NCBI RefSeq assembly: GCF_009914755.1
Contig: NC_060944.1
DNA: 64,000 nucleotides
Reading direction: 5' to 3' (one strand)
Source: the human T2T-CHM13v2.0 reference genome, Homo sapiens
Each line of letters starts with the position of its first letter. The stretch's first letter is position 1. The notes under the pieces are model-generated. The model saw only the letters and a program-made list of their open reading frames with translations, was not told where the DNA came from and made no database searches. Below are positions 1 through 64,000 of this stretch, piece by piece. Made by a program: the position numbers and the translations under genes.

Positions 1-450
1 CAATGCTTGTGGCTTAAAATAACAATGTACTATATATATCACAGTTCTGTGGGTTGCCTAGGCAATTCTCCTGTACTAGTCAGGGTTTGCTGCTGTGGCT
101 ATCTTCAGCTGATGGCTGGGCTGGGCTGGGCTGGACAGCCCAGGATGACCTTGCCCCCACGTCTGGTTGGCACTGGTGGTGGCTGCTGGCTGGAATGTCT
201 CAGTCTTCTTCCCACAGGCTGCACCATACTTCCACCTATCATGGAGGTCTCAGGCTCCAAGAGAGTGAGAATGGGAGTTCTCGAGACCAGAACTAGAATG
301 TCATTCCTCCAGTCTGCTGGTCAAAGCAATTCCCAGGGCTAATCCAAATTAGAGGCTTCACTTCTTGCTGGGAAGAACAGCAACTTCACGTCGCAGAGGG
401 GTGTAGCCCTAAGAGGCTTCGCTGGGAACCATTTCACTATAAGCATGTGT
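1..450 (-). mobile_element. MLT1-type (ERVL-MaLR) LTR fragment
   Basis: Motifs 'gtggcttaaaataacaa', 'cacagttctgtgggt' and 'tctgctggtcaaagcaa' resemble MLT1 consensus; boundaries approximate. Confidence 0.5.
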
Positions 451-2633
451 CACAGTGCCAGGAAAAGCACAAAGGAACCTCAGGATGTGCAACATTTAGG
501 CCTCTGCTAAAGGTTGAAAGGAAGGGAGATATTCCCCAAGAGATCCTCTGATGATCAAGGGGACAGGCTGCTACACATGGGAGGGATGCCTGGCTCCCGT
601 GTCAAAGCTGCACATTTGCTATGTCTCATTAAGGTGTTTCCTTCAAATTCCTGGGGAAATGACCATCGGCATGTCTCCCTATGGCCTTCACTAGAAATGC
701 TTTTTCACTCAGAAATACAATTACAAACAAGCATGCATCCAGGGAGTACAACCCCAGCCGGCATGTGTCAATGCATCAGCCGCCGGTTCAGTGAATAGAA
801 CTATGAGAAAACGTGTTTTTCTGGTCTCACTTTGGGCTGAAGGTCAGTTTCATTCCCATTCAAAGAGAGCGTCGGGTCACCCAAGGCTCCTCCACACCCT
901 GGCTGATCCAAACAAACATGCTGTTCTTGGCAGACCAAAACTCCTGTCTCTGCAGGATTGCTCTCTGGAGTCCAGCGTTTTCATGCTCCATCTCCAAAAT
1001 GGGGCCACGAGGGAAATTGCTCAAGACACAGAGTTTTGATCAGCACAAAATATACCCCTCCTGAGAACATGAGCACACATGGAGAGCCATGTACACCAGG
1101 TGAGAACCAGCTTCAGTCCCATCTCCGTGCCCTTTCCCATCAGCCAGTCCTGCCCAAGCAGGGACATTCGCCCCACTTTCTAAACAAGCACACTGAATTC
1201 AACAATATTCTGGCAAGTCATGAAGAGCCGTTGTCTCGTTCATTTTGGTCCCACCATCACCTGGCAAGATTTCAATGCACTCTGGCTGCAGGCTCCTCCT
1301 GCTGAGATCATTCCTGTGTATCCCCGACACATCCACCCTCATTCATTTCCCCTGTCCTCACAGACCAATCCAGGGTACCTGGAACAGTCAGGGACCTTGT
1401 TTGCAAGCAACAGAGTCTGAAGCTGGCTAAGGCAGGCCAAAAGGGAAATTTCAATAGAAAGCTGTCTAAGAGCTCACAGAATCAATGCACAGTTTGGCAA
1501 CCAGTCTTACATGTTCCTCTGGGTATATCATGCACCCCTAATGTGGCTGAGAGGTTCCAAGAAGCCTCTGCTGTTTAATAACATCTACACTGAGACCTGA
1601 GAGATGTACAAGACTCACCAGTGCAAGGTATCAGGAGGACCCAGCAGAGCCACTCCCTGCCAGCCTCCCTCAGTTTCCATCAGCTCTCTTGCACCAGACA
1701 TCACTGGGCTTCCAGACCTTACACCACCTAGGGATGTCCTAGTCTGGTCTTGGGGAAGTAGTGCTCCTTTGGGAGTCAGGAAATCGAAATATTTTTTCCT
1801 GCCCCAGGATCCAGGGAATGACACTACTCAGCTATGGGCTTAGTTCCTTCCAGATATGGAAGCATGTGGACTTTGTGACTTTGAAGGCCCACCCAGTCTT
1901 ATGTTCTATTTAGCAGCAGAGAATCCCAGCTTCTCTGTGTTCTACCTCCAGCTTTATAGAATCATGGCATGTTTTGCAGAGTAGTCACTGTGACTACTAC
2001 TGCTTACTGAGCACCTAGTCAACCACAGGCTGTGCCCTAATGAAGGTAACACTGAGGTTCCTAAGCTTCACAGCAACCCTGAGCCAGAGGACCCCGGACT
2101 CCTGTTTACCTGTCCCCCAGATATCTCTGGGCTACTAAACTCTCACAGTACAAATTATCCCAATGCGCAAATAAAATGGTTCCAATCCCCACTCCGCTCC
2201 CAGATGGCAACCATACCTGAGTCCACAGACTATTCAGCAGCCAGCACAGAGTGTCCACCATGCTCCCTGTCCCCTCAGTGGCTGTTCCTTGTTAACTTCT
2301 GCTGCCCACAAACCACCTGCCACTTGTGCCTGTCACAGGCACACCACGCTCCACATCCTGAGCTCTCCCAGCTATTTGGATGTTGAGGCAGGGCTGGGCT
2401 CTGTGCAGGGTGAGGGGTTCTTCTATCATGTATGTGGTCCCTTGGGCCCAAGGCAACTTGGCCTTCATCCAGATGCCTCATGGGGTTCTTTTCTTAAGGC
2501 CCATTCTTCCAACTCTGCCTTGCCCAGACCCTGTCCACAGCACTGCGTTCAAATGTCCTTCCATCTTCTCTAAGGGCCACCATGCACAGTCACATTGTTC
2601 TTTCCTCCTTTGAGTAAAAAACCAAAGTTCCAG

Positions 2634-2803
2634 ACAGAACAAGTCACTTAATCTGCAGGGCCCAGTGCAAAATGAAAATGCAGGTTCCCTTGTTCAAAAC
2701 TGACTAAGAATCTCAAGACGATGACCACAAAGCATTAACCTAGCATGGGGCCCTTCTGAGCCCTGTGCGACTGCACATACCATGTGCTGGGAAGTCAGCC
2801 CTG
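2634..2803 (-). mobile_element. MER45-like hAT DNA transposon
   Basis: 'gggcccagtgcaaaatgaaaatgc...ccttgttcaaaa...gggcccttctgag...ccctgtgcgactgcac...agccctg' matches the reverse complement of MER45A as recalled. Confidence 0.7.
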
Positions 2804-3479
2804 GCGCCAGGCACCTGGGTGGCCATGCACGGGTGGTGAGGAGGATCTAATGTGCATGTCAAAGGCCAAAAGATCCCATGTGGGAAAACCAAGATGCTCT
2901 ATGTTTGTGCAACTTTCCCATGGCTTTCTTCCACTCCACCCCTCCAAAGTGCTCAGCAAATGAATTTAACAACTGAATGAAAGCGGGGAGGAACAAACCT
3001 ATGAGTTGGCAGGAAGCAAGACTGGTGCTTGGGTTTCCTGGCTCCTTCTTCATTGTTTCCACTCTTCCCAACTGCCAACCCTGTGCTGTAGGAGTTGTTT
3101 GCCTTAAGGGAAAGGTATAATTTTAAATTTATAACTAGGTCAGAGTAGCCCAGAAACTTTTTCTATCCTTGCTAGGGAGCTCGTGCCCCACCCTCTTGAG
3201 TGACTTTCTCAAAATATTTTGCAAATGTCCTCTCCAGTTTCCAGATTCGCCTGTGTCAACACAAGATTGGTAAATTAACCAGAAAGTATAGGACCTGAAC
3301 TCAGACGCTCAGAATTGAGATCCCTGCTTGAAAGTGAGAACTCAAGCACCTTCAAAAGTGTCATAAAGCAAAATCGCCCGGCTGTCCTTCCATCTCCATG
3401 GGGGAAGATATTTTTTGGAAGGGCTTCGATGATTTCCCTATAATATTTTTGCCTGTGTCACTACAAGACTCTGTCCTAA

Positions 3480-3944
<465 letters not shown>

Positions 3945-5244
3945 TAACAGCAGTGAGAGGATAAAACCAACATAATCTTTTCTGTGTTCTTGTTGCATCC
4001 AGACCTTGCAGGCATCGTGCACCCTGAATTATGCTTCTTCATCCACCCCTCACCCTTACCAACTGAACACATTATTCCCCAAGGTGAGATGCAATATTAT
4101 AAATGGGTCCTAGAGCGACGAGCGGCTGAGCTCTGCAGGAGAAGCCCACACAGGGAGCTGTGTGGAGGGTGGGGGCCAGTGCTGGAAGAATTCTGGTTTT
4201 CATTAAGTTTAGGCAAAGTTAACCACATGGACGTATTCTTTTCTGCTAATTTCAGACATTCTGAGTTTTAAAGTGCAAACTAAATGCATTACATATCTAG
4301 AAGACACTGGAAGAAGGCAGAAGGGATGATATAGTCTGTTGTGGAAATCGAGAAGTGGACTTCCTCAAAGGGCACATGGCAATGCAATTACGGCAAAGCA
4401 TGGCTGCTGGAGGATGGAGCTCTTTAAAGCAGTCCCATGAATCTTGCTGTGCCAATGTCAATCCTCACCTGCCTTCTTTCCCTGCCCCAGCCCTGCCAGG
4501 TGTGTTTTTTTAAATCTTGATTTTCTTGTGAAGTAAGATCTTGTTAATTAGAATGGAAACAGCAACAATTTTCAAACAATATGTCTTTTGGTTATTCATC
4601 TATCAGAAAGAAGAGAAGTTGATATCTGGGAATAACTAGGAACAATTCATGTTTGGGTTTTCCCTATAAAATGGAAGAATAGAGCTTCAGTTAAATAAGC
4701 CATCATGGAATGGGAAAGGCCATGGTGAATGCTGTGTTGTGGTTTCCCAGACACCCCTCATCCCCTAACAGACCACGATGGTGGCGCCAAAGGCTCCCTG
4801 CTAAGCCCGTCTGGGAAATTTCCTTGGCCTAAAGACAGCCACGTGGCCCAACGCCCACCCCTCCACCTGAGTTCCATGTTGTCTACCTTCTGATGTGAAT
4901 TTCCTTTATTCATTCTTAGAAGAGGTTCCATGGTACAGTAAGATTGCAAAAGTCCAGTGACAAGGCCCAGAGGTGGGGTGTGGAGGGGAGCAGAGGTGGA
5001 GAGAGAAAGAAATAATAATGCAATAAACCAGTACGCCACACACTTGGGATACTCAGTAAATGTTTGTTGGGTTATTGATCTATTTATGGAAACACTTGTA
5101 AATAACTAAGGACTGATGATCCTGAAAGCAAAATATAGTCTTCCTCCCACTTCTCCTGAACTTGAAGAATCTCACAGAATTCTGTATTTATACCAGCAGC
5201 ATATGATATGATTTGAATCCTGTTATTTCATGAGATGTTTAAAC

Positions 5245-5456
5245 CAGACTTTCTCAATCTCAGCATGATTAACATTCGGGGCTGGGTAATTCTTTATTGT
5301 GTGGTATTGTCCTGTGCATTGAAGTATTTTCTAAGTAATGCCCCTGACATCTACTCACTCAATGCCAGCAGCACCCCCAGTCCCAGTGTGACCAGCTGTC
5401 TCCAGACACTGTCAAATGTCCTCTGGGAGCAAAATGTCCCGCCTTGAGAACCACTG
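5245..5456. mobile_element. MER20 (hAT-Charlie)
   Basis: 'tttctcaatctcagca...attcggggctgggtaattctt...gtcaaatgtcctctggg...ttgagaaccactg' is typical of MER20. Confidence 0.75.
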
Positions 5457-5547
5457 ATTTAGAGCAATGACCCAGAAGAACTAAATATTTATTCAAGAAA
5501 AGAACTCTGAATTATTTTGACTCAGATCTGCAAGAACATTTTTATCT

Positions 5548-6005
<458 letters not shown>

Positions 6006-6166
6006 TAGCTGAGCACCTGTTGCACATCAGGCATTGCTCTGAGTAATGCGGATAAAGCTGCACACAAGACGGAGGCTAGCCCAGCCTCAAAGAACTTTCC
6101 CTCTAGTGGAGAGGAAGGGGACGGCACACAAGGAAATGAATATACAACTTCAGTGGGAAGTCCACG

Positions 6167-6931
6167 TGAAATGGAAGAGTTCCCTGACCCTCCTCACATG
6201 ACACGCAATAGGGGTGTGGCTCATCTGTTTGGCCACCTCACCTGTGCAAACCCCTTACAGGAAGGGGAGCATGCAGACAAGCAGGTGCAGGAGCCAGGGC
6301 AAGCACCTTGGGGCTCCAGCCCCATGGTAGCTTCTAGGGGTGGGTGCCTGCAACTCCCAAAGCCCAAGTAGGCATGTGTTACCATGCATTCTTTTAGCTG
6401 TGCTGCCTGCAGATAGCTTAAGTGTTAACCAGCTCAGTGCCCTCATGGTACCTAGGTCCTTGTCCGGCATCCAGGAAGAATCAGGTCACACACAGACTTG
6501 AGGATGGTGAATGCAGGGTTTTATTGAGTGGTGGAGGTGGCTCTCAGCGGGATGGATGGGGAGCTGGAAAGGGGATGGAGTGGGAAGATGATCTTCCCCT
6601 GGAGCTTGGCTGTCCTGCAGTCTATCTCCTCTCTGACCTCCCCCAGCTGAATTTCTCTTGGCGTTCAGATGGTCCCTTTCTTCTCTCTGCCATGCCATTC
6701 TGCTGTTCTTCTGTTCTTCTGCTCGTTCCCTCGTCTGCTTCTGAAGCCTAGGGTCTGGGGTTTGTACAAGTACAGGATGGGGGGCACAGCAGGCCAAAAG
6801 GCAACTTTTGGGCTTGAAAACAGGAATGGCTGTTCCCATTTAGGGCCACGGGTTTCCAGGCTTGAGGGTGGGATCTTTGCTGGGGAACCGCCCACTTCTA
6901 CTCAGTATTTCCCTGTCTCCTGTCCTTATCA
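6167..6931 (-). mobile_element. ERV1 solo LTR (LTR1/LTR27/LTR28-like)
   Basis: Minus strand starts 'TGATAAGGACAGGAGACAGGGAAATACTGAGTAGAAG...CCCACCCTCAAGCCTGG' and ends '...TTTCA' (TG..CA termini); subfamily recalled. Confidence 0.7.
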
Positions 6932-7984
6932 CGTGTAGAGAAAAAAGGCACTCAGCTAGAGAGGGATGGGGAAGGTGTGAGCTGTTTTAGGTAGGAGGGT
7001 CAGGGAAGGTCTCTCAGATGAGGTGACATTTGAGCAGAAACTAGGATGAAAAGAGAAAGCCAGCCCTGTCAGCGTCCACTGCAAGAACAGCTAACCTCTA
7101 ACCCTCAGCCCTGGGAAAGGCGCAAACACAGCTTGCTCTGAGAACAGCAAACAGGGCACTGGAGCTGAATTGGTGTGAACAAGGGTACAAGGGGGAGAAG
7201 ATGAGGTGGGGAGATGGAAGGTGCATGCCATGCAGGGACTTGGCTTTGATTCGATTTTGGCTTATAGTCAGAGTGAGCGGGAAGCCAAAGGAGGGTTTGA
7301 GCTGGGGGGGACTGACAAGTTTCTAAAGAACCACTGTGGTTGCTATGTTGGAAATAAAAAATGAGGGGGTTGGGTAAGGGCAGGGGCAGGAAACTATATC
7401 AGAGATGTAGCTAATTAGGATCAGCTGCATGGGGCCAAAATTCCCAAATAACAATGACTTCAGTAACACAGTTGCTTCTCTCTCTAATGTAAACCAAGTA
7501 TAGAGATAGGCCGATTGAGGCTGGTAATGGAGACCTTAAATTTTCTTCCAGCCTGCTTCCCCGCCATCCAACATTGCTGCCTCACAGTCCCAGAGGGTGG
7601 TTCAGTCCCAGCCAGCACGCCTGCATTCCAGCAAGCTGCTGTAAGGAAAGGTCAAAGAAGAACCCATTCTGTCCTTTTAAGTGTATTTCCTAGAAGTCGT
7701 ATAGGACACTTCTGTTTATTTCCTATTGGCCAGAGCTCCAGGGGAGGCTGGCAAATGCAGGTCTGTATTCTGAGCTACCATGTGCCCTCCCACTTCAAAA
7801 TAATCGGGATTCTGTTCCTAAGGAAAAAGGGGGATGAATGCGGGAGACCATTAGCCATCTTTACCTTGGAGAAGACTGCACCAGTCCAGGTGAGAGATGA
7901 TGGAGGCTCAACTGGGACGGGGAGAGTGGGGGTGGGGATGAAAAAGAAAAAAACTTATCTGAGGAATATGAGTCTTTTTAAATG

Positions 7985-8800
7985 TCAAACCCACAACAAG
8001 CATGTTAAAAAAATGGTTAACATCACTAATCATCAGGGAAATTCAAATTAAAACTGCAATAAGGTATCACCTTACTCTGCAAGAATAACATTAAAAAGTC
8101 AAAAAACAATAGATGTTTGTGTGGGTGTGGGTGAAAAGGGAATGCTTATACACTGCTGGTGGGATGTAAATTGGTACGACCTCTGTGGAAAACAGTATGG
8201 AGATTTCTTAAAGAATTAAAAGTAGATCTACCATTCGATCCAGCAATCTCACTCCTGGGTTATCTAAACAAAGCAAAATAAATTATTATATCAAAAAGAC
8301 ACCAGCACATGTATGTTTATTGCAGCACAATTCACAATCACAAAGATATGGAACCAACCTAAGTGTCCATTGACCAACGGGTGGATAAAGAAAATGTGGG
8401 ATGTATGTGCCATGGAATATACTACTCAGGCATTAAAACCAACAAAATAATGTGTCTTTTCCAGCAACTTGGATGGAGCTGGAGGCCATAATTCTAAGTA
8501 CAGTAACTCAGGAATGGAAAACCAAATACCGCATGTTCTCACTTATAAGTGGGAGCTAAGTTGTGGATGCGTGGAGGCACACAGAGTGGCATAACGAACA
8601 CTGGAGACTCAGAAGGGGTAGGGTGGGAGGGGTATGAGGGATGAAAAACTACATATTGGGCACAATGTACACTACACTACTCAGGTGACAGGTGCACTGA
8701 AATCTCTGACTTCACCACTATACAATTCATACACGTAACCAAAAATCACTTGCACTCAAAAGCTATTGAAATTTAAAAAATAATTTTTAAAAATAATAAT
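7985..8800 (+). mobile_element. L1 (L1PB-like) 3' fragment: end of ORF2 and 3'UTR
   Basis: 'catcactaatcatcagggaaat', 'ttatacactgctggtgggatgtaaatt', 'gcatgttctcacttataagtgggagctaa', ending in an A-rich tail. Confidence 0.9.
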
Positions 8801-8969
8801 AAGTTGAGGGTAAGGGAGTACATGGATCTCACTGTACTTTCTGCTCAGTTTTGTTGTGAACCTAAAACTGCTCTATGTAAAAGAATAAAATCTATATAAA
8901 AGAATTTTAAAAATTAAAATAAAAATAATAAAAAATAGAAATAAATAAACATCAGGCCAGAGAGATATT

Positions 8970-9375
8970 AAAATGAGACAGCAATCATGTGCTACTTCTG
9001 CCTTGAGCTATGAATTTATCTCCTGAAACTGCTTGCTATTGCCACAAGTAGCTATGTCTTATGTAGCTAATTAACATAATAATGCTTCAGCAGACACTAT
9101 AACCCACACTCTATAGCTTAACAATGTGTAGCCAATCAATCACTAACCAATATTATTGCAGTTAAACCAATGAGAATTCCTAACAAAAAACTTCATACTG
9201 GCCCACTCCCTGTCCCCCTTTTCTGCCTTTGAAAATCCCCTTGTGAGTGCTGCTGAGGGGGTATATGTATTCAGGCAGCTTGAATCAATGTTCCCAGGTT
9301 GCAATCCTCAAGGTTGGCCCGGATCAACCCTACTTATATAAATTGTGCCCCAGCTTCTTCTTTTTAGATTGACAG
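8970..9375 (+). mobile_element. ERV1-type LTR fragment
   Basis: CCAAT-rich body ending 'ttagattgaca', typical of MER4-group LTRs; subfamily uncertain. Confidence 0.45.
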
Positions 9376-9487
9376 TGGATATTTAGAAGTGGTGAAATTC
9401 TGGAAATATTCTGGAGGCAGAGCTGACCTGTTTTGCTGATGACTTAGGTGTGGATGTGAGTGACAGAGGGGAGCCAGGAATCAAAAT

Positions 9488-9945
9488 TGTTTTCAGTTTC
9501 CATGGCTGCACAACAAATTACCAGAAACCAGTCTGTTGAAACAACACAGATAAAGCAAACAGCCCTCTAGAAACCTGGGTGCAGGTCTCACTGGGCTGAA
9601 CTCAAAGTGTGCATGGGGCTGGGCTTCTTCTTTGGGCTCTAGGGGAGAATCCTTGCCTTGCCTCTTCCAGTTCTAGAGGCTGGTTGCATTCCTTGGCTCA
9701 TGGCCACCTAACTCCAGCCTCTCCTTCTGTAGTCACCTCCCCTTCTCTGACTCTGATCTTCCTGCCTCCCTCCTATCAGAACATCAGGCCCACCCAGACG
9801 GGGAAGCCAGGATCATTGCCCCATCACAAGATCCTCAACTGAACCACACATGAGAGGTCTCGTTTGCCATGTAAAGTCACGTAGTCACAGGTCCCTTGGA
9901 TTAGGACATGGTCATCATTAGGCGGCATTATTCTGCCTCCGCAGA
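9488..9945 (-). mobile_element. MLT1 (C/D-like) LTR
   Basis: 'ggctgcacaacaaattacca', 'ggctctaggggagaatcc', 'ttgccatgtaaagtcacgtagtcacagg...attattctgcct'. Confidence 0.75.
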
Positions 9946-10894
9946 AGTTTTAGCTGAATAACCAGGAGACTGGACTTGTCATTTAGTGAGATGGAGAAGA
10001 AGAAGGTTTGTGGGGAAGGGCAAGAGTCAAGCCCTGGTTTTGGCGGTGTTGATTTGGGACATCCTACTAGGCACCCAATGAAGAGAAGTGGAGCTGGCTG
10101 GTGGGAGGTTCAATATGAAATACAGGGATCTGAGCAGGAAATGTAAGTTGTGGGGTCAGCAACAATTGGATAGGATGTGCGACCCCAGGACGGGCTCTGT
10201 TTATATTGGGAATGTAAAGAAAGTGGTGTGGGAACTGAACTCTGAATGCCAGTGCTTAGAAGACTGGGCCATGAGGAAAAACCAGCACAGGAGACTCATA
10301 AGGGGCTTCTGGTGGGGAGAGGGAGACCCAGAGAGTGTTTCTTGTTTCTTTTATGAGTTTCATTGGCAACAGTAAGAAAAAGGGCTCCCTCTCTGGCTTT
10401 TGCCCAATACCCTGCCACTGCACCCCCTGCTCAGGAAGAAATGCAATCGGTTGAGGCAGCAGAAACAGGACAGAGGGCAGCTGGGAGGTTGAATACACCT
10501 TAGGAGTGAGAAGGGGTAACAAGGTCTTTTGGGACTGACAGCTCCTACCTTTTGGGTGGCAGCAGCACCTTCCCTGGCACCAGGTCCCATCCTTCTCTGC
10601 AAAATAGCTCTTTCTGTAGGATGTTACCTTTCCTGCAACAGTGGACCTCAGCCTCAGCTATGCAGCTTTGAAAAGTGCTTATGCTTGGGAACCACCCCAG
10701 AATTTTGGATTTAATTGATCTAGGACGAGGCCCAGATAGGGCAAGCTTAAATGGCTCTCCTGCTGATTCCAGCATGCAGCCTGCTCTCCAGCTACAGCAA
10801 ACCCTCCATCCACTGCAATCCCTGCAGGAGGCTGTTTTGCTAGCTTATACCTCAGATAAAGTCCTTTGTGTTTTAACTGTTCCTATGAAGTCCT

Positions 10895-11650
10895 GGTGAG
10901 GACGTGGAAGAACAAGAGCTCTCATGCTGTGCTGGTGGGATGTAAGATGGTGCAAGTGCTTTGGAAAACTGGCTGTTCCTTAAGGAGTGAAATGTTCACT
11001 TAACCACAAGGTCACAATTTTACCCCTAGATACTTACTCGAGGGAAATAAAGGGTAGGCGCGGTGGCTCATGCCTGTAAACCTAACACTTTGGGAGGCCG
11101 AGGCAAGTGGATCATTTGAGGTCAGGAGTTAGAGACCAGCTTGACCAATATGGTGAAACCCCGTCTCTACTAAAAATAAAAAATTAGCTGGGCATGATGG
11201 TGGGCGCCTGTAGTCCAAGCTACTGGGGAGGCTGAGGACAGGAGAATTGCTTGACCCTGGGAGGCGGAGGTTGCAGTTAGCCGAGAACGTGCCACAGCAT
11301 TCCAGCCTGGGCACATGGGCATAGAGGAAGACTCTGTCTCAGAAAAAGGGGGGGTGTGGGGGGCAGGGGAAATAAAAAGATAACACCACAAAAAGGCTTC
11401 TAGACAATATCCCCTAGAAGCTCTATTTGTCCAAAACTGGAAACAGCCCACAGGTAAATAAAGAGATTGTGGAATAGCCATATATGGAATGCTACTCGGT
11501 GATGAAAAGAGACAGACCATCAATGCACTGAACATGGATGAGTCTTGAAGATATTATGCTGAACAAAAGACCCCAAGTGCAAAGGACCACATATAAGTGC
11601 AATTCCCCATGGGAAGCTCTAGAAGAGGCACACCCAATCCACAGTGACAA
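10895..11650 (+). mobile_element. Old L1M fragment interrupted by an Alu
   Basis: 'gtgctggtgggatgtaagatggtgcaagtgctttggaaaac' before the Alu and 'ccaaaactggaaacagccca...catggatgagtcttgaagatattatgctga' after it. Confidence 0.7.
11055..11346 (+). mobile_element. Alu (AluS-like)
   Basis: 'ggcgcggtggctcatgcctgtaa...gaggtcaggagtt...ggaggcggaggttgcagt'; gggaaataaa on both flanks. Confidence 0.95.
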
Positions 11651-12843
11651 ATGCAGGCTGTCTATCAAGGAAGAAAATGGTCCCTCAATATCCATTTTCT
11701 CCATCCCCAATATTCCTCTGAGCACATGGCCACTTAGCATAAAAGCCACATTCCTCAACATCCTTTGCAGCTGTGCATAGCCATGTGCCTAATTTCCAGC
11801 CAGCAGGAAGTAAGCAGGAAGAAGTGTACAACTTCTTTAAAAAGAAGAGTTAACGATTTTGCCATCTGAGTGATGATGAGGACGTTTCCAGCCACCAAGA
11901 TTGCTGATGCCGAAAAAGAAGAGTTGTCTCCCCTTTCCTTCCCACCTTGGTCAAAATATACCATCTTGCTTGGGTCAAGAAGATAAGGAATGGGACAAAA
12001 AAGTACCAGACACCGTGGACCATCACATTTGCCTGGACTTCCTACACCTGCACTATTATGTGGAAAGAATGCAAGTTATGCAAGTTATTTCTTTGTGGAA
12101 CCTCTCTTATTTGGGGTGGCTATCAGAGCAGACAAATCTAGGTCCTAACCAATTCAGGTTCAGGGGATGAAGGGGGCTGAAATCACAGATTCTCAGGAGG
12201 TTATCACAATGCAATTCCTCATTCAGAGGACATGAGGAATTAGCAGACAAGCTGTGGGGAAGGAATGGAGCCTCCGTGTCTCCAACCTCCCTGTCCACCA
12301 GGGCAGCCACTGGAAACCCAGGACTTGGCATATCCCACAAGTAAGAGAAACACACGGTGTCCTCCCTCCCGAGCCAGGCCTCTCACGCGCGCTGATGATG
12401 GCAGTAGCCATGCTGCTCTCAGGACCAAGGAATCTGTCCCACAGCCGCTGGGAGGTGTGTTGGCCGATACCTTCAGCTGTCAGCTCTCTCCAGGAGCCAC
12501 CTCAGCCCAGCCGAGTCCACATGAAGTCTTGTCTCTCCTGGGAGCAGCTGCACCCAATACTGATCCACCTGGAGTGTGGAGGCCCTCCCCTGAGCTGACC
12601 AGCTCTGAAGAGCCATTATAGCCTGACAGGTCCCCAGGGGGTGGCTGAGGCCTCTGTGGAGACACCTGCAGCCTTGTTTTTCCCTGGTGAACCTCCTGCT
12701 CTCCAGTCTCAACACAGAGCTGCTCCCCCTCTGGAACCAGCCAGTGACAGGCAGACAGCTATGTGTGGAACACAAGAAGCAATTGCAAACATTCTCTCCA
12801 CACAATGCCCACAAGACCCCACAGGCCACTACTACTGAGGTCA

Positions 12844-13245
<402 letters not shown>

Positions 13246-14319
13246 TCACCCATATCCCAGATGAGGCACATCATCTGGGGGGCACATCACGAACTTACCC
13301 ACAATCTTTGCCTAAGTCACAGGAGGGCTGTAAAGAGAGCCGGGAGAGCCCCAGACACGCAGAGAGGCTGCAGGCTGGGAAGGCTTGAGGGGAGACCCTC
13401 AACCAGCGCCACGGGGCAGGAAAGTGGGGATGGCTTAGACGGCTAAAGCCTGCTGAATGACAGAAACACCCTTGTCTCCCCAGACGGCCTCAAGAAGATA
13501 TCATTTCTCGACAGTGCCATAGCAAGGAATTTTTTTCTGGGAATTAAGCAGTGCAACGCAAGGGAAGAGGGAACCGCAGGAGGCCATAGGATCCCAGCAG
13601 AAGCCTGGGGATTTCAGCATCACCTGCATCTGGAAGGGCAAGGACCTGAAAGCTCTATACCGCTCTGGCCGCTGGCCACCATCCGAAGGTCTCCCCAGCA
13701 GCCGGCACCCTGCACAGGGTTCACAGGAGGCTCAGTGTCTGCACAACACAGACTGCGGCAGGAGCAGAGGGACACCACACTGGCACCAGCCACTGGGCCT
13801 CAGTGGGCCCCTAGAGATTAGATTTCTCCCTTCTGGCAAAAGAGCAAAGTGCCATCTCAAGCTGCAGGTCAAAAAGTTCTCCTATGTAATTGTCCACTTC
13901 TTTTATTTAAGAACTCAAGGTAAAAACAAATTTCTGCTCTAACTGGCAGTCAGACCTCACGCTGCTTGATGTTCACAGTTCCCAAGCCTGAGCCACTGCT
14001 GGTCATCAGGGTTGGTGGTCAAGAGGACAGGCTGGACCTGAGCAAAGGAGGGCCATGTCACGCTGGGACCTGTTGGACATCTCTGCATCTGTCCATCGCC
14101 ATATCCGACCTCAACCATGCTTGAGAGTGACAACTGCCACCTCACTGCAGCCTCCTGGATCTCAGGCAAGTTTTTCTTTGGCCAGCTGTAACCTGGAGCT
14201 GCGCAGGGAAGGGGTTCAGGTCACAGAGCTTGGCCAGGTCAAAAGGCACCATCCAGCCAGAGCCCTGAGGTGTAGCTGGCTGGTTCTTCAGGCGTGTGCA
14301 GCCCCTCCCTGGAGTCCTA

Positions 14320-14440
14320 CCCCAACAAAGAGCATGACGCTGCTCCTCACAGTGGCCCAACCTCACCTCTCAGCCTCGGTTTCCTCATCTGTACAATGGA
14401 GACAGTCATAAAACCCATCTGACAGGACCATTGCAAAGAT
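14320..14440 (+). mobile_element. MIR fragment
   Basis: MIR core 'acctctcagcctcggtttcctcatctgtacaatgg'. Confidence 0.7.
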
Positions 14441-15721
14441 CTTCAAAAACTACAAAGCCATACCAAGATGAAAGCAATCATCACCATTTAAGATGAGAAA
14501 AGCAGAATCTTGAAGAACAATGTTCAGTTTGGAGCATCAGTTTGCTTTTCCCTCCCCCTAAAAAAACTCCACAATTTAGGAGCTGCTGCCAATCATGAAT
14601 CCTGACAGTGAATAATGATAATTTTGCAATTGTTTTACACAAGTTATTTAAAATAAAATATCTGATGTGATTTCCAAATTACAGGGCTTGTTCCTAAGCA
14701 ACAGCACAGGCTTTAAGAAATATGCACAAGAACAGAGAGAATCCAGGGCTGTGTTTTAGCAGCAGCTGTGCTGGGTAAGGGTAAGCCTTGGCCAAGGATG
14801 TCTGCCTTTCCCTCACCATTGCCCTCTGCCTTAGGGATCTCAAGAAGAAAGTGACCTTCTCTTCTTCTTTGGGGAGGCAGTTGACTCCTGACACATTGGC
14901 CTGGTGGGCCATCGGCTTCTACCCTGGCTTCCCTGCTGCTCCCAGCCATTGGTCCTTCACGAAACCCCCAAGGTTCATGTACCACATTCTTATTCAGGGC
15001 TGGTAGTGCATCTCTGCAGGCCCTTGCACCTACAAAGTGCAGGTGGCCAACTTCTGGCTTGTTGGGGCCCCTGCTCTGCACACACACACGTAGGTGGAAC
15101 CGCCCTCCTGAGACCTCTTGGTTTTCATGGACCATGGTACCACCAAGGCATTTCCCCTTCTCAGCCCAAGTCTTTAGAACCCCATCTCTTCCTCATGCCT
15201 GTAGTTGCCCAGCAGGCTCTCATTCAGTCCTTGTCCACTCTTCTTGGTGGGCCCAGACCCATCTCTTCAGTCTTTTTCCTTCATGGTGGAGCCCATAAGA
15301 CATGGGGCCAACAAGACCCCACTGGGGCTTGCTGTTTTTATGGTTAACAGTGGGCTCTATCAGTTTTTAAAAATTAGATAAAATGAGGAAGGCCGAGTTC
15401 CCTGGTTTGGATGGATACCATCTCTTTTGCTGAGCTGCTACCTAAACGAATGCCTTTATTTGCCATCTGCTAAAAGATTAGGTCCTTGAGAGCTGAAACG
15501 ACTACCCTAGCTGAAGAATTGTATCTGATGAAGTGAGATGCTGTTCTTTGCTCCATAGTGCCTATTGGAGTCATTCCTTGTTGCCACCACCCAATGATTA
15601 AGATTGGGAGAATTTCTCTATCAAAGGCAATTTGTGGAACTCAGTCTGCTTTTGCATGGCTGCACCCTATTCTCAACAGTCCAGCACACACAAGTCAAGG
15701 ATATAATAAAACTTCACCAAG

Positions 15722-16464
15722 TGTGATGGTTGTTTTGTGTGTCAACTTGACTGGGTCACAGGGTGCCCAGATAGCTGGTTAAACGTGGTTTCTTGTGTAT
15801 CTGTGAAGCTGTTTCCAGAAGAGACCAGCATTTGAATTGGTGGACTGAGTAAAGCCGATGGCTCTCCCCCCCGTGTGGATGGGCATCATTCAATCTGTTG
15901 AGAGCCAGAATAAAACAAAAAGGCAGAGGAAGGGCAAACGCTTTCTCTTCTGAAACTGGGCCATCCATCTTCTCCCATCCTCAGACATTGAAGCTCTTGG
16001 TTCTCGGGTCTCCAGGCTCAGCCAGGTCTTAGCACATTGGCTTCTGAGTTCTTGGGTGGAAGAACTGCCTGACTGCTTGAGTTGGGACATGGATCTTCTG
16101 CCCTCTGTGCTTCTAGTCCTCAGGCTTTCAGACTGGACTGGAATCCACACCATTGGCTCTCCAGTTCTTGGGCCTTTGAACTACAGCACTAGGCTTCCTG
16201 AATCCCCAGCTTGCAGATGGCAAATTGTAGGACTTCTTGACCCCCATAATCATGTGAGCCAATGGCTTATAATAAATCTCCTTTTTCTAGATATATATCT
16301 GGAAATATATTTATTCATATAATTCTTACATTTATAATTTATATTCATATAATTTGTCACATTATTATTATATATTATATATAACAGCACACATTGAAGA
16401 TATATAGATTTATATCTCCACTATCCTACTGATTCTGTTTCCCTGGAGAACCCTGACTACTGTA
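15722..16464 (+). mobile_element. MLT2 (ERVL) solo LTR
   Basis: Starts 'tgtgatggttgttttgtgtgtcaacttgactggg', ends 'gattctgtttccctggagaaccctgacta'; internal AT-rich tract; 5-bp TSD ccaag (15717-15721 / 16465-16469). Confidence 0.85.
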
Positions 16465-16734
16465 CCAAGTGTAGTAGCATTCTGGGTAACCCACCATATC
16501 CCAGGATGATCACCCACATACATGCTGCAACTGCCCCTTTCCTGGCCTTATTTTTTTCTCTCTTTTCTTCCTTTCTTCCTTATCGAATATTTATGACATA
16601 GGATTACTTATACTCAGAGATAGGGCCAAGCTTGTCTCCCACAAAGATGAAAGAGTTGTATAAACTCACCTCAAAGATGCTCCAGAAAGGAAATCAAAAC
16701 AGTTTCAGAACTTGAATAGGAATCAGGAAAGAAT

Positions 16735-16926
16735 CAGTGTTAAAGTATATTTCTCAAAATACAAATCACCTAGGGTGGGAGTGGGGGCTTGTGGAAGTTC
16801 ACATTCCCAGGTCCTGCTCAGATGGACTGAATCAAAACACTAGAGATGGGTCTTGAGTTCAACATTTTGAGCAAACTTGCATTATTTGTTTGCTTGTGGT
16901 TGCACACAAGTTTGAGAACCAATGCC
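16735..16926. mobile_element. MER5-type hAT element
   Basis: 'aatcacctaggg...attcccaggtcc...actgaatcaaaacact...gtttgagaacca'. Confidence 0.55.
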
Positions 16927-19169
16927 ATAGATATTCAGGAACAAGGACATATGCAGGAGCTGCATTTTAGGAAGCTAAGTCCAGCAGTTTATGTAATATG
17001 CACTAAGGGGAGGGGGTGCTGGACACCTGGAGAAGATCAAAGAAGGATGGAGGCACTTGCAGTAATCCAAGTGTGAAGGCAGAGCCTCGAGTCAGGTCTT
17101 GTAGAAGCAGAGCCAGAGAGAGGGGTGTGGGTGCCCATGACTGGAGGGAGGACTCAGGAGGAAGAGACGGAGGGAAGCAGAACAAGTCAGGGAAGGAGTG
17201 AGATGGCCTCATATCCGCTGCAGTCACACCTCAGCCTGGCCCCGCTGGGGGCTCTGGAGCAGGGGCTGCACTGTGGCATTGATCCACCTTGACTCACAGG
17301 CACCATGTTTGTAATGTGGCTATTTCCAGCCAGCACACACAACAGCTGGGGGTGTGACCACTCAGTAAAATGAATTGGGCAGGGCACCTGCAGAGTTATA
17401 ATACATCAACCCTGGAACAATACACACCCCTTCAAATTTACTGACAGGCCAATTTTCAAGCCAAAAATACAGTCCTCAAAAGGGTGTCAGTGGCTGGCCA
17501 AGGGAGGTATTAGTGGTGTTAGAAGGAGAAAAGGAATCAATCCCTAGAGAAGATGCTACTTCTTCAGGGTCTGATGATTTCATTTGCAAGGATTTTTATT
17601 GGTGTTTTTTCTAAGCAAAGTTTACTGGAAAATACTAAAAGAGACCCATGGCAGGGACTGGAAAGGGAAGAGGAAGAAGTGACTAAGCTGATGTTTTACG
17701 CATGACTGACTGGGACGATAACAGTATCAGAACAGAAAGGACCACATTCAAGTCTTCTTTTCTGTTTCTCAGATGTTCACTAGAGCCATATCTGACCAAC
17801 CAAGTTCCTTCAGGAGGGACTCAATCCTGAGATCGTCAATTCATCTTTCTCTCACAATAGCTTCATTAAAAACCCCACAATTCAATGCTGACAAATCCCC
17901 ATTACTTCTCATTATAAATCTTAAAACCATAAGAATTAGCGTCTTCCTTACTACATAAACTTCCAGACCTCAAATCTCACCTTTTTTGGGTAAGGGTAAG
18001 CTATTTGTTGACATTTGCACAAACTTTTGCCTGGCAGAAAATTTTTAAATAATTTCTAAAGAATCATTCAAATAAAATGCCAGACCCAGGAAGAAAGAAC
18101 CATTTCACTCACCAACAACAATAACGTCTCCCTCAGCCATCTATCCACACACGTCCAGGCACATCCCTTTTTGGTTTGGAACTGGTCAGGTGTGCACTGT
18201 GAAGGCATGACAAGTTGCTTCAGGAAAAGAACGATCAGGTGCACAGGCTGAGGCAGGCAGACAGGCTCTTATCTCTATCCCCAGTAGATCCATCACAGGG
18301 CATAAGAACAGCATAGCTCTTTGAGTAACTGGTTTCTGTGTAAGCAATATATGACATTTCACAGACATTAGGCTCCCTCTGGGAATTCTTCTTCTGCATG
18401 GCTCCTTTACAAAACGAGATCCTCTTCAAGACTGGTTGGTGCATCTTGGTCAATAAGAAGAACATCAGCTCTATCATCATCTAACCCTTGAGGGTTTTCA
18501 TTTAAATTATTGATTACTACCCACTATTGTAAAACAGCCTTACTATATCTTGAGTAAAATGCCACTTTTACAACCCTTGGTCTCTACTTTATATTTTTAT
18601 TATGAGCTTTTCAGATCCTCCTGATATGGATTTAGCTTACAATGGTCAATGAAAAACAATCCAAACAACCAACACGTATGAATAAAGACAAAACAAAAAA
18701 ATTTAGAACCCAGAAGTCATTTGGCTTTGACTCTGTCCAATGCCAGCTGAGTCCATTTTTCTTGTCCTATTTTCTCTGCTAAATGAGCCCCCAAAACTCG
18801 TTCCAGAGAAGTGAATAAAATGCATGACTCAGGATTCCCATCTCATTTATCTCCTGCCTCATGGAACCAGAAGCCCCTTTTGTCCTCCATCAATCCCTGT
18901 TTAAATAATATTCCCACCTGCAATAAACTCTTTCTTCAGTCTCCACCAAAGGGCCAGCCCGTTGCATGCACCAACCTTCACTGAGGGGTTCGGGGTCTGA
19001 GAAGTGACTGGCTTTGCCCTTCTATGCATGCTTGCTTTATTACTTAAGGTTATGACTTAATGCTACTTAATGAAAACCCTGGCTGGCGGGTCTGCAGAGC
19101 AATGCTTCAGAAAGGGCTCTGGATAGATAATCACCATTTGCCAGAGCCCCTCAGCATTCCCAGTGCCTC

Positions 19170-19540
<371 letters not shown>

Positions 19541-20248
19541 TGATCAAGGAGTTCATTCTTAGGTCAGGGAATCCATTCTGAGGTCAGGAAGTCCATTCTG
19601 AGTTCAGAAAGTTCATTCTGAGGTCAGAGAGTTCATTCCTAGGTCAGGGAGTCCATTCTTAGGTCGGGGAATCCATTCTGAGGTCAGGGAGTTCATTCTG
19701 AGTTCAGAGAGTTCATTCTGAGGTCAGAGAGTCCATTCTGAGGTCAGGGAGTCCATTCTGAGGTCAGGGAGTTCATTCTGAGGTCGGGGAGTTCATTCTG
19801 AGGTCAAGGGTCCATTCTGATGGCAGAAAGTTCATTCTTAAGTAAAGAAGTTCATTCTGAGGTCAGGCAGTTCATTCCTAGGTCAGGAAGTTCCTGTTTA
19901 GGTTGGGGAGTCTATTATTAGGTCAGGGGATTCATGCTTGGGTCAGGAAGTTTATTCTTAGGTTGAAGAGTCTATTCTTAGGTTAGGGAATCCATTATTG
20001 CTTCGGGAGTTCATTCTCAGGTTGGAGGTTCATTCTTAGGTGGGGGATTTATTCTTAGGTCAGGGGGTCCATTCTGAGGTCAGAGAGTCTATTCTGAGGT
20101 CAGGGAATCCATTCTGAGGTCAGAAAGTTCATTCTTAGGCCCAGGAATTCATTCTGAGGTCAGAGAGTTTATTCTAATGTTGGGGAGTCCATCCTGAGGT
20201 GGGGGGGGGTCCTATTCTTAGGTCAGGGGGTCCATTCTGAGATCAGGA
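19541..20248 (+). repeat. Minisatellite, 20-bp unit, consensus AGGTCAGGGAGTTCATTCTG, about 35 copies
   Basis: Exact 20-bp periodicity visible at 19561-19800; more degenerate copies continue to about 20248. Confidence 0.95.
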
Positions 20249-20399
20249 AGCTCTAACCTAAAACAGTCTTTAGCTGGAATCCCAGTGTGGCCACTTAGTA
20301 GCTGAGTGGTCTTGAGTAAGTCAGGACCTCCAGGTCCACATGATGATCCCACCAGGTAGGCTCATTCCCTGGGCAAATCTCACTACTCAGCACCTGCTC

Positions 20400-20760
20400 T
20401 GTAGCAGAGATCCTGAGAGTGCCCATGTGTGGTGGGTGCTCAGTGTCCTCTTCAGATTCTGCTCCAAGGCCAGGGTACCCCTTCCACACTGGTGGCTGAG
20501 CGCCTTCTGCATCCTCACCAAACCCCCCGCTGGTCTAATGAGCAGCCTATGGAAGGGACACGGGGAACCCTTGCTTCAACTCTGCAGGTTTCCAAAGCTC
20601 CAAGCTCCCCAGGGGCCAGTGGAGGCCTCTGTTGCAGCAGCATCAAAGCCCCACTGCTCTCTTACCCTTCCCAGGTGGGACTCCCAAGATCCCCTCCCCA
20701 ACGAACCCCTACATGCAAATCTCCATCTCAGGGTCTGTTTCTAGGGGACTCAACCTGAGA
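20400..20760 (+). mobile_element. LTR16-like (ERVL) LTR 3' part
   Basis: Ends 'catgcaaatctccatctcagggtctgtttctaggggactcaacctgagac', the characteristic LTR16 terminus. Confidence 0.6.
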
Positions 20761-20840
20761 CGTACTTCATAATGTTGCTGCAATCATCTAGGACAGAATA
20801 ATCATAAATAGCAAAGCTCTGAAAAATGTTAAAACGTAAG

Positions 20841-20853
20841 TAGTAGCAGTAGT

Positions 20854-20897
<44 letters not shown>

Positions 20898-20915
20898 CAG
20901 CAGTAGTAGTAGTAG
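20841..20915 (+). repeat. Interrupted trinucleotide repeat (TAG)2 CAG (TAG)2 (CAG)12 (TAG)2 (CAG)2 (TAG)4
   Basis: Read directly: 25 in-phase YAG triplets; pure CAG run at 20856-20891. Confidence 0.97.
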
Positions 20916-21366
20916 TATTTTGTTATTGTCAACATTCTCATCATGAGGGTCTTATGGCCTGGACTCTGGCCTGTGGGTCTCAACCCTCCCATGGCCTCCT
21001 GCAACCATCTCTCCCCTACCCCTCCATAGCACATAGCCTTATAGATTAAAATGTTCCTAATGGCCCCCAAACTGGTTGTGGCTCCCCCAGTGCTTGGGGG
21101 ATTTCAGAGGGGCTGGGTAACAGTTTGGCTTCTGCAGCCATTTCTGAATTTCACTTTTGGTTTGTTCATGCTGTGCTGATGCTTCAGGAGTTGACCACAA
21201 AGTAGCCACCAGTCACCAAAGTGGCACAGGCTGGCCTGAGGGTCATGAGCCGACCCACTGGGCCATGAGTAACAGAGGCAAGCTGGCTACTTGGCTTCCC
21301 CTCACATTTCAAACCCGTTAAGCCAGGCAGGGGTGTGGGCACGCTGAAAGAACGTTCTTGTTCTCA

Positions 21367-21807
<441 letters not shown>

Positions 21808-21854
21808 CTAAGGATAAATCTTCCGAAGAGCGGCCCTCACATGGGTGGTCCAGA

Positions 21855-22401
21855 TGAGGCAGAAGAATAGGGTCTGGAGGCAGGGAACCTAAGGCCATTT
21901 CAAGCTGACTTCCTAGTACTAAATTCAAAGTAAAGCCCTAACTTTCCACACCTTAGTAACAAAAAGATCAGAAATCACTCCCTTTGCAAACCCTCACCTT
22001 TTCTGTGCAGCAGATGCGAAACTGAAAATACCTCTGATTGGTTGCTTTGTGCAACCAATCAGATGTTGCATAGGAGCGTAACTTTGTAACTTCACTTCAG
22101 CCTCTGATTGGTTGCAGAAAGCAGGCCGCCACTTCATTTACACCGGGTGAACACCAAGTGGCCAATGGGAAACCTCTAAGGGGCATTTGGACTCTGTAGA
22201 TTCTATATCCTGGACCTTGAGCTGCTGCTCCACCCATTCCCACACTGTGGAGTGTACTTTCATTTTCAATAAATATCTGTTTTTGCTCTTTCATTGCTTC
22301 ATTCTTTCCTTGCTTTGCTGTGCATTTTATCTAATTCTTTGTTCAAAACACCAAGAACCTGGACAACTTGCAGTCAAGACCAAGACCGTCTACTGATAAC
22401 A
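21855..22401 (+). mobile_element. ERV1 solo LTR (MER51-like)
   Basis: Starts 'TGAGGCAGAAGAATAGGGTCTGGAGGCAGGGAACCTAAGGCC', ends 'gataACA'; flanks caga/cagg (near 4-bp TSD); AATAAA at about 22268. Confidence 0.75.
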
Positions 22402-23865
22402 CAGGTCAGATACTTCACAGCCTGCTACTGAGGGATGCTGTGGAGCTTCCAGGGCCCAGGATCCTTGTTGGATCCACAACTTTCCAAGTGGCCCTCAGCA
22501 CTCTGTGACCCCCACGTGGCAGCCTCCTCCCAGGAGAGACTTCTAGCCTGTATTAGCTTCATGCCAGCCTCCCTGTGTGGCTGTTCATACAATATGATGG
22601 CTGTGTTCCTTACCCAAAGCCTCTGTTCCCCATGGGCAGGAATGCCCTTGGAAGAGGAGCACCAGCGGGGGACAGGCCAGACACAGGGCAGCAACCTCAT
22701 TAAATCTCATCCTTAGGGTCTTTGCTTTCTCTCATTTGGCACTTCTACCCAAATCTAGTCCCACTGCTAGATCCTGAGAAGACACCCATTTTTACATGCC
22801 ACAGAGCACTTTCCAGCACATTATTCTTCCTCTGAGCCCCCTGGGGTAGCTTGGGTTTGGCATGCTGACCCAGCACCCCATCCTTTATCTGGGATCTGAG
22901 TTGTCTCCACTAGTCACAGAGGTAGTTGCAAGAATGGGCCTCACCAATTAAATTACTTCATGCACTGTCACAGCTTAGTGCTTGCTGCCAACTCTGGCTG
23001 CATAATAAATATGCATTTGAAAAGGGCACAGCAGAGCCTGCTGAAGGCTCATCCATTGCACATCTGACAACTGATGTTTGCTGTCACTGGGGCCTCACTC
23101 AGCTCCTCCCCAAATAGGCCTGTCCATGTCCTCTTTCCAGCTGGCCTAGTCCAGGTTTCCTCACAGCATGGTAGCTGCATTCAAGGGTGAGCAGAGAGAG
23201 ACAGAGGTATGGGGAGTTGGAGGGAGAGAGAGAGAGAGAGGAAAAAAAAGAAGAGGGAGTGAGCACAGGTGAGCTGAGTGGAACCTGCATCACCTTCTAT
23301 GACCTAGCCTGGGAACTCCTCTCTTCCCAGATTAAACGGGAGGAACATAGACGCCACCTCTCAGTGAGAGCAATGTCAGTCATGTTGTTAGAGCAGGAGG
23401 TCTGGGACATCTTTAATTGTTCAGACGCCTTTGGGCAATGCAATCTGCCACCAGTGACATGCACTCAGTACCTACCTGAAGTCAGGTACCATGTGTGCAT
23501 CAGGTCATAGCAACCCTTTGATCTTGCCAAAGCCTTGAGGCAGATTAACTTGCCCAAGATCATGCAGCTGGTAAGTGGCAGAGCCAGCATTTGAACTGAG
23601 GATGCTCAGCTCCAGAGGTTTCTATGGACTTGAGTTTGTTCTCATAAATTTTGAGAGGTAATTGCATTCCTTATATATAAAAAGGAACAAGGCAAAAAGT
23701 ACAATAGAAGAACAGAATACTAGAAAAAAGGACCAGTCAGGAACATGAGATCATGAAAGTAAGCTTAGAAAATAAAGATATAATTGGCCAGATAAGGCAA
23801 ATAATAAGTCAATAGAAAGGATACACAATAAAGTTATTTGTTTGTTTTTAATTCCCAGGGCACAG

Positions 23866-23900
<35 letters not shown>

Positions 23901-26316
23901 AAAAGAAAGCAAGCAAGCAAGAGAGAGGCCAAAATTGCAAAAACAAGAGAAAGAGGAGAGAAAGTAAATGGGGGAAAGCCATAAAAAAAATAGAATAACT
24001 TTTCCAGAGGATGAAGGAAACCCATACAGACTGGAAAGGTCCAAGGATCATTAGGGAGTGACTCCAGGGGTAAAGGGCTTTTCAAGCAATGAGGGGTGCT
24101 CTGGAAAGGCTGGCCCATGAGATGAAGGGATTAAGGCACATTATTTTGTCAACAGCAAAAGCAACAAAGACAAAAACAATTAGGAATTCCAAGAAAAACA
24201 AGATCCTGTTCCATAAAGATATAGCCGAATAGAAAGTAAACTAAAATAAGCATGGTGTAAGGAGGGTTGGAAAAGAGAAGGCTGTACACTGGACTTTGAA
24301 TCTGGGAAAGTCACCCTTTAGGGGGTACAGACATCGTGGGAGAGAACAGAGCAAGTCCTACATGTGTGTGTTTCTATAGTAATCAACAGTTAGGCCTAAT
24401 AGTGAAAATGCTTCTTATTTCTTTTCAATGCTTAGACTCAATCTAGACAAAGAATAAACCTAATCATCGCTGTAGAACAGAAGGTAAATGTAGTCATCCT
24501 TGATGCTGTAAATGTGAAGACAGTTTTTACCATATTATCTAGAATTAGTTTTGATGGCATCTAACTGATAAGCTCAAAATGATGTAAACAAAATAGACTT
24601 GTAGTTCTCACTTGCCTAAAAGAGAACTTATCATAGCTCTATGAAATAAAGGGAGCCAAGTCCTTCCACCCTCCTCTCTACCATCCCTAGGATCTGGCCC
24701 ACATCTGCATGGTCCAAAATAGCAGCCAAAGTGCCAGCCATCACATCTGCATTTCAAGCAGTTGAATGAAGACATGGGAGATGGCCTAGCCTCCCTAGTT
24801 TTAGGAAGTCCCACACAACACTTCAAACTACATCTCATCAACCAGATGAGGTATATGCCACAGCTAGTGGGAGAGAAAGTAGGAAGCATGGTCTTCAGGC
24901 TGAGTGGCCACACGCAAGTCAGGGTTCTATTTCCACAGGTGGAGGAGAGCATGGAGGTGACAGCAGCTCAAGGGTTAGTCACAGAGATGGGACTTAGGAA
25001 GAGATGGTTGAGAGAACTGTTATCCCCGTCCGAGAGGGCAGAGAGTTAGACAACAGTCTCTATCATTGATGGAATAAGAAGCAGAGAGGAATTACATATT
25101 TAAAGCTCTAAAGGTCATCACTAGAACTAAATCTAATGAAATTAGCTAAGAGACTATTTTGTAAGATTCCATTGTAATAGTCATTGAAGATTGTCCAAAA
25201 TTGATAAGTCAAGCAATTGAATTACAAGCTCATTATTTAGAATTACAGAGGTAACTGCCAAAAGAACAAAAACATAGGAACAGTTGCAAGTGTTTACCCC
25301 ACGAGCCTGAATGCGAGGGAAAGCAAGGGGCAGGACAAGAGGTACCTGCTCTCCTTACAAACCTTCTATGCTCTTGGATCTCTGTACCACGAGTTGGAAC
25401 TTTGGCTTAAATTTTTAAATTAAATTAATGCAGCCTCTGCTTCCACTCGAGGCTGGGGACAGAAGAGAGAACCACTTGGCCTGTTGCTGACAGCTGCCAT
25501 CCCCCATCCCCATGAAGACAGGGCCCTCAAGGAATGCAGAGGGCAAGGCTGGGGAGGCTTGGGGCATGGCCAGCTCTCCTGTCAGGGTGCCCCTTTCCAA
25601 CTCAGCAGGGATGAGAATCCTCATCACCCGGAGTGCCCTCCAGGGGCCCACAGCTGGGAGCAGGAAGGGATACTGGGAATATTCCACCTGGGATGACATT
25701 CTGATGTCACGGGAGAAGGGGTAGGGTCGTGGGGAGGGGCAGGATCTTCTCGATGCCCCCACCCCTCGCTGGTCATAGGCACTGGCTGGCAAGAACGGGC
25801 TGCCTGGGGCCTTGCGCCGGCACCCTGAGCTGATCCCCCACATGCCATCGCGGTCATCCCATTGTACACTGTGCATTCATCGCCTCGGAACCATCCCGGG
25901 ACAAAGTGCCAAAGTCAGCCATTAGACCAAAATGCTCACCAGGAAGCATTTTTGAGACAGTACCTCAGAATTTGAAATAGAACCACACTAAAAGCTGTGC
26001 TGCTTTGGAGAGGCAGAGACCTCTGCTTTCCCAAACCGTTTCTAAAATATCCTAGAGAAAAACAAAAAAGCCTCTCTGAGCAGCCACCTGTCAAGACAAA
26101 GGAGATTATCTTGGACTTTTTAAATGCCCTATGTTTGATATAGGGAAGGAACACTTTGGTTTCTTGATCAGAAAAGGTGTCACTCAGATCCTGTCTACAA
26201 CGCAAGCAGAGCGGCTCTTGTCAAAGGCTAGACCACCCTCGTGTGGCTGCTTCTGTGAATGGCAATTCAGATTTGAAGAGCAAGACAGATCAGACAGCTT
26301 CAAAAGCGGGAAAACT

Positions 26317-26636
<320 letters not shown>

Positions 26637-26740
26637 TCAAGGCTGAACTAATTGCAGAAGAGTGTAAAATAATAATTTACTTCATTAAAAAAGCTGCAGA
26701 GCACTTTTCAACCCAGGCTACTTTTATTCTCTAGTCAAGA

Positions 26741-26908
26741 GCAGTTGTTTTCAAAGTGTGGTCCCGGCTTTCCAGTATGACTAGAAATTGGTTAGAAATG
26801 CAAATTCTGGCCTCCCTTGGCCCTGCTATGTCTGAAACTTTGAAGCTAAGGCTCTGGCACCCTAGTGTTAGCAAGGATTCTGACGCTCCCTCACTTTGAG
26901 AACTGTAG
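26741..26908. mobile_element. MER5A
   Basis: 'cagttgttttcaaagtgtggtcc...gttagaaatgcaaattct...gattctgacgc...tttgagaactg'. Confidence 0.75.
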
Positions 26909-27046
26909 TTTGCATTAGATTTGTTACTGTCTGGCACCAAAAGAGAGCTGTTAGCCAAGGCATTGACCCTTCAAGGGACCAGGAAAACCCATCTAGACAT
27001 TCTTCAGGTGTTTCAACAGTGAGAGAAAGTCCTTTCTTTGCTCCCT

Positions 27047-27330
27047 AGCTTAGACAGAGTCCCCAGCAGCAGCCCCTGAGACAACAATTGCACTGCAAGC
27101 CACTTATTTGAGAGGTGATCCCAGGGGCACCTGTTGGGGTATGGGGATGTGAGGTAGGGCAGGGGGAAGCCAGTACAGGGGCAGCACTGCAGGTGCCTGG
27201 CTCAGTCCCTGGGGAGCTCCGGGATGATGCGGGGTGTGCCTCAGAGATGTCCTGCCTGAGGGACTGGAAGGGTTGGAACCCTCCAATTCCCATCTGTCCT
27301 TATTGAAGGATGCTCTTGGGTGTTAACTCT
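27047..27330 (-). mobile_element. LTR16-like LTR fragment
   Basis: 'tgcaagccacttatttgagaggtgatcccaggggcacc' is the reverse complement of the LTR16 poly(A) region. Confidence 0.55.
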
Positions 27331-28669
27331 GGGCATTCCTGCCCTGCCATGAGTAAGGTCCAAGACTGTGGCCAGAAAACCCTGGTCTGGAAAGGAGTGA
27401 AGAGGGTATCTCACTGTCTGCTCCACTCAGCTTTCCCAGGCTGCAGGGGGAGACAAAAAGTGCTTGCCGCTCACTTCTGAGCTCTCAAGACTCTTTGATT
27501 CCTTATTCAAAGCCCACTCATCAATCAAGGCCTCTCTCAAGTCCCATCTTTGCCAAGCACCTCAGCATCTCCCACTTGGGAGCAGCCTCTCTCCGCACAC
27601 AGACCAGCCCTCAGATCCATGCATCACTAAAACGTCTCTGCTGATGCTGGGCAAACCAGGGCCTCGCCCTGGGCCCACACGGCCTGGCCGAACACTGGGG
27701 AGAGAGCGAGAAATGAATGCCACAAAAGGGGCACAGGAATGTTCAGAGGGGGGAACACCACAGACCTTTCCACAAAGTGGGATGGCTGTAAAGAGAAGGT
27801 GGCATCTGAGCCAGTCCCTGAAGGATAGCGGAAATGTGTGCAGAAATGGGGGCAAGGTACACAAGGCAGAGAGGGCAGCCTAAGGACTGCGGCAAGCAGC
27901 ATGGATTCCGCGTGGCCGAAACATGGCACGGGGGAGAATGGTGGGAACCCAGCTCATGTCTTATTATGGAGGGCCTCGGGTCTGGGACCCTAGTCTAGGA
28001 TATGGGGAGCTCACAAGTAGGGATACTGCAGAGTGAGAGTTGTGCCCCAGGCAAGTCCCTTTGAGGAGCATGTGTGTTTCAGGACCAGAAAAGTCAGTGA
28101 CCCGTTAAGAGAGGAAGAGAAGATGGGAGTGGAGTTGGGGTAATTGTGCCACAAGAGCTGCACCCACTACTCAGGCATTCTTCAGGTATCCACATGCCAA
28201 CATCAGGGAGCAGGTACCCTGATTTTACAGGCTCAGAGGGTTAGATCATTCACAGGAGGTCACGCAGGTCTATCTGACTCCAAGTTCGCATGCTCTTTCT
28301 GCTCTATCCACCAGGATTGTTCAAATGGCCCCAGAGAAAGACAGCTGAGCCCAAACTCCAGACCCACAGTAGGAGCTGCAGGGGCATAAGCGACTCAGCA
28401 AGGCTGAAGTAAGTGTGAGCCTCAGAGCATGAGAGGAATGGCTGGCCCCAGCCCCCAGTCCTGAATCAGGAGGAAGGGACACAGACACTGGCCCCAGCCC
28501 TCAGCTCTCAGAGTCAGGAGGAAGGGACATATGGCAGCTAGGAGACAAAGCATCTAGAAGCAGAGGAACCCAGTGGCCATGAGGTCACGAAAGTCACCTC
28601 CAGTCACTTGGACCAGAAGACATGCCTTTGGGCAGCTGGCATGTCAACTGAGCCTCGAGGAAAGAGAAT

Positions 28670-29700
28670 TTTTTTTTTCTGTTTAATAATTTCTTGAGGT
28701 GAAGTTTATATAAAATGGGCTATTTTAATGCAAACAATTCAACGGCTTTTAGCAGTTTCACAATATCGTCCAACCTCTATCAGTTCCAGAACATTTTCAT
28801 GACTCAAAAGCCTGGTACCCATGAAGCTGCTTCTCCCCATTCCTCCCTGCCCACAGCCCCTGGCAAACATCATTCGGCATTCTCTCTGCGGATTCACCTA
28901 TTCTGGATATTCCACAGAAATGGAATCCTACAACAGGTGACTTCTGTGTATGGCTTCTTTCACCATGTTTTCAAGGTTCATCTACATTGCAGCATGTATC
29001 AGTACTTCATTTATTTTTATTTATTTTAGAAATGGGGTTTCTGTTGTCCAGGCTGCAGTGCAGTGGCATAATCATCGCTCACTGCAGCCTTGAACTCCTG
29101 AGCTCTAGAGATCCTCCTACATTATCTTCCCAAATAGCTAGTACTACAGGTGTGACCCACCACAGCTAGCAAGTTTTTTTTATTTTTTGTAGAGGCTAGG
29201 TCTCATGATGTTGCCCAGGCTGGTGTGGAACTCCTGGCCCCAAGCAATCCTCCTGCGTCAGCCTCTCAAAGCACTGGGACTACAGGCATAAGCCACCACA
29301 CCTGGCCAGTACTTTATTTTTCATGGCTGAATAATATTCCATTGTATGGGTATACCACATTTTGTTTATTCATTCATCCATTGGACATTTGGATTGTTTT
29401 TAATTTTTGGCTATTATGAACAATCATGAACAAATACTCACTTGAGTACCTATTTTCAATTCTTTTGGGTATTTACCTAGAAGTAGAATTGCTAGGTCAT
29501 ATGGCAGTTCTATGCTGAATTTTTTTTGGACTCATCGTACAGTTTTTTACAGTGACTGAACCATTTTACATTCCCACCAGCGATGCACAAGGGTTCCAAT
29601 TTCCCCACATTCTCACCAACATTTGTTATTTTCTATTTTTTGATTCTAGGCATCCTAAGATTGCAGAATGGCACCTCATTGGGGTTTTGATTTGCATGTC
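28670..29700 (-). mobile_element. L1M fragment interrupted by AluJ
   Basis: 'cctattctggatattccacagaaatggaatc', 'catggctgaataatattccattgtatgg', 'agaagtagaattgctaggtcatatgg', 'ttttacattcccaccagc'. Confidence 0.85.
29010..29308 (-). mobile_element. AluJ-like
   Basis: 'gctcactgcagccttgaactcctg', 'gatgttgcccaggctgg', 'caagcaatcctcctgc' are J-type diagnostics. Confidence 0.9.
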
Positions 29701-30129
29701 CAGAGAAGGGCATTCCTGGTAAACAAAGCAGCACAGGCCATTTTACAAGGCCATCATTCCCTAAGAGCCTAGTGTTTATAAGTGTCATGCCCTCAGCTCG
29801 AAGCTCAGCTCGAGAGCAGGGATCATACATCTTACCTTTCCTTTGTGTCATCAGCTTTGAGCACCCATGGCTTAATGAGGTTCACAGCCCCTTTCCACTC
29901 AGATCTACAGTTGGCCTACATGGTTGGGTCAATAGGAATAGCCACCTCCAAGGCTATGCCCAAGGTCACCACGGGGTTGCTTGTGAAGTACACTGAATGT
30001 GCTGGGTCCTCCAGAAGCTGCTTGTGGAGCCACTTAAAATGCCTGCTATGATTGACACCTTCAGTGCCTGTCTGAGGCCTGGTACTTCCCTTTTCAGGGG
30101 GCTCTAGCTGATTTCCAAATGCCTAAGGG

Positions 30130-30470
30130 CTTTTTTTCCAGGCCAGTGGAAGAAAAGCTTCTCTGTCCCTCTTGCCAGACAAGAAAACGACACCTCCCCG
30201 GCAGCCCTCACTCTCAGGAGTTGTGTGTAAATTCCACAGTTCCCACACGCTCCTGGCCCTCCAGGGGGAATAATTCTGAAGCATATGTTCTATGCTGTTC
30301 TATGAGGAGCTGCACAGCGTGATGAGGATCCAGTCACCCACTGTGGTAGCAGCCTGGGTAATCTACTCCTCACCCATCCCAATTCCCTACACCCCTTTGC
30401 CTAGCAAACCAATGACTTGCACCAAAATACTTGCTTCGGATCAGCTTCTCGGGGAATCCAAACTAAGACA
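30130..30470 (+). mobile_element. LTR16-like LTR
   Basis: Ends 'gacttgcaccaaaatacttgcttcggatcagcttctcggggaatccaaactaagaca'. Confidence 0.55.
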
Positions 30471-30718
30471 TGTACCATGTGCTAAGCACTTCCTACACAG
30501 TAATTTATAAAACTGGCTTAGAAGCAGAGAAATAACAGTGTCCCTGAGAGTTAAAAGTCAATAAGACTTGGAACATACCTATGCAATGTCACCTTTAAGA
30601 GAAAAGAGATTCCCAGCCCATGAGGTGAACAAATTAAAATATCCACCACCAGAATGTGGAAACGCCCAAAAAAAGGGGTAGGGTAATTCACAGGGGCAAA
30701 TGTGGGCAGGGCTGGTGA

Positions 30719-31411
<693 letters not shown>

Positions 31412-32073
31412 AAGGGGCCCTATTTTCAAGGTTCCATTAGCAGCAAGTGGCAAACCCAGGTCAGACATAAATTAAAAAGGAGTTATTGCCAGCACTAGGC
31501 TATTCCCTGGAACCTTGGGGCAGGACCACAGCAAGGACTTGGAGAAGGAAAGTAATGAGTAAGAACTCTGTCTTGCTGCATAGCAGACCACTACAAAACT
31601 TAGTGGGTTAGCATGACAACAATCATTTATTTTGCCCACAAATCTGCAGTTTGGGTGGGGCAAGGCAGGGTAGGCTCATTTCTCTTCAAGCCTTGCCAAC
31701 CTAGGACCACGGTGGTTCACACAAGCCACACAACTGGCTACTGGGCACGCGTTGCTGTGGGGTGGCTCAGCTGGAGTTGGGCTTTGCTTGCAGCACAGCA
31801 CTGGGCTCCAGGCACATGTATAGCTAGAGAGCAGCACCGGCTGTATCTCCTTTTACAGGCCAACCTTGGCAGACATGTAACACCATTTAGCCTGAGCTCA
31901 CACAGTCACAAAGGCCTCCCTGATCAAGGGAAGGACTCAACACCATGTCCTGACAGCGGGTGGCAAGGTAAGGTTCCAGATGAGGACATGGGACCAGAAA
32001 TTTATTTTGTGTCCATTTTCAGAAAATGTAATCCATCATAGTAAGGAATCAAGGCAACCATTCTCCATAGCTC

Positions 32074-32165
32074 GTGTGTACGCATGTGTACATGTAAGTG
32101 TGCATGTGTACATGTAAGTGTGCATATGTGAGTGTCCATGTGTGCATGTGTGTGTGCATACATGT
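32074..32165. repeat. Degenerate (TG/CA) alternating purine-pyrimidine repeat
   Basis: 'gtgtgtacgcatgtgtacatgtaagtgtgcatgtgtacatgtaagtgtgcatatgtg...'. Confidence 0.8.
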
Positions 32166-34054
32166 CTTGCTCCAGTTCTCTCCTCTGGTCACATGACCTT
32201 GACCTCTGCTTCATCCTCTGTCTGTGCTCATGGCCTCAGTTATTCCTGCCTTCTCAGAATCCCCCCTGCTTCCTTTGGGAACAGCTCCTCCACATTACTT
32301 CTTTTGAGAAACTTCCTCCCCAGGTGTTTTTGGCAGGACTGTCCCTCAAGCCACCCATCCCTCCTGGGCAGCAGAGGGGTGGCACATGACTGAAGTTGGG
32401 CCAATCCAACTCTCTCCTGAGAATCTGACTTTAGTGGAGAATCCCAGGTTCTAGACACTGGTCACAGCTCTGTCAGTCCAACTCAGCCCCTGAGGCATCC
32501 ATTGCCCAGTTCTTGTTCCCAGACTAAAAGAGCCACCTTACCAGTGCCTTCTGTAGACTCTGCAAGCATCCTGCAGTCTTCCATTAAATACTGATAAATA
32601 TGTGTATTTAGTTCCAATTCCACATAGAGGCTTTGCAGCCGTCTGACCTCTCCCACAATTCCAGATGGCTGGTGGCTGAGCTGGGAAGAGGGCTGAGATT
32701 CAAACCAGAAATGATCCCTACAACCTTCTCAGACAAACGGCATCATTGCAGGCTGGACAAATGCTCCAGATGGTGCCTCCTTTATACACTGCCATTTAAT
32801 GTCTACAGTGTCCACACCCCCATTTTACAGAGGCAGTAACTGAAGTACAGAGAAGGCAGAGCTCAGATTTCACAAAACTCTGTCTAACCCCATAGGGTTT
32901 GCTCCTTCGGTAAACCTCAGAATCTCCTCAAAAGTCAGGTCCCCAACTGCCCTCCTGGAAAAGCAGCCCCAGCTCACTCTGAACTGGCAGTGGCTCAGAT
33001 GATCCTGCTAAGGCTGAGAGACGGAAAAGAAAGTGTTTTTGGTGGCAGTACATTAGAGTCACAACTGCTTTGCTGTCACCGTAGATTGACTGGCTCCAAG
33101 TCATGCAGCCTCTCATGGCAAACAAATGCTGTTAAGATCCTGCGCCAGAGAACAACATTGACAATGAGGGAAAAGATCAATCCTCTATTTACAGACTTAA
33201 AGATCCTTAAATCAAGCCTGTCATCAGAGCTGCCAAGGACTCTGCCTGTGTGACCAGATGTGCCCTTCCTCCCTGGACGGACTCCACGCTGCACATGGGA
33301 CCACTGGGCTCATCTTCAGAAGGGCCCATGCAATTTGGTGACAAATCCCACCAATTTGTCAATACACTTCTTCCAAGTTTAAAAGCCAGTCATTGGAGGG
33401 ATTGTTGGCAAATAAGGAAGTTGCTATAGATGCAAAATGTCAAAGCATGATTCTGCTTTCCCAACGCTTTCTGGATGCTACTTCATGCTCGGCCCCATAT
33501 GAAGCACTTAGCATGCATTGTTTCGTTCGCTCTTCACGTCAGCCCGAGGAGATGGATATGACCATTGCCCCTATTCTACAGAGGAGGCAGCTGAGCCTCA
33601 AAGAGGCTAACTCACTTGCCACAGCCACCCTGCTAATGCTTAAGCCACACTAGTCAGGTTGCAAATAACTTTATGCTTATGCCCAATTTTAAATAGTACA
33701 AAAGATAAAAGGATTTCCTGGCTCTTGAAACTGAAAAGTCCAAACTTGAGGGATGATTTGACTCCCAACATAGTCATCAAGAGCCTGATTTCTTCCCAGC
33801 TTTCCTGTCTGCCTCATCAAGGGTCTACCACTCAGGGCAGCAAGATGGCTGCAACAGTGCTATCCACACACTGTGAGTCCAGAAGGGAAGGGAGAAAAAT
33901 CTCCTTCCCCAGAATCCTTCAGCAAACACCTCCAGGCTCAGTGGCCCTAATTGGGCCTCCGACCACCCTCAGCTGTGCTCAACGCATACAGTGCCAGTCG
34001 TGTGTCCTTTGGAACCAGGGATGTCTCTGACCTCCCCAAACTCCAGGATCATAG

Positions 34055-34493
34055 TAAGGGAGGAGACCACCCCTCATATTGTCTTATGCCCAATTTCTGC
34101 CTCCAAAGAAAAAAGTAGTAAAAACTAAAAGGCAGAAATGAAATCCACAAGCAGACAGCCCAGCGCCACACCTTGGGCCTGGTAAAGATTGACTCCTGAC
34201 CTAATTGGTTGTTTGCATAAAAAAGGCACTGTGAAGATCCCTGTCCTGTCCTGTTCCGTTCTAATTACCTGTGCATGCAGCCCCAGTCACATACCCACTG
34301 CTTGCTCAATTGATCATGACCCTCTCACGTGGACCCCCTTAGAGTTGTGAGCCCTTAAAAGGGACAGGAATTGCTCACTTGGGGAGTTCGGTTGTTGGAG
34401 ACGTGAGTCTTGCTGAAGTTCCCTGGCCGAATAAAGCCCTTCCTTCTTTAACTTGGTTTCTGAGGGGTTTTGTCTGCGGCTTGTCCTGCTACA
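34055..34493 (+). mobile_element. LTR2 (HERV-E) solo LTR
   Basis: Starts 'TAAGGGAGGAGACCACCCCTCATATTGTCTTATGCCCAATTTCTGCCTCC', ends 'GTCCTGCTACA'; atag on both flanks; AATAAA at about 34430. Confidence 0.8.
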
Positions 34494-35559
34494 AATAGGG
34501 GGAATAAAAGCCAGGGTTGCTTCCAAAGAGAGCAGGGAGTGAGTGTTGAGGACAGATCATCACAACTGTGCAGTTGAGGAGCATGATTTGAACCCAGGCT
34601 TGTCTGTTCATTCAAACAGTATTTATTGAGCCCTTGCTTTGGGTCAGGCACAATTTTATATGCTGGAGACACAAACCTAAAAGGACCCTAACCTAAAAGG
34701 CAGACCCCACAAACCTAAAAGGCAGAACAGCTGCCTTTCAAAGCTAAAGTCTCGCATTTTTAAAAGGCCTTGGAGATGCATTAATGTTCTTCTAATTTTT
34801 CTAGGTATGAATCTTCATACTTTTCTAGGTATGAATCGACCCTGTGACACCAGGATGGTTCTTTGTCAGCCTCCTTGTCTATAAAATCAGAAATAATGGT
34901 ACCTCCCCCAATAAGTTATGTGAAACAAATTAAAGGGGCTTATTATACAGGAAACAAAAGCAGCACAGCATCCAAACTACTGAGCGTGCAGTAAATCAAC
35001 GCATTCCCACTTCCATTCCATCCACGCTGATTTAGATCAATCCAAGTATCACTGCCTTGGGGTTCAAAAGGCCATGTTAGTTCACAAAGCCCCGAAAATG
35101 CTCTTTCACACTCTCTGCTCAGCCTCCAACGTGTCTTTTTAATAATCCAAACTTTCCACCTACTTAACTGAAGTGTGTGGGGGGAGAGGGTGCGGGGGGG
35201 AAGGGGTGGCCTATACTAAATAGCCCAACTGTTTTCCACTTGTCCTGAAATCTGAGACCAAGATTCTCTTAGGAATGCAAGCAAAGGGAGCCGACGGGAC
35301 GCCAAGAAAGCACAGGTTAAACTACCTCACTTCATCTAGCCCCATTTCTCTCCTGGCTTTTCAATTAATTATTCAGCCTCAGACCAGCAGATGGAGCTGA
35401 AAATGTTGTCTAAAGAAATGAGGTTTTTCTTTTAATTTACAAGCTATAGTTTCTCATGCCTCCACACTGAATGGTTACATCCTGTTGAGCCTGTTCGTAA
35501 AGTTCAGTAAAAATCCAGTTCTCATTCCAGAACAGCTGAATCGTAGCTATGAACGCGGA

Positions 35560-36980
35560 AGAACAGAGTCCCAACCCCAGCCGGGCCCGGGTTTCCCGGG
35601 GCCCCTCAAGCCTCAGGGCAGTGGGGAGCCGCCGTCACGCCCCCGCCTCCCCCACGTCCCACCCTCGCCCCAGTCTCCTCCCACTTTTAGCTACTTTTCC
35701 CATCTGACTAAAACTGGCTTCCTCCGTGTCCACCAAGATGTCGCCTCTAAGTGGCCTAACTCCTAAAGAGCGCGATCGGCTCAAGCACTCCGCCACGCGG
35801 TTTCCACGGGGCGCGGCCGGCGTTGCCCTCGCCGTGGCCTCAAGCATTGCGGCGCCCCACATGTTGCCAGACGGAAGGCCTCGGCGGGGTCAGGCAGCTG
35901 CTGCTGGCCGTGACTACATCACTGGGGACGTTTCACGAGACTTTTAACTGAAATCACTCCAATACAGGCGCATGCGGGACGAGGGGAAAGCATCTCACCC
36001 GACCCCACACACCTTCCCCTCCCTCTCCAGCCTAGCGGCCTCCGCGCAGCGGAAAAAAAAGCAGACGCTACTCCCCGCTCTAGGTGCGGGACCTAAGAGG
36101 TTTGGCCCAATCAGGCATCCCACCTAACCAGACGGGCCGGAGTCTGTGGCCCGGTTGGACCAACGAAAACTCTAGGGCGGATTTGCCGGGATTTCTGGGA
36201 AAGTGACACTCCCGGAAGCTACCGCCTCTTATAAGCCACACATGGGCGGAGTTAGCCTTCCGGCCCGCAGTCCCACTGGCTGACTTCGCTGCCCGTCACG
36301 GGAATGCGGGAGAGGGCGGCGCCGGGGCGCTCGCGTCTGCGTGGAGACCGGCTGGCCGCGCGCGGGAAGCCGCGGAACTGCGCCGGAAAGTCCCCCGGCT
36401 CTGGGGCCCCGGTGACCCAGAGTAAGCCTCCAAGAAGGAGGAGGAGGAGAGAAAGGCGGCTCTTCCCGTGCCCCTACCAGAGGCTTCGGTGGGCCCACCT
36501 TGTGACCTCCGCGGCCGGCCCCTCAGTGGAACTGCGTCCCACGCGGGGGGCGTCCCGACCGTGGGGGCCGCGGCCCGCGCTGACCCTGGACGTCGCCGCG
36601 CAGGTACGTTGCCGTCCCCCGGCGGTCTGACCCCCGAGACAGCCCCTAGTGCATACCCCACGCCCTCCTCCATTGTCGAGAATGAGACACGGCTGTGCCT
36701 TTGTCCACGTGGTAGAGTTGCCGCCGCGGTGAGGCTCTCGCCTGTGCAAAAAGCGTGGCAGCGAATTCTCATCAACGAGGGGAGGCGCGTCCCCTCACAG
36801 CGCAGCTCTCGGGTCTGAGGAGGGCCGGGCAGGGCGTGCGTCTGTCTAGGTTTGAATTAAAGGCGACTCACAGGAAATAAGGCCATGCCACTGTGGTAGC
36901 TTTTCCCGTCCATCTCCGGACACTCGACGGTGTGGGTCGTGCGAGGAGGCGGCAGTCTTCACAGCCTCTTACTCTAGTCC
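35560..36980 (+). promoter_or_regulatory. NXT1: CpG island / NXT1 promoter
   Basis: Very high GC and CpG density; NRF1-like GCGCATGCG (~35968), CCAAT (~36107), STAT-like TTCTGGGAA (36193-36201), ETS CCGGAAG (~36212). Confidence 0.85.
36270..36603 (+). other. NXT1: NXT1 non-coding first exon (start approximate)
   Basis: Donor CAG|GTACGT after 36603 within the CpG island; downstream acceptor ttccctgcag| before 39523. Confidence 0.7.
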
Positions 36981-37494
36981 TCACGGTCAGGTTCTTTTTC
37001 TGATTTGACACAGACAGCGGGACTGACGACCTCATAGGTAGCTGAAAACCGTAAGTGGAGATGGTCCTTCTATGGTGTGTGGGGGCGTGGCCAGTTGTTA
37101 GATTGTGTTTGGAAAGACAGCCAGGGGCGGAGAAGAGGGGCATTTCTGAGATGATGGGGGGACTGGTGCCATGGAGGGAGGAGGAGTGAGGTGGAGATCG
37201 GCAATTCCAGCCAAAGAGAAATGGGGTCCCTGGGAGAAAATTCCCACTCTAGCAGTCCTGGAGTTGTGCTCATGGAGACTTGCTTACGCGAGTACAAGGA
37301 CAGCGTTGTATTGACAAAATTTCAGCCCTCAGTCTAGTCTTGTAAACGATAGATCAGGAGTGTACTTAACCGTCGTTACTTTGATCCAGCCCTAGGTTTC
37401 CCTTTTCTCATTTGTAAAATTGTTATAGTAATACCTTTTTCATCCATTTGTGGTAACATTTAAATGAGGTAATTTGTGTGAAGCCCTTAGCAAA

Positions 37495-37835
37495 CACAGC
37501 GCTTCTTAGTCGTGGGTTCCGCGTGGGGTGGATTCAACCAACCTCAAATCAAAAATATTCTTCAGAAAAAGAAAAATGCGTTTGTACTGAACATGTAGAG
37601 GCTTTTTTTTTCTTGTCATTATTTCCTAAACTATACAGTATAACAACTATTTACATCCCATCTACATTGTATTAGGTATTATAAGTTACCTACAGATGAT
37701 GAAGGTATATAGGAGGATGCTGCGCATAGGTTATATCAAACAGTACACCATTTTATCAGGGACTTGAGCATCTGCAGGTGTTGGTATCCTCGGGGGTCCT
37801 GAATCCAGTTCCTCACAGATACCGAGGGACCACTG
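37495..37835 (-). mobile_element. MER2 (TcMar-Tigger)
   Basis: 'ggattcaaccaacc...tgtactgaacatgta...gggacttgagcatc...gataccgagggaccactg' is the reverse complement of MER2. Confidence 0.85.
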
Positions 37836-38772
37836 TACTCAGTCCAGAGTACAGTTGAGGCTTAACTATGAGGTCTGTGGAGGGCGTGGAAAGACCCACG
37901 TCTGAAATTGGCTCTTAACTGCTCATTTTTAGGACAGCTTCCCTCCCAGCCAGCCCTTTACCAGAGGCAATGCACCATCTTTGCAGCCGTTATAAGTACC
38001 TGGCTCTTTCCAGCCCTATGTGGAATGTTTTATTTATTTCATAAGCTAATCATTATAAAAAAAAAAGTCTTTTTTTTGAAATGAAAAAAAACTGTTCACT
38101 AAGTTTGTAAGTATAAACTATTTTAGTAATGTCCTCTATTTTAGTAATGTCCTCTTTTTTTTAAGTGAAATATTTTAATTATGGAGAAAAGAACATAACA
38201 GTTGTACCTGTACCCTGAAAAAAGTAAATGTCAATTTTTTAAATGCTTTTGGACTTTTTTATTTGGGGGACAATGTGACATTTCAGCTATAGTTCATATT
38301 CTGTGTCCACACACCCAAGAGCTTTGAAATCTAACATGCCTTTCTGTGGAGGCACTGTGACTCCACAGGACTTATCTGGTGGATGTTAGTACCTGTGTAA
38401 GCTGGGTGTCCTCCCTTCTAATCCCCACTCACCCAAGAGGTTTGCTGCTTCTAGCTTATCATGGGGATTATGGCTGCCATTTTGATTCTGTCCTTATGTC
38501 ATTTGTGTTTCTACCCTCTTAAGAAACCTGCCTTCTCTGCCTTCCCAGTTCCTCCTGAGTGAGCTCATGATAGACTTTCCTAGACTCAGCAGCTGACGAG
38601 CATTTCATTGGTTTGGTTGGCCTTTATTGGGCCAGTGACCACTCTTCCCTTCAACATGGTCCACTGTCTTTACCAAGGGGCTGTCATGTCTGTTGCAAGC
38701 ATTCAGGAAAGAGTGGCCTTCCATACTCAAATGTACTCTATTTTATAAAATGTGATTTTAAAAATTCGTGGT

Positions 38773-39277
<505 letters not shown>

Positions 39278-39583
39278 TTAAACTAAACACTTAAGGTATA
39301 CTATCTCAGTTTGCCACAGTGGTAATCCCATCTTAACAGTGAGCAAACTGAGTCTTAGTAAAATTAGGCATTTTTAGGCATTGGGTACTATTTGAGCCTA
39401 CAGTCATTGTTCTGCAGTCTGTAACTATTTTGCCAGTAGTAGAAAAGGAGGAATGTTCCATTGTCAGGGCAGAATGAACTTTGGCATTCACGTGGCTTCT
39501 CTTCAACCTTACTTCCCTGCAGCCCCTGGTTCCCCAAGGCAGAGGAAATACCCTGGTGGAGCCCTCCTTCCATAGAACCAGAG

Positions 39584-40006
39584 ATGGCATCTGTGGATTT
39601 CAAGACCTATGTGGATCAGGCCTGCAGAGCTGCTGAGGAGTTTGTCAATGTCTACTACACCACCATGGATAAGCGGCGGCGTTTGCTGTCCCGCCTGTAC
39701 ATGGGCACAGCCACCCTGGTCTGGAATGGCAATGCTGTTTCAGGACAAGAATCCTTGAGTGAGTTTTTTGAAATGTTGCCTTCCAGCGAGTTCCAAATCA
39801 GCGTGGTAGACTGCCAGCCTGTTCATGATGAAGCCACACCAAGCCAGACCACGGTCCTTGTTGTCATCTGTGGATCAGTGAAGTTTGAGGGGAACAAACA
39901 ACGGGACTTCAACCAGAACTTCATCCTGACCGCCCAGGCCTCACCCAGCAACACAGTGTGGAAGATCGCAAGTGACTGCTTCCGCTTCCAGGACTGGGCC
40001 AGCTAG
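39584..40006 (+). CDS. NXT1: NTF2-related export protein 1 (p15), 140 aa, single coding exon
   Basis: [25 protein letters not shown]...[14 protein letters not shown], an NTF2-like fold protein; ATG in good Kozak context (gagATGg); exon 2 acceptor AG at 39521-39522. Confidence 0.98.
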
Positions 40007-40294
40007 TGGGGGTGGCAGAGGTCTCTTTGCTTCATTCAGCCCTAGCTCTGTAGAGAAATGCAAACCTCGACTCTCAAGGATGTGAGGAACACAAGTTCAT
40101 TTCTGTTGTTGCGGAGACACTGCAGACTCCACTGTGCCGAGGTTGAACTCTTTTTTGTTGCTCAAGTTCTAGGAGTCCCTTTCCTGAATATATACTTGTT
40201 TGTCATAGTTTCCTTTTCAAAGTAGTAAACTTTTCTATTTTTCTACTTGCCCAGTAGAGACTCTGATTCTGGAAATTCTGACAAATAATTTAAT

Positions 40295-40300
40295 AATACA
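40295..40300 (+). terminator. NXT1: Probable non-canonical NXT1 poly(A) signal AATACA
   Basis: No AATAAA in the nearby 3'UTR; AATACA is followed by a U/GU-rich tract (tgttgcttctttccctgtctgatgtgtttg). Confidence 0.5.
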
Positions 40301-40548
40301 CATGTTGCTTCTTTCCCTGTCTGATGTGTTTGACCAGGTTGTGAGGGAGGAGGAGGGCTAAAGGCAGAAAGCATAATAGGAAGCACCCGCACAGGGGTGA
40401 GGATCAGGGCTTAGTACCTACCCCAGGCACCAGTGTGCACATAGTTGGCCCACCTGGAGCTGTGATTCACAGCCCCATGCACACTAGAATCCCTTGGGAC
40501 ACTGAAAATTACCTATGCCAAGGCCATACTCCAGACCCAACCATGCTT

Positions 40549-40550
<2 letters not shown>

Positions 40551-40596
<46 letters not shown>
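40551..40596 (+). repeat. (GT)23 microsatellite, followed by an antisense Alu right arm (~40610-40755)
   Basis: Read directly. Confidence 0.95.
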
Positions 40597-40598
<2 letters not shown>

Positions 40599-42134
40599 TG
40601 GTGGGTAGGGGGGTTGGTTTTGTTCCAGGCTGGAGTGCAGTGGCATAATCTTGGCTCACTGCAACCTCCATCTCCCGGGTTCTAACAATTCTCGTGCCTA
40701 AGCCTCCTGAGTAGCTGGGATTGCAGGCACATGCCACCACACCCGGCTAATTGTTTGCCTGAATCTTTGAGGATACGGCTGGGCATGGGCAGTTTCTAAA
40801 AGCACCCTAGGTGTCTTTTAGGATACATCACCTTAGGATATAGCAGAATCACCTAACAGATGGCTGGGCCCTACCTTAGCACCTTAGCTGAGAATTAAAT
40901 GATGAGAACAGATGAAATACTAGAGTTAGCTAATTGCTTATAAATGAAGCCACTATATTAAACTCATTGATAAAGAGAAAGTGAATCAGCACTGATTCTG
41001 AGAGGAAGAAGCACTGAAACTAGGATGGAGGACATCAGAACCAGAAGCTGCTGTTACTGATCCTAAAGGCCAAACCCAATTGCATTTCTTCAATGTAAAG
41101 AATAGAAAACCCTATAGAAGTTGGACCAATAGATGATGTGCCTGCCATGCTGCAGCTTCCCCAGTTAAGTTGTCTTTGGTAAAAGTGTGCTAGGTTTGGG
41201 ATAGGGTAGTCAAGATACTGCAATGGGAAATTTTGAGAAGGGTAAGAATCCTGATAAGCACAGTGACACAGGTAGCCGTTTCCTCTTGACACCCCTTCCC
41301 TTCTCTATTATCTGAAGCCCAGTGTTTTGAGAGATAAGGGACCCACCTTAAATACTTGACTTTCTCATTCAATTTGTAGCTAGGTCTGACATGTGATTAA
41401 GTTCTGGCCAATGAAGTAGGACTGAACTTGGGGGAATTTTCCTTCAACAGACCCTTCTTTCTTTCCCACTCTATCCTGCTGCCTGGAAAGGTTATGCTGA
41501 CCTGACCACGGGCTCTGGCTCAGTCTTGGCCAAGAGAACAGCTCAGCCATACCCTAGACGTAGGATAGTGCTGAGCTAAAAGGAGCCTAGGTCCCATGTG
41601 GAAACACCAAAATAGCCCCAGCTCACTCAACCAAAGACTTCTTTTTAAATGAGAAATCCCATCTTAAGCCATTATCAATTTGGGGTGTGTGACACTGACA
41701 CACAGCAGTAATCCTAAGTGAGGAAAAGGATTTGAATGGGGCAGACTGTATTCACTACAGGGCCCAGAAGACGCGGGGACGGCCCCAACTACTGACCCTC
41801 AGGTCCGGGCCAGACCCGCAATGGGCAGGATGGGTAGGGTACAGGGCGTGCGTCCCCACCTACACTAGCCTGGTTGCAGGCGGCCTCCAAGGGCACAGCG
41901 GGAAGCTCCGCCCTTGCCATGCCCCCGCCACCGGGGAAGGCAAGACAAATGTGCGTGGCACCCTCCTCCTTCGGTTCTGGGACACATCTCCACCAAGCGG
42001 CCGTTCGGCAGGTAGGGCCAGATGGTCCCGGCTCGTCCCTGCGGGTGGGGTTTCCCACCGGCGGAAAGCGCAAGCCCCTCCCGTTCTGTCCAGCGCGCTG
42101 CCCGCTGCCTTAATTATAAGGCAGATGAAGGTGA

Positions 42135-43660
42135 AGAGTTTACTGGTTTTTATTTTTGCAACTTTTTGTAAATTTTAAATTATTCTAAAAAGTTTAAGAA
42201 ATGAATTGTGCTGAGGAGTATAATCAGCACGCAGTGCGAGTTCTTATAGTGGCCACGTCCACAAACCCTGTGTTGTGGAAGAACAGAAGGCGTTCTGCTT
42301 TCTGTGTTTCACCGTCTCTCCCTCGCTTTAACTTCCAGGTCCCGGAGTAGTGGTGACAGCAAGGTCTGTTGGTTTCTTTGGTTTAGGTTTGATGAAAGGC
42401 CACTCCAGTGGGGTAGGAGGTGGGCAGGGAGAACAGGGGCTAGGGTGGGAGGGGCAGGAGTTGGGTCCTGGGGGTGGAGGAGATGACGGGGAGAGTGGCT
42501 TGGAGAAATCTGCAAGAAGAGACATTGGAAGGCCGGGGGAGGTGAAATGGACACTGGGTGAAGCTGAGGAGTCCTAGTGAACCATGTTACCTCTGATCCA
42601 GATATTCCCAGAACAACAAGAAATCAAGCTTCTGAATGTGGTCTGTTGCAAGCTTGGAAGGTGCACACCTGTTGCTGCTAATTTGGACAATTTGGGGGAA
42701 GAGCAGAGATTTAGATGTTGCTTTGGTCGACCTTAAACACCAGCCCTGTCTCCCCTACCACTTTGCCAAATTAGGGCCCCGTCTCTCTAAAGAGCAAACA
42801 GAAAACTGCAGAAAGTTGCTTTGTCCTGTAGACAAGAGGCTGGGACTAGGTAAGAGGAGGGAGCCAGGATGCAAAACTTAAGACCAGCCTGGCCAACAAG
42901 GCGAAACCCCGTTTCTACTAAAAATAGAAAAATTAGCTGGGCGTGGTGGCAGGCGCCTGTAATCCCAGCTACTCAGGAAGCTGAGGCAGGACAATCGCTT
43001 GAACCCAGGAGGCGGAGGTTGTAGTCAGCCAAGATCGCGCCACTGCATTCCAGTCTGGGCGACAGAGCGAGACTCCGTAACAAAAAACAAACAAACAAAC
43101 AAAAAATCTTAAACATCACCAACAAGCCTTGTGAGAAATGGTTTAACGTTGTGATACCTTGCCCAATTTTAAGGCAGGTAAAGGTGTGTGTTAAAACTCA
43201 ACTCTTGAACTGAACCCCAGCTGCCCTTTAGGGCATGCTTAATTTGATGTGGACTGTAACCTCTTTTGCAGCATTGTAGAGATTTGGAATCTGCACATTA
43301 GGAAGAGACCCCACGAGGCGGTGGCGTTCTTTCTCGTTCGGAGCTCACACCCCTCCTGGGGAGCCCTCTCCCAACCCGGGCTCCCGGTAAGCGCGGTCGC
43401 CGCTCCTCTGAGGGCTGCTCTTCCCTCGCTTCTGAGCCGAGGCCCCCGCGACACGAACGCCACGCCCGAAGCGCTCTTGCCAGGACGTACTGACCGAGGG
43501 TAGGCTGCCCAGCCGGGTGGTAACGTTGAGGAAAGGACAGCAGCTTCGCAAAGGAGCTGGGTAAAACCACGCCCAGACCCCGCTGGCCACCAGCCCGAGA
43601 CCAAGACGCAGGCGGTGGCGCCGGTTTCTCACTCAACCGCAGGTTCCAGCATCCCCGATA
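42135..43660 (-). ncRNA. LINC01431: Probable lncRNA transcribed leftward from the 43.3-44.0 kb CpG island (LINC01431-like); exon structure not resolved
   Basis: CpG island without a credible ORF; minus-strand AATAAA (tttatt 42149-42154); identity recalled from the gene order between NXT1 and GZF1. Confidence 0.45.
42880..43107 (+). mobile_element. 5'-truncated Alu
   Basis: Begins 'agaccagcctggccaac', has a full right arm and a (caaa)n tail. Confidence 0.9.
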
Positions 43661-43990
43661 CGGCCGACGTCATTACCCTGCGACCGCTCAGGACACTTCT
43701 GAGGACTCTTTTGACAGCTAGTAATCGCGCGGTGGCGCGACCACGTGACTCCGGCGCCCTAGCCCCGCCCTCCGTCTCCAAGGAGCCCTGGAAGGAGCTA
43801 TACCAGCGGCTCCAGAAGGCGGGGAGAGGCGGGGCCGGACTCCGGGACAGCCAATGGGCGAGGAGTGCCGCCCAGCCTGACCCACCGGCCGCTCCCTCAC
43901 GAGCCTGTGGGCGTGCGCCGGCTGTGCAGGTGAGGGGCAGCGAGGGCGCCTAGTGGGCAGGGCGCCGGCGTTGCGCGTGCGTCAGTGTTC
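43300..43990. promoter_or_regulatory. CpG island promoter
   Basis: CpG-dense; GACGTCA (~43666), E-box CACGTGAC (43742), GC boxes (~43762, 43828), CCAAT (43851). Confidence 0.8.
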
Positions 43991-44439
43991 TTCCTTGTGC
44001 AGTTTAGAATTTGATACATTTCTTTCCAGTCTATTTCTATAGATTTGTTTTCAAATCACATCAGACCCTATGTAAAATAGTGTACCGTCTTTACTCATTA
44101 TAACATGGTGAGCATTTCCCCAAGCTATTACACATATTTTTAAACATTGTTTTAATGACCGGCATAATAATCCAGTGCTTGGATATATCAAATTCTTCGG
44201 CCATCTCCTTATAGGTGAGATTGTTTCCAAAGTTTCACTAATGTAAGTGCACTGCAGTGAACGCCCTTACGTAACAATTGTTCACTCCCGTGTACTTTTC
44301 TCGTGCAGAGTTCTACAGCATGAAACACTATATTTAACTTTGTCAGGTTGATGTTTATCAGTGGTTTATTATTGTTTTTATAGTATTCCATTGTCAGTGA
44401 AGTATGCCATTCACACTGTCAAGTGAATTGTCTATTTGT

Positions 44440-45180
44440 ATTATTTAAAAAAAAGATCACAAACATAGAAAGGAGAGCTTTATTTCTTTAAACGGTGATA
44501 ACCTGCAAGGTGGCCCTTCTGACAGGCTGGGAAGCATAGCTTCTGGCAGAAGCTCAAAAGGCAGGCAGCTGGAGGGAAGGGGGCCTAAGACAGGAATTTA
44601 AGCTGAAGGACTTAGCCAAGTACACATATGAACAGGCCACAGGAAGAGCTATGAATATTCATGAAACGGGTCCTGACCCATGCTTACTGGACAAACGTGC
44701 ATGTTACAGGTGACCTATGTTTACTTTGGGGTGGACTCTTAGCATTTACAGGTATTCATGTATTACATTTAGACCCTATAAGTTGAAAGATCTTTTCAGG
44801 ACACCGATGCACTTGTGTGCAGCCTCTGTAAACCGCCAGAATCAGCCCCTGTTCGGTTGTTTCCCATCAGGAAAAAGTTACTGCAGTCAGTCTCTGGTCC
44901 AATCAAAGCAGTAATTATTTGTGGAAGTGGTGGGGCTGGGGCAGGGGGCGTGTCAGTCAGCATGTGGAGGTGGATGAAAAGCACATTGTTTGAATATTGC
45001 TTATCTAGAGGCCAGTGCTTGTTTGGCTGCCAGAAAATAAAAACCTTGTGGCAGTTAAGGCATAGTTTCTTCTTGAAGTGTAGAGGTGCATGACAACCCT
45101 TGCCAGGCATGGCCCTTCATTCTTTATCATTTAGTATTGCCACAAAGAGTCTGTGAGTCTTATGACCTCTATTTTTAAAG
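44440..45180 (-). mobile_element. ERV1 (MER4-group) LTR
   Basis: 'ctttatttct...tgacaggctgggaagcatagc...gagctatgaatattcatgaa' is typical of MER4-group LTRs; subfamily uncertain. Confidence 0.55.
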
Positions 45181-45260
45181 CTATTAAGACACTCAACTAA
45201 AGCAATCCTTTCAGTATTGAATGGATAAGCTAGCATTATGTTATGCTAGCTAACATAATC

Positions 45261-45844
<584 letters not shown>

Positions 45845-46079
45845 ACCTTTTTGTAATGCAAAACAAAATCATAAAACACGATTCTGGGCCTGCTGGAGCC
45901 ATGGGTGAAAACTGCGTTCATTCCAATTTCTTCAAATCATGGAATGCAAATATAGAGAGTCGGCCTAAGAAAGATTTCTGTCACTCATTCATTCTTCAAA
46001 TATTTATTGAGCACCTACTATGTGTGGGAAGCTGGCTCCTGTTCAGGAAATATAATTAAAAGTACAATCTCCCAACCCT

Positions 46080-46701
46080 CTTCAGAAAGGTAGTGGAGAA
46101 AGAAAACACTTTGTAATTGAATAAGCATTAAACTAGAATGTGATACCCATCACAGGCAATCCATTAAGAGACTGCAAAGACAGAACGAAATCTCACTCTT
46201 TTGTGCAGCCAAGCAATCTATTACACACATTTTCAAGATAAACAATAACTAGCTCTCAAGGGAACTTGGCAGCATTTTTCATCACACACAGTTCATCTAA
46301 CCTGATATTTGGGATGATCCTCTGTGTTAGCCAATTGGCTTTATCTAGAGGAAAAAGAAACTTGTATCTTTATGATATGAGATAATTTTGTAAGTTGGAG
46401 CAAAGGGCCCACTGAAGTTAGGCTCCTACTCCCCCATTAAAACTGGGAGACAGGGGCATTAACTCCCTTGATACTTAAAGAGATGGCTCCTAGGTCCTAG
46501 AAAAAGACATATCTAGGTTATAAAGCGCACAAAAAGGCCTAACTAGTCTTCAAAAGGATTTATATATTTCAAAGAGAGGAAAAAGTACTTACACTAATTA
46601 CCAATTTTCTAAAAGTAAATGTTCGAAGAAAAAGGGAGGGAAATCTCATATTTTCAACAGGAAGTAGTAAACCTTATTTTAAATTTGTATTTGTCCTGAC
46701 A
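46080..46701 (-). mobile_element. ERV1 LTR (MER67-like)
   Basis: 'gaatgtgatacccatcacaggcaatccattaagagactgcaaagacagaa' ... ending 'tgtcctgaca'; subfamily uncertain. Confidence 0.4.
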
Positions 46702-47029
46702 GTCCCCAAACATTACAAACTCAACGTGTCGGTAAGACAAGGCTGAGTTAACTGCTGGCCACAGTAAGGGACAGCATGACCTGGCAAAGCTTTACCAATG
46801 GCTGGGAGCAAAAGGCAAGGTCAGTTTATTGAGAACTGGAAGTCTGACTCAAGGAAGGTGTTTCAAAGCGGGCTTTAGTTAGTATTGAGCAAGAATTGGT
46901 GGAAACAGCAAGATTTCGAGGAGTCAGCGAATCTTAGGGAATCAATTGTGCTTTCCCCGAAGAGTGGATGGGTCTCTGGGGAAGTTCTGTAGTGAACAAA
47001 GCCTTCGCCCGAATGGGAACTCCTGGAAA

Positions 47030-48360
47030 TAAAGCCCTGCAGTAAAGACGGCAGGGTGCGGTCCCGGCTCCTGGCGCGCCGAGCCCCCCAGCAGGGCGGG
47101 GGCACCGCGGAAGAAGCGCCCCAGAGGAGAGCGCCGCGCCGAGCCCCGCCTGGCGCCAGTTCTCCAGCGCCCGTGGAGGCATCTGCGCCCCTAGTAGCCA
47201 AGGTGAGTACCAGCTCCAAGCCCGGCTTTCCGCGAGGTCCCTCGCGTGGCCACCGTGCCCTAAGGGTGCGCTCGGCCTCGGGGACGTGAGCAGCTCTTAG
47301 TGGGAAGCCAGCTGCAGGCCCTGACCGCAGGCTGCTGGGGCCCGGAAGCGCTGGCGCCTTGCGGCCAGAAGCCCGGAATGGACGCGAAAGTGACCACGCG
47401 AATCTGACGCTCACGTGACTTTTCGCGACTGGCCCCGCCCCGCTGTGGCGTGCCGCAGCGCAGACGTCGCTGTCTCCTGCGCAGGCGCAGGCCTTGGCTC
47501 GCGGCGGGTGACGCAATGCGGCGGGTGACGCAATCCGGCGTCGCCAGTCAGTCGCGCGGCCAGATCAGGTAACTGCCCGAACCGCTCCGCCGCCCGACGT
47601 GTGGCTCAGCCCCTTCCTCAGCCCCGCCAGGGGCGGGGCCGGCCGCGGGAGGGGAGGGGCCTGCAGCGACCAATCGGCGGTGCCCGCGCAGGGTGCTACG
47701 CCACGCCCAGCCGGGCCGGCCGTTCCTACCGGCCTGGTCCAGCGGACAGCGGCTGCAGCGGGGGCGCCGGCTGGGAGGTGAGTGCGCGGCCCGTAGGCCT
47801 GGCTCCGGCCCCTCGCCGCCCGCCGCCGCCTCTTTGTCCGCGCGCCCCGGCTGCTCTGTGGACCTGCGCGTCTCGGGGATGCGGGAGCGGGGGCAGGGGG
47901 CGGCCCGAGGGCCTGATCCACGCGGCCCCGGATGCCCGCGTCGGGAGGCGGCGCGTCGGGCCGAGGAGGGGCTTCTCTGTGGCTGCAGTAGTTTGTTCTC
48001 TGGGTCGTCTTTGGAGTGGCCGAGCGGCGTCCGGGCGCTGGGGCGGCCAAGTGGCGCGGGAAGGGTGGGAGGTGCCGTGAGGGCGGCGAGGACAGCGGCG
48101 GATTTAAGCCCCACTGGAAACCCCGGCCCTTGTGGCCGTGGACTGGGCTGCGGGTAGCAGCGTCTCCTGGAAGGGCTCTGGCCCCGTGAGCCTCGGGGAT
48201 TCAGGGGCCGCCGACGTTGGTGCAGATGCCGGGCGCACTGGGAGGCGGCCGGAATGCCAATGAGATTCGGCGGATACGCAGCTGTCACCGGCCGCAGACT
48301 GCCCTGTCGCCACCTCCAGTGCCTGCACTCCAGTAGCCAAGCAACATAGGAAATCGCGCT
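47030..48360 (+). promoter_or_regulatory. GZF1: CpG island / GZF1 promoter
   Basis: CpG-dense; TCACGTGA (47411-47418), NRF1 TGCGCAGGCGCA (47478-47489), TGACGCAA x2, GC box (47632), CCAAT (47670). Confidence 0.9.
47700..47777 (+). other. GZF1: GZF1 non-coding first exon (start approximate)
   Basis: Consensus donor GAG|GTGAGT after 47777, about 100 bp downstream of CCAAT/GC boxes; acceptor tctttttcaaag| before 49903. Confidence 0.65.
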
Positions 48361-49923
48361 CAGAACCCACTTTGTTGATTGAGAAATCAGGTCCCCTCGA
48401 GGGCCCTGTTGGCAGAGGTCTGGGGAAGTCAGGGCATCAGGCTGAGAGAGCCCTCTGCAGTCTTGTTTCCCCAGGCTGGGGCTGGGACCACTGAAACCCC
48501 AGTGGCTCTATAAGAGCCCCACTCTTATAGATCCCTTCCTTAGGCTTTGTCAGTGTTCTCACAGTTTTACTGGGGCGTCTCCTTCAGGCGACATTGATCA
48601 AGCCTCATAGGTACCTGTTTACAGCGGAACTCCCAGAGGGCAGTCTTTTCCATGTTTGAGGGACTGCTAGTTGTGGGGAGCGGTCTCATTGATGAGACTG
48701 GAGAAGGGGAGAGGGGTGGGACTAGTTTATCAGGGAAGATGATGACAACTTTTTTTCTAGACACGTTGAATCCGAGGTGACATCTGTGGTCTGGCCGAAG
48801 GAGGCTAGAAGGAAGGCATGTGCTTTGGATGGATGGAAACAGGAATCAAAGAGGAAGGTAGATTCAGGAGCTGAAGGGCAGGGAGAAAACACATTCAGGG
48901 AGTTTGTGGCAAAGCAGCAGAAATGACGATGGGGTGACGGTATCTGGAGGCCTTAGGTGGGGTTGGTGAAATTTGCATGCCCGCTGCAGTGGAAAGATTT
49001 AGGGGCTAAAGATAGCCCTTTGCCTTTGGCAAGGCTGAGGGGAAGAGTGTGTTGAGTAGTCTGAGTTGAATCCGGGCACCAGGCCCTGGCTCATGTCCCA
49101 ACCAGCCATTGACTGTTACCTTGATAGGTCCTCATCTATGAAATGGGGATCACTGTAGCACCTTGGCCTATGTGTGGGAAACCAATAAACTAGCCAACAA
49201 GTTTCAGGCTCATGGAACCCTGGTAACAGCCGGTCAGCCTTCTTCAGAGGAGGAAATGGGTTCAGAGAAGTTGCTTGCTCAAAGTAGCACAGCTTGTAAA
49301 AGCTGTGGAACTTAACATTATTTCAGTAGAGTAACGATAATTCAAATTCTGAGGAGTTTAGGATGTTGGGAATGGGCGATGAATTGTGAACTACTTTTCC
49401 AAGAAGTTTTCCTCATGGAAAGTAGTTATTTAGTTGGTTCTTTTCAAAGGCAGAAATGATTCCCTGAGGTTTTGGATTTGCTCCCAGATGGTGGTGGCTA
49501 TGTGTTTTAATTATCTGGTTTCCTGATCAGAGAACTAGACATTATTGTTGCCATGAATTCTTTTACAGTTTTGGGGACTATGTAAGCAAATTAGACAGTG
49601 ACCTTGGTGAGCAAATTACTGTGTTAATGTATTTCACTAATCACAACTTCCATCATTTGTTTATCACTGGAGGAAACCTTAGAATACACTATTTTTCATG
49701 CCAATTTATTACCTTAGGAAAATGCATGAGGAACCTCACTTTAGAAAACTGCTAAGAAGTAAAATGTCATTCGAATCTTTACCTGAGTAAAGCTAGGTTG
49801 TTAATGAGTCTATATCCTCTCAAGTACTGAAGGAATCCTCATAAATTTTAGTCCTTTTGCATCAGTGGTTGCTCATGCATAATTCTTGTTTCTTTTTCAA
49901 AGCTGTTTTTGGAAGGAAGAAAG

Positions 49924-51287
49924 ATGGAAAGCGGTGCAGTTCTGCTGGAATCCAAATCCTCCCCATTTAACCTACTGCATGAGATGCATGAGCTTCGCCT
50001 CCTGGGTCACCTGTGTGACGTGACAGTCAGCGTGGAGTATCAGGGTGTCCGCAAAGACTTCATGGCCCACAAGGCAGTGCTGGCTGCCACCAGCAAGTTT
50101 TTTAAGGAAGTGTTCCTTAATGAGAAGAGTGTGGATGGTACTAGGACTAATGTCTACTTAAATGAAGTGCAGGTTGCTGACTTTGCTTCATTTCTTGAGT
50201 TTGTCTACACTGCAAAGGTACAGGTGGAAGAAGATCGGGTGCAGCGAATGCTGGAAGTGGCTGAAAAGCTGAAATGTTTGGATTTATCAGAAACTTGTTT
50301 TCAATTAAAGAAACAGATGTTAGAGTCAGTACTTTTGGAGTTGCAAAATTTCTCAGAGTCTCAGGAGGTGGAGGTGAGCAGTGGCTCCCAAGTTAGTGCT
50401 GCTCCTGCCCCCAGGGCAAGTGTGGCCACCGATGGCCCTCACCCCAGTGGTCTCACGGATTCCTTGGACTACCCAGGAGAGAGAGCCAGCAATGGCATGT
50501 CTTCAGATTTGCCACCGAAGAAGTCCAAGGACAAACTAGACAAGAAGAAAGAGGTAGTTAAACCTCCCTACCCTAAAATCAGGAGAGCTAGTGGAAGGCT
50601 GGCTGGGAGGAAGGTCTTTGTGGAGATCCCTAAAAAGAAATATACGAGAAGACTCCGAGAGCAGCAGAAAACTGCTGAGGGTGATGTGGGGGACTACAGG
50701 TGTCCCCAGGACCAAAGCCCGGACAGGGTGGGCACGGAGATGGAGCCGGTTTCCAAAAATGAGGGTTGCCAGGCAGGTGCTGAGTTGGAGGAATTGTCAA
50801 AGAAAGCAGGGCCGGAGGAGGAAGAGGAGGAGGAGGAGGAGGACGAAGAAGGGGAGAAGAAGAAGAGCAACTTTAAGTGCAGCATTTGCGAGAAGGCGTT
50901 TCTGTATGAGAAGAGCTTCCTGAAGCACAGCAAGCACCGCCACGGCGTGGCCACCGAGGTGGTGTACCGCTGCGACACCTGCGGCCAGACCTTCGCCAAC
51001 CGCTGCAACCTGAAGAGCCACCAGCGCCACGTGCACAGCAGCGAGCGCCATTTCCCATGCGAGCTGTGCGGGAAGAAGTTCAAGCGCAAGAAGGACGTGA
51101 AGCGGCACGTGCTGCAGGTGCATGAGGGCGGCGGCGAGCGGCACCGCTGCGGCCAGTGCGGCAAGGGCCTGAGTTCCAAGACAGCGCTGCGGCTGCACGA
51201 GCGCACACACACGGGAGACCGGCCCTACGGCTGCACCGAGTGCGGCGCCAGGTTCTCGCAGCCGTCCGCGCTCAAGACGCACATGAG
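49924..51287 (+). CDS. GZF1: GDNF-inducible zinc finger protein 1 (ZBTB23), coding exon 1: BTB/POZ domain, acidic Glu tract, C2H2 fingers 1-5
   Basis: MESGAVLLES...LCDVTV...AHKAVLAATSKFF (BTB) through ...SALKTHMR; donor AG|GTACGC; 1364 nt. Confidence 0.97.
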
Positions 51288-52414
51288 GTACGCGGGGAGC
51301 CGTCCGGAGGGGTCCCTGCGCACTGGAAGGGTGTGTCAAGCACTGAGGTCGTCCTGGGATTTGATGTCTCACTGCTTAATTTCTCCGCTCCAAACCTGGG
51401 GGCTTATTTCGAGACAGCGTTTAGTTCTCTGTCAAGGTACAGGGGCTGCGAGTGATGGCTCTGCTCCCTTGTTCTGAGACCCCTGGGGCGCCCCTGCTGG
51501 CCGGGACGTCCCTCTGGTGGGACCGCGACAGCGGCCGCGGGCTCGCCCCACCGTGCTGGAGGAAGAGTTGGGCCTCGTTACCTTTATTTCTCCTTTCCTG
51601 ACTCTTCGTTTAGATCTTGGGGTTCTGTGACCATCCGGGTCCCACAGTCTCAGTAGAGACCTCAGTGAGATGCCATTTCAGGCTTTAGGACTCGTCTCTG
51701 GTCTTTTGGTTCTCAGGCTTGGAAGGAGTGCCATCTAGGCAGTCTGCACTCCAGAATCAGGACAGACAGTGCTTTCTGTTTCTTAATATGTTTCTGAGCT
51801 GCAGGTGTGTGGTGATGTTTTTAAATAAGTTTTCTTATAGTTCTTAGTATATTTATTCTTGAAATCCCAACAAGCAGTTGTTTTCTCTTCTCTTCTAGAT
51901 CTGCCCTCAAACCTAGGTCAGTCTTGGGTTAGCAGCATGGTGTTCATTTTTTACTCTATATAATAAGTTAAAAATACTTGGTTTAGGAAGTGCTCAGTAA
52001 ATTATGTTTGATTGCTACTTCATACTAGTTGTGACATTAAAATGCTTATGCATTTTAAAAATGCCACCTTCGGCAATTTGAGAACAGTTCTCCTTTCTCT
52101 ACTGGTGATGTCATATTAGGAAATGAGAGTAACATTTTTGATCATGTGACACTTAATCAGCAGTAGTTCCTAAGGTGTTTGTGGCTGATTATTCTGTATG
52201 AGACAGCTTTACAAATATCAGATTGTGGTCTTTAGTGTTTAAAAAAATCTGCAAAGGCCTGGTCTCTACCTGCACATGCCTTATAGCATCAGCAGTAGGG
52301 CTTGTGATCAGGTGTAGATGAACATTCCAGTCAGTGATTTATGGAAAATGTGTGGATCCATTGACCTTGTGCAGAAACTCAGTTTATTTTGGGATGGAGA
52401 TTATGGGCTCTTGA

Positions 52415-52660
<246 letters not shown>

Positions 52661-54301
52661 TGAATGTCTTTCCTAGATCTAGAAGGAAATGCAATTGATT
52701 AATTTTGAAGTTGGCATCTACCAAGGTGGTGCAGGTTAAAGCCATGATATAGCTTTTCCATCTAGTAAGTGAGCAAAATGAATAAACATACACCCATTGC
52801 CTTGTTGCTAGTGTGCACATGGCTGTGGCTTTTATACCACCAGGCCATAGGATCTGGCATGCAGGTCTTAGGTATCAAGAGATATAAAATAGTTCTTTTG
52901 TAACCGAAATTTTTTTTTCTAAGACTCTGTCCTAAAGAAATTGTCCAACATATGGGAAGAGCTGTATGCTATTATCCCCCTTCTTGCTATTTTTAACTAA
53001 GAATGGGAAACAGCCTGATTGTCCAACTACAAGGAAGTGCTCTAGTCAACTCTGGTAAATCTATACCCTGGCTTATGACCCGGCTATTCAGAGTAAGGGC
53101 TCTGAATGACATGAAAAAGTCTGTGCTTGGATGTTCAACTTTAAAATGCACAATTAAGCATACAGTTAACCTCAATTGTATTGAAAACCTGCACATAAAA
53201 GACCAGAAGAAAATAAGTTGTTATATGATACATTAAGGTAGTAGGATTATCTCATTTCTGTTTTCCAAAGTCTTTATGATTTATTAATTATGTGACAGAT
53301 AAAACTTAAGTTGGCTTTATTCTGCTTCAGCACAGTAACCCTGAGGTTTAGAATCTTGTGGAAGATACAGAAGCATACAGCACTGAAGTGTTCCAATTCT
53401 TCTCAGTTTCTTCTTTGCTTGCATTTTTTATTCTTACCTGTAAACACTGGCTTACAAGCCTCAAGTTCAAATGCATGTGAGACAGAGATGACATGTCTCT
53501 GACTCATTAGACACCACATCTGTGTGATTAGACACCAGTTCTGCTCATTCTGAAGTCATAATTCATGTCATTGAATGAAAATCTCATTTAATGTCATGAA
53601 ATTAGCATTTAATGACATGCATTATGACTACAGAATGAGTAGAATTGTTTAAAGAAAGCTTGGGATTGGGGACAAGGTCAGGTTATAATGAAGGATTAAG
53701 TTAGAATTGGTCCTTTGATAATATTAACATGGTAAGATTTTATTAAAGTCACTATTTTTATTTTGATGTCTGTGAAATCGGGCACAGCTAATAATTTGGT
53801 AAGTCTGATTTGTGGGATTAAACTACAAAAAGTGAGATATTTAAAACTCTTGTCCTACAATTCAATCAAGTTGATTGGAGTTGCTACTCTAGAATAGTGA
53901 TATATATCCATTGTCAACTTCCCCTTTATTCTGATAAAGATCCATAGAAGTGTTCCTTTGAAAATAATCCAGCAGTTCCTCCAAACAGAAGTTGTGAAAT
54001 TATTTTCTTGTTTGGAATGAGTAAATTTCTAAAATGTGAGCCAGCTGAACAAACAATACCTCTTTGATTCTAGTCAAATGGAATTTTTCTTGCAATTTCC
54101 AAGGATATTTTACACCAACTTTCAGTAAGTAGCAAGCATCTTACATGAATATATATTTTATGATAGTTTTTACTGGAAAATGTAACATGCTGCCTACCAA
54201 GGCACTTTTGAGTTCACGTGGGTTTTAACAGTGGAGACCTACTGTTCCATGTGTTTTTAATGCCTGTATTGTTTATGACTTTATTTCATTTTCTCATGTA
54301 G

Positions 54302-54469
54302 GTGAAAGACCTTTTATGTGTGAAACATGTGGCAAGAGTTTTGCTTCTAAGGAGTACTTAAAACACCACAATAGAATCCATACTGGATCCAAACCCTTTA
54401 AATGTGAAGTATGTTTCAGGACTTTTGCCCAGCGGAATTCACTGTACCAGCATATTAAAGTCCACACAG
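54302..54469 (+). CDS. GZF1: GZF1 coding exon 3 (two C2H2 fingers)
   Basis: Acceptor tgtag|, donor G|GTATGG; 168 nt; GERPFMCETC...HIKVHT. Confidence 0.97.
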
Positions 54470-55123
54470 GTATGGTTGGAATGTCCCAGGGAAGGGAGTT
54501 TAGTTTGGCCAAAAAAAAAATTCTAAAGCTTGTAGATTTACCAGTAAATTACTTGGAACTAAGCTTTTGAAGAAAACTGGCCAAACTTTGTATGTCATAA
54601 TAGCATTTCTTTAGAGATTGTTTCTAACTCTGAGAAACTGAAAAGTGGGAGCACTTATGTGTGTAAACGGGAGAAGACTAAGTCCCTTTGCTACATGGAG
54701 TTTTTACTGAAAAGGACAGACAGCTTAGTCATGGTGTGAATGTAGGAAGTGGATGTGGATGTGTGGACATAGGGATAATGATCTGTACATGTTAGTAAAT
54801 GCACATGCACACATGCATATTCAGTTGTTAGGGGTCTTGTAATTTTATACTCCATTACCATGGAAAACAGGTGTCATTCCTATAGTTATAATACCTGCTG
54901 CAGGCACATGTCCTGGCCCCTTTTTGGTGTAGGCCATAAATTCTTGGTATTATAGAGATAGTGGATTTGTAGCCCTTAAGTTGTTCCCAACATAACCTTC
55001 CTTATGTTGGATGCTGAGGCTTCCCAGTGGTTTGCAACAGCATCATTCACTCAAGTGTGTATTCAGAATTAAGCACAGTAGGCCAAAGGGACCCACCAGC
55101 AGTCTCCTCTCTCCCTGCCTCAG

Positions 55124-55281
55124 GGGAGCGTCCCTACTGCTGTGACCAGTGCGGCAAGCAGTTCACCCAGCTCAACGCCCTCCAGCGCCACCGCCGCATC
55201 CACACAGGGGAGAGGCCATTCATGTGCAATGCGTGCGGACGGACATTCACCGACAAGTCCACTCTTCGGCGGCACACCTCA
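55124..55281 (+). CDS. GZF1: GZF1 coding exon 4 (C2H2 fingers 9-10)
   Basis: Acceptor cctcag|, donor TCA|GTAAGC; 158 nt; GERPYCCDQC...LRRHTS. Confidence 0.96.
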
Positions 55282-55630
55282 GTAAGCAGTGGGTTGGCTT
55301 ATTTGAGAAACAAGCTGCTGCCCTTAGATGCACGGAAAGAGAAATACCTACCACCATTCTCCAAGGTGGTTAGAGGTCGAGACAACAGGTACCTTCTCCT
55401 TGGGTTGTCTCTGCAGTGGAACGCTCACGGAATGAATGAAGTGGAACACCAAGCCCCAAGGCCCAGGGAAAGCACCATCCACGATGACTACTCTGTAACA
55501 GTGAGGGTGGTGGCAGGCGGGTACTTATTAGTGAAAGTTGAAAATTGAAGTTGTAGAGGGACTATTGTTTTAAAAGATGCACTTGTCCAGAGACACATTC
55601 AGTGACCTTTGTTTTGTGTTTAACTTATAG

Positions 55631-55981
55631 ATACACGATAAGAATACTCCATGGAAGTCTTTCCTTGTCATTGTAGATGGCTCGCCCAAGAATGATGACG
55701 GACACAAGACTGAACAGCCTGACGAAGAGTATGTGTCATCCAAGCTTTCGGATAAATTGCTGTCTTTTGCAGAAAATGGCCATTTCCACAACCTGGCTGC
55801 AGTCCAAGACACTGTACCTACCATGCAGGAGAACAGTTCTGCTGACACAGCCTGCAAGGCAGATGACTCCGTGGTGTCCCAGGACACCCTCCTGGCCACC
55901 ACCATCAGTGAGCTTAGCGAGCTGACCCCACAGACAGACTCGATGCCCACACAGCTTCACTCTTTGAGCAACATGGAATAA
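55631..55981 (+). CDS. GZF1: GZF1 last coding exon (IHDKNTPWKS...LSNME*)
   Basis: Acceptor ttatag|; the five exons sum to 2136 nt = 711 aa plus stop. Confidence 0.96.
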   Translation: MHDKNTPWKSFLVIVDGSPKNDDGHKTEQPDEEYVSSKLSDKLLSFAENGHFHNLAAVQDTVPTMQENSSADTACKADDSVVSQDTLLATTISELSELTPQTDSMPTQLHSLSNME

Positions 55982-58590
55982 GAGCTTCAAGCAGTTCCCA
56001 TCCTGTTAGTCTGCGTGTGTGGTAGCTGAACTCAAGATGATGTGGGGCTAAGAAAAATAATTGTCCATGTGCAAAGATGTGGGCAAGAATGGCCTCTGCA
56101 GATTTTCCTGAACTTCTGCTAACTTGCACGGCTTTATCACAGCATTTTTAAAGCTTTCCCTCAAAAATCCTGATCTGCATGATCTCAGCTACTTTATTGA
56201 CAAAAAGGCAGTGAACATAACCTCACTTAATTCTGTTGTAGGGTGTATGTGCTAATCGTTCTAATTCTTGATTACCTAGTTTATAGATAACTGCTGGTCT
56301 TAATTGCAGAGTACAGAGAACTGAACCAGCTCCTGATATTGTAGTTAGCAGTCTTCCTGGCTTCTCACTCTGCCTTATATTTCCATGTGGGTTTACTTCT
56401 CTCATAACTACTTTCAAGGTATTTTTCTTCCAAGCTGAAATAAAACTGGGGCCACATATTTTCAGTCATTTCTTCCCTGTTGAATTGAAGCAAATCAGAT
56501 TTTCTGTGGGGACCCTCAAATGCAACTGAAGAAATAGATTGTTGCATTCATTCCTCCCCACCCCCCATTTGTAGGCAGTAAACAAAGTATGACTGACAGA
56601 TTGAACACCTGCAAAACTGCTAGCGTAATCTCAGCACATACGCAGCTAGGAAGTTTGTCATAAAATCAACTTAGAAATGAGATGAGGCTGTTCAGTTTGT
56701 CTTAAAAAAATCAGATTAGGTAAAAGCTGTCCTACCAAAGAGTCTAGCAAAACAATATAGTATTTTTTTGCAGAGGCATGAAAAATTAAGACGCTTTAGA
56801 GTACTTGAAAGTTGTGTAGTCATTTTATTTGCAAAATGAGGTGACTGTGGCAAATTATAGAACACAGAGTATTATTACTTTTGCCAGGTTTTTCTGACTT
56901 GATTTCTGTAATTTCCAGAAACCCAGACTTCTCATTTCCACACCTAGAGATGGAAACAGGCAAGTAACTGACATGTCTATTTCCTTGGGAGCATGTGAGA
57001 ACATAGCAGTAGGGACCAAAAGTCTCAGCACACTTACCTCCGATTATGCCTTAAAGAGTTGATTGTGAAGAACCAGTAACTTTGTCCCAAATGCTTCTTT
57101 GGCTGTTTCATGCAGGACTTAATTATTGCTTTTAAAAATTCACAATGAAAAGACGATTCTGCTGTATTTGTTAAACGTTGACATTTGGTTCTAGGGCCTT
57201 GAGTATGTGCCACGTGCTTGTGAAATGCTATGATTCACATGTAACATTTAAACATTAATTTAAAAAGGGAACCTTGGAGAATTCTTTTGTTCACTAGTTC
57301 CTTTTTTCTCTACATTTTTAATTTATTAAACTTGCTGTGAAAACACTTTGACTTTCTAAGAGGAAGGTACTTTAAGTTCCAGGATGAACATGTAGCTGCA
57401 CTATGCCAGAAATTAATGAGGGAAGACTTTCTTCCTAAGTGCTTATGTTTTAACTTATGTTAGTGAAACCACTACAAGGTGTTTCAGGCGCTGATAACAT
57501 GCTTCACACCTGCCCTTGGAGGTCACAGTACTAATTTACTTCAAATTTAGTTATGACAGTGTCACTGTATCCTAGTTATGTTTACAGCACAAATAAATAA
57601 TGACTGTCATACATCCAGAGGAGACCGAACCTGCCCAGCTGATGTACTGTTTTATGGAATAAAGTCACTTGATCAGAAGGAATTGAAACAATAGATCATT
57701 TTGTTACCTACTGGAGGGATTTTTGTCTTGAATTTGTTTCCTTAGAAATTCTACAAAAAAATGTTGTTAATAAATGTCTGCTTTGTAAAAGCAGTTTTGC
57801 AATTTTTTAAAGATCTATTTCTGTTATAATTTAGGTTCTGCAGAAATATGATTCTTAATTGAAACATATAATTTGCTTAATTACGTGAATAATGAAATGT
57901 AAAATCCGGGTCCATAAGCCTTTATTTCATACAGTCCTAGGATTAAGCTGTTTAACTGCTTGGATCCCAGTTGGTCTCTGGCAGTGGGATCCTGGAGAGG
58001 AGAAATCCTGGCCTCTGCTCATGCGCAGGCCACAACCGGGCTGGAAGTGCGGTTGAGCTCTCTGCCACTTTCTTCAATGTAAAAAGTAGGCATCAAAGAT
58101 ACGACTTCTACTATATACATTTCTCTGTCCCTGAGAACAGAGAAACGTAACCCTGTAGGGGACTGGTTACAGAGGACCTCCTGGAGCATCTGCCCCATTC
58201 CTCCAAGTCCAAGCACAGCCATGCTGAGTGGAAGCGAGGCCACCATCTGAGTGGATTGGTCCCAAGTGTGTAATGAGGAAAGTGGCCAGGTGCCGGCACA
58301 GTGCCTCTCCCAGAGCCTCAAGAAGGGCCATTTAGGAGCTTGCTTCAACCATTTTCCAACCATTTTCTGTGAAATGCTGTCAGCCCAAACTCCAAAGGGA
58401 TGTGCAGCCTTTCGTTTTACCAAATTCTTTGCTGTCGTTTGGAAAAAATGGGCCATGTGGTGGAGACCTTTATTTAAGGTGATTTTTACAGAAATGTGAT
58501 TTTGCTGTAGGTGATTATCCAAACAAGTAAATTTGAGTGTATAATTTAATTTTTAACCTGTTAAATAAACCTTGTCCCTCCAAGGAGTTC
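55982..58590 (+). other. GZF1: GZF1 3'UTR (about 2.6 kb), with AATAAA at ~57592, ~57658, ~57768 and 58564
   Basis: AT-rich, repeat-free sequence after the stop; end inferred from the distal AATAAA. Confidence 0.6.
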
Positions 58591-58716
58591 ATTTTTGGGA
58601 AACAAGATGGGTACTTGTCAATTTAACCAAATGTCATGATATTCATGTACTCAGGAGTAACAATATTTCATTTGATGTGACTGAGAAAGGCACACAGGTC
58701 AGAGGATCATCTAGCA

Positions 58717-59195
58717 CAGCAGTCCCCAACCTTTTTGGCACCAGGGACCACTTTTGTGGAAGACAATTTTCCCACAGGTGGGGGGACAGAATGGTTTCAG
58801 GATGATTCAAGCGCATTGCATTTATTGTGCACTTTCTATTATTATTGCATTGTAATATACAATGAAGTAATTATACAATGCACCATAATGTATAGTGGGA
58901 GCCCTGAGCTTGTTTTCCTGCAACTTGACAGTCCCATCTGGGGGTGATGGAAGACAGCAACAGATCATTAGGCATTAGATTCTCATAAAAAGCGTACAAC
59001 CTAGATCCCGTGCACGCGCAGTTCAATAGGGTTTGCACTCCTATGAGACTCTAATGACACTGCTGATCTGACAGGGTGCACAGCTCAGGTGGTAATGTGA
59101 GCCACGGGGAGTGACTGCAAATACAGATGAAGCTTCACTGCCTGCAGCTCACCTCCTGCCGTAAGGCCCAGTTTCTAACGGGTTGGGGACCCCTG
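58717..59195 (+). mobile_element. MER1 (hAT-Charlie)
   Basis: Terminal inverted repeats cagcagtccccaacc / ggttggggacccctg; 8-bp TSD atctagca / atctatca. Confidence 0.9.
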
Positions 59196-60061
59196 ATCTA
59201 TCACATCATGCTAAATGAGACTCAGAAAATCATCTGCATACCTTTGGCAATCCGTACGTGGACTCTTAACTAAGGCTGACAAAACTAAGCTTTTAAACTA
59301 CCATGGTGGCATCTTCATTAGGAAATTGATTCTGAGAAGAGCCACTTGATTTAGGCTTTGAATGATCAACAACTCAGAATGCCTAGATGAGGACAGCTTG
59401 TTCTACCATTTAAAACATTTTGCTTTGACTTACCTGAAGTGTTGTGAATATACTTTAGGACCTGAAATCAAGGCTCTATGATAGGATGGTAGGATGAGCC
59501 GGTCTGCACTACCCGCCATGGGTCCTCTTCCTCATCAGAACTTCAGGCCCCAGTGGTCAGTGGGACTGACCCTTCCCCAGGGGCATCTCCTCTCCCTGTG
59601 CAGATATTTTGCAAAATTAAAATAAATGCCCACACTGACCAGATAGTTGAGTGGTACTTTCTTGGGGTAGGAGAGTGTCAGGCTTAGGGGTGCCTCACCT
59701 CCCCACCAGTCTTCCAGCAACCATGCCTTCCTCAACTTTGCAAGTAACTGTAGACCCTAAAGGATTCAAGGAAGGGATGAGAATGTGGGGTCTGCAGGGT
59801 TATCATGTACTTTAGTGGACTGCATCAACAGAAGTTACCAGGGTTTCCTTCTAAACCCTCAGTCTGCAAAACCATTACGGTGCCCTGGAATTCCCAACAA
59901 ATGACCGGAGCCTAGAGAGTATTAACGTCTGTTGCCTTAATCTTAACGGGAACAACTTGAAACAATGGAAGCTACTTTTGACCTATGCCAATTTAGCAAC
60001 AAGACTCATCAAAATATTACTGATAATTTCCACTTTATAGGTTAAAATAAAACAAGCATAC

Positions 60062-62916
60062 TTTTTCTGCTAAGGTAGATTTATTGTTACACATGGTTAG
60101 TTTTCATAACGTAATCCCCTGCCCCAGAGCAACTCAGGACTCCATGGAGCAGGAAGCCTGCTCTTGGTCATAGCTCATACCACAGCAGGCAGGTCACGGG
60201 GGCATGCTGTGCTGCCAAGTCCTCCAAAGGAAGTCACAAAGGTTTGCATTTGGACATTTAAATCCACAAAATCAGGAGAAACAATAAATGCACAAGGGCT
60301 GGTGCATATACTTTGGTTACAGTGACGCCACCACACACGGTCACGACTGTGCAAAAATACTGCTTTCAAATCATTAAATAAAAAAGAACTCACACAAGCT
60401 ATAAAAATGTTGCCACAAAAAGCAAAACTTTCCTCTAAGAAATATTAACTGACTTTGACTATGAACTAACTCCAGATTTGCTAAAGTACAAGAATTGTAC
60501 CATAAATAATTATATTTTGTTCATAAGTAACATTCTATAAATCTTGAAGACCTAGCTCACAGGCATCTTGAAACATGGCACTGTCCTACATCCATGGGAC
60601 ATTTAAAGGAAGTAAGTTTGCACACCACTAACTGGGCTTTTCTCTCATTCTTTTTTTTAATCTTCTGGCAGGTCTCTTCTAGCCATTACAATTACTTTGA
60701 TTCTTTTCATGTGAAATATTAAAAACAAAAATTAATTCTTAACCCCGGAACTGGTCCCAGTGTTTATTGCAATACAAACAAGTGACCCTCTAATTGACAC
60801 AACAAAATGTTACAAACATTATTGTTAAAAAAAAATACCCCTTCAGACGGGTCTGTTGGAGTATAATGATGAAAGCTAAACATAATTGCCCGAAAATAAA
60901 TCATGTAGTTTTTACTTTAAGTGGTCAGACCAGAAGATTCTTTAAACAAGTAGAAACAAACTACTTAAAACCAGAGGACTCAAGCTGCAGAACCACTCCT
61001 CACACCCCATTTTCACAAAAGTGCATTTGGCTGGTTGTAGGATATATTATTAGGTGGGGAAACAAAACCCCACTTTTCTCTCTGATCATTTTTTCATAAG
61101 AGATTCTAAGAGGGAGTGAAAAAGTACCAACTGGACTCCATTCCAGGTCTTACCTCTAGAAGACAGCCAGCTCTCATTTAAGAATCTCAGAACTTGGAAG
61201 GAAGGAGGAAATCCACATTAAATTCTAGGGCCCAACAGACAGAGTGTCTTCATTGCCACCCCCAGTAGTGGGGACTACAGTGCACCTGTAGTCCCAGTAG
61301 ATGCTCTGACATCACAGAGCTTCCTGCTCTACCAGCCCACCTCATGCATGTCACCACCATAACTATAGCCTGCAAGTCCTCGTGGCCACCTGATGTGGAT
61401 CCTCTACAGTCTGTCCTTGGCTGGCCCTTCCCACTTCCTTTCCTGCTACTTTCTCTTTCTTCCTAGACTGACCTACTCATCATTTCTCAAACAACCTGCA
61501 GTCGACCCTTGGCCTGGAAACACTACCAATTCCAGTTGAGAGCCACCAAAAATGAAAACATCATTCCAATACTACTTACTACTACCTGACATAACATAGG
61601 AAGTTTCGTTACCTGTCATCAGTGAAGCTCCGTGATGTCAGAGTGTCTGCTGGGTTAAGTCTGGCAACACATTTCAAATATAAATCATTTAACTATAAAA
61701 TATTCAGAGGACATTCAGGAGACAAGCGTATGTCTAAAGTACAATATCAGCATATAAATTAATAGAATCAAGTTCATGAATCAAGATAGCATACATATAT
61801 TATATAAACCAATTAAACACGACAGAGTTCAAACACATAAGCCAACATATTCCACCAGCTAAGAGAACAATCAAGTCCCCTGAGAAACAAGTTGGGGTTC
61901 TTGCCCACTTGGGCATACAGGACATTCCTGTACCACATTCACCCCACCTAACCCATCATGTACAATAAACAGGAAAATTACATACATTCATTCTCAAGCT
62001 TGACTTAGATAATCTATCCAGCCCTGACCAAGATTTCTATAGTCACAGCACAGAACACACCACCTCAACGTGGGAAAGTGTATAAACATGAAAATAATGA
62101 GCAGGCTATGCCAATTAAAATACTTCAATGTAAATATAAAGGGATTTCCACTCCAACTAAAAGTGAAAACTATCTCCAGAAAAAGAGAAAAATTCCATTT
62201 CTAACAGATCTTGTGATATGTGTGTGTGTGTGCACGCGTGTGTCTAAGTACAAATCAAATTCACTTTGACACTCATCCATACATGAAGCAAGTACTTCCA
62301 GAAAGCTCCCTTCCTCACAATGTGATGCCTACAGACCCTGGCTATTCTAAATTTTTGCCATGCACATGTTAGCATACGGAACAACACAAAAAGCAAAGAA
62401 ACTAGTCACTAGCACCATCAAAATAATCACAGGATAACAAAAATAGAAATGATTTCTAATGAAGTTATAAACTCATTCCTAGTAACTGTCCTAAACTAAA
62501 CACACATTTAAAGAACATATTCAGATGCCAAAGCACAGAGAAAATGCAAAGCATCTATGAGAACAACTGGGCTGAGTACTCAAGTCCAACAAAAAGGACA
62601 TAAAAACACGTGGCAACATTAAACATAGGCTCCACAAATACCAATGAAATATGAGGAATGAGATTCTGAAGTACTTCTCAGAAAACGCTGGGGGTTCTGA
62701 TAAGCATGAAACAACCCATCATTACCACAAGATGAACAGGAGCCTCTCCTTCATTCATTTCACAGCAACACAGACTTGGCGAGCTTAAACAATACACAGG
62801 CCGTCTGGCTCATATGCAACAAAATTAAGCCATTAAATAGGCATCCCATAAAGATCACTTGACCCTAAGACAAAACTAAAGAGGAGTTAGCTGCATGCCA
62901 CAAAGACAAAAACATT
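60062..62916 (-). other. NAPB: NAPB 3'UTR (about 2.85 kb)
   Basis: Minus-strand AATAAA at 60080-60085 (tttatt), and an internal one at 60763-60768. Confidence 0.7.
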
Positions 62917-63027
62917 TCATTTTAGGTCTCCATCTCCTTCTCCATCCCCTTGGATGGACTTTTTGATGCGAAGCAACATGGTGGTCAGCCACTGATCCAA
63001 GCGAGATATTGAGTCAAATTCCTTCAC
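62917..63027 (-). CDS. NAPB: Beta-SNAP (NSF attachment protein beta), last coding exon [36 protein letters not shown]
   Basis: Translated by hand (too short for the ORF track); SNAP-family C-terminus with penultimate Leu; acceptor ttcctctttccttatactag| at 63028-63029; TGA at 62917-62919. Confidence 0.95.
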
Positions 63028-63569
63028 CTAGTATAAGGAAAGAGGAACAGGAATTACCCCATGTAAATACATTAAAAACACAAAATAATAGTACCCCAAG
63101 CTGTTTATACCTTTACAGCCATAATCTACTAACTTTCTTCATCATTTGAAATTAATCATTCCAGTTTATAACTTTCTTCATTAAAAAATTGTTTATTTTT
63201 TCATTATCCTGTTACTATTTTGATACTAGTGACAAGTTCCTGGGCTTGACATTTCTCTGTTCTCAAACGTGTAAGAAAAAAATTCATTAACAGTCATAAT
63301 TATTGTGGCAAAAGTAACTGGATATTGTATAAAAATTTGAAAGGAATATGGAAAATTAATACTCACTGAACATGGGAAAACATTAATTACAGAGTTAGAA
63401 TATGTATGGAAGCGGAATTAACACATTTCAATGCATTACCCAAAAATAAAATTACAATAGGATGAAAATGATGTGGTAGGCAAAAGTCAGACAGGAAAAC
63501 ATTCCTTTCCTCTATCACTCCTGAGCTGTGATGAACATGTTACAGGAGGCTACTGAGAAATTTGCTTGA

Positions 63570-63878
63570 GGCTGGATGTAGTGGCTCATGCCTGTAATCC
63601 TTGAAGTCTGGGAGGCCAAGGCAGGTGGATAGCTTAAGCCCAGGAGTTAAGAGACCAGCCTGGGCAACATGGTGAAACCTTGTCTCAACAAAAAATGCAA
63701 AAAAAAAAAAAAAAATTAGCTGGGGGTGGTGGTGTGCACCTGTAGTCCCAGGTACTTAGGAGTCTCAGGTGGGAGGATCACCTGAACCCAGGAGGTTGAG
63801 GGTGCAGTGAGCCGTGATCACACCACAGCACTCCAGCCTGAGTGACAGAGTGAGGATCTGTTTCAAAATATATAAAAA
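63570..63878 (+). mobile_element. AluJ-like in NAPB intron
   Basis: 'gcccaggagtt...agcctgggcaacat...gtgggaggatcacctgaacccaggagg'. Confidence 0.9.
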
Positions 63879-64000
63879 CATTTTTTTTTGCTTGATTCTA
63901 AACATGAGATGGCAAAAGATGGAAAAACAAAAAGTATAAAGAAAAAAACCCTCATATTTTTAATATATATATATATTTATTATTTATTTATTTATTTTTG

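What the first reader, a model, noticed from the sequence alone, without database searches (positions are those of the whole stretch)
19541..20248. Minisatellite that is a tandem array of alternating DR3 (VDR/PXR-type) and DR5 (RAR-type) nuclear-receptor elements
Seen: the 20-bp unit parses exactly as AGGTCA-n3-AGTTCA-n5 (6+3+6+5). Each good unit is therefore a DR3, and each junction between units is a DR5. Perfect RGKTCA-n3-AGTTCA DR3s start at 19601, 19621, 19681, 19701, 19761, 19860 and 20117. Perfect AGTTCA-n5-RGKTCA DR5s start at 19550, 19610, 19630, 19690, 19710, 19790, 19849 and 19869. Established: RXR-VDR (also PXR/CAR) binds DR3 and RXR-RAR binds DR5. Inference: this could be a copy-number-variable, multi-site vitamin D/retinoic acid response element in which the two receptors compete for shared half-sites. 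It lies about 16 kb from the NXT1 promoter. As I recall, it is also within a few hundred kb of THBD/CD93, which respond to vitamin D or retinoic acid; these genes are outside this window. Low read mappability could hide it in ChIP-seq.
Basis: partly seen in the sequence, partly recalled or inferred. Interest (0 to 1): 0.8.

Follow-up and report, generated by a model that had tools for sequence, protein, structure and literature searches.

The report
Minisatellite of vitamin D receptor sites

Summary
Window 19544-20247 is a minisatellite of 35.2 copies of a 20-bp unit. Its consensus reads AGGTCA-n3-AGTTCA-n5. The 64-kb window has no other DR3 or DR5. The four-half-site DR3-n5-DR3 composite occurs only here in the 3.1-Gb assembly.

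Heikkinen 2011 (PMC3241659) reports that the strongest ligand-dependent VDR site of the THBD locus in THP-1 cells lies 285 kb upstream of the THBD start and contains eight DR3-type elements. ChIP-qPCR confirmed VDR and RXR there. I place THBD 284.4-285.3 kb from the array. A 2014 supplement lists two VDR-peak DR3 15-mers that occur in the window only inside the array. Reads were mapped uniquely, so mappability did not hide the site.

Untested here:
- RAR binding at the DR5 sites
- competition between the two receptors
- copy-number variation
- the target gene

Neither paper calls the site a tandem repeat.

The parts
19544..20247 (+). Minisatellite: 35.2 copies of a 20-bp unit with consensus AGGTCA-GGG-AGTTCA-TTCTG. 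All half-sites run head to tail on the + strand.
   Evidence: TRF: period 20, 75% matches, score 583; 34 half-sites on +, 0 on -; unit-by-unit parse, 36 units.
19561..19879 (+). Best-preserved block of 16 units, mean 89.7% identity to the consensus. It holds 6 of the 7 perfect DR3s and 7 of the 8 perfect DR5s (the eighth starts at 19550). Ten of the eleven units from 19581 to 19800 are within one mismatch of a DR3. This is the likely seat of the published 'eight distinct DR3-type REs'.
   Evidence: The 15-mers AGGTCAGAGAGTTCA (19621) and AGGTCAGGGAGTCCA (19641, 19741) are listed under VDR peaks in the supplement of PMC4005760.
19880..20056 (+). Degenerate middle block of 9 units, mean 78.3% identity. 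No perfect DR3 or DR5.
20057..20247 (+). Distal block of 9 units, mean 85.0% identity. One perfect DR3, at 20117.
19528..19535 (+). ATCACCTG in the upstream flank. It is collinear with the Alu sense segment that continues into the unit's core CTGAGGTCAGG(G)AGTT. This is a possible trace of an Alu-like seed and weak evidence only.
   Evidence: unit against Alu: 15 of 15 bases with one gap; 1 of 2000 unit shuffles scores as high; flank 8-mer matches Alu positions 69-76 and the unit 11-mer matches Alu 74-84; no longer Alu homology in either flank.
19163..19495 (-). Neighbouring Alu in the opposite orientation to the unit's Alu-like core. Context only, not part of the array.
   Evidence: poly-T at 19171-19193 and the Alu body read directly; hub table (masked stretch 19163-19495).
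18113..20877 (-). Exon of the predicted lncRNA LOC105372571 that contains the whole array. The model's 5' end lies inside an (AGC)n repeat.
   Evidence: Hub annotation table; (AGC repeat at 20839-20917).

Best explanation
The feature is a locus-specific minisatellite of about 36 units of 20 bp. Its unit is a near-optimal DR3-type vitamin D response element, with 5'-AGGTCA for RXR, a 3-nt spacer and AGTTCA-3' for VDR.

Amplifying that unit made a head-to-tail row of VDR-RXR docking sites. There are 7 perfect sites and 18 within one mismatch, spaced 20 bp (about two helical turns) apart.

In monocytic cells the row is occupied by VDR and RXR. It is partly occupied before ligand and strongly more so within 40 min of 1,25(OH)2D3. 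It lies in open chromatin and gains H3K27 acetylation with ligand. So it acts as a ligand-responsive multi-site VDR platform, most likely a distal enhancer, in the THBD-CD93-NXT1 domain.

Shown here or in print: the repeat anatomy, its uniqueness in the genome, and VDR/RXR occupancy at this position.

Inferred: that several units are occupied at once, that the element activates a gene, and which gene that is. THBD at 285 kb is the original authors' proposal.

The DR5 junctions follow arithmetically from the 20-bp period. Using them for RXR-RAR would exclude DR3 use of the same half-sites, and nothing shows that this happens.
For: Anatomy:
- The array and its motifs are described.
- The unit is found nowhere else in the assembly: 9 of 9 matches with two or fewer mismatches lie in the array.
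- The DR3-n5-DR3 composite has 2 genome-wide hits, both in the array, against 1 hit for the reversed-pattern control.

Identity with the published site:
- VDR and RXR ChIP-qPCR at the arrowed sites increased with ligand.
- THBD was located with PF09064 at C20:23107669-23107770 (-) with its ORF start at about 23,108,985-23,109,153. That puts the array (C20:23,393,544-23,394,247) 284.4-285.3 kb upstream.
- The window covers about 265-329 kb upstream of THBD and has no DR3 outside the array.
- Seuter 2013, PMC3592476 (sections 10 and 13 and passages read), says the major peak is 'close to the NXT1 gene', is present unstimulated and 'strongly increases after 40 min'. All five VDR peaks have FAIRE-seq peaks, and ligand raised H3K27ac at this site.
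- Tuoresmaki 2014, PMC4005760, supplement file 2, lists chr20:23314713 AGGTCAGAGAGTTCA and chr20:23314854 AGGTCAGGGAGTCCA at HOMER score 9.18. In the window these 15-mers occur only at 19621 and at 19641/19741. A third listed 15-mer anchors the hg19-to-window offset to within 5 bp.

Motif competence:
- The identical 15-mer AGGTCAgagAGTTCA is reported as a reporter-active VDRE at -35 kb of mouse Klotho (review PMC7839824, passage read).
- PMC3726591 states that the strong VDR site of THBD is shared by monocytes, lymphoblastoids and colon cells (passage read; its Fig. S2B was not seen, so the site's identity is not verified).
Against: - No reporter, deletion or looping data for this element were found in the texts read. 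'Looping' occurs only in a reference of PMC3592476.
- The nearest gene, NXT1, rises only 1.1-fold, and GZF1 and NAPB do not respond.
- Nutrients 2020, PMC7230898 (passages and tables read), assigns THBD and CD93 to a super-enhancer 80 and 40 kb away and does not mention the 285-kb site.
- Basal H3K27ac at the site is low.
- Within the array, half-site positions are no better kept than spacers. Mean agreement with the consensus is about 0.80 over 12 half-site columns against about 0.78 over 8 spacer columns. The best-kept stretch is the spacer TTCT, and position 13 (T/C) is only 53% kept. So there is no sign of selection for binding.
- 29 of 36 units lack a perfect DR3.
- The hub's list shows no RefSeq functional element at the array.
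- I could not read the peak tables or ChIP primer tables (PDF, old xls or too large). The identity with the published peak therefore rests on distance, motif count and the two listed 15-mers, not on printed peak coordinates.
Confidence: 0.8

Rival explanations
1. Neutral minisatellite acting as a binding sink. Slippage or unequal exchange amplified a unit that happens to carry two half-sites. VDR-RXR binds because of the motif multiplicity, but occupancy has no effect on any gene.
For: - Chance alone gives the DR3/DR5 register in about 4 of 100,000 random 20-mers (78 of 2,000,000). One such array among the many minisatellites of a human genome is therefore not surprising, and exactly one locus is found.
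- Half-sites are not better preserved than spacers.
- The nearest genes barely respond.
- A later analysis credits THBD and CD93 to other enhancers.
- No RefSeq functional element lies on the array (hub table).
Against: - The site is in open chromatin (FAIRE) and gains H3K27ac with ligand.
- It is the strongest ligand-dependent VDR site in a locus whose gene THBD is induced up to 17-fold.
- The site is said to be shared by three cell types, although the identity of that site is not verified.
Confidence: 0.35
2. Dual VDR/RAR switch. RXR-RAR occupies the DR5 junctions (AGTTCA-n5-AGGTCA) in retinoid-responsive cells and competes with RXR-VDR for the same half-sites, so the array integrates the two hormones.
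For: - There are 8 perfect DR5s and 15 within one mismatch in the array, and none elsewhere in the window.
- The 3-4-5 spacing rule of Umesono 1991 is cited in PMC3241659.
- Each half-site is shared between one DR3 and one DR5, so exclusivity follows from the geometry (inference).
Against: - No report of RAR at this site was found. The search for NXT1 + retinoic acid + RAR + ChIP-seq gave 1 paper, which is unrelated.
- The DR5 is an arithmetic by-product of 20 - 15 = 5.
- Any pair of half-sites in a 20-bp unit gives DRn plus DR(8-n), and most such spacings could be matched to some receptor after the fact.
Confidence: 0.15
3. ChIP artefact of a repeat. The read pile-up arises because the cell line carries more units than the reference, or because repeat fragments are recovered non-specifically.
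For: - Tandem repeats are a known source of spurious peaks (general knowledge).
- The copy number of the array in THP-1 is unknown.
Against: - An IgG control track was used, and fold enrichment was computed over IgG.
- The signal rises within 40 min of ligand, which copy number cannot explain.
- Independent ChIP-qPCR for both VDR and RXR confirmed it.
- Reads were mapped uniquely.
- The motif is the optimal VDR-RXR site.
Confidence: 0.03

Closest known systems
[quoted passage not shown] 2011, PMC3241659; Seuter et al. 2013, PMC3592476)
   Same: Same place and same motifs. The distance to THBD is 284.4-285.3 kb. It is the only DR3 cluster in the window. The 15-mers listed under VDR peaks occur only in the array. 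VDR and RXR are bound and ligand increases binding.
   Different: Neither paper describes the site as a tandem repeat. 'Tandem' occurs 0 times in PMC3241659, and the single 'repeat' in PMC3592476 is a gene name. Three points are added here: the 35-copy minisatellite structure, the interleaved DR5 register, and genome-wide uniqueness.
Alu-borne nuclear-receptor elements: the AluSx VDRE of CAMP (Gombart 2009, PMC2716374) and Alu DR2 retinoic acid response elements (Laperriere 2007, PMC1785376). Only search listings and the start of each abstract were seen.
   Same: These are hormone response elements made of RGKTCA direct repeats and supplied by repetitive DNA. The unit's core CTGAGGTCAGG(G)AGTT equals the Alu DR2 core plus one spacer base.
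   Different: Those are single elements inside dispersed SINE copies. This is a tandem amplification of one 20-bp unit at a single locus. Alu ancestry of the unit is only suggested: 1 of 2000 shuffles scores as high, and the flanks show no wider Alu homology.
Tandem-repeat or VNTR enhancers, e.g. 'MORC3 represses a tandem repeat enhancer to regulate interferon' (PMC13373173) and a VNTR with an embedded enhancer between IL10RB and IFNAR1 (PMC3762855). Listings and abstract starts only.
   Same: In these cases a repeated unit carries a transcription-factor site, so unit number can set the number of sites.
   Different: Enhancer activity and copy-number polymorphism are not shown for this array, and the factor here is a ligand-activated nuclear receptor heterodimer.
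Mouse Klotho -35 kb VDRE AGGTCAgagAGTTCA (reported in the review PMC7839824, passage read)
   Same: The 15-mer is identical to the unit at 19621-19635. It is reported to be as potent as the rat osteocalcin VDRE in a reporter assay.
   Different: It is a single site in another gene and species. It shows that the motif is competent, not that this locus is active.

Membership tests
Minisatellite / VNTR | Head-to-tail array of units of roughly 10-100 bp | tested here: met
   period 20, 35.2 copies, 75% matches; 36 units parsed.
Minisatellite / VNTR | Copy number varies among individuals | not testable with these tools
   Only one assembly is held. Indirect evidence comes from hg19 positions of listed 15-mers against the window, which give offsets of 23295092 (at 19621) and 23295097 (at 43934). 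That is a net difference of 5 bp or less between hg19 and CHM13 downstream of 19621. The two array entries are 141 bp apart in hg19 but 120 or 20 bp apart in CHM13. This hints at a small sequence difference inside the array and is not proven. The search NXT1 + VNTR returned 0 papers.
DR3-type vitamin D response element (RXR-VDR) | Two RGKTCA half-sites as a direct repeat with a 3-nt spacer | tested here: met
   7 perfect sites; 18 sites within one mismatch.
DR3-type vitamin D response element (RXR-VDR) | Occupied by VDR and RXR in cells, with binding increased by 1,25(OH)2D3 | tested here: met
   No experiment was run here. The published ChIP-seq and ChIP-qPCR were mapped to the array by distance, by the absence of any other DR3 in the window, and by the listed 15-mers. 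Peak coordinate tables could not be read.
DR3-type vitamin D response element (RXR-VDR) | Confers ligand-dependent transcription on a reporter or target gene | not tested
   No such assay for this element appears in the texts read. An identical 15-mer is active in the mouse Klotho context.
DR5-type retinoic acid response element (RXR-RAR) | Two RGKTCA half-sites as a direct repeat with a 5-nt spacer | tested here: met
   8 perfect sites; 15 sites within one mismatch.
DR5-type retinoic acid response element (RXR-RAR) | RAR-RXR occupancy and a retinoid-dependent response | not testable with these tools
   No ChIP data can be reached. The search gave 1 unrelated paper.
Distal enhancer | Open chromatin and activating histone marks | tested here: inconclusive
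   From print: there is a FAIRE-seq peak at all five VDR peaks, and basal H3K27ac is low but rises with ligand at this site. No RefSeq functional element lies on the array (hub table).
Distal enhancer | Removal or silencing changes expression of a target gene, or there is physical contact with a promoter | not tested
   None was found in the texts read. A later paper credits other enhancers.
Alu-derived minisatellite | Unit homologous to a segment of Alu | tested here: inconclusive
   CTGAGGTCA-GGAGTT, 15 of 15 bases with one gap, and 1 of 2000 unit shuffles scores as high. Both sequences are half-site pairs, so the likeness may be convergent.
Alu-derived minisatellite | Flanks continue the Alu sequence on both sides of the amplified segment | tested here: not met
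   only an 8-mer (ATCACCTG, 19528-19535) is collinear upstream. All flank matches have E of 0.9 or more, and there is no downstream continuation.

The most novel reading that the evidence does not exclude
The dominant VDR site of the THBD locus is a mutable minisatellite. Its unit number and unit sequence (AGTTCA against AGTCCA at position 13, which is only 53% kept) would differ between people. That would change how many VDR-RXR dimers the locus can load.

THBD induction is used as a biomarker to sort people into vitamin D responders and non-responders. Alleles of this array could therefore be a cis-genetic cause of personal vitamin D responsiveness. Retinoids could add to this through the interleaved DR5 register, and the element may be primate-specific if its seed was an Alu DR2 that gained one spacer base.
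Probability: 0.1. Interest if true: 0.7.

Novelty: already known. Interest (0 to 1): 0.42.

Why it matters
The site is already established as one of the clearest ligand-dependent VDR-RXR binding regions in human monocytes. Recognising it as a 35-unit minisatellite, and the only DR3-n5-DR3 composite in the assembly, adds three things:
- It explains why one peak holds 'eight distinct DR3-type REs'.
- It gives a natural system for asking how the number of homotypic sites sets nuclear-receptor occupancy and enhancer output.
- It turns the question of person-to-person differences in vitamin D response at THBD/CD93 into a genotyping problem: array length and unit variants against induction.

It also shows that repeat-borne receptor sites need not be lost to mappability when the units have diverged.

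Tried and rejected
- Other copies of the array in the genome: the DNA search found only the locus itself. The unit pattern with two or fewer mismatches gave 9 of 9 hits inside the array. So it is not a dispersed repeat family or the internal repeat of a transposon.
- Printed peak coordinates and ChIP-qPCR primers: the supplements of PMC3592476 and PMC3241659 are PDF or old xls. Table S1 of PMC4005760 is too large. The readable supplement of PMC3726591 holds only expression columns. These unseen files could confirm or refute the exact peak position and the cell types.
- Literature on the array as a tandem repeat. A general search on minisatellite, nuclear receptor, half-site and tandem repeat gave 85 papers, and none of the 20 listed is on this locus. 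NXT1 + VNTR gave 0 papers. VDR/DR3/tandem repeat/ChIP-seq/VNTR/minisatellite gave 61 papers, and none of the 20 listed is relevant. NXT1 + VDR + vitamin D gave 2 papers, of which only PMC3592476 is relevant. The unit's 15- to 17-mers as text gave 1 paper, on the mouse Klotho VDRE.
- RAR evidence: 1 unrelated paper.
- Alu origin: the unit core matches but the flanks show no extended homology, so this is kept only as a weak lead.
- Selection on half-sites: not seen.
- Promoter-like or CpG-rich sequence next to the array: GC is 0.44-0.58 and there is no island. The lncRNA model's 5' end sits in an (AGC)n run.
- Conservation in other primates or mammals: no such genomes are reachable with these tools.

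Full report
**1. The observation**

Tandem Repeats Finder reports a single array at 19544-20247: period 20, 35.2 copies, 75% matches, 2% indels, consensus TCAGGGAGTTCATTCTGAGG.

A regex scan reproduces every coordinate in the finding:
- Seven RGKTCA-n3-AGTTCA sites: 19601, 19621, 19681, 19701, 19761, 19860, 20117.
- Eight AGTTCA-n5-RGKTCA sites: 19550, 19610, 19630, 19690, 19710, 19790, 19849, 19869.
- All 34 half-sites are on the + strand and none on the - strand.

Shuffles of the 708 bases give a mean of 0.77 half-sites and essentially no DR3 or DR5. Outside the array the 64-kb window holds no DR3 and no DR5 of this type. It holds only one DR0 and two DR2s, which lie in Alu cores. Half-site density is 48 per kb inside against 2.4 per kb outside.

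**2. Anatomy**

A wrap-around alignment parses 36 units. They fall into three blocks:

| Block | Units | Mean identity to consensus |
|---|---|---|
| 19561-19879 | 16 | 89.7% |
| 19880-20056 | 9 | 78.3% |
| 20057-20239 | 9 | 85.0% |

Only 7 units keep both half-sites perfect. 18 positions are within one mismatch of a DR3 and 15 within one mismatch of a DR5. Ten of the eleven units from 19581 to 19800 are within one mismatch of a DR3.

The commonest defect is T to C at unit position 13 (AGTTCA to AGTCCA), where T is kept in only 53% of rows. Half-site columns are no better kept than spacer columns (about 0.80 against 0.78), and the best-kept stretch is the spacer TTCT. The array itself therefore shows no sign of selection for receptor binding.

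The many motifs result from amplifying one unit, not from independent events. A random circular 20-mer has the DR3/DR5 register in 78 of 2,000,000 trials.

**3. Uniqueness and origin**

The unit is not part of a dispersed family.
- A DNA search of the 3.1-Gb assembly finds only the locus itself.
- All 9 matches to the unit pattern with two or fewer mismatches lie in the array.
- The four-half-site composite RGKTCA-n3-RGKTCA-n5-RGKTCA-n3-RGKTCA occurs twice in the genome, both times here. The reversed-pattern control gives one hit.

The unit core CTGAGGTCAGG(G)AGTT equals the Alu DR2 core with one extra spacer base. Only 1 of 2000 unit shuffles scores as well against the neighbouring Alu. An ATCACCTG at 19528-19535 is collinear with the preceding Alu bases.

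Against Alu ancestry, neither flank shows longer Alu homology, and the adjacent Alu (19163-19495) is in the opposite orientation. Alu ancestry is a weak lead and not a result.

**4. What it is: the published dominant VDR site of the THBD locus**

Heikkinen et al. 2011 (PMC3241659; passages read) ran VDR ChIP-seq in THP-1 cells with uniquely mapped reads (bowtie -m 1, hg19). [quoted passage not shown] VDR and RXR ChIP-qPCR on independent chromatin rose with ligand.

Seuter et al. 2013 (PMC3592476; sections 10 and 13 and passages read) add the following:
- The major peak is 'close to the NXT1 gene'.
- It is present before ligand and 'strongly increases after 40 min'.
- It coincides with a FAIRE-seq peak.
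- It has low basal H3K27ac that rises with ligand.

I located THBD with Pfam PF09064 at C20:23107669-23107770 on the - strand. Its open frame starts at about C20:23,108,985-23,109,153. The 575-residue length used for the lower bound is recalled, not from a call. The array, at C20:23,393,544-23,394,247, therefore lies 284.4-285.3 kb upstream.

The window spans roughly 265-329 kb upstream of THBD and contains no DR3 outside the array.

Independently, supplement file 2 of Tuoresmaki et al. 2014 (PMC4005760; part 1 and the matching passages read) lists DR3 sequences under VDR peaks pooled from six cell models. It lists:
- chr20:23314713 AGGTCAGAGAGTTCA
- chr20:23314854 AGGTCAGGGAGTCCA

Both have HOMER score 9.18. 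In the window these 15-mers occur only at 19621 and at 19641/19741. A third listed 15-mer, at window 43934, gives the same hg19-to-window offset to within 5 bp.

I put the identity of array and published peak at about 0.9. The printed peak tables and primer lists were unreadable, so this remains an inference from distance, motif count and sequence.

**5. How it most likely works**

- Each good unit is 5'-AGGTCA-n3-AGTTCA-3'. This is the polarity and sequence preferred by RXR (5') and VDR (3'), which is established knowledge. The 3-4-5 rule paper is cited.
- One unit (19621) is identical to a reporter-active VDRE of mouse Klotho (review PMC7839824).
- The 2011 paper notes that VDR-occupied DR3s tolerate variation at positions 4, 12 and 13. 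The 2014 table scores the AGTCCA variant at the default threshold. So more than the 7 perfect units probably count, which fits 'eight' within 100 bp either side of a summit.
- Units repeat every 20 bp, about two helical turns, so dimers could line up on one face. That is inference.
- The DR5 junctions follow from 20 - 15 = 5. RXR-RAR use of a DR5 would exclude DR3 use of both units it touches. No data show RAR here.

**6. What remains open, and evidence against a regulatory role**

- No reporter, deletion or looping test of this element appears in the texts read.
- NXT1, 16-17 kb away, rises 1.1-fold, while GZF1 and NAPB do not respond. THBD rises up to 17.4-fold and CD93 1.6-fold.
- A 2020 paper from the same laboratory (PMC7230898) assigns THBD and CD93 to a super-enhancer 80 and 40 kb from their starts and does not use the 285-kb site.
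- PMC3726591 says the strong VDR site of THBD is shared by monocytes, lymphoblastoids and colon cells, but the figure that would show which site was not readable.
- The hub's RefSeq functional-element list has nothing on the array.
- A binding sink without regulatory output therefore remains a serious rival, at about 0.35.

**7. Copy-number variability**

This is not testable here. The hg19 anchors imply a net length difference of 5 bp or less between hg19 and CHM13 from 19621 to 43934, so these two haplotypes do not differ by whole units downstream of 19621. The 141-bp spacing of the two listed 15-mers in hg19, against 120 or 20 bp in CHM13, hints at a small difference inside the array or at an off-by-one in the table.

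**8. Comparison and novelty**

The VDR-bound, multi-DR3 region is already in print. Neither paper calls it a tandem repeat: 'tandem' occurs 0 times, and the only 'repeat' is a gene name. My searches found no paper that does.

Related known kinds are Alu-borne VDREs and DR2 RAREs (PMC2716374 and PMC1785376; listings only) and tandem-repeat enhancers (PMC13373173 and PMC3762855; listings only).

The increment here is the minisatellite structure, its uniqueness in the genome, and the resulting testable idea that array alleles affect personal vitamin D responsiveness at THBD.

**9. Verdict**

- Observation: confirmed.
- Interpretation: partly supported. VDR/RXR binding is supported and was already known. 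The RAR, competition and VNTR claims are untested. The mappability worry is refuted.
- Novelty: already known, with a modest structural addition.
- Interest: 0.42.

Noticed in passing
window 20839-20917: There is an (AGC)n / (AGTAGCAGC)n microsatellite here. The 5' end of the predicted lncRNA LOC105372571 (20877, - strand, hub table) falls inside it. The model's start may therefore be an alignment artefact rather than a true start site.
   Followed up: partly
window 43934-43948: GGGGCAGCGAGGGCG is listed as the DR3-type sequence under another VDR ChIP-seq peak (hg19 chr20:23339031, minimal HOMER score 8) in the supplement of PMC4005760. It occurs once in the window. It lies between NXT1 and GZF1, next to LINC01431 and inside the RefSeq silencer 43813-44002 of the hub table.
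   Followed up: partly
window 5765 and 45629 (- strand Alu cores at 5767 and 45631): These are the only RGKTCA DR2 elements in the window, and they are the classical Alu DR2 cores. One DR0 lies at 32194.
   Followed up: no
window 19621-19775 against hg19 chr20:23314713-23314868: Two 15-mers that are 141 bp apart in the hg19-based table are 120 or 20 bp apart in CHM13. At the equivalent of +140, CHM13 reads AGTTCA where the table reads AGTCCA. This may be an allelic difference that makes or breaks a perfect DR3, or an offset in the table.
   Followed up: partly
window 19388-19420 and 19528-19560: The neighbouring inverted Alu carries the reverse complement of the unit's core about 130 bp upstream of the array. 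The array start and the Alu therefore form a short inverted repeat. Whether a template switch on this Alu seeded the array is speculation.
   Followed up: no
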